Source: Allosphingosinicella sp. (lineage in GTDB: Bacteria; Pseudomonadota; Alphaproteobacteria; Sphingomonadales; Sphingomonadaceae). Taken from it: a DNA stretch of 47,083 bases. Below, piece after piece: positions 1 through 47,083 of the stretch. The stretch lies in NCBI GenBank assembly GCA_035936615.1, contig DASYWC010000195.1:1-47083 (forward strand), given 5' to 3'. Below the pieces are notes generated by a model that made no database searches, was not told the origin of the DNA, and was given only the letters and a program-made list of their open reading frames with translations. A program made the position numbers and the translations under genes. Position 1 is the stretch's first letter, and every line of letters begins with the position of its first letter.

Positions 1-546
1 TGGGCTTTTGCTCTTCGCCAGCCCGATCGCGAGCGCGCCGGACTTATCCCGGGCAGTGTAGACCAGCCAATATTCCTCACCGACGCGGGCCATTTCCGGC
101 GCCCAGAAGTCGGCCACGTTCCTGCCCGCCGCGGCCCAGCCGGGTGTGCGGCCTTCGGGGAATACGAAGCCCGCGTGCTCCCACTTCTCAAGGGCGCTGG
201 AGCGAAGGATCGGGAACGCGCCCGGAGCATCGTTCGACGTCACGACGAGAACATACTCCTCGCCCGTTCGAAGCACCGCCGGATCGCCGTAGCCGTAGAG
301 GATGCCCTCGCTCAAATTCTCGGTGATCAGCGGCCGCCACAAGGCAGAGCCGAGGGCCGGGAGTTCTCCATAGCTGTGTGGAGCGCGCGTGCCGAAGTCG
401 CCGGCGAGCTTCTCGTAGAAGTCGATGTAGTGCTTCTGCTCTCCTGCGGGCAGGCGGTAGTGGCGAGTCGTGCCCTGCGCAGTCACGGCGAAGCGGAGGG
501 CTTCGCCTTCCGCGGCCACATCGACCTCGAAGTAACCGGCTCTCAT
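1..546 (-). CDS. Glycoside hydrolase family 43 protein (5' part; runs off the window edge)
   Basis: Not in the ORF track. My translation from ATG at 546 is open to position 1: MRAGYFEVDV...GILYGYGDPAVLRTGEEYVLVVTSNDAPGAFPILRS...ADFWAPEMARVGEEYWLVYTARDKSGALAIGLAKSKSP. GDPAV and FWAPE are typical GH43 beta-propeller motifs. Confidence 0.85.
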   Translation of the reverse strand, partial: MRAGYFEVDVAAEGEALRFAVTAQGTTRHYRLPAGEQKHYIDFYEKLAGDFGTRAPHSYGELPALGSALWRPLITENLSEGILYGYGDPAVLRTGEEYVLVVTSNDAPGAFPILRSSALEKWEHAGFVFPEGRTPGWAAAGRNVADFWAPEMARVGEEYWLVYTARDKSGALAIGLAKSKSP

Positions 547-589
547 CCCAGCTCGACCGGAGCGCGGGAAAAGAGCCGGTACCTCGTAC

Positions 590-1024
590 TTAACTCCGGT
601 GTGCGGCGGTATCCTTGTGGAAGAAACCGAAATAGGCGGCCGGGGCGGCGAGCAGCAAGTGCAGCCACACGTCGTTGCCGAAGATCGGGATCAGCCCGAA
701 GGTGGTGTTGAGACCCGGAATGAGGCCCATCACGACCAGCAGGGCGTAAGCGACCGCGACGACTTTCGCGTAACCCTTGGCGGCTGCGTGGCTTTTGCTT
801 GCAACCAGGCCCCACACGCCGAACACGAGATGGACGATGTTGTGCAGGATGTTCACCGGGAACAGCCCCAGAGCGTCCCCGTAAAATGAATCCACTGCCA
901 GATCCGGATAGGAGGCGGGGGCGGGGTGCCAGAGGCCGGGGATGAAGCCGGAGGCGCCGGCAAGCAGGAAAGCTGCGCCCCAGACCATGGCGAAAGTGCG
1001 GGTGGCGGACTTGCCGTTCTTCAT
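590..1024 (-). CDS. DUF4383-like small integral membrane protein
   Basis: Four hydrophobic segments; LFPVNILHNIVHL and ND-WLHL motifs; GGGAG RBS upstream. Confidence 0.75.
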   Translation of the reverse strand: MKNGKSATRTFAMVWGAAFLLAGASGFIPGLWHPAPASYPDLAVDSFYGDALGLFPVNILHNIVHLVFGVWGLVASKSHAAAKGYAKVVAVAYALLVVMGLIPGLNTTFGLIPIFGNDVWLHLLLAAPAAYFGFFHKDTAAHRS

Positions 1025-1065
1025 TTGCGGGTCTCCCCTGAGGGTAAGGCTGATAAGGCTTCCGT

Positions 1066-1090
1066 AACCTTGGCATGCGGCGAAAGTTCC
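1066..1090 (-). promoter_or_regulatory. EcfG/sigmaT-type promoter GGAAC-N16-GGTT
   Basis: Minus strand reads GGAACTTTCGCCGCATGCCAAGGTT, about 40 bp upstream of the DUF4383 gene. Confidence 0.55.
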
Positions 1091-1193
1091 GCGTCTGCGG
1101 AGGCAAGCCGAAGGTCGTGCGCCCAGGCAACCATTTGCCTGCTGTCGTTTTTAGACAAAGGCCGCCGCTTCCGGTTATCAGAAAGCCAGTACA

Positions 1194-2273
1194 TTGAACC
1201 CCTTACACGCCCACATCAACGCCATCGGTACCGCGGTGCCGACACACGATGTACACCATGCCTTCATCGCCTGGGCTGAGCAGCAACTTCCCGGCGAGCG
1301 CGAGAAGTCCGTGTTCCGGCGCATGGCCGACCGAGCGGCGATCAAGCACCGCTGGTCCGTCTTGCCGCCTACCCCGGAGGGCGGCTCGCCGGTTGCGATC
1401 GGCGGTTTCTACGGCACCGACGGGTCCCCAACGACCGCTGCCAGAATGAAAATTTACGCCCAGGCCGCGCCGCCTCTCGCCCTTGCGGCGATCGACAGCC
1501 TTTCCAGGAAGACCAATATCCACGGCACCACCCATCTGGTGGTGGCCAGCTGCACCGGCTTCGTCGCTCCGGGGATCGACCAGATCATCGCCGCCGAGCT
1601 TGGGCTGGGGCTGGACGTGGAGCGGACGCTCGTCGGGTTCATGGGCTGCTACGCGGCCGTCGCTGCTCTGCGCCTCGCGCACCATATCGTCCGCTCCGAG
1701 CCGTCGGCGCGGGTGCTGGTGGTGACGGTCGAGCTTTCCACCCTGCACCTTCAGTTCAGTCGTGAGATCGAGCCGCTCCTGGCCATGCTCCAGTTCGGCG
1801 ACGGGGCCGCTGCGGCACTCGTCACCGGCGATCCGGCGGGTTTCGCCATCTCGGATCCCTTCGCAGCCTCCCTTGCCGACACCACCCACCTCATCCGCTG
1901 GACGGTCGGCGACAGCGGCTTTGCGATGCACCTTTCAGGCGAGGTACCCGGGCAGATCGGCCGCGCCCTTGCCGAAGGGGAAGAGTTGCGCGCCCGGTTG
2001 CTTGGCGGTTCGTCGCCTGAGTCAGTGGACGCCTGGGCGGTGCACGCGGGCGGCAGGTCGATCCTGGACTCGGTGGAGAACGCCCTCGGCCTTGAGCCGG
2101 ACGCGCTCAACGAGTCGAGGGAGGTGCTCGCGCGCTTCGGCAACATGTCCTCGTCCACCCTGATGTTCGTACTTGCCGATCTGCTGGGGCATTCCCGGCC
2201 GCGCAGCGGCATTGCACTGGCGTTCGGCCCGGGGCTGGCGGCGGAAGGCTTCCGCTTCCAGTCCGCCCCGTGA
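1194..2273 (+). CDS. Type III polyketide synthase (chalcone/stilbene synthase family)
   Basis: Catalytic triad motifs GFMGC, WAVHAGG and GNMSS; FGDGAAA; C-terminal AFGPGL. The TTG start is approximate. Confidence 0.92.
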   Translation: MNPLHAHINAIGTAVPTHDVHHAFIAWAEQQLPGEREKSVFRRMADRAAIKHRWSVLPPTPEGGSPVAIGGFYGTDGSPTTAARMKIYAQAAPPLALAAIDSLSRKTNIHGTTHLVVASCTGFVAPGIDQIIAAELGLGLDVERTLVGFMGCYAAVAALRLAHHIVRSEPSARVLVVTVELSTLHLQFSREIEPLLAMLQFGDGAAAALVTGDPAGFAISDPFAASLADTTHLIRWTVGDSGFAMHLSGEVPGQIGRALAEGEELRARLLGGSSPESVDAWAVHAGGRSILDSVENALGLEPDALNESREVLARFGNMSSSTLMFVLADLLGHSRPRSGIALAFGPGLAAEGFRFQSAP

Positions 2274-2965
2274 GAAGCCTCCAGACCCGCTCGCGCGAAG
2301 AGGAGCAGATGGATTCGGTCCATCTGGATCCTGATACCTACGCGGGGATCCTGGGCGACCTCAGCCGAGTGAACAGCTGGACCTTCGCAAGGCGGCCCAC
2401 GCTCCACTTCCTCTCGCGGGCCGTGGGCAATCGGCGGCGCTTCAGGCTGCTCGACGTGGGCTTCGGCCACGGCGACATGCTCCGCGCGATCGCACGCTGG
2501 GCGCGCCGCCGGGGAATTGCAGCCGAGCTTGTCGGAGTGGATCTGAACCCCAAGAGCGCTTCCATCGCCGAGGCAGAGACTTCTCCCGACCTTGGAATCC
2601 GCTACCACACGGGAGACTATCGAGAGATCGGCGGCGCCTTCGACGTGATCGTGAGCAATCTCGTGGCGCACCACATGAGTGACCTGCAGCTCCGGGACTT
2701 CCTGCGTTTCATGGAGCAGGAGGCGGGGAGGGGGTGGATCGTCAACGACCTTCACCGTCACCGCATCGCCCACCTGTCCTATCCGCTCCTCTGCCGGATC
2801 ATGGGCTGGCACAGGATCGTCTGCGAGGACGGCCGGCTCTCCATCGCCCGCTCCTTCCGCCCGGCCGAGTGGCGATCCATCCTGGCGGACGCGGACATTT
2901 CACTTGACGCGGCCCGCGTGGTCCGCCGCTTTCCGTTCCGGCTATGCGTCGAACGTCTGCGCTGA
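2270..2965 (+). CDS. Class I SAM-dependent methyltransferase
   Basis: LLDVGFGHGD SAM-binding motif, SNLVAHH, NDLHR; GTGA overlap with the PKS stop. Confidence 0.88.
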   Translation: MRSLQTRSREEEQMDSVHLDPDTYAGILGDLSRVNSWTFARRPTLHFLSRAVGNRRRFRLLDVGFGHGDMLRAIARWARRRGIAAELVGVDLNPKSASIAEAETSPDLGIRYHTGDYREIGGAFDVIVSNLVAHHMSDLQLRDFLRFMEQEAGRGWIVNDLHRHRIAHLSYPLLCRIMGWHRIVCEDGRLSIARSFRPAEWRSILADADISLDAARVVRRFPFRLCVERLR

Positions 2966-4038
2966 TCGTCGGCGGCGGCCCCGCGGGCTCCGCTGCAGCG
3001 ATCATGCTCGCCCGCGCCGGAGCGGTTCCGGAGCTGATCGAACGCACCAGCGGGCCGAGGGATGTCGTATGCGGAGGCTTCCTCGGATGGGACGCGCTCG
3101 CGGCGCTGCGGCAGGTGGGCGTTGACGCCTGGGCGCTTGGCGCCCGGCCGATCGAGCGGCTTCGGCTGGGCGGCGCGAAGCGCACCGTAGAGGTGCAGCT
3201 CCCCTTTCGCGCCGCAGGCCTCTCGCGCCGCACGCTGGACGAAGCACTCCTCGCGGCGGCCGCCGACGCCGGCGCGTGGGTGCGGCGCGGAGCCGCGGTG
3301 AGGGCGGTCGAGGACGGCCGAAGGGTTCGGCTCGATACCGGCGACGAGATCGAGGCAGGGGCCTTGTTCCTCGCAACGGGCAAGCACGAGCTTCGCGGCC
3401 TTGCGCGTCCTCGCGAGGTGGTGGCTGCCGATGCGGTCGTCGGCTTCCGCACCGCCTTGCGATCGAGCCCTGGCCTGCAGGAGGCCCTAAAAGGCTTGAT
3501 CGAGCTTCACCTGTTCGACGGGGGCTATGCCGGACTGCTTCTGCAGGAGGACGGCAGCGCCAACCTGTGCCTTTCGGCGGCGCGCGCTCGGCTCACCCGA
3601 GCCGGCGGCATAGAAAACTTGCTTGCAGAGCTGTCGAGCGAGGCGCCGGGTCTCGCTCGCCGCCTTGAGGAGGGCGAGGTCTCCGAGTGGGAGGCGGTGG
3701 CCGGCGTGCCCTATGGCTGGCGGGCCCGCGCCACAGAGCCGGGGATATTCAGGCTCGGCGACCAGGCAGCGGTAATCGCATCGCTTGCAGGGGACGGAAT
3801 CGCCATCGCCCTCACGAGCGGGATCGCGGCCGCCACTGCGTACTCTCTGCACGGGCCCGGGGGTGCGGAGGTCTTCCAGCAGCGCTTCGCAAGCAAAGCC
3901 GCTCGGCCCCTCGCCGTCGCCTCCGCCCTACGCCAGGCAGCCGAAAACCCGGCCCGCCGAAACATGCTGATGCATGTGCTCGGACTATTCCCCTCGCTTG
4001 CCTCGCTCGCGGCGCGGGCAACCCGCATCGAGGAATGA
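2944..4038 (+). CDS. FAD-dependent oxidoreductase/monooxygenase (geranylgeranyl reductase/UbiH-like)
   Basis: IVGGGPAG dinucleotide-binding motif, VCGGFL, and LGDQAA..SLAGDGI second FAD motif; overlaps the methyltransferase gene. Confidence 0.85.
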   Translation: MRRTSALIVGGGPAGSAAAIMLARAGAVPELIERTSGPRDVVCGGFLGWDALAALRQVGVDAWALGARPIERLRLGGAKRTVEVQLPFRAAGLSRRTLDEALLAAAADAGAWVRRGAAVRAVEDGRRVRLDTGDEIEAGALFLATGKHELRGLARPREVVAADAVVGFRTALRSSPGLQEALKGLIELHLFDGGYAGLLLQEDGSANLCLSAARARLTRAGGIENLLAELSSEAPGLARRLEEGEVSEWEAVAGVPYGWRARATEPGIFRLGDQAAVIASLAGDGIAIALTSGIAAATAYSLHGPGGAEVFQQRFASKAARPLAVASALRQAAENPARRNMLMHVLGLFPSLASLAARATRIEE

Positions 4039-4042
4039 TCCC

Positions 4043-4567
4043 TCAGCAACCGCTGGCGAGTTGGCCCGCAAGCTCGGCGGACGGCGGAGAGTCCGCTTCG
4101 ATCTGCTGGTTTCCATAGAGGGCGCCCACGGTAGGTCCTGCGCTTAGCAGCCCGGCAAGGTTCCGAGGCACCGGGCCTTCGGCGGTCACTCCGGTGCCGG
4201 GGCGCTGGCGGGTCGGGTCGGCGACCAGGGTCACCGGGTTCTGCCCGAGCGCAAGCATGAACCGGTCCTCGCTTCCGATCGGAGTGAAGCTTGGAACGTT
4301 CACCACCAGCTTCGATCCGGTGCAGGCGAGGCTCATCCGAACCGTGCCGTCGGGGTTGTTCAGCCGCAGACCGGCGCCGTAATCCGCTCGCTCCCATTGG
4401 GGCCGCGGCTTGGCTGTGGCGGGCCCTCCGTCGGCCTCTGCCTGCTGGATCACGGGCGGCCCTGAAGGCTCGGGTAGCGGGCCTCCATCGCCGCCCGCCT
4501 GCTGCGCGGGTTCGGAGCCGCAGGAAGCGAGGGCGGCGGCTGCGGCCAGGACCGGCAAGCGTCTCAT
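4043..4567 (-). CDS. Hypothetical lipoprotein
   Basis: Start re-assigned to MRRLPVLAAAAALASC (lipobox LASC) with a GGAG RBS. Confidence 0.7.
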   Translation of the reverse strand: MRRLPVLAAAAALASCGSEPAQQAGGDGGPLPEPSGPPVIQQAEADGGPATAKPRPQWERADYGAGLRLNNPDGTVRMSLACTGSKLVVNVPSFTPIGSEDRFMLALGQNPVTLVADPTRQRPGTGVTAEGPVPRNLAGLLSAGPTVGALYGNQQIEADSPPSAELAGQLASGC

Positions 4568-4621
4568 GCTCTTCTCCAGAGGCTTGACGGCCGGGCTTAG
4601 CTCAGCCTTAGCCTGCCGTCC

Positions 4622-5026
4622 ATGAAGCGTGAGACGGAAAAGCGGCTGCTGCAGCTCTGCACGGCCCTTGCATGCATAGTCCCCTTCGCCGCGGGCGGCT
4701 CCGGGGTCCTGGAAAGCGCAGGGGCGATGCGCGGCGTCGCCGATCCAGTGTCGGTCAGCCTCGACAGCCACTTCCGCTACCTCTCCGGTTTGCTGCTCGG
4801 CATCGGAATCTGCTTTGCCGCCTGCATCCCGGATGTCGAGAAGAAGGGGACTCTGGTCCGCGCCCTCGGCCTGATCGTGGTCGTCGGCGGATTGTCGAGG
4901 CTGTTCTCGCTGATCCAGGTGGGGGTCCCGGGCCCCGGCCACCAGTTCGGCTTGGTGATGGAGCTTGGAGTGGTCCCGCTGCTGGTGCTGTGGCAGGCGC
5001 GGGTCGCCAGGCGCTTCAAAAGTTGA
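4622..5026 (+). CDS. DUF4345-like membrane protein
   Basis: LDSHFRYLSG and GGLSRL motifs; four TM segments. Confidence 0.75.
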   Translation: MKRETEKRLLQLCTALACIVPFAAGGSGVLESAGAMRGVADPVSVSLDSHFRYLSGLLLGIGICFAACIPDVEKKGTLVRALGLIVVVGGLSRLFSLIQVGVPGPGHQFGLVMELGVVPLLVLWQARVARRFKS

Positions 5027-5060
5027 AGGGCCGCCGAACCTGAAATTCGGCGACCCCTCG
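5018..5060. terminator. Intrinsic terminator hairpin, probably bidirectional
   Basis: GAAGGGCCGCCGAA / TTCGGCGACCCCTC stem; T-rich tail on the minus strand. Confidence 0.6.
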
Positions 5061-5107
5061 ACATGGTCAGCGGCCGGATGCTCCAGCCCGGAAGACCCAC
5101 CGAAAGC

Positions 5108-5164
5108 CTAGGCTTTCATCTCCCGAACGAGCAGATCCTGCCTCTGTGCTGAACCATGAGACAT
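5108..5164 (-). CDS. Candidate 18-aa small ORF (MSHGSAQRQDLLVREMKA) within a putative sRNA/dual-function transcript
   Basis: Preceded by AAAGGAGGTGATCC (perfect anti-SD complement) and a TTGATC-N17-CATAGT promoter-like sequence; followed by hairpins and a terminator. Confidence 0.45.
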   Translation of the reverse strand: MSHGSAQRQDLLVREMKA

Positions 5165-5301
5165 CGGATCACCTCCTTTCGCTTGTTGAAGAGGAGGCCA
5201 CTATGAGTCGCGCCGAATCGCCGATCAAGACTTGATCTCAACTATTTTCTGGCTAAGATTCCTTGCTTCGCGCCGGGCCCAAGAGCCGCGGCGCTTTTCT
5301 T

Positions 5302-5847
5302 TTAGCTCCGGCAATCCTCGATCACCCGGGCCGGCTCCGGCCAGGCGGGAAGCACCAGCATCAGAGTGCCCGGAAGCTCGACAGTGAAGCGCCCGCGGGT
5401 GAAGGCTATATCGTCGAGGAACCGGTCGGTCGCCGGGAGAGTAGCCATGGCGTAAGGGAGCGGCTCCGTCTGCACGGACACGGGGAGGTTGCGTCCGCCC
5501 GACGTCGTCCGGATGGTCATCACGTTGCCTCGGGCCGTTCCTTCGCGGGACAAGGTCACCTGCCGGCGCGCACGCTCGCAGCGCAGGATGAAGGCTGCTT
5601 CGGAATTGGCCGGTCCGAACAGCGCCTGCGTGGTGGCTCCCTGGCTGCTGTAATACCAGTTGCCGCCGCTGAGCGGCAGGTCGCGCCAGTCCTGAGCTGC
5701 GGGCGGCGGCGGAGGCAGGGGCTGGGGCTGGGGAGCGGGTCTCGGCTGCGGAAGCGGCAGCGGCTGCGGTGGAGGCGGAGGAGGCGCCTGGCGGGCGCAT
5801 GCGGCGGCCAGAACAACGCTGCCGACGAACAGGACACGCAACTTCAT
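5302..5847 (-). CDS. Hypothetical Pro-rich lipoprotein
   Basis: Lipobox AAAC, Pro-rich linker, W..FGPANSE..F..RC domain. Confidence 0.75.
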   Translation of the reverse strand: MKLRVLFVGSVVLAAACARQAPPPPPPQPLPLPQPRPAPQPQPLPPPPPAAQDWRDLPLSGGNWYYSSQGATTQALFGPANSEAAFILRCERARRQVTLSREGTARGNVMTIRTTSGGRNLPVSVQTEPLPYAMATLPATDRFLDDIAFTRGRFTVELPGTLMLVLPAWPEPARVIEDCRS

Positions 5848-5909
5848 CCGTTCACTCCACGGTTCGGGTGTTCAACAGCACGGCGGCACATTCGATCCAG
5901 GGGCCGTGC

Positions 5910-6530
5910 TTACCGGGTAACGTTCGCCACGACCGAATTCACGTCTTCGGCGGGAGCGGTGGGAGCCGCGGGCGTTGCGGCCCGGGAGGCAGCCCGCGGA
6001 TTGGCGCAGCCCTCGATGAACTCGCCGATCGCCGGGCTTGCCGGAAGGACCAGCGGGGGGCCGTCGCCCATGCTGATCCGGATCGGTTGCTGGGCCTGGC
6101 GGAGCTGCGTTAGGAGCTCGTCCTGCGCAGGAACCGCCGCCCGAAGCTTCGGAATCGGCCCCTGAGCCGGGTTGACGGCCAGGTTGCGGGTCTCCGCCCC
6201 CATCGCGATGGTCATCATTTCGCCGCGGTCGCTGGCGACGGAGCCGTGGCGGTTCAAGAGAATGCCCCCGCGAGAGTCGCACGCGATGCTAAACAGGGGC
6301 TCTGTGTTCGCCGGTCCGAACTGGAGCACCGTCTGCTCGTCCTGCATGGACCGGATCCACTCGCCGATGGCCGGCTCGCTATCATCCGTGATCGGAGCCT
6401 TTACCGGGTCGACCATATTATAGGCTCCGCCGTCGTCGGTCGGCGTCGCTTCCGGAGGCTCGCTGTCCGCGCAGGCGGCAAGTACGGCGCACGCGGCAAG
6501 GGCAGCGAGGAGCGGGAGGCGGCGGCGCAT
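5910..6530 (-). CDS. Hypothetical lipoprotein, paralog of the adjacent gene
   Basis: Start re-assigned to MRRRLPLLAALAACAVLAAC with an AAGGAG RBS; GEW..FGPANTEPLFSIAC. Confidence 0.75.
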   Translation of the reverse strand: MRRRLPLLAALAACAVLAACADSEPPEATPTDDGGAYNMVDPVKAPITDDSEPAIGEWIRSMQDEQTVLQFGPANTEPLFSIACDSRGGILLNRHGSVASDRGEMMTIAMGAETRNLAVNPAQGPIPKLRAAVPAQDELLTQLRQAQQPIRISMGDGPPLVLPASPAIGEFIEGCANPRAASRAATPAAPTAPAEDVNSVVANVTR

Positions 6531-6616
6531 GTCAGTCTCTCCTTGGCAGCGGGCGCGATGTGCCTTCGCCCGTGAGCCGCGGAAGGTCAATGGCGGAAGG
6601 CCCCAAAAGCAGTTGC

Positions 6617-6641
6617 GGAACGGACGCGGCGGGTCCGGGTT
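6617..6641 (+). promoter_or_regulatory. EcfG/sigmaT-type promoter GGAAC-N16-GGTT
   Basis: GGAACGGACGCGGCGGGTCCGGGTT, 45 bp upstream of the aldo/keto reductase start. Confidence 0.55.
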
Positions 6642-6686
6642 CACGTGGCAGCGGTTCCAACGCCGCACCCACAAGGAGAGCAGCAG

Positions 6687-7631
6687 TTGAAATATCGGCG
6701 TCTAGGATCGAGCGCGCTTGAGGTATCGGAAATCTCACTTGGTTCATGGCTCACCTACGGCCTCGGGATTGAGGCGGACAAGGCCCGCGCCTGCCTCGAT
6801 GCAGCGTTCGCCTCCGGAATCAACCTGATCGACACCGCCAACATCTACGGTCGAGGTGCGGCCGAGAGCTTCCTTGGAGAGGCGCTCGCCGGCCGTCCTC
6901 GTGACAGCTACGTCCTCGCCACCAAGCTTTACTTTCCGATGAGCGACACCGACCGCGGGCTATCACGCTCCCAGATCCGAAAGCAGCTCGACGCGTCTCT
7001 GGAGCGGCTTCGAACCGACTATGTCGATCTCTATCAGTGCCACCGGTACGACTCGGACACTCCGCTCGAGGAGACGATGGAGGCGCTTAGCGAGGCGGTC
7101 CGAAGCGGAAAGACGCGCCACATCGGCTTTTCCGAATGGCCGGCGGACAAGATCCAGGCGGCGATAAGCATGTCAGGGGTGGAGCCGTTCGTGTCGAGCC
7201 AGCCCCAATACTCCCTGCTCTGGCGTGAGCCGGAGAAGGAGGTGATCCCGCTTTGCGCGGCCAACGGTATTTCCCAGATCGTCTGGTCGCCGCTTGGGCA
7301 GGGTGTGCTTACCGGCAAGTACTCGCCCGATACGCCGCCTCCTTCAGGCACTCGAGCGACAAGCGAGGAGATGGGCGGCTTCATGGACAGGCTGATGCAG
7401 CGCCGGGTCCTGGAAGCCGTGCAGCGGTTGAAGCCGATCGCTTCGGAAGGGGGCCTCAGCCTCGCTCAGTTCTCCCTCGCCTGGGTGCTTCGCGAACCCA
7501 ATGTGGCTTCAGCCATCATCGGTGCCTCCCGGCCCCAGCAGGTGGAAGAGAACGCGGCCGCCTCGGGAGCAGCCGTCGATCCCCACCTGTTCGCCGAGGC
7601 CGAGCGGATCGTGCGCGAGGCGCTGTCCTAG
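6687..7631 (+). CDS. Aldo/keto reductase (Kv-beta/Tas-like)
   Basis: YRRLG, LGSW, DTANIYG, LATK, DLYQCH, IGFSEW and WSPLGQG motifs; TTG start after an AAGGAG RBS. Confidence 0.92.
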   Translation: MKYRRLGSSALEVSEISLGSWLTYGLGIEADKARACLDAAFASGINLIDTANIYGRGAAESFLGEALAGRPRDSYVLATKLYFPMSDTDRGLSRSQIRKQLDASLERLRTDYVDLYQCHRYDSDTPLEETMEALSEAVRSGKTRHIGFSEWPADKIQAAISMSGVEPFVSSQPQYSLLWREPEKEVIPLCAANGISQIVWSPLGQGVLTGKYSPDTPPPSGTRATSEEMGGFMDRLMQRRVLEAVQRLKPIASEGGLSLAQFSLAWVLREPNVASAIIGASRPQQVEENAAASGAAVDPHLFAEAERIVREALS

Positions 7632-7669
7632 GCTGCGCTTCGGCGCCGGGACGTGTATAGGGGCATGGC

Positions 7670-8053
7670 ATGACGAAATCCGCCACAGACCTGATGCAGG
7701 AAATCATCTTCTCCGCAGTCATCGACTCCCTGGAGTCGCTTAAGAGCTCATCCAAGGGGATGCCGAACACGCTGCTTCGCGACATCAACTCGATCCATCC
7801 CAACGCCACCTTCGCGGACCTGCCCAGGGAATTGCAGGCGAGTATCTCCGCAAGCGTCCGGTCCGCGTTCAACCGGTTGCTAAAGGAAGGCTATTCGATC
7901 TCCCAGGGCGCGGCCGTGCAGGCTCGGAGCGCGTCCCCCGCCGCCCCTCCCCGAGGCCCCAGAAAGCCGCAGCGGCCGGGGGAGAGGCCGAAGCGCCCGG
8001 GCGACAGGCCCAAGCGTCCTCCCGGACCTCGAGGGCCGAACAAGCCGCGCTGA
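7670..8053 (+). CDS. Hypothetical protein with a basic Pro/Arg-rich tail
   Basis: Clean ORF with host-like codon usage; no family recognised. Confidence 0.65.
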   Translation: MTKSATDLMQEIIFSAVIDSLESLKSSSKGMPNTLLRDINSIHPNATFADLPRELQASISASVRSAFNRLLKEGYSISQGAAVQARSASPAAPPRGPRKPQRPGERPKRPGDRPKRPPGPRGPNKPR

Positions 8054-8057
8054 TCCC

Positions 8058-8465
8058 TTACTTCGCCACCCCCACGGGACGAATCTCGGCCAGCACACCG
8101 CTGCCGCAGCGAACGATTACCGCACCGTAGCGGCCTTGGGCGGGGAGGCTGAGGCTCACGTCGTGGGTAACGAGGGCGTCGGTAGCCCCGCCGGTTGGCG
8201 GTTCGGCCCGCAGGATCACCTCCTGCACCTGTGGATGGATCTCTTGCAGATTGCCTCGCTCGAGCCGAATCCGGTAGCCGCCGCTGGGGGCAGTCACTTT
8301 CCCGACCACGTTCAGCGTGGATTTGACGCCCGGCATGACGTCCACGAACGCGCGCCACGCGCCTGCGCTGACCACCGGGCAGGGCCCGGCAGGCGCCGGA
8401 ACTTCCGGTGCGACGCAAGCCGCAGGCAAGGCTGCGAGCAGAGCGACGGCGACGGCTTTTCTCAT
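8058..8465 (-). CDS. Hypothetical lipoprotein
   Basis: Start re-assigned to MRKAVAVALLAALPAAC (lipobox) with a GAGG RBS. Confidence 0.7.
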   Translation of the reverse strand: MRKAVAVALLAALPAACVAPEVPAPAGPCPVVSAGAWRAFVDVMPGVKSTLNVVGKVTAPSGGYRIRLERGNLQEIHPQVQEVILRAEPPTGGATDALVTHDVSLSLPAQGRYGAVIVRCGSGVLAEIRPVGVAK

Positions 8466-8548
8466 CGGCGCCTCAACGACCGAATGCGCCGGGCGGTTGC
8501 CCAGGCGCGGTGAACGTCTGGCTGGGCCGCCACGCCCAAAGCCAAAGC

Positions 8549-8573
8549 GGAACAGGGCGACCTGGGAGCCGTT
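8549..8573 (+). promoter_or_regulatory. EcfG/sigmaT-type promoter GGAAC-N16-CGTT
   Basis: GGAACAGGGCGACCTGGGAGCCGTT upstream of the 8610 gene. Confidence 0.6.
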
Positions 8574-8609
8574 TATGCCGGCAATCCAGTGACTTAGGAG
8601 TGAGTAAGT

Positions 8610-9296
8610 ATGAGTAAATTGCTTTTGATGGCCGGCGTCGCCGCAATGGCGTTCGGAATGCCGGCGATGGCCGAGGCTCAAGGCAAGGGCCAGGGAAAGG
8701 GCGCTTCGGCGCGCACCCAGCAGTCCACGACGGTGAAGCGGAACGCCAGGTCGCAGGACAGGGTCCGGACCGATGTCCGGGCGCGCACTGATGCTCGGGC
8801 GAACGCAAGAGCGCGCACGCGCACCGGTGCTTCCGTCGACCGTGCGCTGGACACGAACGGCAACGGCATCCCCGATTTCCGTGAAAGCCGGCTCGCCGAC
8901 ATCAACGGCAACGGAATCCTGGATTCGCGGGAGCGGCGGATGGTCGACACCAACCGCAACGGTATCGCCGACTTCAGGGAGCGCATGATCGACGTCAACC
9001 GCGACGGGATCGACGATCGCGCTCAGAACCGCTTCGGCGGCGAAGTCTGCCCTCCGGGTCTCGCGAAGAAGACGCCTGCCTGTATCCCTCCGGGCCAGGC
9101 GAAGCGGATGTTCGACCAAGGCCAGAGGATCCCTCAGAACTTCCGTTCCTTCACGGATTATGATCGGATTCCGGAGCAATTCCGTAGCCAGGTGCCGCTT
9201 ATCGACGGCAGCCGCTACATCTTCCGGGACAACCGGGTCTACATCGTCGATCCGACAACCAGGCTCGTGACCAGGATCATCGATCTCGTCCTTTAA
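8610..9296 (+). CDS. Secreted protein with DxNxNG (EF-hand-like) repeats and a CPPGLAKK..CIPPGQAK domain
   Basis: Sec signal peptide; four D-x-N-x-[ND]-G-I repeats; AGGAG RBS. Confidence 0.8.
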   Translation: MSKLLLMAGVAAMAFGMPAMAEAQGKGQGKGASARTQQSTTVKRNARSQDRVRTDVRARTDARANARARTRTGASVDRALDTNGNGIPDFRESRLADINGNGILDSRERRMVDTNRNGIADFRERMIDVNRDGIDDRAQNRFGGEVCPPGLAKKTPACIPPGQAKRMFDQGQRIPQNFRSFTDYDRIPEQFRSQVPLIDGSRYIFRDNRVYIVDPTTRLVTRIIDLVL

Positions 9297-9316
9297 GAGC
9301 GGCGGGTTGAAGAATG

Positions 9317-9352
9317 GTGCCCCCGGCCCCAGCGGCCGGGGGCGCTTTTTTT
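9317..9352 (+). terminator. Rho-independent terminator
   Basis: GTGCCCCCGGCC/GGCCGGGGGCGC stem followed by T7. Confidence 0.8.
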
Positions 9353-9353
9353 A

Positions 9354-11567
<2,214 letters not shown>

Positions 11568-11624
11568 ATGGCCATTGTCTCCGGGCTGCGCTAGCTTTGC
11601 TCCCTGACCACAGGGGGACCCGTC

Positions 11625-12128
11625 ATGCGCTCACTTGCCTTCGCTTCGCTTATCGTACTTGGCGCCTGCTCCGAAGGGGGCGGCGAGCAGAAAGCCGCCG
11701 AGGTCGACACGTCGAAACTGCAGCTTGCCGCGGGCCAGTGGCAAACGGTCAGCGAGGTGACCGACATGAAAAAGGAGGATGACGGCGCTCCGGCCATGAA
11801 GGTGGACAAGGGCACCAAGATGGAGGCCAGCAATTGCGTCGGCGAGGCCGAGGGCAAGAAGCCTCCCGCCGCGGTTCTTGCGGGGCTCGAGAACGCCTCG
11901 TGCGAATATCAAAGCATCTACATGTCGCGCGGTCGGCTGAACGCCTCGATGAGCTGCACCCGCCCAGGCCTTAATGGCCAGATCCTGGTGGGTACGGAGG
12001 GCACCTACACCGACAAAACCTTCGATCTCACCTCCAACGTGCGCACCCTGCTCGCGGGCGATGGGGACATCAGCTACAACGCCAAGGTCACGGGCAGCCA
12101 TGCAGGCGCGTGCGAGGCGGCCGGCTGA
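11625..12128 (+). CDS. DUF3617-like lipoprotein
   Basis: Lipobox LGAC, GQW motif, paired Cys, C-terminal G-x-C. Confidence 0.75.
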
Positions 12129-12196
12129 ACGCCAAGCTGGAACCATCCTCGACGGGCTGCACTGAAGCCCCAACGGCCCCGGTGGAGGAGTAATCG

Positions 12197-12718
12197 GTGC
12201 GAAACCGCTTGATCTGCATAACCGCGCTGCTCGCGCTCGGGGCGTGCGAGAAGGACCGCGCGGAGCCTGGAATGTCCGAGGAGGACGTGGCCGCGCAGCT
12301 CGCCAAGGTGAAGGTGGAGCCCGGCCAGTGGGAGGCGGAGACCGAGATCGTCTCGGCCAAGGGCGCTCTCCCGCAGGAAGCGCTCCAGCAGATGACCGGC
12401 AAGCGGACCAGCACCAGCAACTGCATCACTCCGCAGCAGGCGGAGCGGCCGAGTGCCAACTTCCTCGCGGCCCAGCAGAACAGCGACTGCACATACCAGG
12501 ACTTCCGGATGGAGGGCGGCAAGCTCAGCGGCCGGATGACCTGCAGCGGCGGCCAGATGCTTGGCGACATGGTCACCGTCATGAACGGCGACTACGGCCC
12601 GCAAAGCTACGACATGACGATGCAGATGGAGACTCCGGGGCTTCCGGGCGGCGACAAGATACTGATCACCGCGCGCACCCGGGGCAAGCGCGTCGGCGAA
12701 TGCAAGCAGGGGGAATGA
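12197..12718 (+). CDS. DUF3617-like lipoprotein (tandem paralog)
   Basis: Lipobox LGAC, PGQWE, CIT, C..MTC and GKRVGEC. Confidence 0.8.
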   Translation: MRNRLICITALLALGACEKDRAEPGMSEEDVAAQLAKVKVEPGQWEAETEIVSAKGALPQEALQQMTGKRTSTSNCITPQQAERPSANFLAAQQNSDCTYQDFRMEGGKLSGRMTCSGGQMLGDMVTVMNGDYGPQSYDMTMQMETPGLPGGDKILITARTRGKRVGECKQGE

Positions 12719-12719
12719 G

Positions 12720-13109
12720 ATGATCGGATACGTCACTCTCGGGAGCAACGACCTCCCACAAGCCCGGGCCTTTTACGACGCGCTGCTGGCCGAGATCGGA
12801 GCGACGAAGCTGATGGAGCTTCCGACCGGGTTCACTCTCTACGGCAAGGGTCCCGGAAAGCCCGGCCTGGCGCTGGTGCGGCCCTATGACGGGCGAGAGG
12901 CGAGTCCCGGCAACGGCACCATGGTGGCGATCGCCGTTCGGGAGAGGGCGCAGGTGGATGCGCTTCATGCCCGGGCGCTCGAGCTTGGCGCCACCGACGA
13001 AGGGCAGCCGGGCCTCCGGGTCGAGGAAGGGCCGAATGCCTTCTATGGCGCCTACTTCCGGGACCTGGACGGCAACAAGCTGTGCTTCTTCAGGACTGGT
13101 CCCGCCTAG
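12720..13109 (+). CDS. VOC/glyoxalase family protein
   Basis: MIGYVTLGSND..ARAFYD, GNGTMVA and YGAYFRDLDGNK. Confidence 0.9.
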   Translation: MIGYVTLGSNDLPQARAFYDALLAEIGATKLMELPTGFTLYGKGPGKPGLALVRPYDGREASPGNGTMVAIAVRERAQVDALHARALELGATDEGQPGLRVEEGPNAFYGAYFRDLDGNKLCFFRTGPA

Positions 13110-14184
13110 GATCCTGGCGTCTCGGAACCGCGAAGCTCCGGCCGGCTTCCGCGGCAAGAAAGCGGTTCTCCGAAATCCCCCGCTCCCGCCGCAGCTTCGC
13201 AAGACGCTGGCGCGGTTCGTCGATGCCCTCGAAGGTCAGCTGGAAGGTGCCCCAGTGCACCCCGAGCGCGGCAGTGGGGCTGAGCGCTTCGAATGTCGCC
13301 ACCGCTTCTTCCGGATTGATGTGGTTGGTCTTCATGAAGTCCCGCGGCTCGTACGCTCCGATCGGGATGATCGCGAGCCGATAGGGGCCGCGCGCCGCCG
13401 CCTCCCGAGCCCACCTTCCGTCGCCCCAGCCGGTGTCGCCCGCGAAGAAGATGTTCCCGCCCGGCAGCCGAACCGTGAAGGCCGACCAAAGGGCGCGGTT
13501 GCGGTCGCTGCCCCAGCGCGAGGACCAGTGGTGGTTACGGTCAACCGTCACGGACGCCCCGTTCCCCACCCTCGCGCTGCCGTTCCAGTCCAGCGCGAGC
13601 GCCCCGATCCCCTTGTCCCGGAGAATCGCGTCGTTGCCGAGGCTGGTGACGATCTTCGGCCTGTCCCGCTGCCACAGGCGCTTCAGGGTCGGCAGGTCCA
13701 TGTGGTCGTAATGGTTGTGGCTGACGAGGACGAGGTCGATCTTCGGCAGGTCCTCGAACCTTACGCCGGGCGCCCGAACCCGCTTCGGCCCAGCGAATGA
13801 AAAAGGCGAGGCGCGCTCGGACCATATCGGGTCGGTGAGGATGTTGAGCCCCTGGGTCTGCACAAGCACCGTCGCGTGGCCGATCCAGGTGACCAGCATT
13901 TCGTCGCCCTGCACGCGCCGCGGCGGGACCGTCTGCCGCACCGGCACTCCCTCGGGCCATTGCGCCCGCTCGCCACCCGCCCAGCGGTTGATGAAGCGCT
14001 TGGGATCGGCCCGATACTCCGCAAACCCGGGATTGAAGAAACGCTCGCCGTCGAAATGACCGCTCGGCGGACCTTCGTAATAGACGCGGTCCAGGAACGG
14101 CGGCACGAGGGTGGGCGCGAAGCAGATCGCGACCGCCAGGAACAGAAGCGCCTTGCCCGCTGCTCGCGCAAGGCGGCCCATCAT
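13090..14184 (-). CDS. MBL-fold metallo-hydrolase (NAPE-PLD/RomA-like)
   Basis: TWIGHAT, LTDPIWS, SHNHYDHMD, FAGDTG, PIGAY and HWGTF. Confidence 0.9.
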   Translation of the reverse strand: MMGRLARAAGKALLFLAVAICFAPTLVPPFLDRVYYEGPPSGHFDGERFFNPGFAEYRADPKRFINRWAGGERAQWPEGVPVRQTVPPRRVQGDEMLVTWIGHATVLVQTQGLNILTDPIWSERASPFSFAGPKRVRAPGVRFEDLPKIDLVLVSHNHYDHMDLPTLKRLWQRDRPKIVTSLGNDAILRDKGIGALALDWNGSARVGNGASVTVDRNHHWSSRWGSDRNRALWSAFTVRLPGGNIFFAGDTGWGDGRWAREAAARGPYRLAIIPIGAYEPRDFMKTNHINPEEAVATFEALSPTAALGVHWGTFQLTFEGIDEPRQRLAKLRRERGISENRFLAAEAGRSFAVPRRQDPRRDQS

Positions 14185-14197
14185 CGAGCAACCCTCG

Positions 14198-15094
14198 TCA
14201 GTTCATCGGCCCTGCGAGCTGCTGCGGGTCGATCCTGGCGTTGCCCCATTTCATGCCCCAATGGAGGTGCGGGCCGGTCGCCCGCCCGGTTGCTCCGACG
14301 GTACCGATCGGCTGGCCCTGCCGCACCACCTGGCCTTGGCTCACGCTGGAGCTTGCGAGGTGCAGGAAGGCGCTGTTGAGACCCATTCCGTGGTCGATGA
14401 TGACGAGGTTCCCCTCCAGGCTGAACGCAGGCGGTCCTGCCAGCACCACCACCCCCTCGGCCGGGGCGACAAAGGTTGCTCCAGCCCCCGCCGCCACGTC
14501 CACGCCGCTATGATAGGCTCCGGGCTCGCCCCGATAGACCCGCTGCGATCCGAAGACTCCGCTGATCCGGCCCCGGGCCGGCCAGACGAAGCGCTGCCGC
14601 CAGCCCTGGCTTTCGGAGCTGCGCGCCCGTGCCGCTGCAATCCGCGCCAGTTCCCCCTCGCGGATGCGGAGGAACTCGGCCGTGGATGAGGAGGGCCGCT
14701 GAGCGACGTCGACATGCTCGATCGCCCAGGAGCGCGGCCTCACCTGGATCGTCCGCTGAACGACCCGCCCATCCGCAAGGCGAGCGGAAAGCAGCGCTTG
14801 GGCGGCCTGGTCGCGGTCGAAGCCCAGGATGAACCGGCCGTCCGGAGCGAACGGGACAGCTTTGCCGTCCAGAGTAAGCGCAGTCACCCCGCTGGGGGCG
14901 GTACCGGTGACGAGCCCGCCCTGCACCGGCTCGCCGGTCAGGGAGAAGTCCGAATAAGCGGGCTGCGGGGCTGCGGCCGGTTGAGGAACGGGAGGCGCCT
15001 GAGGCACAGCGGGAGGCGGCGGAGCAGGCGCTGGCCCGGCGGCCGCGCAACCGGTCAGCAGGAGCGGGAGCAGGGCCGATCCCCCGGCCCGCAT
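14198..15094 (-). CDS. M23 family metallopeptidase (lipoprotein)
   Basis: HSGVD and TGPHLHW zinc motifs; lipobox LTGC. Confidence 0.9.
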   Translation of the reverse strand: MRAGGSALLPLLLTGCAAAGPAPAPPPPAVPQAPPVPQPAAAPQPAYSDFSLTGEPVQGGLVTGTAPSGVTALTLDGKAVPFAPDGRFILGFDRDQAAQALLSARLADGRVVQRTIQVRPRSWAIEHVDVAQRPSSSTAEFLRIREGELARIAAARARSSESQGWRQRFVWPARGRISGVFGSQRVYRGEPGAYHSGVDVAAGAGATFVAPAEGVVVLAGPPAFSLEGNLVIIDHGMGLNSAFLHLASSSVSQGQVVRQGQPIGTVGATGRATGPHLHWGMKWGNARIDPQQLAGPMN

Positions 15095-15291
15095 CAGCGC
15101 CGCTCTTCCGCCTGAAGGGAGGCGGCGGCGCTCGCATAGGCCTCCTGCCGAGCAACGCTCCAGTAGCGAAGCTCCTCGAGCGGAATCGGAAGGTTGGTGA
15201 CGGCGCAGACGACGTGGTCGCCGGGGGCCAGCAGCCGGAAGGTCCCGTCCATATAGTGTAGCTTGGCAGTCCTGCCTTTGGACATCAGCAT
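15094..15291 (-). CDS. DUF2093-like small protein
   Basis: GDHVVCAVT..IPLEELRYWSV.RQEAY signature; typical position after xseA. Confidence 0.8.
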   Translation of the reverse strand: MLMSKGRTAKLHYMDGTFRLLAPGDHVVCAVTNLPIPLEELRYWSVARQEAYASAAASLQAEERR

Positions 15292-15306
15292 CTCAAAGCA
15301 CTTTCG

Positions 15307-16689
15307 TTACAACAGCTTGGGTTGATCACTCTTGGGCGCTCGATAGGTTCCTCGGCGGGGGCGCTCAAGCCCCTCGTGGGTCGCGGCGTCCACCCGGCCG
15401 TCCGCGAAGATGAGCCGGACCCGGCCGGCGGCCCGGGCGGCGGCGGCGGCGATCAGAGTCTTGCCGCTTTCGTCCTCCACCCGGGCATAGCCGCGCTCGA
15501 GCGGCCGGTTGGGATGGGCAAGCTCGGCGATCCGCCAGATGCTCTGCAGCCGCTCGCGGGCGCGCCGCTCGGCCCCCACCAAAAGGCCGGGGCGCAGGCC
15601 GCCCGACGCACGACCGAGATCGCCCCTGGCCCGGTCGAGGCGCCCCCGAAGCGCTCGGGGAAGGCGCTCGGCAAGCTCGTCCAGCCGCTGCTGCTGGGGC
15701 GAGAGCAGCGACTCCCGCTCCGGCCAGCGGCGAAGGGTCGCCTCGAGCTGCTCGCCCGCCCGCTCCAGGGCGCGCCTCGCGCAACGCTCGGTTCGGTGGC
15801 CGAGTTCGCGAAGCTGGCCCAGGAGGTCGCTCCGGACCGGAACCGCCATCTCCGCCGCCGCAGTCGGGGTCGGCGCACGCACGTCGGCCGCGAAGTCGCA
15901 CAGGGACGTGTCGGTCTCGTGGCCCACGGCGGAGATGATCGGGATTTCCGACGCCGCGACCGCTCGGACCACCTCTTCCTCGTTGAACGCCCAGAGGTCC
16001 TCGATCGAGCCGCCGCCCCGCGCCACGATCAGTAGGTCCGGACGGGTAACCGGGCCGCCCTCCCTCAAGGCGTTGAAGCCGCGGACGGCGGCTGCGATTT
16101 GCGCCGCCGCGCCCTCGCCCTGGACGGGGACCGGCCAGACCAGCACGTGGCACGGGCAGCGGTCGGCAAGGCGGTGGAGGATGTCGCGGATCACCGCTCC
16201 GGTAGGGGAGGTGACGACCCCGATCCTGCTCGGGCTGAACGGAAGCCGCCGCTTTCGCTCGGAGTCGAACAGGCCTTCGGCTGCAAGGGCGCGCCGGCGC
16301 TTGTCGAGCAGCGCCATCAAGGCGCCCTGGCCCGCAAGCTCCAGCCTGTCGATCACGATCTGATAGCGCGAGCGCCCGGGATAGGTGGTGAGCTTGCCGG
16401 TTGCCACCACCTCCACCCCGTCCTCGGGGCGGAATCGCAGCGCTCCCGCTACCGCCTTCCACAGGACCCCGTCCAGCACCGCCTTGTCGTCCTTGAGGCA
16501 GAGATAGCAGTGGCCGGACGCCGCGCGCTTCCAGCCGCTGATCTCGCCCCGAACCCGAACGTGGCCGAAGGCGTCCTCGACGCTTCGCTTCAGGGCCATC
16601 GACAATTCCGACACGGTCTGAGCGGGCGCGTTGTCGCCCGCCGCATCGGTTGCTAACAGCCCTTCAAGCCTAGGAGGGGAATCGTCCAT
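15307..16689 (-). CDS. xseA: Exodeoxyribonuclease VII large subunit
   Basis: [42 protein letters not shown] and APTPTAAAE; start taken as MDDSPP. Confidence 0.96.
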
Positions 16690-17950
16690 GAATGTCCTGT
16701 TGCTTGGGTCGGGGGCACGCGAACATGCGCTTGCATGGAAGCTTGCGCAATCGGCGACGCTGGGCAAGCTGTTCGCCGCACCCGGCAATCCGGGCATCGC
16801 GCAACATGCCCAGCTCGTCCCCATCGATCCTGCCGACCACCGGGGGACGGTGGATTTCTGCCTCAAGAACTCGGTGGAGCTGATCGTCATCGGGCCGGAG
16901 GCTCCGCTGGTGGACGGGCTTGCCGACAATCTTCGCACGATGGGCTTTTGCGTCTTCGGCCCGAACAAGATCCCGGCTCAGCTCGAAGGCTCGAAAGGCT
17001 TCACCAAGGACCTGTGCGCCCGGCACAACATCCCGACCGCCCGCTACGCCAAGGCATCGGACAAGCTGGCTGCGGAAGCCGCGCTGGAAGATTTCGACCT
17101 GCCGGTGGTGATCAAGGCGGACGGTCTGGCGGCCGGCAAGGGCGTGACGATCGCCCAGACCGCCGAGGAAGCGCAGTCCGCGCTCGACGCTCTGTTCGAA
17201 GGCGGCAAGACCGACGTCGTGATCGAGGAGTATCTGGAAGGCGAGGAAGTCAGCTTCTTCGCCCTCACCGACGGGGAGACGATCGTTCCGTTCGGCTCCG
17301 CGCAGGACCACAAGCGGGTCGGCGAGGGCGACACCGGCCCCAATACGGGGGGCATGGGGGCCTACAGCCCCGCCTCGATCCTCACTCCCGAGCTTGAGCG
17401 GCAGGTGCTGGAGGAGATCGTGAGCCCCACCGTCCGGGCACTTGCGAAGCGCGGGCATCCTTATTCCGGAGTTCTCTACGCAGGTCTGATGCTGACCGCG
17501 GATGGCCCGAAGCTGATTGAATACAATGCGCGCTTCGGCGACCCGGAATGCCAGGTGCTGATGATGCGGCTTGAGAGCGACCTGCTGGAGCTGATGTGCG
17601 CGACCGCCAAGGGCAATCTCGCCGAGGCCGAGCCTCCTCGCTTTTCGAACAAGGCCGCGCTCACCGTGGTGATGGCAGCGAACGGATATCCCGGCACTCC
17701 GGAAAAGGGCGGGATCGTCGGCGGCATCGCCGAGGCGGAGCAAGCCGGAGCGATGGTCTTCCAGGCCGGCACCGCCGAGGCCGGCGGCAAGCTCGTCGCC
17801 AGCGGTGGCCGGGTGCTTGCGGTCACCGCCAGCGCCAAGACCATAAAGGCGGCTCAGAAGGCGGCTTATTCGGCGGTGGACCTGATCGACTTTCCGTCCG
17901 GCTTCTGCAGGCGCGACATCGGCTGGCGCGAGGCGGCTCGGAAACGTTGA
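16688..17950 (+). CDS. purD: Phosphoribosylamine--glycine ligase
   Basis: [50 protein letters not shown] and [10 protein letters not shown]. Confidence 0.97.
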
Positions 17951-18019
17951 AGGCCCGGCAATTGGACACACCTGCTCCAGGCGATATGGTGGCGGCAGTG
18001 GCAACGAAGGAGGCTGAGG

Positions 18020-18448
18020 ATGTCGCCCGCGCTTAAGTTTGTCGCCGGCCTTGCCGCCGTCGCGGCCATGGGATGGGTGCACCACGGGCTGCTCGGCAAT
18101 GGCGAGCGGCTGGTCGGCCAGCTCGAAGCCGAAGCGAAGAGAGTGGTGGCGGCGACCCAGGTTCCTGGCGTCGATGTCAGCCTTGGCCGCGATCCGCTGA
18201 CCAGGCTCGCCACCTTTTCGGGAAATGCGGACCCGTTCCAGCGCGAAGGGCAGGGCGAGCTTAAGGGCCTCAACGACAGGGTCCGGGACGTGCCGGGCAT
18301 TTCCGGCGTTCGCTGGGCCGATGAACCGGAGAAGACCGCCATTCCTCTGCTCCTCGAAGTCCTCCTGCAGCTGATCGCCGCCTACCTGGTGGGCGTGGGG
18401 CTCGGCTGGCTCCTCTTCGGCCGGCGCAAGCGCGAAGGCTTTTACTGA
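18020..18448 (+). CDS. Hypothetical membrane protein
   Basis: N- and C-terminal TM segments; GGAGG RBS. Confidence 0.65.
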   Translation: MSPALKFVAGLAAVAAMGWVHHGLLGNGERLVGQLEAEAKRVVAATQVPGVDVSLGRDPLTRLATFSGNADPFQREGQGELKGLNDRVRDVPGISGVRWADEPEKTAIPLLLEVLLQLIAAYLVGVGLGWLLFGRRKREGFY

Positions 18449-18479
18449 TCTCACCTGAAAACAAGGATTCAACCGGACG

Positions 18480-19040
18480 ATGAGAACCGTTTTCGACGCC
18501 AACATGATCCCGATCATTGTCGCCCTTCTGGTCGGGCTCCTGATCGGATGGTGGATGTTCAAGCGCCGCCGCGCCGGGAGCGTCACCGATGCGAGCGAGC
18601 GGCGGCACGACGAGGCTGTCGAGGCGCCCCCCTCCGTTCGGGAGGTGGAGGAGGACCGGCCGGTCCGGGCCGGGGTGGACGGTCCCGAGCCGAACGGCCT
18701 CGTCTCCTCGGGAGCGGCTGCGGCGAGCGACGTGGCGGGCCAGGTGCTTGGAGTTCGGGTCCATGACGAGCTTCCGGGCGCCGAAGGCCCTCCGGACAAT
18801 CTGGAGATCATGAAGGGCGTCGGGCCCAAGCTCGTGACAAGGCTCCACGAGAACGGGATCATCCGCTTCGAGCAGCTGGCTCGCCTCAGCGACAACGAGA
18901 TTTCGATCCTCGACGAGAAGATGGGCCCGTTCAAGGGTCGGCTCCGGCGCGACCGGATCGTGGAACAGGCAAGCTACCTCGCCCGCGGCGACAAAGACGG
19001 CTTCGAAGCGCGGTTCGGAAAGCTCGGAAGCGGCCTCTAG
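18480..19040 (+). CDS. Membrane-anchored protein with a C-terminal helix-hairpin-helix domain
   Basis: N-terminal TM; DNLEIMKGVGPKL..LHENGI..FEQLA..GRL.RD..VEQA HhH-type motif. Confidence 0.7.
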   Translation: MRTVFDANMIPIIVALLVGLLIGWWMFKRRRAGSVTDASERRHDEAVEAPPSVREVEEDRPVRAGVDGPEPNGLVSSGAAAASDVAGQVLGVRVHDELPGAEGPPDNLEIMKGVGPKLVTRLHENGIIRFEQLARLSDNEISILDEKMGPFKGRLRRDRIVEQASYLARGDKDGFEARFGKLGSGL

Positions 19041-20368
19041 GCGCGCCGCTTCCGGGGCAAAGGCGAGGCGATCAGCTTGTCGATCTTGCGGCCGTCCATA
19101 TCGACGACTTCGAACTGCCAGCCGTTGTGGACGAAGCGCTCGCCGGTGGTCGGCAGATGCTTCAGAACGTGGAGAGCAAAGCCCGCAACGGTCGCATAGT
19201 CCCGATCTTCGGGCAGGTTGAAGCCGAGCTTGTCGAACAGCGCGTCGGCGGCAAGCGAGCCCGACACGAGGAAGCTTCCGTCCTCGCGCTCCACAAGCGG
19301 AGGATCGCTGTCGCCGTCGCGGTCGGAGGCGAAGTTGCCGGCCATTGCCGCGAGCATGTCGCCCGGGGTCAGGAGCCCGTCGAAATGGCCGTATTCGTCG
19401 TGAACGAAGGCCATCGGCACTTCGGCCGAGCGCAGAACCGCGAGCGCGTCCATGGCGTCCATCTGGTCGGGGACGATCGGAGCCTCCAGGATCAGGTCCC
19501 TCAGGTTCAGCGGCCGGCCCTCGATCTGAGCCGCGACTATGTCCCTCAGCTGCACGACCCCGATAAGCCTGTCGACCGACCCTTCCGCGACCGGAAGCCG
19601 GCTGTGGGAGGTCTCCAGCAGCCTCTGCCGTATCTCCTCGGGTGTGGAATCGGCGTCGAGCCAGTCCACTTCCGTCCGCGGGGTCATGACTTCCCGCGTC
19701 GGCCGGTCGGCCAGGCGCACGACGCCGGATATGATGGCCCGTTCGCTTTCCTCCAGCACCCCCGCCTGGTGTGCTTCCGCGACGACCAGGTGAAGCTCCT
19801 CCGCGGTTACCCTGTTCTGCGTTTCGCGCTGCATTCGAAGCAGCCTGAAGATGAGCGCGCTGGTCTTGTCCAGGAGCCAGACCAGCGGAGCCGTGGCCTT
19901 TGCCAGCCACAGCATCGGCTTGGCCATGAAGGCGGCGATCGCTTCGGGAGATCGCAAGGCGAACTGCTTGGGGACGAGCTCGCCGATGATCAGGGAAGCG
20001 TAGGTCGTGAGTACGATCACCAGAGCGAAGCCGAGCGTTCGGGCAGTGCCGGGCTCCAGTCCCATGAGCTGGAGCCTGTCCGCCACGGGCCCTCCGAGGC
20101 TCGCTCCGGAATAGGCGCCGGCGAGGATTCCGATCATCGTGATCCCGATCTGCACCGTCGAGAGGAACCGAGACGGGTCGGCGGACAGATCGAGCGCGCT
20201 CTGGGCTCCGGCCCGCCCGGCCTTTGCCATCGCCTTCAGCCGAGCCTCGCGCGCCGAAACGATCGCCAGCTCCGACATTGCGAAGACGCCGTTGAGCAGG
20301 ATCAGAAACGCGATGATCGCGACGTCGAACCACGGAAAATCTGCAAGGGCGGGAGGTGCGGGCGACAT
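19037..20368 (-). CDS. Hemolysin-family CNNM/CBS/CorC-HlyC transporter
   Basis: NGVFAMSELA, FLSTVQIGIT, GELVPK, VMTPR, HSRLPV, DEYG and a CorC domain. Confidence 0.92.
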   Translation of the reverse strand: MSPAPPALADFPWFDVAIIAFLILLNGVFAMSELAIVSAREARLKAMAKAGRAGAQSALDLSADPSRFLSTVQIGITMIGILAGAYSGASLGGPVADRLQLMGLEPGTARTLGFALVIVLTTYASLIIGELVPKQFALRSPEAIAAFMAKPMLWLAKATAPLVWLLDKTSALIFRLLRMQRETQNRVTAEELHLVVAEAHQAGVLEESERAIISGVVRLADRPTREVMTPRTEVDWLDADSTPEEIRQRLLETSHSRLPVAEGSVDRLIGVVQLRDIVAAQIEGRPLNLRDLILEAPIVPDQMDAMDALAVLRSAEVPMAFVHDEYGHFDGLLTPGDMLAAMAGNFASDRDGDSDPPLVEREDGSFLVSGSLAADALFDKLGFNLPEDRDYATVAGFALHVLKHLPTTGERFVHNGWQFEVVDMDGRKIDKLIASPLPRKRRA

Positions 20369-20443
20369 GGGCTGCGCCTTCCCTTTAGCCGCTATTCTTT
20401 CAGCGCGGCAACCGAATCATCAGTCGCAGTTCAGACCGGATGT

Positions 20444-20469
20444 GGAACAGGCAGGCCATACGGACGGTT
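20444..20469 (+). promoter_or_regulatory. EcfG/sigmaT-type promoter GGAAC-N17-GGTT
   Basis: Upstream of the OmpA-family lipoprotein gene. Confidence 0.5.
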
Positions 20470-20505
20470 GGACCCGTCATCAGTTCGAATTGAAACGGTA
20501 AGGGA

Positions 20506-21183
20506 ATGAACATGTTTGCATCCAAGCGTATCACAGGCGCCGCCGTCGGGGCAGCGCTTCTCGCGACCACCGCGGCCTGCGTCACCGACCCTGAGACGGG
20601 GCAGCGCCGTGTCGACCAGAGGGTCATCGGCGGAGTCCTCGGCACCGCCGGCGGCTACCTTCTGGGTGACCTTCTCGGCGGCCGGCGCGACCGCACCGAA
20701 AAGATCGTCGGCGCTGGCATCGGCGCGATCGCCGGCGCCGCGGTCGGCGACTATATGGAGCGGCAGCGCCGCGAGCTTGAAAGGCGGACGGCCGGTACCG
20801 GAGTCATCGTCGAGCAGCAGGGCGACGAGCTTCTCCTCACCGCACCCGCGGGCATCACGTTCCCGGTGAACAGCGCCGTGATCCAGCCCCAGTTCCGGGC
20901 CACTCTGGACCAGGTCGCTCAGACGATGAACGCCTATCCCTCGACTCTGATCGACGTTTACGGCCACACCGATCCGTCGGGGGGAGACAGGATCAACATC
21001 CCGCTTTCGCAGCAGCGCGCCCAGGCGGTTGCAAGCTACCTGATCTCGCGTGCGGTCAACCCGGCCCGGATCATGACTCAGGGCTTCGGCTCCAGCCGTC
21101 CGGTCGCCGACAACAGCACCGAGGCTGGACGGGCTCAGAACCGCCGGGTCGAAATCCGGATCGCCCCGGCAACCCGCGGCTGA
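20506..21183 (+). CDS. OmpA-family lipoprotein with glycine zipper (YiaD-like)
   Basis: Lipobox TAAC, GAGIGAIAGAAVG, GHTD, LSQQRA and NRRVEI. Confidence 0.92.
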   Translation: MNMFASKRITGAAVGAALLATTAACVTDPETGQRRVDQRVIGGVLGTAGGYLLGDLLGGRRDRTEKIVGAGIGAIAGAAVGDYMERQRRELERRTAGTGVIVEQQGDELLLTAPAGITFPVNSAVIQPQFRATLDQVAQTMNAYPSTLIDVYGHTDPSGGDRINIPLSQQRAQAVASYLISRAVNPARIMTQGFGSSRPVADNSTEAGRAQNRRVEIRIAPATRG

Positions 21184-21204
21184 TCGGAAGCTTCGACGAG
21201 AAGG

Positions 21205-21234
21205 AGGGCGCCGGCCGAACCCGGCGCCCTTTTT
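21205..21234 (+). terminator. Rho-independent terminator
   Basis: AGGGCGCCGG/CCGGCGCCCT stem followed by a T-run. Confidence 0.8.
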
Positions 21235-21285
21235 CGTGCGTTCCAATGATCTGGAGGCGAGTACTCCTCCCTGCGTAGAACGGAG

Positions 21286-22062
21286 TTGGTGAGGCCGGTG
21301 AACAGGAGCTGGAACCACGATCGAACCAAGGCAGTGATCGGCGTCGCCGTCTTCCACGCATTGCTGGGCTACGGCCTGATCGCGGGGCTCGGTTTCCAGC
21401 TCCCGGAGCAGGTCACGGACAATTTCAAGGTCTTCGACGTCCCCAGGGAGGAGCCTCCTCCGCCGATAGTCGAACCGCCTGCTCCCAAGACCAAGGCGAA
21501 GGAGCCCGAAGGCGCGGCCTCGCCCCCGAACATCAAGTCCCGGCCGACGCCCGTCGTAGCTCCGCCTCCGAAAGTGCGCCTGAAGGTGCCGCCGAAGATC
21601 GTGACAGCGCCCAAGGCGCTCCCGGTGCCGCCGGGCAACGATCCGACCGCCGGCTCCTCCAACGTTGTAGGTCCGGGCACGGGCAGCGGCGGAACCGGCA
21701 CCGGAACCGGGAGCGGCGGCTCCGGCACCGGAAGCGGCGGCGGCGGTGACGGCGAGGGCGGCGGCCAGTTCCAGCCGGCGCGGCGCGAGCGCGGCGGCTT
21801 TACCCGCCAGGACTATAACCGGCTCGCCAAAGGCCGACAGGTAAACGGCAGGGTCTACGTGCGCTACACTGTGCGGCCTGACGGAGGGGTGAGCGGCTGC
21901 ACGATCACACGGCCGAGCGGCTGGCCGGATGTCGACTCAACAACTTGTCGGTTGATCGAGCAAAGATTCCACTACAAGCCCGCGACTGACCCGCAGGGTA
22001 GGCCTATTCCGTATGTGAAAAACACGTATTTCACGTGGAGCTATCTACCCATACCGGAGTAG
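21286..22062 (+). CDS. TonB-like energy transducer
   Basis: N-terminal TM with His, Pro-rich and Gly-rich linker, C-terminal G.V..C.I..SG..D..C..F.PA.D..G domain. Confidence 0.8.
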   Translation: MVRPVNRSWNHDRTKAVIGVAVFHALLGYGLIAGLGFQLPEQVTDNFKVFDVPREEPPPPIVEPPAPKTKAKEPEGAASPPNIKSRPTPVVAPPPKVRLKVPPKIVTAPKALPVPPGNDPTAGSSNVVGPGTGSGGTGTGTGSGGSGTGSGGGGDGEGGGQFQPARRERGGFTRQDYNRLAKGRQVNGRVYVRYTVRPDGGVSGCTITRPSGWPDVDSTTCRLIEQRFHYKPATDPQGRPIPYVKNTYFTWSYLPIPE

Positions 22063-22072
22063 CTGGCCGAGA

Positions 22073-22528
22073 CTAAGCCCGCCGCTCTCTGAAGAAACCT
22101 CGCAGTATGTCCGCTGCTTCGGCCTCACCGATCCCGGGGTACACTTCGGGGGCATGGTGGCAGGTGGGCTGGCCGAACAGCCTCGGACCGTTCACCACCG
22201 CGCCTCCCTTGGGATCGGCGGCGGCGAAGTAGAGGCGCGAGATCCGGGAGAGGGCGATCGCCCCCGCGCACATCGCGCACGGCTCGAGCGTCACCCACAA
22301 ATCGCATCCGTCGAGCCTGGACGAGCCCAGCGCCTGCCCGGCGGCGCGGATTGCGGCCATCTCCGCATGGGCGGTAGGGTCGGAGTTGGTGAGCATCCGG
22401 TTGCGCGCAGCCGCGATCACCTCGCCGGCCTTGGCTATCACCGCTCCCACGGGAACCTCTCCAGCGAGCGCGGCCTCACGCGCCTCATCCAGCGCGATAC
22501 GCATGGGTGGAGGGAGGGGAAACGCCAT
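22073..22528 (-). CDS. tadA: tRNA adenosine(34) deaminase
   Basis: GEVPVGAVI, DPTAHAE, VTLEPCAMC and DPKGG. Confidence 0.88.
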   Translation of the reverse strand: MAFPLPPPMRIALDEAREAALAGEVPVGAVIAKAGEVIAAARNRMLTNSDPTAHAEMAAIRAAGQALGSSRLDGCDLWVTLEPCAMCAGAIALSRISRLYFAAADPKGGAVVNGPRLFGQPTCHHAPEVYPGIGEAEAADILRGFFRERRA

Positions 22529-22582
22529 GCGGCCTGATTAGCGCCGCGCGGTAGCGGACGCCATCGCCGGGCTGCAGACAAT

Positions 22583-22621
22583 AAAAAACCGCGGCACGAC
22601 CCGTAAAGGATCGTGCCGCAG
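22583..22621 (-). terminator. Rho-independent terminator
   Basis: CTGCGGCACGATCC/GGGTCGTGCCGCGG stem followed by T6 on the minus strand. Confidence 0.8.
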
Positions 22622-22634
22622 CCTCACCCCGCTG

Positions 22635-22916
22635 TTATTCCTTGCCGTCTTCCTTCACTCCGACGACTGGAACGTCGACCGTGGTTTCCTTGGTCTGCAC
22701 GTCCACGTCGGGCACCTCGACCTGCGTCTCAGTGGTTCCGACGACGACTTCCTTGGCGTCCACGTCGAATGCCGGTGCCTGACCGCCCTGCGCGCTCACG
22801 TCGACGTCGGGGAGCTTGGCTTCCCTGGTCTGGTTCATGTCGAGGATGCCGGTCGCGAACAGGACCAGCAACACCAGAGCCGCGATCGCGAGCAGGATCA
22901 GAACAGTACGTGACAT
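22635..22916 (-). CDS. Small membrane-anchored hypothetical protein
   Basis: N-terminal TM; QT.E.KLPDVDV..GGQ.P; GGAGG RBS; own terminator. Confidence 0.75.
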   Translation of the reverse strand: MSRTVLILLAIAALVLLVLFATGILDMNQTREAKLPDVDVSAQGGQAPAFDVDAKEVVVGTTETQVEVPDVDVQTKETTVDVPVVGVKEDGKE

Positions 22917-22957
22917 AAGAATTCCTCCGTTTGAGCCCTTGAAGGCCTTCGACGCAC

Positions 22958-22982
22958 AACGCAGAATGGGCTATTCGGTTGC
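22958..22982 (-). promoter_or_regulatory. ECF-type promoter GCAAC-N16-CGTT
   Basis: About 40 bp upstream of the 22916 start; one mismatch to the EcfG consensus. Confidence 0.4.
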
Positions 22983-23114
22983 ACTACCGCAACGAACTCG
23001 GCGTGTCGCCTGTCTACGGTGGTACAGGGGTTCCAAGGTTGACGAAAGCGCCTTGTGCGGCTAATCGCGCCATCTTTCCGGGAGCGGACGCTTCCAAATC
23101 CAGGACGAGATGAA

Positions 23115-23420
23115 ATGTCGCGCATTTGCGAGCTGACCGGCAAGGGCCGGCTGGTCGGGAACAATGTTTCCCATGCCAATAACAAGACGAAGCGGACTTT
23201 CCTGCCGAATCTGCAGAACGTCACCTTGATGTCGGAGTCGCTGGGACGCGGAGTCAAGCTCCGGGTCTCGATGGCCGGGCTGCGCTCGGTCGAGCATGTC
23301 GGCGGCCTGGACAACTGGCTCGCCAAGACCTCGGACGAGAAGCTCAGCCTCACCGCCCGCCGCCTGAAGCGCGAGATCGCCAAGAAGGCTGCCGGCGCCG
23401 ACGCCGAGGCCTCAGCCTAA
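23115..23420 (+). CDS. rpmB: 50S ribosomal protein L28
   Basis: [31 protein letters not shown]. Confidence 0.97.
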
Positions 23421-23500
23421 GCTCACTAGCCCCGATAGCGGGCGCCTTCATTTTTCCATGAACGGCTGCTGACGGCGGCATTCAGACATCGCTCAAGCGT

Positions 23501-23621
23501 GAGGGTGGATAAGCAAACTCAGTCGGCACCCAGTGCCGCCAGTTGCTTACCAATCCCTCGAGTCGCGTAACGAGGGCGGGGGCCGGTGCTTTCTTGAAGG
23601 AGTGCCGGTCCCCATCTTTTT
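23501..23621 (+). ncRNA. Candidate structured RNA ending in a terminator
   Basis: Long imperfect hairpin at 23501-23559, an overlapping alternative hairpin CCCTCG/CGAGGG, then GGGGCCGGTGCT/AGTGCCGGTCCCC plus a T-tract. Confidence 0.35.
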
Positions 23622-23642
23622 GGCCAGCCTCGGCGCCTTTGC

Positions 23643-25478
23643 TCAGCCCTTCTGCGTATCGAACAGGCTTGCGAGCTGCTCGACCATCGTTCCGCCAAGC
23701 TGCTCCGCGTCCATGATTGTGACCGCGCGGCTGTAATAGCGGGTGACGTCGTGGCCGATTCCGATCGCGACCAGCTCCACCGGGGAGCGCGCCTCGATCC
23801 AGGCGATCACCTGCCGCAAGTGCCGCTCGAGATAGGTGCCCGAGTTCACCGACAGCGTGGAATCGTCGACCGGCGCTCCGTCGGAGATCACCATCAGCAC
23901 CCGCCGCTCCTCGGGTCGCGCGATCAGCCGCGCATGGGCCCAGAGCAGGGCCTCGCCGTCGATATTCTCCTTCAGCAGCCCCTCGCGCATCATCAGGCCC
24001 AGATTCTTGCGTGCCCGCCGCCAGGGCTCGTCCGCTTTCTTGTAGATGATGTGGCGAAGATCGTTGAGGCGCCCGGGGTTTGGCGGCCTCCCTTCAGCAA
24101 GCCAGCGCTCCCTCGATTGTCCCCCCTTCCAGGCGCGGGTCGTGAAGCCGAGTATCTCCACCTTTACTCGGCAGCGCTCCAGGGTGCGGGCCATGATGTC
24201 GGCGGAGATTGCCGCGATCGAAATGGGCCGCCCGCGCATCGAGCCCGAATTGTCGATCAGAAGGGTGACGACGGTGTCCCGGAAGTCGGTGTCCCGCTCG
24301 ATCTTGTAGGAGAGCGAATGCTCGGGGTTTATCACCACGCGGGCAAGCCGAGCCGCGTCGAGCATCCCCTCCTCCTGATCGAAATCCCAGCTCCTGCTCT
24401 GCTGAGCCATCAGCCGGCGCTGGAGTCGATTGGCGAGCTTGGTGACCGCGCCCTGCAGATGGACCAGTTGCTGGTCGAGATAGGATCGAAGCCGCCCAAG
24501 CTCGTCCTCGTCGCAAAGCTCGGTCGCCTCGACGAACTCGTCGAAGCGGTCCGTGAACACCTTATAGTCGAACTGCGGCGGAAGGTCCGACACAGGCCGG
24601 TTCGGCCGCACCGGGAGAACGCCCTCCTCGCCCTCCTCCCCGAGGCCCTCGTCGCCTTCCGCCATTTCCTGGTCGGAAAGGTCGCCCTCTCCCTCATCTT
24701 CGCCCGTCTCCCCCTGTTCGACTCGAAGGTCCGCGTCGCCTTCCGCGCCCGCGCCCTCCTCGTCGTTCTGGTCCTCGCCCTGGTCGCCCTCCTCCTGATC
24801 CTCGCCTTCGCCTTCCTCGCCCTCCGGCTCCTTGTCCGTCTCCAGATCGCCTTCGATCAGCTCCAGGTCCTGGAGCACCTTGGTCGCGAGCGCTGCAAAG
24901 GCGGCCTGGTCGTCGAGCGCCAAGCCCAAGGCGTCGAGATCGCTCCCAGCCTTTTCCTCGATCCATTCGGAGACGAGCTTCAGCCCCTCGCGCACCGATT
25001 CCGGCGGAGCCTGGCCGGTCAGGCGCTCGCGCACCATCAGCGCGATCGCGGTGGAAAGCGGCACTTCGTCCCGGTTTCGCGCGCGGCCGATCGGGTCGGT
25101 CCGCATCCGCATCTCGGTCACCCGGGCGAGGTTCGCCCGAACCCCCTCCATCGCGCGCGACCCAAGCGCCTCCACCCGCGCCTGCTCGGCCGCATCGAAG
25201 ACGGCGCGCGCGGTCTCGTCCAGCGGGGCTCCCCGCGAATGAAGCGCCGCATTGTGGTGCCTGAGCTTCAGAGCCGCCGCGTCGGCAAAACCCCGAGCCT
25301 CCGCCACCTCCCGCTCGGCAAGCGACCGGCCGGGCATCGGCACCTTGATGTTCTTGCCCGACGAGCTCGGAGCGTCCGCGGTGAACCCAAGCTCAAGCTC
25401 CGGCTCCCGAGCAATCGCGCGGCTGGCGCCGGTCAGGGCCTGGCGGAATGCCTCGAGCGGGTTGTCCTGGTTAGCCAA
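23643..25478 (-). CDS. cobT: Cobaltochelatase subunit CobT (vWA)
   Basis: [10 protein letters not shown], acidic linker, [24 protein letters not shown] and [11 protein letters not shown]. Confidence 0.96.
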
Positions 25479-25487
25479 CGCTTAGCC

Positions 25488-25588
25488 CCTCCCCTTGATG
25501 GGCAGGGGTTGGGGAGGGGTGATGCCCGACGCAGATCTCGGTCTCGCCCGACCTTCACCCCCACCAACCTCCCCCATCAAGGGGGAGG
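25488..25588. repeat. REP/RIME-like long palindromic intergenic element (type 1)
   Basis: CCTCCCCTTGATGGG...CCCATCAAGGGGGAGG outer arms; GGTTGGGGAGGGGTGA...TCACCCCCACCAACC inner arms. Confidence 0.7.
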
Positions 25589-25609
25589 CTGAGGAAGGAG
25601 TGCCTTGCA

Positions 25610-26614
25610 CTATGCCTTCCCCACCACGCTCTCCGGCAGGTCCTTGCCGAACACGCGCTGGTAATATTCGGCGACCAGCGGCCGCTCAGCCTCGTCGCAC
25701 TTGTTCAAAAAGGAGAGCCGAAAGGCGAAACCCACGTCCCCGAAGATCAGCGCGTTCTGCGCCCAGCTGATCACGGTGCGCGGGCTCATCACCGTCGAGA
25801 TGTCGCCGTTGATGAAGCCCTGGCGCGTCAAATCCGCCACCTTGATCATCTTCTCCACTTCCTGCCGCCCGCCCTCGTGGTCGTACTCGCCCGACTTGGC
25901 CAGAACGATCTGGGCCTCGGTGGCGGCGGGAAGATAGTTGAGCGTCACGATGATGTTCCAGCGGTCCATCTGGCCCTGGTTGATCTGCTGCGTGCCGTGA
26001 TAGAGGCCGGTAGTGTCGCCGAGGCCCACCGTATTGGTCGTCGCGAACAGGCGGAACCAGGGGTTGGGGCGGATCACCCGGTTCTGGTCGAGCAAAGTGA
26101 GCTTCCCCTCCGCCTCCAGAACGCGCTGGATGACGAACATCACGTCCGGGCGCCCCGCATCATATTCGTCGAACACCAAAGCGGTTGGGGTCTGAAGCGC
26201 CCAGGGCAGAAGCCCCTCGCGGAACTCCGTCACCTGCTGTCCGTCGCGAAGAACGATGGCGTCGCGCCCGATGAGGTCGATCCGGCTGATATGGGCGTCG
26301 AGGTTGATCCGGATCAGCGGCCAGTTGAGGCGCGCCGCGACCTGTTCGATATGGGTCGATTTGCCGGTGCCGTGATAGCCCTGGACCATCACCCGCCGGT
26401 TCTTTCCGAAGCCCGCGCAGATGGCCAGCGTCGTGTCGGGGTCGAACACATAGGTGGGGTCGAGGTCCGGCACCCGCTCGTCGGCTTCGCTGAACGCCGG
26501 CACCTCCATGTCGCTGTCCACCCCGAACAGCTCGCGCACCTTCACCACCTTGTCGGGCGCGTCCATCAAAGGCGTCGCTCGGCTGTCGGGACTGGCGTTA
26601 GGTAGGTCTGCCAT
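25610..26614 (-). CDS. cobS: Cobaltochelatase subunit CobS (AAA+)
   Basis: [32 protein letters not shown] and MSPRTV. Confidence 0.97.
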
Positions 26615-26632
26615 CTACAATCTTTCTAACCG

Positions 26633-26752
26633 GTCCTTCGAGACCCACTTCGCCAAGCTCAGCGGCTTCTCAGGATGAGCGATAACAAATCAGCTCCCAC
26701 TCCGCTCATCCTGAGTAGGGACTGAGCCCGGCGAAGGCCCATACCGAAGGAC
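26633..26752. repeat. REP-like palindromic intergenic element (type 2)
   Basis: GTCCTTCG...CTCAGGATGAGCG / CGCTCATCCTGAG...CGAAGGAC. Confidence 0.7.
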
Positions 26753-26756
26753 GCTT

Positions 26757-27341
26757 TCAGGCAAAGGCCGGTCTGCTTTTCAGCTGCGTATAGGCCTCTA
26801 TGACGGCCTGCAACGCTTTCTCGTGGCTTCGGTCGCCGCCGTTGCGGTCTGGGTGATAGCGGCGGACGAGCTCGGTGTAGCGCTCCCTCAGCGCTCTGCG
26901 GTCGGTGTCGGTTCCGAGCCCCAGCACCCGAAGCGATTTGCGGTCTCCCTCGCTCAGCTCGCGCCCGTCCCTGCGCTGCTCGGGGCCGCGGCGGAAGCGG
27001 GCGCCGATCGCGTCCAGCGGGTCGGTGAAATCGGCCCATTTGGGCGGCGGCGAGCCGTTGACGGAAAAGGCGCGCGTCTGCCGCTCCCAGCCGCCATAGG
27101 GCGTCTGCGCCTCCTCTATCTCGTCGGTGCTCATGCCCTGGAAGTAGTTGTAGCCGGCGTTGAACGCCCGGACATGGTCGAGGCAGAGCCAGCGCCAGTC
27201 GCCCGGGCCGTCGAAGCCCGGCCGACGCTCGCCGGGAGCGCGGAATTCACCGGACTCCTCGCAGCCGGGATGGGAGCAGTGCCTCTCATGCCCCTCCACC
27301 CGCCCGTGGAATTTGCTTTCCCTCTTGCCCGAACTGGCCAA
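26757..27341 (-). CDS. J-domain (DnaJ-like) protein
   Basis: C..PGC...GEFRAP, WLCLDHVR.FN and C-terminal YHPDRNGG; start uncertain (27341 or 27359). Confidence 0.88.
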   Translation of the reverse strand: MASSGKRESKFHGRVEGHERHCSHPGCEESGEFRAPGERRPGFDGPGDWRWLCLDHVRAFNAGYNYFQGMSTDEIEEAQTPYGGWERQTRAFSVNGSPPPKWADFTDPLDAIGARFRRGPEQRRDGRELSEGDRKSLRVLGLGTDTDRRALRERYTELVRRYHPDRNGGDRSHEKALQAVIEAYTQLKSRPAFA

Positions 27342-27381
27342 CGCGACTGCCTTTCCCAACCGATCGCCCTATATAGGGCGA

Positions 27382-27666
27382 ATGAGCGATCCTTTAAGCG
27401 GCCAAATGACCGCGGAAATCACCAGACGCCTGACGCAGGCGCTCGATCCGACGCATCTGGAGGTGCGCAACGACAGCGCCTTGCACAGCGGCCACTCAGG
27501 GGACGACGGAAGCGGCGAAAGCCACTTCAGCGTGGATATCGTGGCGCCCGCCTTTGCGAGAATGAGCCGGGTGGCGCGGCAGCGGGCGGTGAACGCGGCA
27601 CTGGCAGACTTGCTAGCTGAGCGAATCCACGCTTTGGCCATCAAGGCGAGAGCGCCGGGGGAATAG
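27382..27666 (+). CDS. bolA: BolA family protein
   Basis: NDSALHSGH, GESHF, SRVARQR.V and IHALAI. Confidence 0.92.
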   Translation: MSDPLSGQMTAEITRRLTQALDPTHLEVRNDSALHSGHSGDDGSGESHFSVDIVAPAFARMSRVARQRAVNAALADLLAERIHALAIKARAPGE

Positions 27667-27683
27667 GCCGGGAAAGGCCAACC

Positions 27684-27760
27684 CGCTCGTCCCGAGCGTA
27701 GTCGAGGGGCGCTGGCACAGACTCCTCACATACGCCCCTCGACTTCGCTCGGGACGAGCG
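27684..27760. repeat. REP-like palindromic intergenic element (type 2-related)
   Basis: 28-bp arms CGCTCGTCCCGAGCGTAGTCGAGGGGCG / CGCCCCTCGACTTCGCTCGGGACGAGCG with one mismatch. Confidence 0.75.
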
Positions 27761-27785
27761 AAAAGGGTTTGGCTATAACTTCCCC

Positions 27786-28682
27786 ATGACCGACCTCCTC
27801 CTCCAGACCCTGCGCCCCACGACCCATGACCTCGGGGGGTTCAAGGTGCACCGCACCCTCCCCCACAAGGAGCGGACGACCGTCGGCCCGTTCATCTTCT
27901 TCGACCAGATGGGGCCTGCGCACCTTCCGCCGGGGGAAGGGCTCGACGTCCGGCCGCACCCGCACATCAACCTTGCGACGGTCACCTACCTGTTCGCAGG
28001 CGCGATCGACCACCGCGACTCCCTCGGCACGTTCCGGACCATCGAGCCCGGCGCGGTGAACCTGATGACCGCGGGTAAGGGCATCGTCCATTCCGAGCGC
28101 TCGCCTGCCCAGCTTCGCTCCGACGGGCCTGAGCTCAGCGGTATCCAGACCTGGCTCGCCTTGCCGCAGTCGAAGGAGGAGATGGACCCCGCATTCGAGC
28201 ACGTCTCGAAGGACGACCTGCCGTCGATCGAGGCCCAGGACGCGACCGCCCGCATCGTGATGGGAAGCCTCTGGGGCGCGACCTCCCCCGTCACCTGCCA
28301 CAGCGAGACCATCTACGCCGATCTCGCGCTTCGTCCGGGCGGAAGGGTGCCGATCGATCCGGGAGCCGACGAGCGCGCCATCTACCTAGCCGAAGGAGAT
28401 GCAAGCATCGACGGCCTGCCTCTGAAGCCCCACGTCCTCTACGTGCTCCGCCCCGGCATCGCCGCCACCCTCCGCTCGGAGCGCGGCGGTCACGTCATGT
28501 TGTGCGGAGGAGCCCCGATGGACGGCCCCCGCTTCGTCTGGTGGAACTTCGTCTCGTCGAGCCGCGACCGGATCCGTCAGGCGCGCGAGGACTGGAAGGC
28601 CCAGCGTTTCCCGGTCGTGCCCCAGGATGCCGAAGAGCGGATCCCGCTCCCCGAGGCAGCCAGGACCGTCAGCTACCCTTAG
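27786..28682 (+). CDS. Pirin family protein
   Basis: VGPFIFFDQMGP, RPHPHI, HRDSLG, MTAGKGIVHSE and WWNFVSS. Confidence 0.95.
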   Translation: MTDLLLQTLRPTTHDLGGFKVHRTLPHKERTTVGPFIFFDQMGPAHLPPGEGLDVRPHPHINLATVTYLFAGAIDHRDSLGTFRTIEPGAVNLMTAGKGIVHSERSPAQLRSDGPELSGIQTWLALPQSKEEMDPAFEHVSKDDLPSIEAQDATARIVMGSLWGATSPVTCHSETIYADLALRPGGRVPIDPGADERAIYLAEGDASIDGLPLKPHVLYVLRPGIAATLRSERGGHVMLCGGAPMDGPRFVWWNFVSSSRDRIRQAREDWKAQRFPVVPQDAEERIPLPEAARTVSYP

Positions 28683-28806
28683 GCGCGATCCGGCTTGACC
28701 GTGGCCCCGCCTCGGGGCAGTTTCGTACGGTCCAAATGTCGGAGCGAAGCGCCTGGTACTCACAGTTCTATCGATTGCTGCCTCCGCACAAGCAGCGGTT
28801 GCCCCA

Positions 28807-29157
28807 GTGCCACCACCTCCGCCTACGGGGTGCGATCCTTTCATGATTTTCTTTGACTGGGGAAGCACAGCCATACCTGCGCAATATCAGCAGACCATCG
28901 ACACCATCGTTTCCGCGCGGGAGAGCGTCAGATCTCACATCCAAGTAGTGGGTCACGCTGACTCTTCCGGCTCAAGTGCTTATAATCTGAGGCTGTCGCA
29001 CCGCCGAGCCAAATCCGTGGAAGCAGCCTTGATCGCCAAGGGATTTCCCAAGCAGCGGATCGTCACTGCAGGGCGTGGAGAGAGTAATGTCCTCGTGCAA
29101 ACTCCCGATGGTACCCCGGAGGCTAAAAACCGGATCGTTACGGTCTGCTTTTACTGA
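28807..29157 (+). CDS. Small OmpA-like peptidoglycan-binding domain protein (start uncertain)
   Basis: IFFDWGS, VGHADSSG, YNLRLSHRRA, GRGE and NR.V. The frame extends upstream into a signal-like stretch KRLVLTVLSIAASAQA that lacks an in-frame ATG. Confidence 0.8.
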   Translation: MPPPPPTGCDPFMIFFDWGSTAIPAQYQQTIDTIVSARESVRSHIQVVGHADSSGSSAYNLRLSHRRAKSVEAALIAKGFPKQRIVTAGRGESNVLVQTPDGTPEAKNRIVTVCFY

Positions 29158-29249
29158 TTAGCTAATCTCGGCCCATGGCAAACAGCTTGCGCCGGCAGCA
29201 GGCCGGCCCAAGTAAGTGAGTTCCTAGTCAGCTGGGCGGGGCCACCTAA

Positions 29250-30065
29250 TTATCCAGGGCAGTCTCCGAGCGCAAGAGCGACCTTCTGGCCCAAAGTGTC
29301 CCTGTCCCTGTCGTTTCTGTCATAGCCGTGCAACTCGTACTGATTCGTATCCTTCGGACCTGACGGCCCCAAGACATACTGGCGAAACTGTGCCACCTCG
29401 ATGCTCGCTTGGCTCGGTGACATCCCATGATCTGTTTCAAGCGAGCTTTTGATCATTTTCGCGGTTTCATCAAACGCGTACCAATCGCCCTTCCCGCCTG
29501 CTGCAGCGTCAGGTGTCGGGTACATCTTGAATTCCGGGTCGTTCTCGATGAATTGCCCCGCAGGATGCGAATGAACCATGGCAAGAACTTGGCCCCAGTT
29601 CTGAATGCCTGCGAAACTCGGCTGGACCCATGTAGGCCCGCCTAGGGTGACAGGTGCATGGTTGATGCTCCCGTCGGTGTCCCGGTAGATCAGTGCGCCA
29701 TACTCATTGGTGTCTTTGTCCGGCTTTGCCATGATCTCGGTAGCGACCCTGGCGGCCTGTTGCGATACCCGATAATCGCGCAGCTCTTGCGGAGTCATCT
29801 TGCTCGGGTCCCGGCAGTCCAGGTCTGGCGGCGTTGCTTCGCCCGTTTCATCGGCCGGGTCAATGCTGGCATCGCCCGATTCCGGCCCTCCCAGGCCTTC
29901 TCCTGAGCCTCCTCCTCCTGCCCCATAATCGGCGTAACCCTCGAAGGCATCGCCTCTGATGCGGCGGCCAACGACAACGATTTCCTGGCCTTCGCCGCCG
30001 ATGATCGCCTCGGCTTCCGCGTCGGTCAAAGGCCGCAGGGCCGAACTCTTGAATGGCAGTGTCAT
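29250..30065 (-). CDS. Double-glycine-leader protein with a TonB-box-like motif and a JAB/MPN-like (DUF4329-like) domain; putative secreted toxin/effector
   Basis: AAGGAG RBS before MTLPFKSSALRPLTDAEAEAIIGG|EGQEIVVVGRR; Gly/acidic linker; EYGALIY...VHSHP...YPTPD...GDW. Confidence 0.7.
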   Translation of the reverse strand: MTLPFKSSALRPLTDAEAEAIIGGEGQEIVVVGRRIRGDAFEGYADYGAGGGGSGEGLGGPESGDASIDPADETGEATPPDLDCRDPSKMTPQELRDYRVSQQAARVATEIMAKPDKDTNEYGALIYRDTDGSINHAPVTLGGPTWVQPSFAGIQNWGQVLAMVHSHPAGQFIENDPEFKMYPTPDAAAGGKGDWYAFDETAKMIKSSLETDHGMSPSQASIEVAQFRQYVLGPSGPKDTNQYELHGYDRNDRDRDTLGQKVALALGDCPG

Positions 30066-30129
30066 TTCTTCTCTCCTTGGCGCTTCGGGCGGGGAACGAG
30101 GATGTTTGCGCCGGGGCATCCTTCGTTTG

Positions 30130-30636
30130 TTAAATCCTGGGTGGGGGATCGCTGCGGGCCCCGGTGGACTGAAGCAGCAGGGCTGCGTGCGGGCTGTCGA
30201 ACCTTGTGAGTTCCAGAACCGCTCCCGTGAAACGAGACGAAAGCTCCGCTTCTTCGAGCGTCCGAACGCCGGCCCGCGGATCGTGAATCCGGAATCGGCG
30301 AGCGTCTGAAAGGTCCCGCTCGACCGAAACCAACACCACGAAGTGAACCGCGTTCCAGTGGAGGATCGCGGGGAGCGCGAGTTGTTCGAGATGCTGGGGC
30401 CCGCCTTCGAAGCCGCGCGCGCGAAGCCCGATCCGGGCTGCTGCGCCGATCAGCGCCTTGAGCGTCGCTCCTTGCGCAGACAGCATGCAAAGCCGGCGCA
30501 GCTCGGGGAGGCCGGCGTTGAGGCCGTGATACCCTGCGACCATTGCCAGGCACGCCAGCCCACATTCGTTGGGGGCTGCCTGAGGGACATAGGGCGTCGA
30601 GCCTGTGTGGAGGCTCAGAGCACCGGCGGTATCCGT
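30130..30636 (-). CDS. Stand-alone C39 cysteine peptidase (PCAT leader-peptidase domain without ABC transporter); start codon unclear
   Basis: The frame extends upstream of the tracked ORF: TPYVPQAAPNECGLACLAMVAGYHG...LPAILHWNAVHFVVL...IHDP (Q, C, H, D all present); stops right after LELT. Only a CTG (30618) is in frame; the ATG at 30640 is out of frame. Confidence 0.75.
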   Translation of the reverse strand, partial: TDTAGALSLHTGSTPYVPQAAPNECGLACLAMVAGYHGLNAGLPELRRLCMLSAQGATLKALIGAAARIGLRARGFEGGPQHLEQLALPAILHWNAVHFVVLVSVERDLSDARRFRIHDPRAGVRTLEEAELSSRFTGAVLELTRFDSPHAALLLQSTGARSDPPPRI

Positions 30637-30766
30637 TCATTCCGCAGCGGTCCCGCAACAAGCCAGGGCTTGGATGATTCGAAGCTGGGTGCGTTTCCGC
30701 AGCAGGTCATGCCAGTTCCTCCCATTCCCGCCGAATCGGCTGGAACAAATAAAGAACATCTCAAAT

Positions 30767-30795
30767 CCTATTTGCAAACGCATTTTCCAAATAGG
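30767..30795. promoter_or_regulatory. AT-rich inverted repeat, candidate operator
   Basis: CCTATTTGCAAA-CGCAT-TTTCCAAATAGG (12-bp arms, one mismatch) upstream of the C39 gene. Confidence 0.4.
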
Positions 30796-30851
30796 TTAGA
30801 ACACCGGCAATCGAATCACCCGAGTGGGCCGGATGGGAGGGTTGGCAGCGC

Positions 30852-31820
30852 CTAGTTGACGGGCAGGTTCGGGACCAGCGGCGCGCCCTGGCGCTGCTTC
30901 AGCCGGATCTCCTGGATCGTCCTCAGGGCCGCTGCGATGCGCTCTGCGCGACCCGGATGGGTGCCGTCGGAGAACGTTTCCAAAAACGCGCTTGGGCCCG
31001 AGCGCTGCCAGAAAGCCGGGGCAGCCTCCAGGTCGAACCCGGCGCGGGCGAGCATGTAGAGCGCCAGGTAGTCGGCCTCCATCTCCGTCCGCCTGATCTT
31101 GGCCGCGCTTCCGTCGAGCGCCCTTAGGACGCCGCGCGATGCCTTCTGCCGGTCGAGCCGAACCCTGTGACCGAGCGCGTTGTGCGCCATTTCGTGGGCG
31201 ATCACGAGAGCAAGCTCGTCGTCACTACCGGCCTGCTCCACGATTGCGGTGGTGATCTGGGCGTAGGTTCCGTCGGCCTTGGCGTTGAGCTTGCCCGAAG
31301 GGACGAGCTGCACGCGCGAAAGGCAGCCGGGCTCCGGCCGAAGGGTCGCCGATCGCCTGCTTCCCTCCCGGTTGAATTCGATCTCCACCGGACCCGATTC
31401 CATGCTCGCGAGCAGCAGCTCTTCCACCGCCTGCACCCGGCCGTAGCTCCCCCTGCTCCTGGCCGCGGCTCGCGGGAAAGCCCTGCCGCCGACGGTGAGG
31501 ATCGCATCTCCCCGCCGAAGCCCGGCCCGATCCGCGGCGCTCCCCGGGATAACCGCCAGCACCGCAAGCTCTTCGCCAAGGCCGAACGTAGCGGCGGCCG
31601 ATGCCCTGTCGCGGGCGGAATACTGCTCCAGGCCATGCAGGAGCAGCCCGCTAAGCGGCATGGTTCGAGGGCAAATGTCCGCGTTGGAGCGCGCGAGGCG
31701 GTGGCCCAGCGTCGCAACCCGCTCATCCATCGCCTGAAGCGCGACCAGCGCCGGATCCGGCGCGGCGAGGGCCGCCACCGGAAGGCACAGGATTGCAAGG
31801 AGGAGACTAGGCTTCAGCAC
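30852..31820 (-). CDS. M48 family metallopeptidase with PDZ domain
   Basis: Signal peptide; V.PGSAADRAGLRRGD PDZ; ELALVIAHEMAHN, E.EAD and THP. Confidence 0.85.
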   Translation of the reverse strand: MLKPSLLLAILCLPVAALAAPDPALVALQAMDERVATLGHRLARSNADICPRTMPLSGLLLHGLEQYSARDRASAAATFGLGEELAVLAVIPGSAADRAGLRRGDAILTVGGRAFPRAAARSRGSYGRVQAVEELLLASMESGPVEIEFNREGSRRSATLRPEPGCLSRVQLVPSGKLNAKADGTYAQITTAIVEQAGSDDELALVIAHEMAHNALGHRVRLDRQKASRGVLRALDGSAAKIRRTEMEADYLALYMLARAGFDLEAAPAFWQRSGPSAFLETFSDGTHPGRAERIAAALRTIQEIRLKQRQGAPLVPNLPVN

Positions 31821-31871
31821 CCGAAAGACTTAGTCCGGCGCCGAACAGCTGGCAACGCGGGAGAAAACCGC

Positions 31872-32765
31872 ATGGAACTTCGAACCGACCGAATCCTCCT
31901 CTCGACCGGAGTGACCCTCAACGTCTGCCGGGGGGGGGAGGGGGATCCGATCATCTTCCTTCATGGCTTCCCCGAATCCCACCGCACCTGGCGGCACCAA
32001 CTGGCCGACCTTTCAAAGGATCATTTCGTCGTCGCTCCCGATCAGCGCGGCTTTGCGTCCTCCGACAAGCCGAGGGGCGTGAAGGAGTACCAGACGGACA
32101 AGATCGTCGCCGACGTCATGGCGCTTGCCGACGCGCTCGGCATCGACAAATTCACGCTGGTGGGCCACGACTGGGGCGGAGCCGTGGCGTGGCTCGCGGC
32201 GCTCACCCACCCGTTCCGGGTCAAGCGCCTGGTCATCGTCAACGCTCCGCATCCGCTCATATTCCAGAAGAGCCTGATCGATGACGAGGATCAGCGGGCC
32301 GCCTCCCAGTACATCCGCGCGCTGCGCCGCCCGATGGCGGACAAGGGCATAAAGGCGATGGGCCTGGAGACCTTCTTCGACAGGGTGATCGCGGGCTACG
32401 CCGACACCTCGAAGCTGCCTGTCGAGGAGCGCCGCCGCTACATCGAGGACTGGTCCCGCCCCGGCGCCCTCAAGTCCATGATCGCCTGGTACAAGGCCTC
32501 GAAGGTCGAAGTGCCCAAGGTCGGCGAAGACGCGAAGGCGCCGCTCTGGACCCACGCCCCCTTCCCGAGCCTTTCGATGCCGGTTCTGGTCGTATGGGGA
32601 ATGAACGACACCGCGCTCCTCCCAGTCCAGCTGGAAGGCCTCGATAAGCTGGTGGACGACCTCCGCATCGTAAAGGTGCCCGACGCAAGCCATTTCGTCA
32701 CCTGGGAACGGCCGGAAGCAGTCACCGGAACGATCCGGGAGTTCCTCGCCGAAACCGGGCCGTGA
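31872..32765 (+). CDS. Alpha/beta hydrolase (epoxide hydrolase-like)
   Basis: LHGFPE, DQRG, GHDWGG, WGMND and SHFV. Confidence 0.92.
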   Translation: MELRTDRILLSTGVTLNVCRGGEGDPIIFLHGFPESHRTWRHQLADLSKDHFVVAPDQRGFASSDKPRGVKEYQTDKIVADVMALADALGIDKFTLVGHDWGGAVAWLAALTHPFRVKRLVIVNAPHPLIFQKSLIDDEDQRAASQYIRALRRPMADKGIKAMGLETFFDRVIAGYADTSKLPVEERRRYIEDWSRPGALKSMIAWYKASKVEVPKVGEDAKAPLWTHAPFPSLSMPVLVVWGMNDTALLPVQLEGLDKLVDDLRIVKVPDASHFVTWERPEAVTGTIREFLAETGP

Positions 32766-33238
32766 GCCGCCTCAGCGTCAGGCGAGCGAGGAAGAGCGAC
32801 TTGGATGCCGTTGCGGCCGTCTGGCACGAAAGCGCATCCAGAATGGATGGGGCCGTCGCGGACATGCCGACGCGCGAGGCCCTTCGCCAGCACATCGATG
32901 CGGAACTGCGCTCCGACTGGCATCTCTATGTTGCCCTCCGCGACGAGCATGTTGTGGGCATGCTGGCGCTGAAGCCGCAACTGGCAGTACTCGATCAGAT
33001 TTTTGTTGCTCCGGATGAGCAGGGAAGAGGCGTGGGCCGGGCTATGCTGGACCTCGCTAAGCAGCTGATGCCGTCGGGCTTTACGCTCAGAATGGATGCA
33101 GCCAACAACCAAGCGCGGCGCTTCTACGAGGCGCAGGGCCTGACGAAGCTGGACGAGGGAACCCACCCCTGGACCGGCAAGCCCGTGCACTTCTACGGCT
33201 GGATGCTGACAGCATCCTCTACCCGAACGCGGTGCTGA
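32762..33238 (+). CDS. GNAT family N-acetyltransferase
   Basis: IFVAPDEQGRGVG and N..ARRFYE; GTGA overlap with the upstream gene. Confidence 0.85.
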   Translation: MSRLSVRRARKSDLDAVAAVWHESASRMDGAVADMPTREALRQHIDAELRSDWHLYVALRDEHVVGMLALKPQLAVLDQIFVAPDEQGRGVGRAMLDLAKQLMPSGFTLRMDAANNQARRFYEAQGLTKLDEGTHPWTGKPVHFYGWMLTASSTRTRC

Positions 33239-33451
33239 CTCCCCTCCGTCCTAGAAGCGTAGCCCCAGCCCTCCCACGAGCTGGTTGGTGGTGGCGTCGC
33301 CGAAGGGTGAGGATCTTCTTCATCGGGGGCTTTTCATTCTGAGTGATCCATGCCGCACGTCCGGCATGGCTGCTTGCCGCAGGACGAACCGCAGAAACCG
33401 GCCTAGGAATAGCGCTTGGGCTTCGAGCCGCCCGCCGCTATGCCGCCGCCG

Positions 33452-33907
33452 ATGTCACAGACCTCCGCACGTTCCAAATCGCGCTCCGCCGCCCGCCTCG
33501 CAGCGGTCCAGGCGCTCTACCAGCAGGAGATGGAGAAGACTCCGATCCCGACGCTGCTCCACGAATTCCACCACCACCGGCTTGGGGCGACGATCGAGGA
33601 CGTGGAATATACCGACGCGGAAGTCGATTTCTTCGACGACGTGGTGAAGGGCGTGCACTCGCGCTCCGCCGAACTGGATTCCGTCATCGCCTCCAAGCTC
33701 GCCAAGGGCTGGTCGCTCTCCCGCCTCGACAAGCCGATGCGCCAGATCCTTCGAGCCGGAACCTACGAGCTGGTCTCGCGAATCGACGTTCCGACGGCCA
33801 GCGTCATCTCCGAATATGTCGACGTCGCCCACGCCTTCTACGACAAGCGCGAAGCGGCCTTCGTCAACGGCCTCCTCGACGCGGTAGCGAAGGAAGTTAG
33901 GACCTAA
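33452..33907 (+). CDS. nusB: Transcription antitermination factor NusB
   Basis: RSAARLAAVQALYQ, RLD..ILRAG.YEL and FVNGLLD. Confidence 0.96.
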   Translation: MSQTSARSKSRSAARLAAVQALYQQEMEKTPIPTLLHEFHHHRLGATIEDVEYTDAEVDFFDDVVKGVHSRSAELDSVIASKLAKGWSLSRLDKPMRQILRAGTYELVSRIDVPTASVISEYVDVAHAFYDKREAAFVNGLLDAVAKEVRT

Positions 33908-33910
33908 ACA

Positions 33911-34046
33911 CCTTCTCCCGTTGGGAGAGGCAACGGAGCCTTAGCGACGAAGGAGCTTAGGCGTAGTCGGTGAGGGGTTAGGATGTTGGTAAGTTTCCTC
34001 GAAGTCCGTACCCCCTCACCCCGACCCTCTCCCCTTGGGAGAGGGA
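33911..34046. repeat. REP/RIME-like palindromic element (type 1)
   Basis: CCTTCTCCCGTTGGGAGAGG...GTGAGGGG / CCCCTCACC...CCCTCTCCCCTTGGGAGAGGG. Confidence 0.7.
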
Positions 34047-34047
34047 G

Positions 34048-35001
34048 ATGAGCGGCGAATCCCGCTTCATCGATTCCCTTCGCGCGCTCGTCACCGACCC
34101 GGCCGCCCGTGAGCTGCTCGACGATGCGGCGGTGCTGGAGGTCGGCTCGGCCCGGCTCGTCCTCACCCACGACATAGTCGCGGAGGGCGTGCACTTCCTG
34201 CCCGGAGACCCGCCGGGCGACGTGGCCTGGAAGCTGGTCGCGGTGAACCTGTCGGACCTCGCCGCAAAGGGTGCGAGGCCCCTGGGAGCCCTGCTCGGCT
34301 ATAGCCTCGCGGCCGACGGCGAATGGAACTCGGCGTTCGTGGAGGGGCTGCGACTGGCGCTAGACGGCTTCGGGCTGAAGCTTCTGGGGGGCGACACCAT
34401 TTGCCTGCCGGAAGGCGCTCCGCGCGCCTTCGGCCTCACCGCGATCGGCGAAGCGTCCGGGCCGGTCCCCAGCCGCTCCGGCGCCAAGCCGGGCGATCAC
34501 CTGTGGGTGAGCGGCACGATCGGCGATGCCGGAGCTGGCCTCGCCGTGGCGCGCGGCGAGCTTCACGGCGCGGCCTCGCTGATCGAGCGGTACCGGCTTC
34601 CCAGGCCCCGGCTTGAGGCGGGCCAAGCCCTCGCTCCCCTGGTGAGCGCGATGATGGACGTGTCGGACGGGCTTCTGATCGACCTCGCCCGAATGGCCGA
34701 GGCCAGCGGGGTGGCGGCGGTCATCGAGCTGGATACCGTTCCTCTGTCCGAAGCCTATATCGCGGCCCGCGGTGAGGAGCGCGAAGCCCGCATCGCAGCC
34801 GCCACCGCGGGCGACGATTACGAATTGCTGTTCTCTGCCGATCCGGCTCAGGCCCCGGCCATCCTCGCCGCCTCCGATGCTCTGGGGCTCCCCTTCAGCC
34901 GGATCGGCCATGCTTTCGAAGGACAGGGGCTCCGCCTCACCGACCGTGGGGGCGAGGTGCCGCTCCCGACGCGCCTCGGATACCAGCACCGCTCCTCCTG
35001 A
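34048..35001 (+). CDS. thiL: Thiamine-phosphate kinase
   Basis: DDAA, EGVHF, VNLSDLAAKGA.P, GGDT, MDVSDGL and GDDYELLF; follows nusB. Confidence 0.95.
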   Translation: MSGESRFIDSLRALVTDPAARELLDDAAVLEVGSARLVLTHDIVAEGVHFLPGDPPGDVAWKLVAVNLSDLAAKGARPLGALLGYSLAADGEWNSAFVEGLRLALDGFGLKLLGGDTICLPEGAPRAFGLTAIGEASGPVPSRSGAKPGDHLWVSGTIGDAGAGLAVARGELHGAASLIERYRLPRPRLEAGQALAPLVSAMMDVSDGLLIDLARMAEASGVAAVIELDTVPLSEAYIAARGEEREARIAAATAGDDYELLFSADPAQAPAILAASDALGLPFSRIGHAFEGQGLRLTDRGGEVPLPTRLGYQHRSS

Positions 35002-35159
35002 AAACTCCATCTTCTCTGAAGCTTGAATCATTGCGCCTTGCCGAATAAGAGGCACGCACGTCCGGGCGCGCTCGCTTTGGGGCTCCTTTGCCCTGCCCGG
35101 CTTCTAGGGCACCGTCGAAGCGCCGCTTCGGTGGGTAAGTTTTCAGGGGAAGAAATGTC

Positions 35160-37307
35160 ATGACCGTCGTGCTCGTCGCCATAGTCTGCGGCCTCATCGC
35201 AGTGCTCTACGGCTTCATCACCAGCCGCCAGGTGCTCGCTATGTCCGCGGGCAACGAGAAGATGCAGGATATCGCGCTCGCCATCCAGGAAGGCGCGAAG
35301 GCCTATCTCGGCCGGCAATATACGACCATCGCCATCGTTGGCGTGGTCGTTGCGGTGCTGGTTCTGCTGTTCCTCGAGGTTACCTCGGCGATCGGCTTCG
35401 TCCTTGGAGCGGTGCTCTCGGGCGTTGCCGGTTATATCGGCATGAACATCTCCGTGCGAGCAAACGTTCGGACCGCTGAAGCCGCTCGAACCAGCCTCCA
35501 GCGCGGCCTCACGGTCGCCTTTCGCGCAGGCGCGGTCACCGGCCTGCTCGTGGCCGGCCTCGCGCTCCTTGCGATCGCCGGCTTCTTCTACGTCCTGGTC
35601 GAGATCGGCGGCGAGAACCCGGCAAGTCGCGAAGTCATCGACGCCCTCGTCGCACTTGCCTTCGGAGCCTCGCTCATTTCCATCTTCGCGCGTCTCGGCG
35701 GCGGAATCTTCACCAAGGCAGCCGACGTCGGCGCCGACCTCGTCGGCAAGGTGGAGGCCGGAATCCCCGAGGACGACCCTCGCAACCCCGCAGTCATCGC
35801 GGACAACGTCGGCGACAATGTCGGCGACTGCGCCGGAATGGCCGCCGATCTGTTCGAAACCTACGTGGTCACCGTCGGCGCAACCATGGTTCTGATCGCG
35901 CTTCTGGTCGGAGCGACCGGAGGCAACGTGCTTGCGCTGATGTCGCTTCCGCTGATCATCGGCGGAGTCTGCATCATCACCTCCATCATCGGCACCTATT
36001 TCGTCCGCCTGGGCCGCAAGGAATCGATCATGGGCGCCCTCTACAAGGGCTTCTGGCTCACCGCCGGCCTTTCGGTTCCGGCGATCTACGTCGCCACCAT
36101 GCTCACCGTGGGGGACATGGACGCGGTCCTCGGAAGCGCACGCACCGCTGGCGGGCTCGAGGCGGAGCCCCAGGTGGTCGCAGGCGCCGGCAACTTCACC
36201 GGCAACGACCTGTTCTTCTCGATGCTGGTCGGCCTGGCGGTCACCGGCCTCATCGTCTGGATCACCGAATATTATACCGGCACCAACTACCGTCCGGTGA
36301 AGTCGATCGCCAAGGCGTCGGAGACCGGCCACGGCACCAACGTCATCCAAGGCCTTGCCATCAGCCTTGAATCGACCGCTCTCCCGACCATCGTCATCTG
36401 CGTCGGGATCATCGTGGCCTACCAGCTCGCGGGCCTCATCGGAATCGCCTTCGCGGCGACCGCGATGCTTGCTCTGGCGGGCATGGTGGTGGCGCTCGAC
36501 GCCTACGGGCCGGTCACCGACAACGCGGGCGGAATCGCCGAAATGGCGCATATGGAAGACGCGGTGCGAGTGCGCACCGACGCCCTCGACGCGGTCGGCA
36601 ACACCACCAAGGCGGTCACCAAGGGCTATGCGATCGGCTCGGCCGGTCTGGCGGCCCTGGTCCTGTTCGGAGCCTATACGACCGACCTCAGGCTGTTCTT
36701 CCCGGGAGTCGCGGTCGATTTCTCGCTGAGCAACCCGTACGTCATCGTCGGTCTGCTTCTTGGAGCGCTTCTGCCCTACATCTTCGGAGCCATGGGAATG
36801 ACCGCGGTCGGCAGGGCGGCCGGTTCGGTGGTCGAGGAAGTGCGCGCCCAGTTCCGCAACAACCCTGGCATCATGGAGGGCACCAGCCGTCCCAATTACG
36901 CCCGCACCGTCGACCTCGTCACCAAGGCCGCGATCAAGGAGATGATCATCCCCTCGCTGCTCCCGGTGGCCGCTCCGATCGTGGTCTATTTCCTGATCAG
37001 CTGGGTCGCGGGCCAGGGCAACGGCTTCGCCGCCCTCGGCGCGCTGCTTTTGGGCGTGATCGTCTCCGGCCTGTTCGTCGCGATCTCGATGACGTCCGGC
37101 GGCGGGGCCTGGGACAACGCGAAGAAGTATATCGAGGACGGCAACCACGGCGGCAAGGGCTCCGAAGCCCACAAGGCCGCGGTGACCGGCGACACGGTCG
37201 GCGATCCCTACAAGGACACTGCCGGCCCGGCCGTCAATCCGATGATCAAGATCACGAACATCGTCGCACTGCTGCTTCTCGCAGCGCTCGCGGGCGGCGC
37301 GGGCTGA
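35160..37307 (+). CDS. hppA: Membrane-bound pyrophosphatase (ion-pumping PPase), K+-independent type
   Basis: [35 protein letters not shown] and [11 protein letters not shown]. Confidence 0.97.
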
Positions 37308-37328
37308 TCGTTCCCTGAGGTAATTGCC

Positions 37329-37366
37329 GAAAGCCCGTCCGAGGAAACTCGGGCGGGCTTTCCTTT
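37329..37366 (+). terminator. Rho-independent terminator
   Basis: GAAAGCCCGTCCGAG/CTCGGGCGGGCTTTC stem. Confidence 0.8.
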
Positions 37367-37488
37367 GCCTCCGCGCGGAGCTGATCACCGTCATGAGACT
37401 GTCTGCTACAGGCCGCAAGAGCCTCCAAAGCCGCCGAACACCGGGGCAATGTTCTAAAATCAAAGCTCTTTGGCTGTGCTGAGCCAAG

Positions 37489-38073
37489 TCACGGGACTTT
37501 GTTGGCCTCGCTAAAATCCAGCCGAGGCCCCCGCGGCCGGTGGGTTGCTGTATCGGGATGGCCGAGAGTCATAATGAAGTTCGAGCGTACGCTCGCTCCG
37601 CTGAAGAAGGCCCGATCGACCGCAGCATTGTCGAAGCCAGACATTGGGCCGACACCGAAGCCAAGGGATCGGGCGGCGATGATCAGATAGGCGCCCTGCA
37701 GCGACGACTTGCGGAGAGCCGTGTCTCTGATCACCTGCTCATTACCTACGAACCAGCTGCGGGCGTCGGTCGCTGGATAGAGGTGTGGGAGCTTCTCATA
37801 GAACTCCATGTCCATCCCCAGAATTGCCGCCGCGGGCGCCTTCATGATTTTGTCCGCGTTCGCGGAAGAGGCGCACTCGGCGAGCCGCGACTTTGCATCC
37901 TCGCTCAAGCACCAGACGATCCGTGCCGGCATGCAGTTGGCGGACGTGGGCCCCCACTTCATCAGTTCCCAGATGGACCTGACCTCCTCCGGCGTTACCT
38001 CCCGAGGGTGATAAAAGTTGGCCGTTCGGGCACAGCGAAAAATCAGGTCTAGATCCCGGTCGGAGAGGGGCAT
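37489..38073 (-). CDS. rutE: Malonic semialdehyde reductase RutE-like nitroreductase
   Basis: ART, WGPTSANC.P.R, SSLQGAY, GPMSGFD and SNF..LG. Confidence 0.8.
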   Translation of the reverse strand: MPLSDRDLDLIFRCARTANFYHPREVTPEEVRSIWELMKWGPTSANCMPARIVWCLSEDAKSRLAECASSANADKIMKAPAAAILGMDMEFYEKLPHLYPATDARSWFVGNEQVIRDTALRKSSLQGAYLIIAARSLGFGVGPMSGFDNAAVDRAFFSGASVRSNFIMTLGHPDTATHRPRGPRLDFSEANKVP

Positions 38074-38164
38074 TTCTGGTCCAAGATAGAGGGTAGGGCA
38101 GCATCAGCTATGCCCTGAGCAAACGCGCGTGGCGGCTTTGAGAGCCGCAGCCCTCCGGGGCGCA

Positions 38165-39424
38165 TTATTTCAGCCAATCTGGTACCCGCTCGGCCGCCAT
38201 GATCTCGCTTGGCGGGATGCGGTCAGCGACGACGGCGAAAGTGTCGCCGCTCACGAGCACTTCAGCAATGAAACCCCGCGAGTTGTAGCTGCTGGCCATT
38301 GTCGCACCGTAAGCGCCCGCGGTTCGGAAAATTGCCAGGTCCCCCGCCTCAAGCTCATCGCATTCCCGATCCGTTGCAAAGGTATCCCCGGTCTCGCAGA
38401 CCGGGCCCACGATATGCGCAATAGTCGTTTTGCCGCTGGGCCGAACTGCTTCGAAATCGTGCCAGGCGCCGTACATCGCGGGGCGGGCCAGATCGTTCAT
38501 GCCGGCATCGACGACGACGAAAGGCCGGCCGATCCCCCGCTTCACCCGTATGACTCGAGTGAGCAGCACGCCCGCATTTCCCGCGATCACGCGCCCCGGC
38601 TCGAAGCATAGCCGCACATCCCATCCACGAGTGACACGCTCGACCATGGCGCCGTATTCCGCGGGAGAGGGAAGAACTTCGCCCGTCTTGTACGGTACAC
38701 CGAGGCCGCCGCCGAGATCGGCATGGCTGACAGTGCAGCCACGCTCTCGCAGCTCCGCTATCAGCGCCCCCACTTTCCCAAAGGCGTTCTCAAGCGGTTC
38801 AAGATTGCTCAACTGGCTGCCGATGTGGACCGCGATCCCGCGCAAATCGAGCCCATCCTTTGCAGCGAGCCGTGAGTAGATCCCCGCTGCCTGGTCAAGT
38901 GCCACGCCGAACTTGTCCTCGCGTTTGCCGGTGGAGATTTTGGCATGCGTGCGAGCATCTACGTCGGGATTTACCCTCAGCGCACAGGCGGCGCGCGTGC
39001 CGCGCGAGCGGGCGAGCTCGGCGAGCTCACAGCCCTCTTCCTCGCTTTCGGCGTTAAACTGGCCGATCCCGGCTTCCAGCCCCTGCAGCAATTCCGCGCG
39101 GGTCTTGCCTACGCCCGAGAAAACGATGTCCTGCGGTCTCATTCCTGCGGCCAGCGCCCGGGTCAACTCACCGCCTGAGACTACGTCCGCGCCATACCCC
39201 TCCTTAGCGAGGACATTCATTACCGCCAGGTTCGGATTGGCCTTGACGGCGAAGGCGAGGTGCGGGTTGTTGAGTCTCGATAGCGCTTCACGGAATACAC
39301 GCGCGTGCCTCTGCAAGGTGGCGCGCGAATAGACGTAGACCGGTGTGCCGACTTCCTCTGCTATACGGGAAAGCGGTACGTCCTCAGCATAAAGCATGCC
39401 GTCGCGAAGCTGAAAATGGTCCAT
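38165..39424 (-). CDS. lysA: Diaminopimelate decarboxylase
   Basis: FAVKAN, DVVSGGE, HIGSQ, DLGGGLG, EPGR, GPVCETGD and GAYG. Confidence 0.96.
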   Translation of the reverse strand: MDHFQLRDGMLYAEDVPLSRIAEEVGTPVYVYSRATLQRHARVFREALSRLNNPHLAFAVKANPNLAVMNVLAKEGYGADVVSGGELTRALAAGMRPQDIVFSGVGKTRAELLQGLEAGIGQFNAESEEEGCELAELARSRGTRAACALRVNPDVDARTHAKISTGKREDKFGVALDQAAGIYSRLAAKDGLDLRGIAVHIGSQLSNLEPLENAFGKVGALIAELRERGCTVSHADLGGGLGVPYKTGEVLPSPAEYGAMVERVTRGWDVRLCFEPGRVIAGNAGVLLTRVIRVKRGIGRPFVVVDAGMNDLARPAMYGAWHDFEAVRPSGKTTIAHIVGPVCETGDTFATDRECDELEAGDLAIFRTAGAYGATMASSYNSRGFIAEVLVSGDTFAVVADRIPPSEIMAAERVPDWLK

Positions 39425-39522
39425 GGTGGCGGGCTGTGCCGAATTTTGGCTCCGGCGTCGAGCAACGGCGCCAATGTTTCCGATCGACGCAAAAGGGCCT
39501 TCCGAATGGATGACGGACCCTA

Positions 39523-39612
39523 GACGTCTGCCTTTCGACCGACTGCGGACATTCCGCTATTGGCGCCGGCCTAGGCTGCCGGCAATGTCTGCTAGTGGCG
39601 CAAAGCTGCCAC
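39523..39612 (+). repeat. Bipartite palindromic element, copy 1
   Basis: ACGTCTGCCTTTCGACCGACTGCGGACATTCCGCTATTGG ... AATGTCTGCTAGTGGCGCAAAGC. Confidence 0.6.
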
Positions 39613-39639
39613 GGCCCCGATCACGAACCCAGAAGCACG

Positions 39640-41691
39640 TCACCAAATCTGCACACGCCGCTCCGGTGGCAGGTAAAGCGCTCCGTCCTTGACATCGAAC
39701 GCATCGTACCAGGCATCGAAGTTCCGGACGGTGTTCGACCGGAGGTGCGTTGGCGTATGCGTGCCGGCCTTCAGCTGCTGCTGGAGTGCAGCGTCCCGGT
39801 ATTTCGCACGCCAGACCTGGGCAAAACCCAGGAAGAAGCGCTGGTCGCCGGTAAAGCCGGAGATCACCGGGGCCGGCTTTCCACCCAGCGAAATCTTGTA
39901 AGCGTCGTAAGCGACGGCCAGCCCCGCAAGATCCGCGATATTCTCACCTAGGGACTGAGCGCCGTTCACCTTGTAGCCCGGTAGCGGCTCATACTCGTTA
40001 TATTGCTTCACCAGCGCGTCGGCCCGCTTCTGGAACCTCTCAACGTCTGCCGGGGTCCACCAATCCGCAAGCATGCCTTGAGCGTTGAACTTGCGGCCCT
40101 GATCATCGAAATGGTGGCTGATCTCGTGCCCGATGCCGATGCCGATGCCGCCATAGTTAACCGCTTCGTCCGCGTCCGGATCGAAAAAGGGCGGTTGCAA
40201 GTGGGCCGCCGGAAACACGATCTGGTTCAAAGTGGGGTTGGCGTATGCGTTGACCGTCTGCGGGGTCATGAGCCACTCGTTTCGATCGACCGGCTGCCCC
40301 AGCCGGTTCAAGATGCGCTGGTATTCGAACCTCGTAGCGCGACGCAGGTTGCCGAACGCGTCTCCAGGCCTGACCTCCAGCGCCGAATAGTCGCGCCACT
40401 TGTCGGGATAGCCGATGAGCGGGTTGAAGGCAGCGAGCTTTGCACGGGCCTTTGCCTTGGTCTCCGGCTCCATCCACTCGAGCTTGGTGAGCCGGTTGTC
40501 CATTGCGGCGATGAGGTTCCTCACCAGCTTGTCCGCCTTGGCTTTGGAGGCAGGAGGGAAGTGGCGCGCGACGTAGAGTTGACCCACGGCGTGCCCGAGC
40601 GCGGCGTTGGATGACGCCAGCCCTCGCTTCCACCGCTCCTCCATCTGAGGAACGCCGCCGAGCGTCTTGCCGTACATGGCGAAATTCTCCTCCACGAACG
40701 CCTTCGGCAAGGCCTGAGCATAGCGGGTGAGAGTGCGCAGAGTCAGGTAATCCCGCCAAGTCTCCACGGGCTCGGAGGCGACGAGCTTCGTAATTCCAGA
40801 AAGCGCGCTTGGCTGCCCCACGTTCACTTTCGGCTGGCCGGAGACCCCCGCCGCCTGGAGAAAGGCTGCCCAATCCATTCCGGGCATGTTCCGGGCGAGA
40901 TCGGCCTCAGTGGTTGGATTGTACAGCTTGTCGACTTGGCGAAGCTCAAGTGGGCTCCAATGGGCCTGCGCGAGCTTCTTCTCCAGCTGCATGACCCTTG
41001 CCGCTCTCGCTTCCGGTTCGGAAAGCCCCGTCAGGCGAAACATGTTGGCGGCATATTGCTCATACTGGGCGCGAACTTCGGCGAAGCGTGGATTGGCTTC
41101 GTCCACGTAGAAGTCCCGGTTCGGAAGCCCGAGCCCGCCCTGCTGAAGCGACACTATGTAGCGGCTGTTGTCCCGTGCGTCGGCCGGTACCCCCACAACC
41201 ACGGGGCCGGGCACGTTGCTCCATTGGAGCTCGCCCAACAGCCGCGCGAGGCCAGACTGGTCGGTAACGGCCCTGATGCGATCGAGATCTGCCTGAAGTG
41301 GCGCAAGGCCGCGCCGCTCGATTGCTGCTTCGTCCATGAAGCTGCTGTAGTAGTCGCCGACCTTCTGCTTGATGGTTCCTTTGGGAGCACCACTCTTGGC
41401 CGCATCCTCGATGACCCCCCTCACCTGTTCGTTCACCCGATCCTGAAGCTGCGAAAAGGAACTTACCCCGGGTTTGTCCGCGGGGATGGGAGTATTCTTG
41501 TCCCAGCTGCCGTTGGCAAAGTGGAAGAAGCTGTCACCGGGATTGACGGTCCTGTCCATTGCGGACACGTCGAAATTCCACGCCCGTTTCTCGGCCTTCG
41601 CGCCCTGCTTCTGCGGCGCCGACCATACCGGTCCCGACGCGATCGCGATACTGATACCGGCTGTACTAGCCACCAACAGACGTATGTTCAT
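39640..41691 (-). CDS. M13 family metallopeptidase (PepO/neprilysin-like), secreted
   Basis: Signal peptide, VNAY, IVFPAA.LQPPFF, GHEISHHFDDQG and GENIAD. Confidence 0.95.
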   Translation of the reverse strand: MNIRLLVASTAGISIAIASGPVWSAPQKQGAKAEKRAWNFDVSAMDRTVNPGDSFFHFANGSWDKNTPIPADKPGVSSFSQLQDRVNEQVRGVIEDAAKSGAPKGTIKQKVGDYYSSFMDEAAIERRGLAPLQADLDRIRAVTDQSGLARLLGELQWSNVPGPVVVGVPADARDNSRYIVSLQQGGLGLPNRDFYVDEANPRFAEVRAQYEQYAANMFRLTGLSEPEARAARVMQLEKKLAQAHWSPLELRQVDKLYNPTTEADLARNMPGMDWAAFLQAAGVSGQPKVNVGQPSALSGITKLVASEPVETWRDYLTLRTLTRYAQALPKAFVEENFAMYGKTLGGVPQMEERWKRGLASSNAALGHAVGQLYVARHFPPASKAKADKLVRNLIAAMDNRLTKLEWMEPETKAKARAKLAAFNPLIGYPDKWRDYSALEVRPGDAFGNLRRATRFEYQRILNRLGQPVDRNEWLMTPQTVNAYANPTLNQIVFPAAHLQPPFFDPDADEAVNYGGIGIGIGHEISHHFDDQGRKFNAQGMLADWWTPADVERFQKRADALVKQYNEYEPLPGYKVNGAQSLGENIADLAGLAVAYDAYKISLGGKPAPVISGFTGDQRFFLGFAQVWRAKYRDAALQQQLKAGTHTPTHLRSNTVRNFDAWYDAFDVKDGALYLPPERRVQIW

Positions 41692-41913
41692 TCCCGACCT
41701 CCTCGAGCTAGCTGCGATTCTCATCCGCGCGGCAAATCCACGGGTTGGATCCATGGGTGGTGGATTTTCTCGCTCAGCGTAGCGGTCGGTGGGTGGGCGT
41801 GTGGCTCGTTTCGGCGAACCGCCGGATTTCTTCTGCTAGCGTACCGCCTGGGGTGGGAAAGCCCGAACCGTAGCCGCAGAAGCGATGTGGTGGCAGCATC
41901 CGGCTAAGCTTGG

Positions 41914-42001
41914 AATGTCCGCTTTCCACCCGGAGCAGACCTTCTGCTGTTGGGTGTGACAGAGAGTATCGTGAACGTCCGGAACTGGCGCGTAGCGGCC
42001 G
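41914..42001 (+). repeat. Bipartite palindromic element, copy 2
   Basis: AATGTCCGCTTTCCACCCGGAGCAGACCTTCTGCTGTTGG ... AACGTCCGGAACTGGCGCGTAGCGG. Confidence 0.6.
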
Positions 42002-42442
42002 CGGACACCATGCCGCAATGCACGTCGGCAGAAGGCCGGACGGTGGCCGGGCGAGACGTCCCTCGCCGGGAGCCGGCCCGCCGGAAGTTAAGTTGACGAC
42101 GCGCGAGGCAGGGCGACTCGAAGAGTAAGCTCCCCCATGACTCCGTTTGGCCGGTGCGGAAGGTCTGCTGATCGGTAGCCGAGGCTAAAAGCGTACGCGT
42201 TCGGGCAGCTTGGTGGCTGACCCGGCAGCGGGCCGCCCCCTCCTTTTTAAGCTCATGAGTCACAACCCTCGTTGTTGCTTATGTGACGGCTGTCTGCTTT
42301 TGACCCTTTTCGTACAGCAGGAAGAGAAGCTCATGGCATGCGCGTGTCGCTCACCTAATGAATGGCGCTGGCTTAGGTGGGTTCTTCTAGCCCAGCCGGT
42401 AATGGCGGCAGGGCTGTATTTGTGGGCGTATGGGATCTAACA

Positions 42443-42658
42443 TCAACTTGGCTCCGCTCGATGGCGTCGCAGAGCTATGCGCTCGGCCGAGCCCGCGCGA
42501 ACCGCGGTTGGATCAACTCCATAGGCCGCTTTGAACACCCGCGAGAAGTAGCTACGGCTGGAATAACTAACGCTCGCAGCCACCGTCTTCACCGCAAGCC
42601 TGCAGGTGCCAAGCATCCGGGCAGCTGCGCGCCGGCGGAGCTTCTCGGAGGCATGCAT
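42443..42658 (-). pseudogene. AraC-family HTH remnant
   Basis: AARML..L.VKTVAASVSYSSRSYFSRVFKAAYGVDP matches the AraC second HTH; the N-terminal part is missing. Confidence 0.65.
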
Positions 42659-42759
42659 CCTTCAGCCTTCGAGTTTGTTGTTTGAATAGACCGCGCCTCC
42701 AAACCTCGCGTCCCCGGCGGTTCTCATCTGAGCGGGACGCGCTGCGCAGGAGAGAATCC

Positions 42760-43314
42760 ATGAAGTCATTAGTGATTGCAGCGAGCACCGTGATGCTCCT
42801 GAGCGGCTGTTCGTCGATGATGATGGCGGACGGTATGGGGATGGATGGGCGGACGACCGCTGGATCCATGGCTATGGCCATGCCCACGACGGCCGCGGCC
42901 TATATGCAGATGGCGCACAGCAGCGACATGTTTGAAGTACAATCCAGCCAGCTCGCTCTTCAGATGTCGCGCAACCCAGCCGTTCGTTCATTCGCTCAGA
43001 TGATGATCAACGATCACACACGAATGATGAACGAAATGATGGCGATGGCTCCGTCGATGGGGATGAACATATCCTCGATGCCGATGATGCCGAAGCATTC
43101 GGCGATGCTGCAGAGGCTGCGCAGCACTTCGGCGTCCAATTTCGACATGATGTACAAGCGCGAGCAGATGATGGCCCACCAAGAGGCCTTGATGATGCAC
43201 CGGACCTATGCGGCTCGCGGCGACAATGCTGCGCTTAGAGCGATGGCGGCCCGCGCGGTACCCATGATTCAAATGCATTTGTCTCGTGCCCAGGCGCTTC
43301 CAGGAATGAGGTGA
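42760..43314 (+). CDS. DUF4142-like lipoprotein, extremely Met-rich
   Basis: Lipobox LSGC; SDMFEVQSSQLA, VRSFAQMMINDH, FD..Y..Q..AH and HL..A; AGGAG RBS. Confidence 0.85.
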   Translation: MKSLVIAASTVMLLSGCSSMMMADGMGMDGRTTAGSMAMAMPTTAAAYMQMAHSSDMFEVQSSQLALQMSRNPAVRSFAQMMINDHTRMMNEMMAMAPSMGMNISSMPMMPKHSAMLQRLRSTSASNFDMMYKREQMMAHQEALMMHRTYAARGDNAALRAMAARAVPMIQMHLSRAQALPGMR

Positions 43315-43525
43315 CGTAGTCCACCTATTCGAATCCGCCGCTAATTCAGGGCGGCGGACGAGAGTGGCAACAAACACGTTCAGCCGAATTCATCAGAGGA
43401 ACTGCCCCTTGGTCGAGACGAGGAGGGGGCAGGGCTGAAATTTCCGCCCGGCGGTCAGCAGCCCCTCTCGATTGCCGGCTTTGTTGGTACTCACAGCGCA
43501 GCCGGTGGGTGCGGGATCTCATTCC

Positions 43526-44005
43526 ATGCTGAGCAAAGAAGATTTGAGGCACTTGCGCCGCTGTGTGGAACTAGCAGCCAGAGCCTTGGAGGCGGGAGAC
43601 GAGCCGTTTGGCTCTGTTCTCGTGGGCGCCGACGGAGTGGCCCTCGCCGAGGATCACAATCGGGTTGCCTCCGGGGATCGGACCAGACATCCCGAGTTCG
43701 AATTGGCGCGCTGGGCGGCAGCGAACATGACTCCATCCGAACGAAAGCTGGCGACCGTATTCACTTCGGGTGAACACTGTCCGATGTGTGCAGCTGCGCA
43801 CGCCTGGGTGGGTCTCGGGCGGATAGTCTATATTAGCTCTTCCGAACAGCTGACGGCCTGGCTTTCGGACTTCGGGGCCGAACTGCCGCCGGTGCGACCT
43901 CTGCCGATCCAAGAGATCGCACCCCAGGTGGTGGTGGTGGGGCCAGTTCCCGAACTTGCAGACGAGGTCCACGAGCTGCACCGCCGTTTTCACGCCGCAC
44001 CTTAG
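43526..44005 (+). CDS. Nucleoside/guanine deaminase family protein
   Basis: GDEPFGSVLV, HPE and TSGEHCPMC. Confidence 0.88.
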   Translation: MLSKEDLRHLRRCVELAARALEAGDEPFGSVLVGADGVALAEDHNRVASGDRTRHPEFELARWAAANMTPSERKLATVFTSGEHCPMCAAAHAWVGLGRIVYISSSEQLTAWLSDFGAELPPVRPLPIQEIAPQVVVVGPVPELADEVHELHRRFHAAP

Positions 44006-44355
44006 CGCCCGCGCCGGCAGCGGCGGGTCCAGCGCCGTCAGCAGCGAGGACGTTGGACCGGCTGGCCCAGCTTCTATGCCCCCCGCGCGACAGGCGAGCG
44101 GATGAGTGCGGTCTCTTGGTTTTTTGCTGAGAGGGAGCGGGCTCGAGCTTCGTTCGTAGAGCCAGCATGCGTATTCATCTCCTTGTTCTCCTGCTGATCG
44201 GAGCTGGTGCCGCGTTGTTTTTAGCACCCAAGACGTCGAGAACTCGCCACTCACAAAGACTGAGGCGCAGCGTTTCACGGAGCGTCAGCTTGGAGAAAGC
44301 AGCCGATTACTGGCTGTCAGCCGCAGACGAGCGTCAGTAGAGCGACAATCTGCGG

Positions 44356-44760
44356 GGGAGCGCCACGGCCCTTGCCATCGCCATCAGGCTAGGCCGCCTG
44401 GAGGCAAACCGCGCTGGAGTGCAGCCGGTGCCGCGTGCGTTGAAGCGCCGGTTCGAGCAGCACTTTGACCAAGCGCTGCTGGATCAAGCCCGATGGACTG
44501 TCGCCAAACCGCAAAGCAGGCTTGGGCGAGTGCTTGCGCGCTGGCCGGTTGAAGAGGGAGCGGTGACGGTGGGGAACATCATCGTGTTCAAGACTGAGAG
44601 CGGACCGAGTAACCGCCGGCTTTTCGCGCAAGAACTCGCTCATGTCGAGCAATATAGGGAACTCCGGGATTGAAGAGTTCCCGCGCCGCTATGCTGCCGA
44701 TCCGGAACCGCTTGAAGCGCAGGCCCGAAAAAGGCTCGGCATATCGCTCCCAAGGGATAG
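44356..44760 (+). pseudogene. DUF4157-like zincin gene, frameshifted
   Basis: GAVTVGNIIVF..LFAQELAHVEQY (H->Q); after about 44665 a shifted frame continues IEEFPRRYAADPEPLEAQAR. Confidence 0.6.
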
Positions 44761-45054
44761 ACAAGTCAAAGGTTGAGACCGCTACTGCGCGGAGGTGGAG
44801 ACAAGCCCAGCGGAGCTGCGCGAGAGTATTCGCGAGACCGGCCGCCTAGTAGATGAGCGACATAATGCTGCGGCGGCACCGCGATCGGAAGCTCGGCGAG
44901 GGCGGCAGCTGATAGGGAGGAGAACACCGCGCTCTCTCGCCCGAGACGGACCCCGCCCTGACGAATGTCCGCAGCGCCTGGGAGTGGGTCAACCATTCCG
45001 ATCCTAGGCGAACCTTACCTCCGCTTCGGGCGTCTTGCAGGTGGAGGCCATGCT

Positions 45055-46638
45055 TTGAACGATCCAGAACGCTCTACAAGCACGAGTGCGACCGCTGCGG
45101 TGGCTGCGGTGGACTGGGCGGCCACGTCGCTGGGTTCCCGAGACCAATGGTCTCTCCAGCTCAGGACCGCCGCAGATCTGGTGCTTTCGACCAGGTTCCC
45201 GATGTTCTTAGCTTGGGGGCAAGCGCTGTGTATTCTCTACAATGATGCCTTCTCAGCGGTAATCGGACCAGCACATCCAGAGGCCATGGGCGAGAGCCTG
45301 TCCCGGTTATGGCAGAAGGACTGGCCGTTGGTCGGTCCGGTGTTCGCACGGACAATGGGTGGGGAGAGCATATATTACGAGAACGCGGCTTTCCGTATCG
45401 ACCACGGTGCTGATGAGGAGATGCGCTATTTCACATTCTCCCAGACCCCCGTCCGCGCGGCTCCTGGTGAAAAGCCGATAGGCCTAATCGCCATCTGCAT
45501 TGACACGACCGAAGAGGTGAGAAACCGGCAGCGACTGGCTTGGGCGAACATAGACCTGGAAGATATCTTTCAAAATGCCCCTGGTTTCATTGGCATGACC
45601 CTCGGGCCGGAACACCGCTTCGAGTTCATCAACGAGACCTACAGTCAAATGATTGGAGGACGAGACGTCATCGGGAAAACGGTTAGAGAGGCGCTGCCTG
45701 AAATCGTGCCGCAAGGTTACCTCGACCTCCTCGATCACATCTATCAGACTGGCGAGCCGTTTACGGCAAGCGAGATGCCGATCAAACTCCTCGACGAAAA
45801 TGGAAACCTCCAACAGAAGTTCGTCGCTATCATCCTGAAGGCCTTCCGCGATGCCGAGGGAGCGGTGGTGGGTGTCTTTGCCGAAGGTTACGATGTTACG
45901 GACCGAAAAGCGGCCAGCGAAAGCATCGATGCGCTTCAGCGGAGCCTGCATCATGCCTCCCAAGTGGCGGCCATGGGAACAATGGCGGCCACGCTTGCCC
46001 ACGAACTCAATCAGCCGCTCGCGGCTGCGGCTAACTACGTGCGCGGGAGCACGCGTCTGGTCGAACAGCTTACTGGCGACCGAAAGGATCTGGCGAAAAC
46101 CGGCCTGGCCGAGGCCGAGCAGCAGATCTTGAGAGCCGGCGAGATCATCAGGCGAGTGCGCGGCGGCGTAGCCGGAAGTGCAATGAGGCGTGAGCCAGTC
46201 TCGCTGAAGGAAGTAGCAGCACGCGCCCTGAAGGTAATCAAGGCAAGCGGTACCTGCCCGAGAGTGCAGATCTCTACCAACTTCGCGCGCAGCGCCGACA
46301 AGGTTCAAGGGGATGCCGTGCAGCTTGAACAGGTTCTGCTGAATCTTGTTAGGAATGCGTGCCAGGCCGCCGCGGTAGACGAAGGCTGCGTGGAGATTTT
46401 GTCGCGCCAATCAGACAAACCTGAGTTTGTCGAAGTAGAAGTACGCGACAATGGTCCCGGCGTGGCCTCTGATCCAGCCACCTTGTTTGACAGCTTCGGG
46501 ACCTCAACGAGTGGTGGTCTAGGAGTCGGGCTATCAATAACGAGAACGATCATTGAAGCCCACGGAGGCAAGCTATGGGCTCGCAATGGGTCGACGGGCG
46601 GGGCCTCGTTCTATTTTACTGTCCTGCGAGACGCGTGA
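45055..46638 (+). CDS. PAS-PAS sensor histidine kinase (FixL/NtrB-like kinase core)
   Basis: Two PAS-like domains; LAHELNQPL H-box, QVLLNLVRNA, DNGPG and GLGVGLSI; GGAGG RBS before TTG 45055 (alternative start 44965). Confidence 0.92.
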   Translation: MNDPERSTSTSATAAVAAVDWAATSLGSRDQWSLQLRTAADLVLSTRFPMFLAWGQALCILYNDAFSAVIGPAHPEAMGESLSRLWQKDWPLVGPVFARTMGGESIYYENAAFRIDHGADEEMRYFTFSQTPVRAAPGEKPIGLIAICIDTTEEVRNRQRLAWANIDLEDIFQNAPGFIGMTLGPEHRFEFINETYSQMIGGRDVIGKTVREALPEIVPQGYLDLLDHIYQTGEPFTASEMPIKLLDENGNLQQKFVAIILKAFRDAEGAVVGVFAEGYDVTDRKAASESIDALQRSLHHASQVAAMGTMAATLAHELNQPLAAAANYVRGSTRLVEQLTGDRKDLAKTGLAEAEQQILRAGEIIRRVRGGVAGSAMRREPVSLKEVAARALKVIKASGTCPRVQISTNFARSADKVQGDAVQLEQVLLNLVRNACQAAAVDEGCVEILSRQSDKPEFVEVEVRDNGPGVASDPATLFDSFGTSTSGGLGVGLSITRTIIEAHGGKLWARNGSTGGASFYFTVLRDA

Positions 46639-46712
46639 AAGGGGCCGGAACATAAGCGCAATGGAGCTGGAGCTGCTGCCGGAGCGCACCCTCTTACCTG
46701 CAACGGCAGTCG

Positions 46713-46798
46713 AATGTCTGCTTTCCAACCAAAGCAGACATTCCGCTAATGAATGCGGCGCAGCTGTCATGAACGTCCGCAAATGGCGCTAGCGGAAC
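46713..46798 (+). repeat. Bipartite palindromic element, copy 3
   Basis: Perfect AATGTCTGCTTT-CCAACC-AAAGCAGACATT, then CCGCTAATG ... AACGTCCGCAAATGGCGCTAGCGG. Confidence 0.65.
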
Positions 46799-47083
46799 GA
46801 CAGGAACTGGCCGGTAGCGGAAAGTCTGCTTCTGGGTTGAAGCAGCTCGGAACAGAGTGGCTGGTCGGGAGGCCGGGCAGATAAAGCCTTTTGAGGTCAC
46901 ATATGTTAGCGGGCCTGCAGGTAGGCGGTGCTATTTAGCAGTGGACCCGACGGCAGGGGAGCCGGGTCATCGGCTCCCGGCGTTTCTTCCCTTTTTCCGC
47001 TGGGAGCCGATTACATCAATCGCGACGGTCCAGCGGAGACGAGTGTGCCCACATACAAGGTGCTCGTACTGAGTGCTAACCAG

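What the first reader, a model, noticed from the sequence alone, without database searches (positions are those of the whole stretch)
29250..30636. C39 peptidase + GG-leader/TonB-box/JAB-domain protein: candidate new class of exported, TonB-imported toxin
Seen: a C39 peptidase ORF lies directly upstream of, and co-oriented with, a 271-aa protein beginning LRPLTDAEAEAIIGG. Cleavage after GG would expose EGQEIVVVGRR, followed by a Gly/acidic linker and a domain with EYGALIY...HSHP...PT..D/GDW. Established: [LM]xxL[ST]xxExxx[IV]xGG leaders are cut by C39 domains of CvaB/RaxB-type PCATs; EIVVTG.R is the usual TonB box of alphaproteobacterial TonB-dependent receptors; group B colicins use an N-terminal TonB box for entry; E..HxH..D JAB/MPN domains occur as polymorphic-toxin tips. 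Inference: the protein is exported like a microcin and enters target cells like a colicin, delivering a metallo-enzyme. I do not know of this combination as a described system.
Basis: partly seen in the sequence, partly recalled or inferred. Interest (0 to 1): 0.9.

Follow-up and report, generated by a model that had tools for sequence, protein, structure and literature searches.

The report
Microcin-exported, TonB-box polymorphic toxin family
This soil-bacterium gene belongs to a family of proteins that join a microcin-type export tag, a motif matching the bacterium's own TonB-uptake signal and a swappable enzyme tip, usually followed by a partner gene with a secretion signal; it is likely an undescribed antibacterial weapon that would act in the target's cell envelope, although this copy lacks its partner gene and sits beside a probably broken piece of its exporter.

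Summary
The sequence observation holds. The 271-aa protein (29250-30065, minus strand) has a double-glycine leader, then EIVVVGRR (close to this genome's own TonB-receptor boxes), a Gly/acid linker and a JAB/MPN fold (AlphaFold and fold search; DUF4329/Tox-JAB-2-like). It belongs to a sphingomonad family (160 hits).

In relatives, the same leader+box module carries JAB, SLT/lysozyme-like, HExxH, PLA2-like or hydrophobic tips. It usually sits beside HlyD + a full PCAT exporter, often with a Fic gene. JAB members are followed by a signal-peptide, two-cysteine partner (18 of 24 loci) that tracks the tip. That is polymorphic-toxin anatomy, pointing to action in the periplasm rather than on DNA.

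Corrections: the neighbouring C39 has no start codon before its catalytic Cys, ends at the domain boundary, and is the only stand-alone one among 126 listed hits, so it is likely a remnant of the family's PCAT. HlyD and a PCAT start lie on contig C174. This copy has no partner gene and lies in a 2.2-kb inserted islet.

Export, cleavage, toxicity and TonB import are inferred, not shown. Ten literature searches found no description.

The parts
29250..30065 (-). Cargo gene, 271 aa (P0001): GG leader + TonB-box-like motif + Gly/acid linker + JAB/MPN (Tox-JAB-2/DUF4329-like) tip
29994..30065 (-). Double-glycine leader, residues 1-24 (core LTDAEAEAIIGG at 29994-30029); predicted PCAT cleavage after G24
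   Evidence: helix 15-23 in model
29961..29984 (-). TonB-box-like motif EIVVVGRR, residues 28-35, four residues after GG
   Evidence: 8 of 11 plug-bearing frames of this genome carry I[IV][VI]T[GA] before the plug, e.g. GQEIIVTGQR; enrichment
29835..29960 (-). Disordered Tyr/Asp/Gly-rich linker, residues 36-77; candidate receptor-binding or modified segment (inferred)
   Evidence: pLDDT below 50 at 35-62 and 64-70; sequence
29253..29834 (-). JAB/MPN domain, residues 78-271: E121, H165, H167, T184, D194; C84 and C269 (possible disulfide, not measured)
   Evidence: E121 in 139 of 139, H165 136, H167 134, D194 133, C269 107; VIA Z 6.9 to PfJAMM1, 6.4 to RadC
30073..30078 (-). Ribosome-binding site AAGGAG for the cargo gene
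   Evidence: sequence
30098..30123 (.). 10-bp hairpin between the C39 stop and the cargo ribosome site
30130..30640 (-). Stand-alone C39 domain (frame 30130-30636; C25/H98/D119), ending at the PCAT domain boundary; ATG at 30638-30640 is one base out of frame; likely a PCAT remnant
28699..29157 (+). Convergent OmpA C-terminal-domain ORF with a signal-peptide-like stretch but no in-frame ATG before it; part of the same islet
   Evidence: Pfam OmpA E 6.3e-21
28683..30851 (.). Inserted islet (GC 60% vs 69% in flanking genes) between a pirin gene and an M48 peptidase gene
   Evidence: a contig of run X3 joins 28654 to 30877, skipping 2222 nt; GC

Best explanation
The gene encodes a GG-leader + TonB-box-like + JAB-fold protein that is likely one member of a sphingomonad polymorphic toxin family: it would be cut at GG and exported by a PCAT-HlyD system, would likely be pulled across a neighbour's outer membrane by TonB, and would likely act in the periplasm, where relatives encode a predicted immunity partner. 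Shown here: the architecture, the fold, swapping of tips on one N-terminal module, exporter genes beside most leader-bearing relatives, and a signal-peptide two-Cys partner gene that tracks the tip. Inferred: cleavage, export, TonB pulling (a colicin-M-like minimal design with no inner-membrane step), toxicity, and a Zn-dependent hydrolysis of an envelope substrate (peptidoglycan peptide or a periplasmic protein). In this window the system is partial. The cargo is intact but has no partner gene, the C39 is likely a remnant of a deleted PCAT, and any processing would more likely come from the HlyD-PCAT whose start lies on contig C174.
For: Fold: AF2 mean pLDDT 84; the 22 top-ranked VIA rows are all JAB/MPN-type entries; Atlas neighbours are DUF4329 and Toxin-JAB1; relatives hit DUF4329 at E 2e-6 to 0.03. 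Exporter context: leader-bearing JAB cargo has PCAT and/or HlyD within about 6 kb in 5 of 11 other loci (G014, G072, G126, G063, G130), against 0 of 10 intact leaderless JAB members. Leader-bearing cargo with other tips has them in 10 of 11. A motif-only DNA scan of GTDB gave 14 matches; 3 were true leaders and all 3 lay behind HlyD+PCAT. Tips: SLT E 0.001, M91-like HExxH E 0.005-0.011, PLA2-like C..HD..Y by eye and hydrophobic helices; one locus has four tandem cargos behind one PCAT. Partner: 18 of 24 other JAB loci have a co-oriented 130-160-aa hydrophobic-N-terminus gene, with two invariant Cys in 19 aligned; nearest tip and nearest partner agree in 11 of 14 pairs. G130 (leader+PCAT) shares tip and partner with leaderless G136 and G069. 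Box: matches 8 of 11 of the genome's own plug-bearing receptors; IIVT is a mutationally tested TonB box in Sphingobium (PMC6874591 passages); by eye it is absent from the short GG-leader peptides beside the other PCATs. C39 remnant.
Against: No experiment or complex prediction was run. The box also occurs in a non-receptor TraB/GumN protein of this genome, and here has V for the conserved T. All tip annotations are below Pfam cut-offs, and P0001 itself has no Pfam or NCBIfam hit. Best VIA Z is 6.9, in the range the tool calls middling. This copy has no partner gene, and none was found in the assembly (91.7% complete). Six of 11 leader-bearing JAB loci show no intact exporter gene nearby, and many members have no leader at all. 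A membrane-anchored DUF4329-like JAB sits in a housekeeping-looking context in 7 sphingomonad genomes, so this fold need not be toxic. No random-gene control was run for the signal-peptide filter, and tip-partner covariation follows from linkage alone. Zhang 2012 proposed nuclease activity for Tox-JAB-2.
Confidence: 0.62

Rival explanations
1. The adjacent C39 is a working stand-alone leader peptidase (non-ATG start or slippage) dedicated to this cargo.
For: Catalytic C25/H98/D119 are kept, and the cut falls exactly at the domain end. Two short contigs of another run (X2, about 87-90% identical) carry the same short form, with 11 synonymous vs 10 non-synonymous codon changes over about 72 S and 192 N sites, and H98 kept.
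Against: No ATG/GTG/TTG before the catalytic Cys, and the ATG at the homologous start register is out of frame. It is the only stand-alone form in 126 listed hits from 151 genomes. The X2 sample is small (40 of 42 differences listed, depth 3.5-4) and does not cover the start.
Confidence: 0.25
2. The islet is a decaying relic: cargo, C39 and OmpA-like genes are no longer expressed or exported in this strain, although the family is real.
For: Two of three islet ORFs lack a normal start; there is no partner gene; broken members occur in G064, G090, G240 and G249.
Against: The cargo frame, ribosome site and all catalytic residues are intact. Two homologs at 53-61% identity keep the whole design. 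HlyD and a PCAT start of the same clade are on C174.
Confidence: 0.3
3. The family is not a weapon: it is a secreted envelope enzyme or signal with a periplasmic partner, and the box is a generic TonB-family binding strand or a self-assembly strand.
For: The motif occurs in a TraB/GumN protein; a housekeeping-looking anchored JAB exists; the partner's fold search gave only generic beta-sheet matches.
Against: Tips are swapped among unrelated hydrolase and membrane-type domains, occur in tandem arrays, are patchily distributed (21 of 150 genus genomes), are often broken, and JAB tips come with a matching partner gene: the usual toxin-immunity pattern.
Confidence: 0.15
4. It is a toxin, but the JAB tip reaches the cytoplasm and acts as a RadC-like nuclease, as proposed for Tox-JAB-2.
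For: RadC is among the best fold matches (Z 6.4; HMM E 0.29); proposal in PMC3482391 section 26.
Against: Partners carry signal-peptide-like N-termini and two Cys; the tip has a conserved terminal Cys (106 of 139); no inner-membrane translocation domain is evident; the recognisable sister tips act on the envelope; Imm65 for Tox-JAB-1 is also a lipoprotein.
Confidence: 0.12

Closest known systems
Class II microcins (MccV/CvaAB type)
   Same: Double-glycine leader, C39-PCAT + HlyD-type exporter, downstream immunity-like gene; several class II microcins enter via TonB-dependent receptors (PMC10233263 passages).
   Different: The mature protein is 247 aa with a folded enzyme tip, against the <10 kDa definition. 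[quoted passage not shown]
Group B colicins, especially the colicin M family
   Same: Unstructured N-terminal TonB box, short targeting region, swappable envelope-acting catalytic tip, periplasm-side immunity (PMC5821083 passages).
   Different: Colicins are released by lysis (burkhocins by a Sec signal); here a GG leader and PCAT. No folded receptor-binding domain is seen, and the tips are JAB, SLT-like, HExxH, PLA2-like.
Tox-JAB-2 / DUF4329 tips of RHS, T6SS and T7SS polymorphic toxins (Zhang et al. 2012, PMC3482391)
   Same: JAB/deaminase-like fold; E, H[ST]H, S/T, D residues.
   Different: No RHS stalk; T1SS-type leader (T1SS and TonB have zero occurrences in the held text, the first 300,000 characters); the partner is secreted rather than Imm-NTF2-2; P0001 does not hit DUF4329 and relatives fall below its cut-off.
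Caulobacter CdzC/CdzD
   Same: Alphaproteobacterial T1SS-exported bacteriocin with a predicted G[GAS] leader (PMC5380434 passages).
   Different: Cdz proteins are 60-151-aa glycine-zipper peptides; 'TonB' does not occur in that paper's text; no enzyme tips.

Membership tests
Class II microcin | N-terminal double-glycine leader | tested here: met
   LTDAEAEAIIGG; L5/E9/G15/G16 invariant in the 18-row module alignment
Class II microcin | PCAT + membrane-fusion protein exporter | tested here: inconclusive
   Beside the cargo in 15 of 22 leader-bearing loci of relatives; in this genome only a C39 remnant is adjacent, and HlyD plus a PCAT start lie on a 2-kb contig
Class II microcin | Mature peptide of about 10 kDa or less | tested here: not met
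   247 residues after GG; definition from PMC10233263 passages
Class II microcin | Cognate immunity gene | tested here: not met
   None downstream in the window or by HMM in the assembly; a candidate is present in 18 of 24 related loci
Group B colicin | TonB box in an unstructured N-terminus | tested here: met
   Sequence-level only: matches 8 of 11 own receptor boxes; low pLDDT around it; V replaces T
Group B colicin | TonB-dependent uptake and killing | not testable with these tools
Group B colicin | Folded receptor-binding domain | tested here: inconclusive
   Only a 42-aa disordered linker lies between box and tip
Group B colicin | Release by lysis, no export leader | tested here: not met
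   GG leader and PCAT context
JAB/MPN superfamily | MPN fold with E...HxH...S..D metal site | tested here: met
   S is T184 here, with an insertion before D194
Tox-JAB-2 / DUF4329 | Pfam PF14220 at gathering score | tested here: inconclusive
   P0001 no hit; relatives 14.9-27.9 bits against cut-off 28.6; Atlas structure row meets its naming bar, TM 0.40/0.59
Tox-JAB-2 / DUF4329 | RHS/T6SS/T7SS trafficking with cytoplasmic Imm-NTF2-2 | tested here: not met
   No RHS region; partners have signal-peptide-like N-termini
Polymorphic toxin system | Conserved N-terminal trafficking module with variable C-terminal tips and linked immunity | tested here: met
   At least five tip types on one module; partner tracks tip in 11 of 14 pairs. 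Toxicity itself untested
Cdz bacteriocin | 60-151 aa with glycine zipper | tested here: not met
   271 aa with an enzyme domain; criteria from PMC5380434 passage
PCAT (CvaB/RaxB type) | C39 + transmembrane + ATPase domains in one frame with a start codon | tested here: not met
   The PCAT profile matches only positions 23-159 of 739 in the islet; no start before the catalytic Cys

The most novel reading that the evidence does not exclude
Sphingomonads run an undescribed class of polymorphic bacteriocins: 20-30 kDa enzymes exported without lysis by a microcin-type PCAT, whose leader cleavage unmasks a TonB box so that the target's own TonB pulls them into the periplasm. There, JAB tips act as a new kind of envelope-targeting zinc hydrolase blocked by a new periplasmic immunity family, and the Fic (and sometimes sulfotransferase) enzymes beside the exporter may decorate the Tyr/Asp linker as a receptor lure.
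Probability: 0.45. Interest if true: 0.87.

Novelty: new variant of a known kind. Interest (0 to 1): 0.74.

Why it matters
It would join two routes usually treated as separate: non-lytic microcin export and colicin-style TonB import. It would show natural PCAT export of folded-enzyme toxins well above the 10 kDa microcin limit, a possible chassis for delivering proteins into sphingomonads. It also makes an old question testable: what JAB/DUF4329 toxin tips do. The secreted partners argue for a periplasmic substrate rather than the nuclease role proposed in 2012, and they supply matched tip-partner pairs for the test.

Tried and rejected
Pfam and NCBIfam gave no hit for P0001. Pattern scans for close relatives found none in genome contigs (58 stretches, none confirmed) or metagenome contigs (180 stretches, none confirmed), so the loci of P0002 and P0003 were not seen. 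It is therefore unknown whether the short C39 and the OmpA-like gene travel with them.

The family was not found in 400 evenly drawn class-level genomes (about 4 per family, 7 candidates scored each), which does not show absence. Of 13 order-level hits in 300 genomes, 7 were a different, membrane-anchored JAB gene and were not counted as cargo. Eleven of 14 DNA-pattern matches were chance hits in unrelated genes.

No RNA holder was listed for the islet, which is no evidence on expression. The partner's model (pLDDT 85) gave no clear fold match: mostly beta-propeller blades, with the periplasmic lysozyme inhibitor PliI at rank 26, Z 6.5. No HlyD or PCAT membrane/ATPase remnant was found in the islet. 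No Fic or partner homolog was found in this assembly. I considered the OmpA-like ORF as the immunity gene but found no support: the OmpA query labelled no frame in the 24 related loci.

Complex prediction (TonB with the box; tip with partner) was not available, and an Atlas look-up for the partner did not complete. The scan's earlier notes showed nothing.

Full report
OBSERVATION. The 271-aa ORF lies at 29250-30065 (-) behind an AAGGAG site. It reads leader (residues 1-24, core LTDAEAEAIIGG), EGQEIVVVGRR, a disordered Tyr/Asp/Gly linker, then a folded domain from about residue 78. The C39 domain 64 nt upstream is real (Pfam E 6.6e-32), but its frame 30130-30636 has no ATG/GTG/TTG before the catalytic Cys. 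An ATG sits one base out of frame, 24 codons before ECG, the spacing seen in three homologous PCATs (G084, G130, G078). Contigs of run X1, probably the source of the window and so not independent, show no indel there.

SETTING. The genome is a 2.4-Mb, 91.7% complete assembly, likely Sphingomonadaceae: a source labels the family member P0008 as Allosphingosinicella, and the same protein lies in a same-genus genome. The cargo, the C39 and a convergent OmpA-domain ORF form a 2.2-kb islet of 60% GC between pirin and M48 peptidase genes of 69% GC. A contig from another run joins 28654 to 30877, an empty site. HlyD and the start of a PCAT (50% identical in the C39 part) lie on the 2,088-bp contig C174, which ends inside the PCAT.

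THE TIP IS A JAB/MPN DOMAIN. A profile of P0001-P0003 found 160 proteins at E<=0.001 among 1.84 billion. I aligned 139 of the 152 ids held, dropping 13 fragments or repeat-driven hits. E121 is present in 139 of 139, H165 in 136, H167 in 134 and D194 in 133; 106 of 139 have a Cys in the last eight residues. The AlphaFold model has mean pLDDT 84. The 22 top-ranked rows of the wide fold search are JAB/MPN-type entries (PfJAMM1 Z 6.9, rmsd 3.4 over 110; RadC 6.4). Foldseek ranks BRCC36 and Rpn11 homologs first, though none reaches E<=0.001. The Atlas places it near DUF4329 and Toxin-JAB1. P0001 has no Pfam hit, and relatives score below the DUF4329 cut-off.

LEADER AND BOX ARE NOT CHANCE. Of 124 family members with a long enough N-terminus, 78 have a loose box (2.2 expected by shuffling), 45 a strict one (0.2) and 43 a leader (0.7). 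In 24 a box follows the leader, in 19 of them within 2-7 residues. Among 66 of 71 hits whose best stretch excluded the N-terminus, 32 still have the loose box (1.25) and 19 the leader (0.41). Eight of 11 plug-bearing frames in this genome have the same motif before the plug, e.g. GQEIIVTGQR against the cargo's GQEIVVVGRR. In Sphingobium SYK-6 the IIVT box is needed for uptake (PMC6874591, passages). Against this, a TraB/GumN protein of this genome also carries EIVVTARR, and the cargo has V for T.

RELATIVES SHOW THE FULL SYSTEM. 21 of 150 same-genus genomes match. Leader-bearing JAB cargo has PCAT and/or HlyD within about 6 kb in 5 of 11 other loci (G014, G072, G126:C20, G063, G130; not G108, G090 twice, G112, G249, G274:C36). 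None of 10 intact leaderless members has them; two broken G064 copies were set aside. The same module carries other tips: SLT-like (E 0.001), HExxH/M91-like (E 0.005-0.011), PLA2-like (motif by eye) and hydrophobic helices. Ten of 11 such loci have exporter genes, and G246 has four tandem cargos behind one PCAT. A motif-only scan of GTDB gave 14 matches: 11 chance and 3 true leaders (Erythrobacter rubeus, Qipengyuania aquimaris, a Sphingomonas MAG), all behind HlyD+PCAT. A Fic gene is a frequent neighbour. Other PCATs of the genus mostly carry short GG-leader peptides with no box by eye (20 loci).

A SECRETED PARTNER FOLLOWS THE TIP. In 18 of 24 other JAB loci a co-oriented 130-160-aa gene with a hydrophobic N-terminus follows. 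Of the six misses, three are cut by contig ends and three show a two-Cys ORF that the filter missed. One hit (G112) is doubtful, and no random-gene control was run. Two Cys are invariant in 19 aligned partners; a profile finds 42 more relatives, none with a Pfam domain; the fold is a beta-meander with no clear match. Nearest tip and nearest partner agree in 11 of 14 pairs (Pearson 0.95, Spearman 0.25). Linked genes would co-vary anyway, so this shows linkage, not binding. G130, with leader and PCAT, shares tip and partner type with leaderless G136 and G069, which shows module swapping. The window has no such gene, and none was found in the assembly.

THE LOCAL C39. Searching 151 genus genomes gave 126 listed matches. 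The window's is the only one in a short frame; the other 125 lie in frames of 354 aa or more (I did not check the few under 550 aa for contig ends, except C174; the tally includes two unpublished genomes, G105 and G168). Six of its nine best hits outside this genome are the PCATs beside leader+box cargo (57% to G063, where the PCAT directly precedes a JAB cargo). The other three sit by GG-leader proteins without a box. It ends where the PCAT membrane domain would begin, so I read it as a deletion remnant. Against that, two short contigs of run X2 carry the same short form at about 87-90% identity, with 11 synonymous and 10 non-synonymous codon changes over about 72 and 192 sites, so some constraint, past or present, is possible.

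MECHANISM. Inferred: a PCAT cuts after GG and exports the 247-aa protein. The freed N-terminus presents a TonB box; the linker likely binds a TonB-dependent receptor; TonB pulls the protein into the periplasm; the zinc site hydrolyses an envelope substrate; the periplasmic partner blocks it in kin. The secreted partners, the terminal Cys pair, the lack of an inner-membrane domain and the envelope-type sister tips favour this over the nuclease role proposed for Tox-JAB-2 (PMC3482391, section 26 and passages). A membrane-anchored DUF4329-like gene in 7 sphingomonad genomes suggests that the fold can work outside the cytoplasm, and also that it need not be toxic. How leaderless members leave the cell is unexplained.

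COMPARISON AND NOVELTY. It works like a class II microcin for export and like colicin M for entry, but fails defining features of both. MccV is stated not to have its own TonB box (PMC12511343, passages); colicins leave by lysis (PMC5821083, passages); microcins are under 10 kDa (PMC10233263, passages); Cdz proteins are 60-151-aa glycine zippers (PMC5380434, passages). Ten full-text searches returned no description of this combination, judged from listings, abstract starts and the passages named. The library lacks most subscription papers, and I read no supplements; those of PMC3482391 could list such proteins. General statements on C39 leader cleavage, JAMM chemistry and Fic AMPylation are recalled knowledge.

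VERDICT. New variant of a known kind; interest 0.74.

Noticed in passing
L007, L009, L034, L035, L041, L048, L050, L052, L053, L065, L066, L098, L099, L102, L170, L171, L174: A Fic/DOC gene recurs beside this PCAT clade and its cargo, and sulfotransferase genes occur in L050, L065, L106 and L109. The cargo linkers are rich in Tyr/Asp, so they could be modified (untested).
   Followed up: partly
L148, L150, L151, L153, L154, L156, L157: A conserved, N-terminally membrane-anchored DUF4329-like JAB protein near ilvC, usually before a lactate-dehydrogenase-like gene, in several sphingomonad genera; it looks like housekeeping (profile match to the family E 3.4e-7).
   Followed up: partly
window 28699-29157 (+): OmpA C-terminal-domain ORF with a signal-peptide-like stretch but no in-frame ATG before it (ATG one base off; GGAG then CTG is a possible start). 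A 67%-identical database homolog is also called at 104 aa.
   Followed up: partly
L042, L043, L045, L047, L049, L052; P0004, P0009, P0023, P0136: Many members replace or precede the GG leader with a 100-170-aa acidic N-terminal region (often starting MTF.GFDAA..LIE) yet keep the box; export route unknown.
   Followed up: no
L161, L164, L065: Some cargos carry two box-like motifs, one after the leader and one before the tip.
   Followed up: no
L177:614-1450 (G000:C141): A TraB/GumN-family protein begins with a TonB-box-like EIVVTARR although it is not a receptor.
   Followed up: partly
L101, L103, L105-L109, L112, L114: Other PCATs of the genus sit by short GG-leader peptides (22-49 aa cores, many Cys-rich), sometimes in triplicate: unexplored RiPP-like precursors.
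   Followed up: no
L099 (G134:C199): PCAT locus followed by a run of small membrane-protein genes, resembling an immunity array.
   Followed up: no
window 21286-22062 (+): One of five TonB C-terminal-domain genes of the genome lies 7 kb from the islet.
   Followed up: partly
window 30670-30770 (-): A strong GGGAGGA site precedes a 31-codon ORF just upstream of the C39 frame; no HlyD similarity detected.
   Followed up: partly
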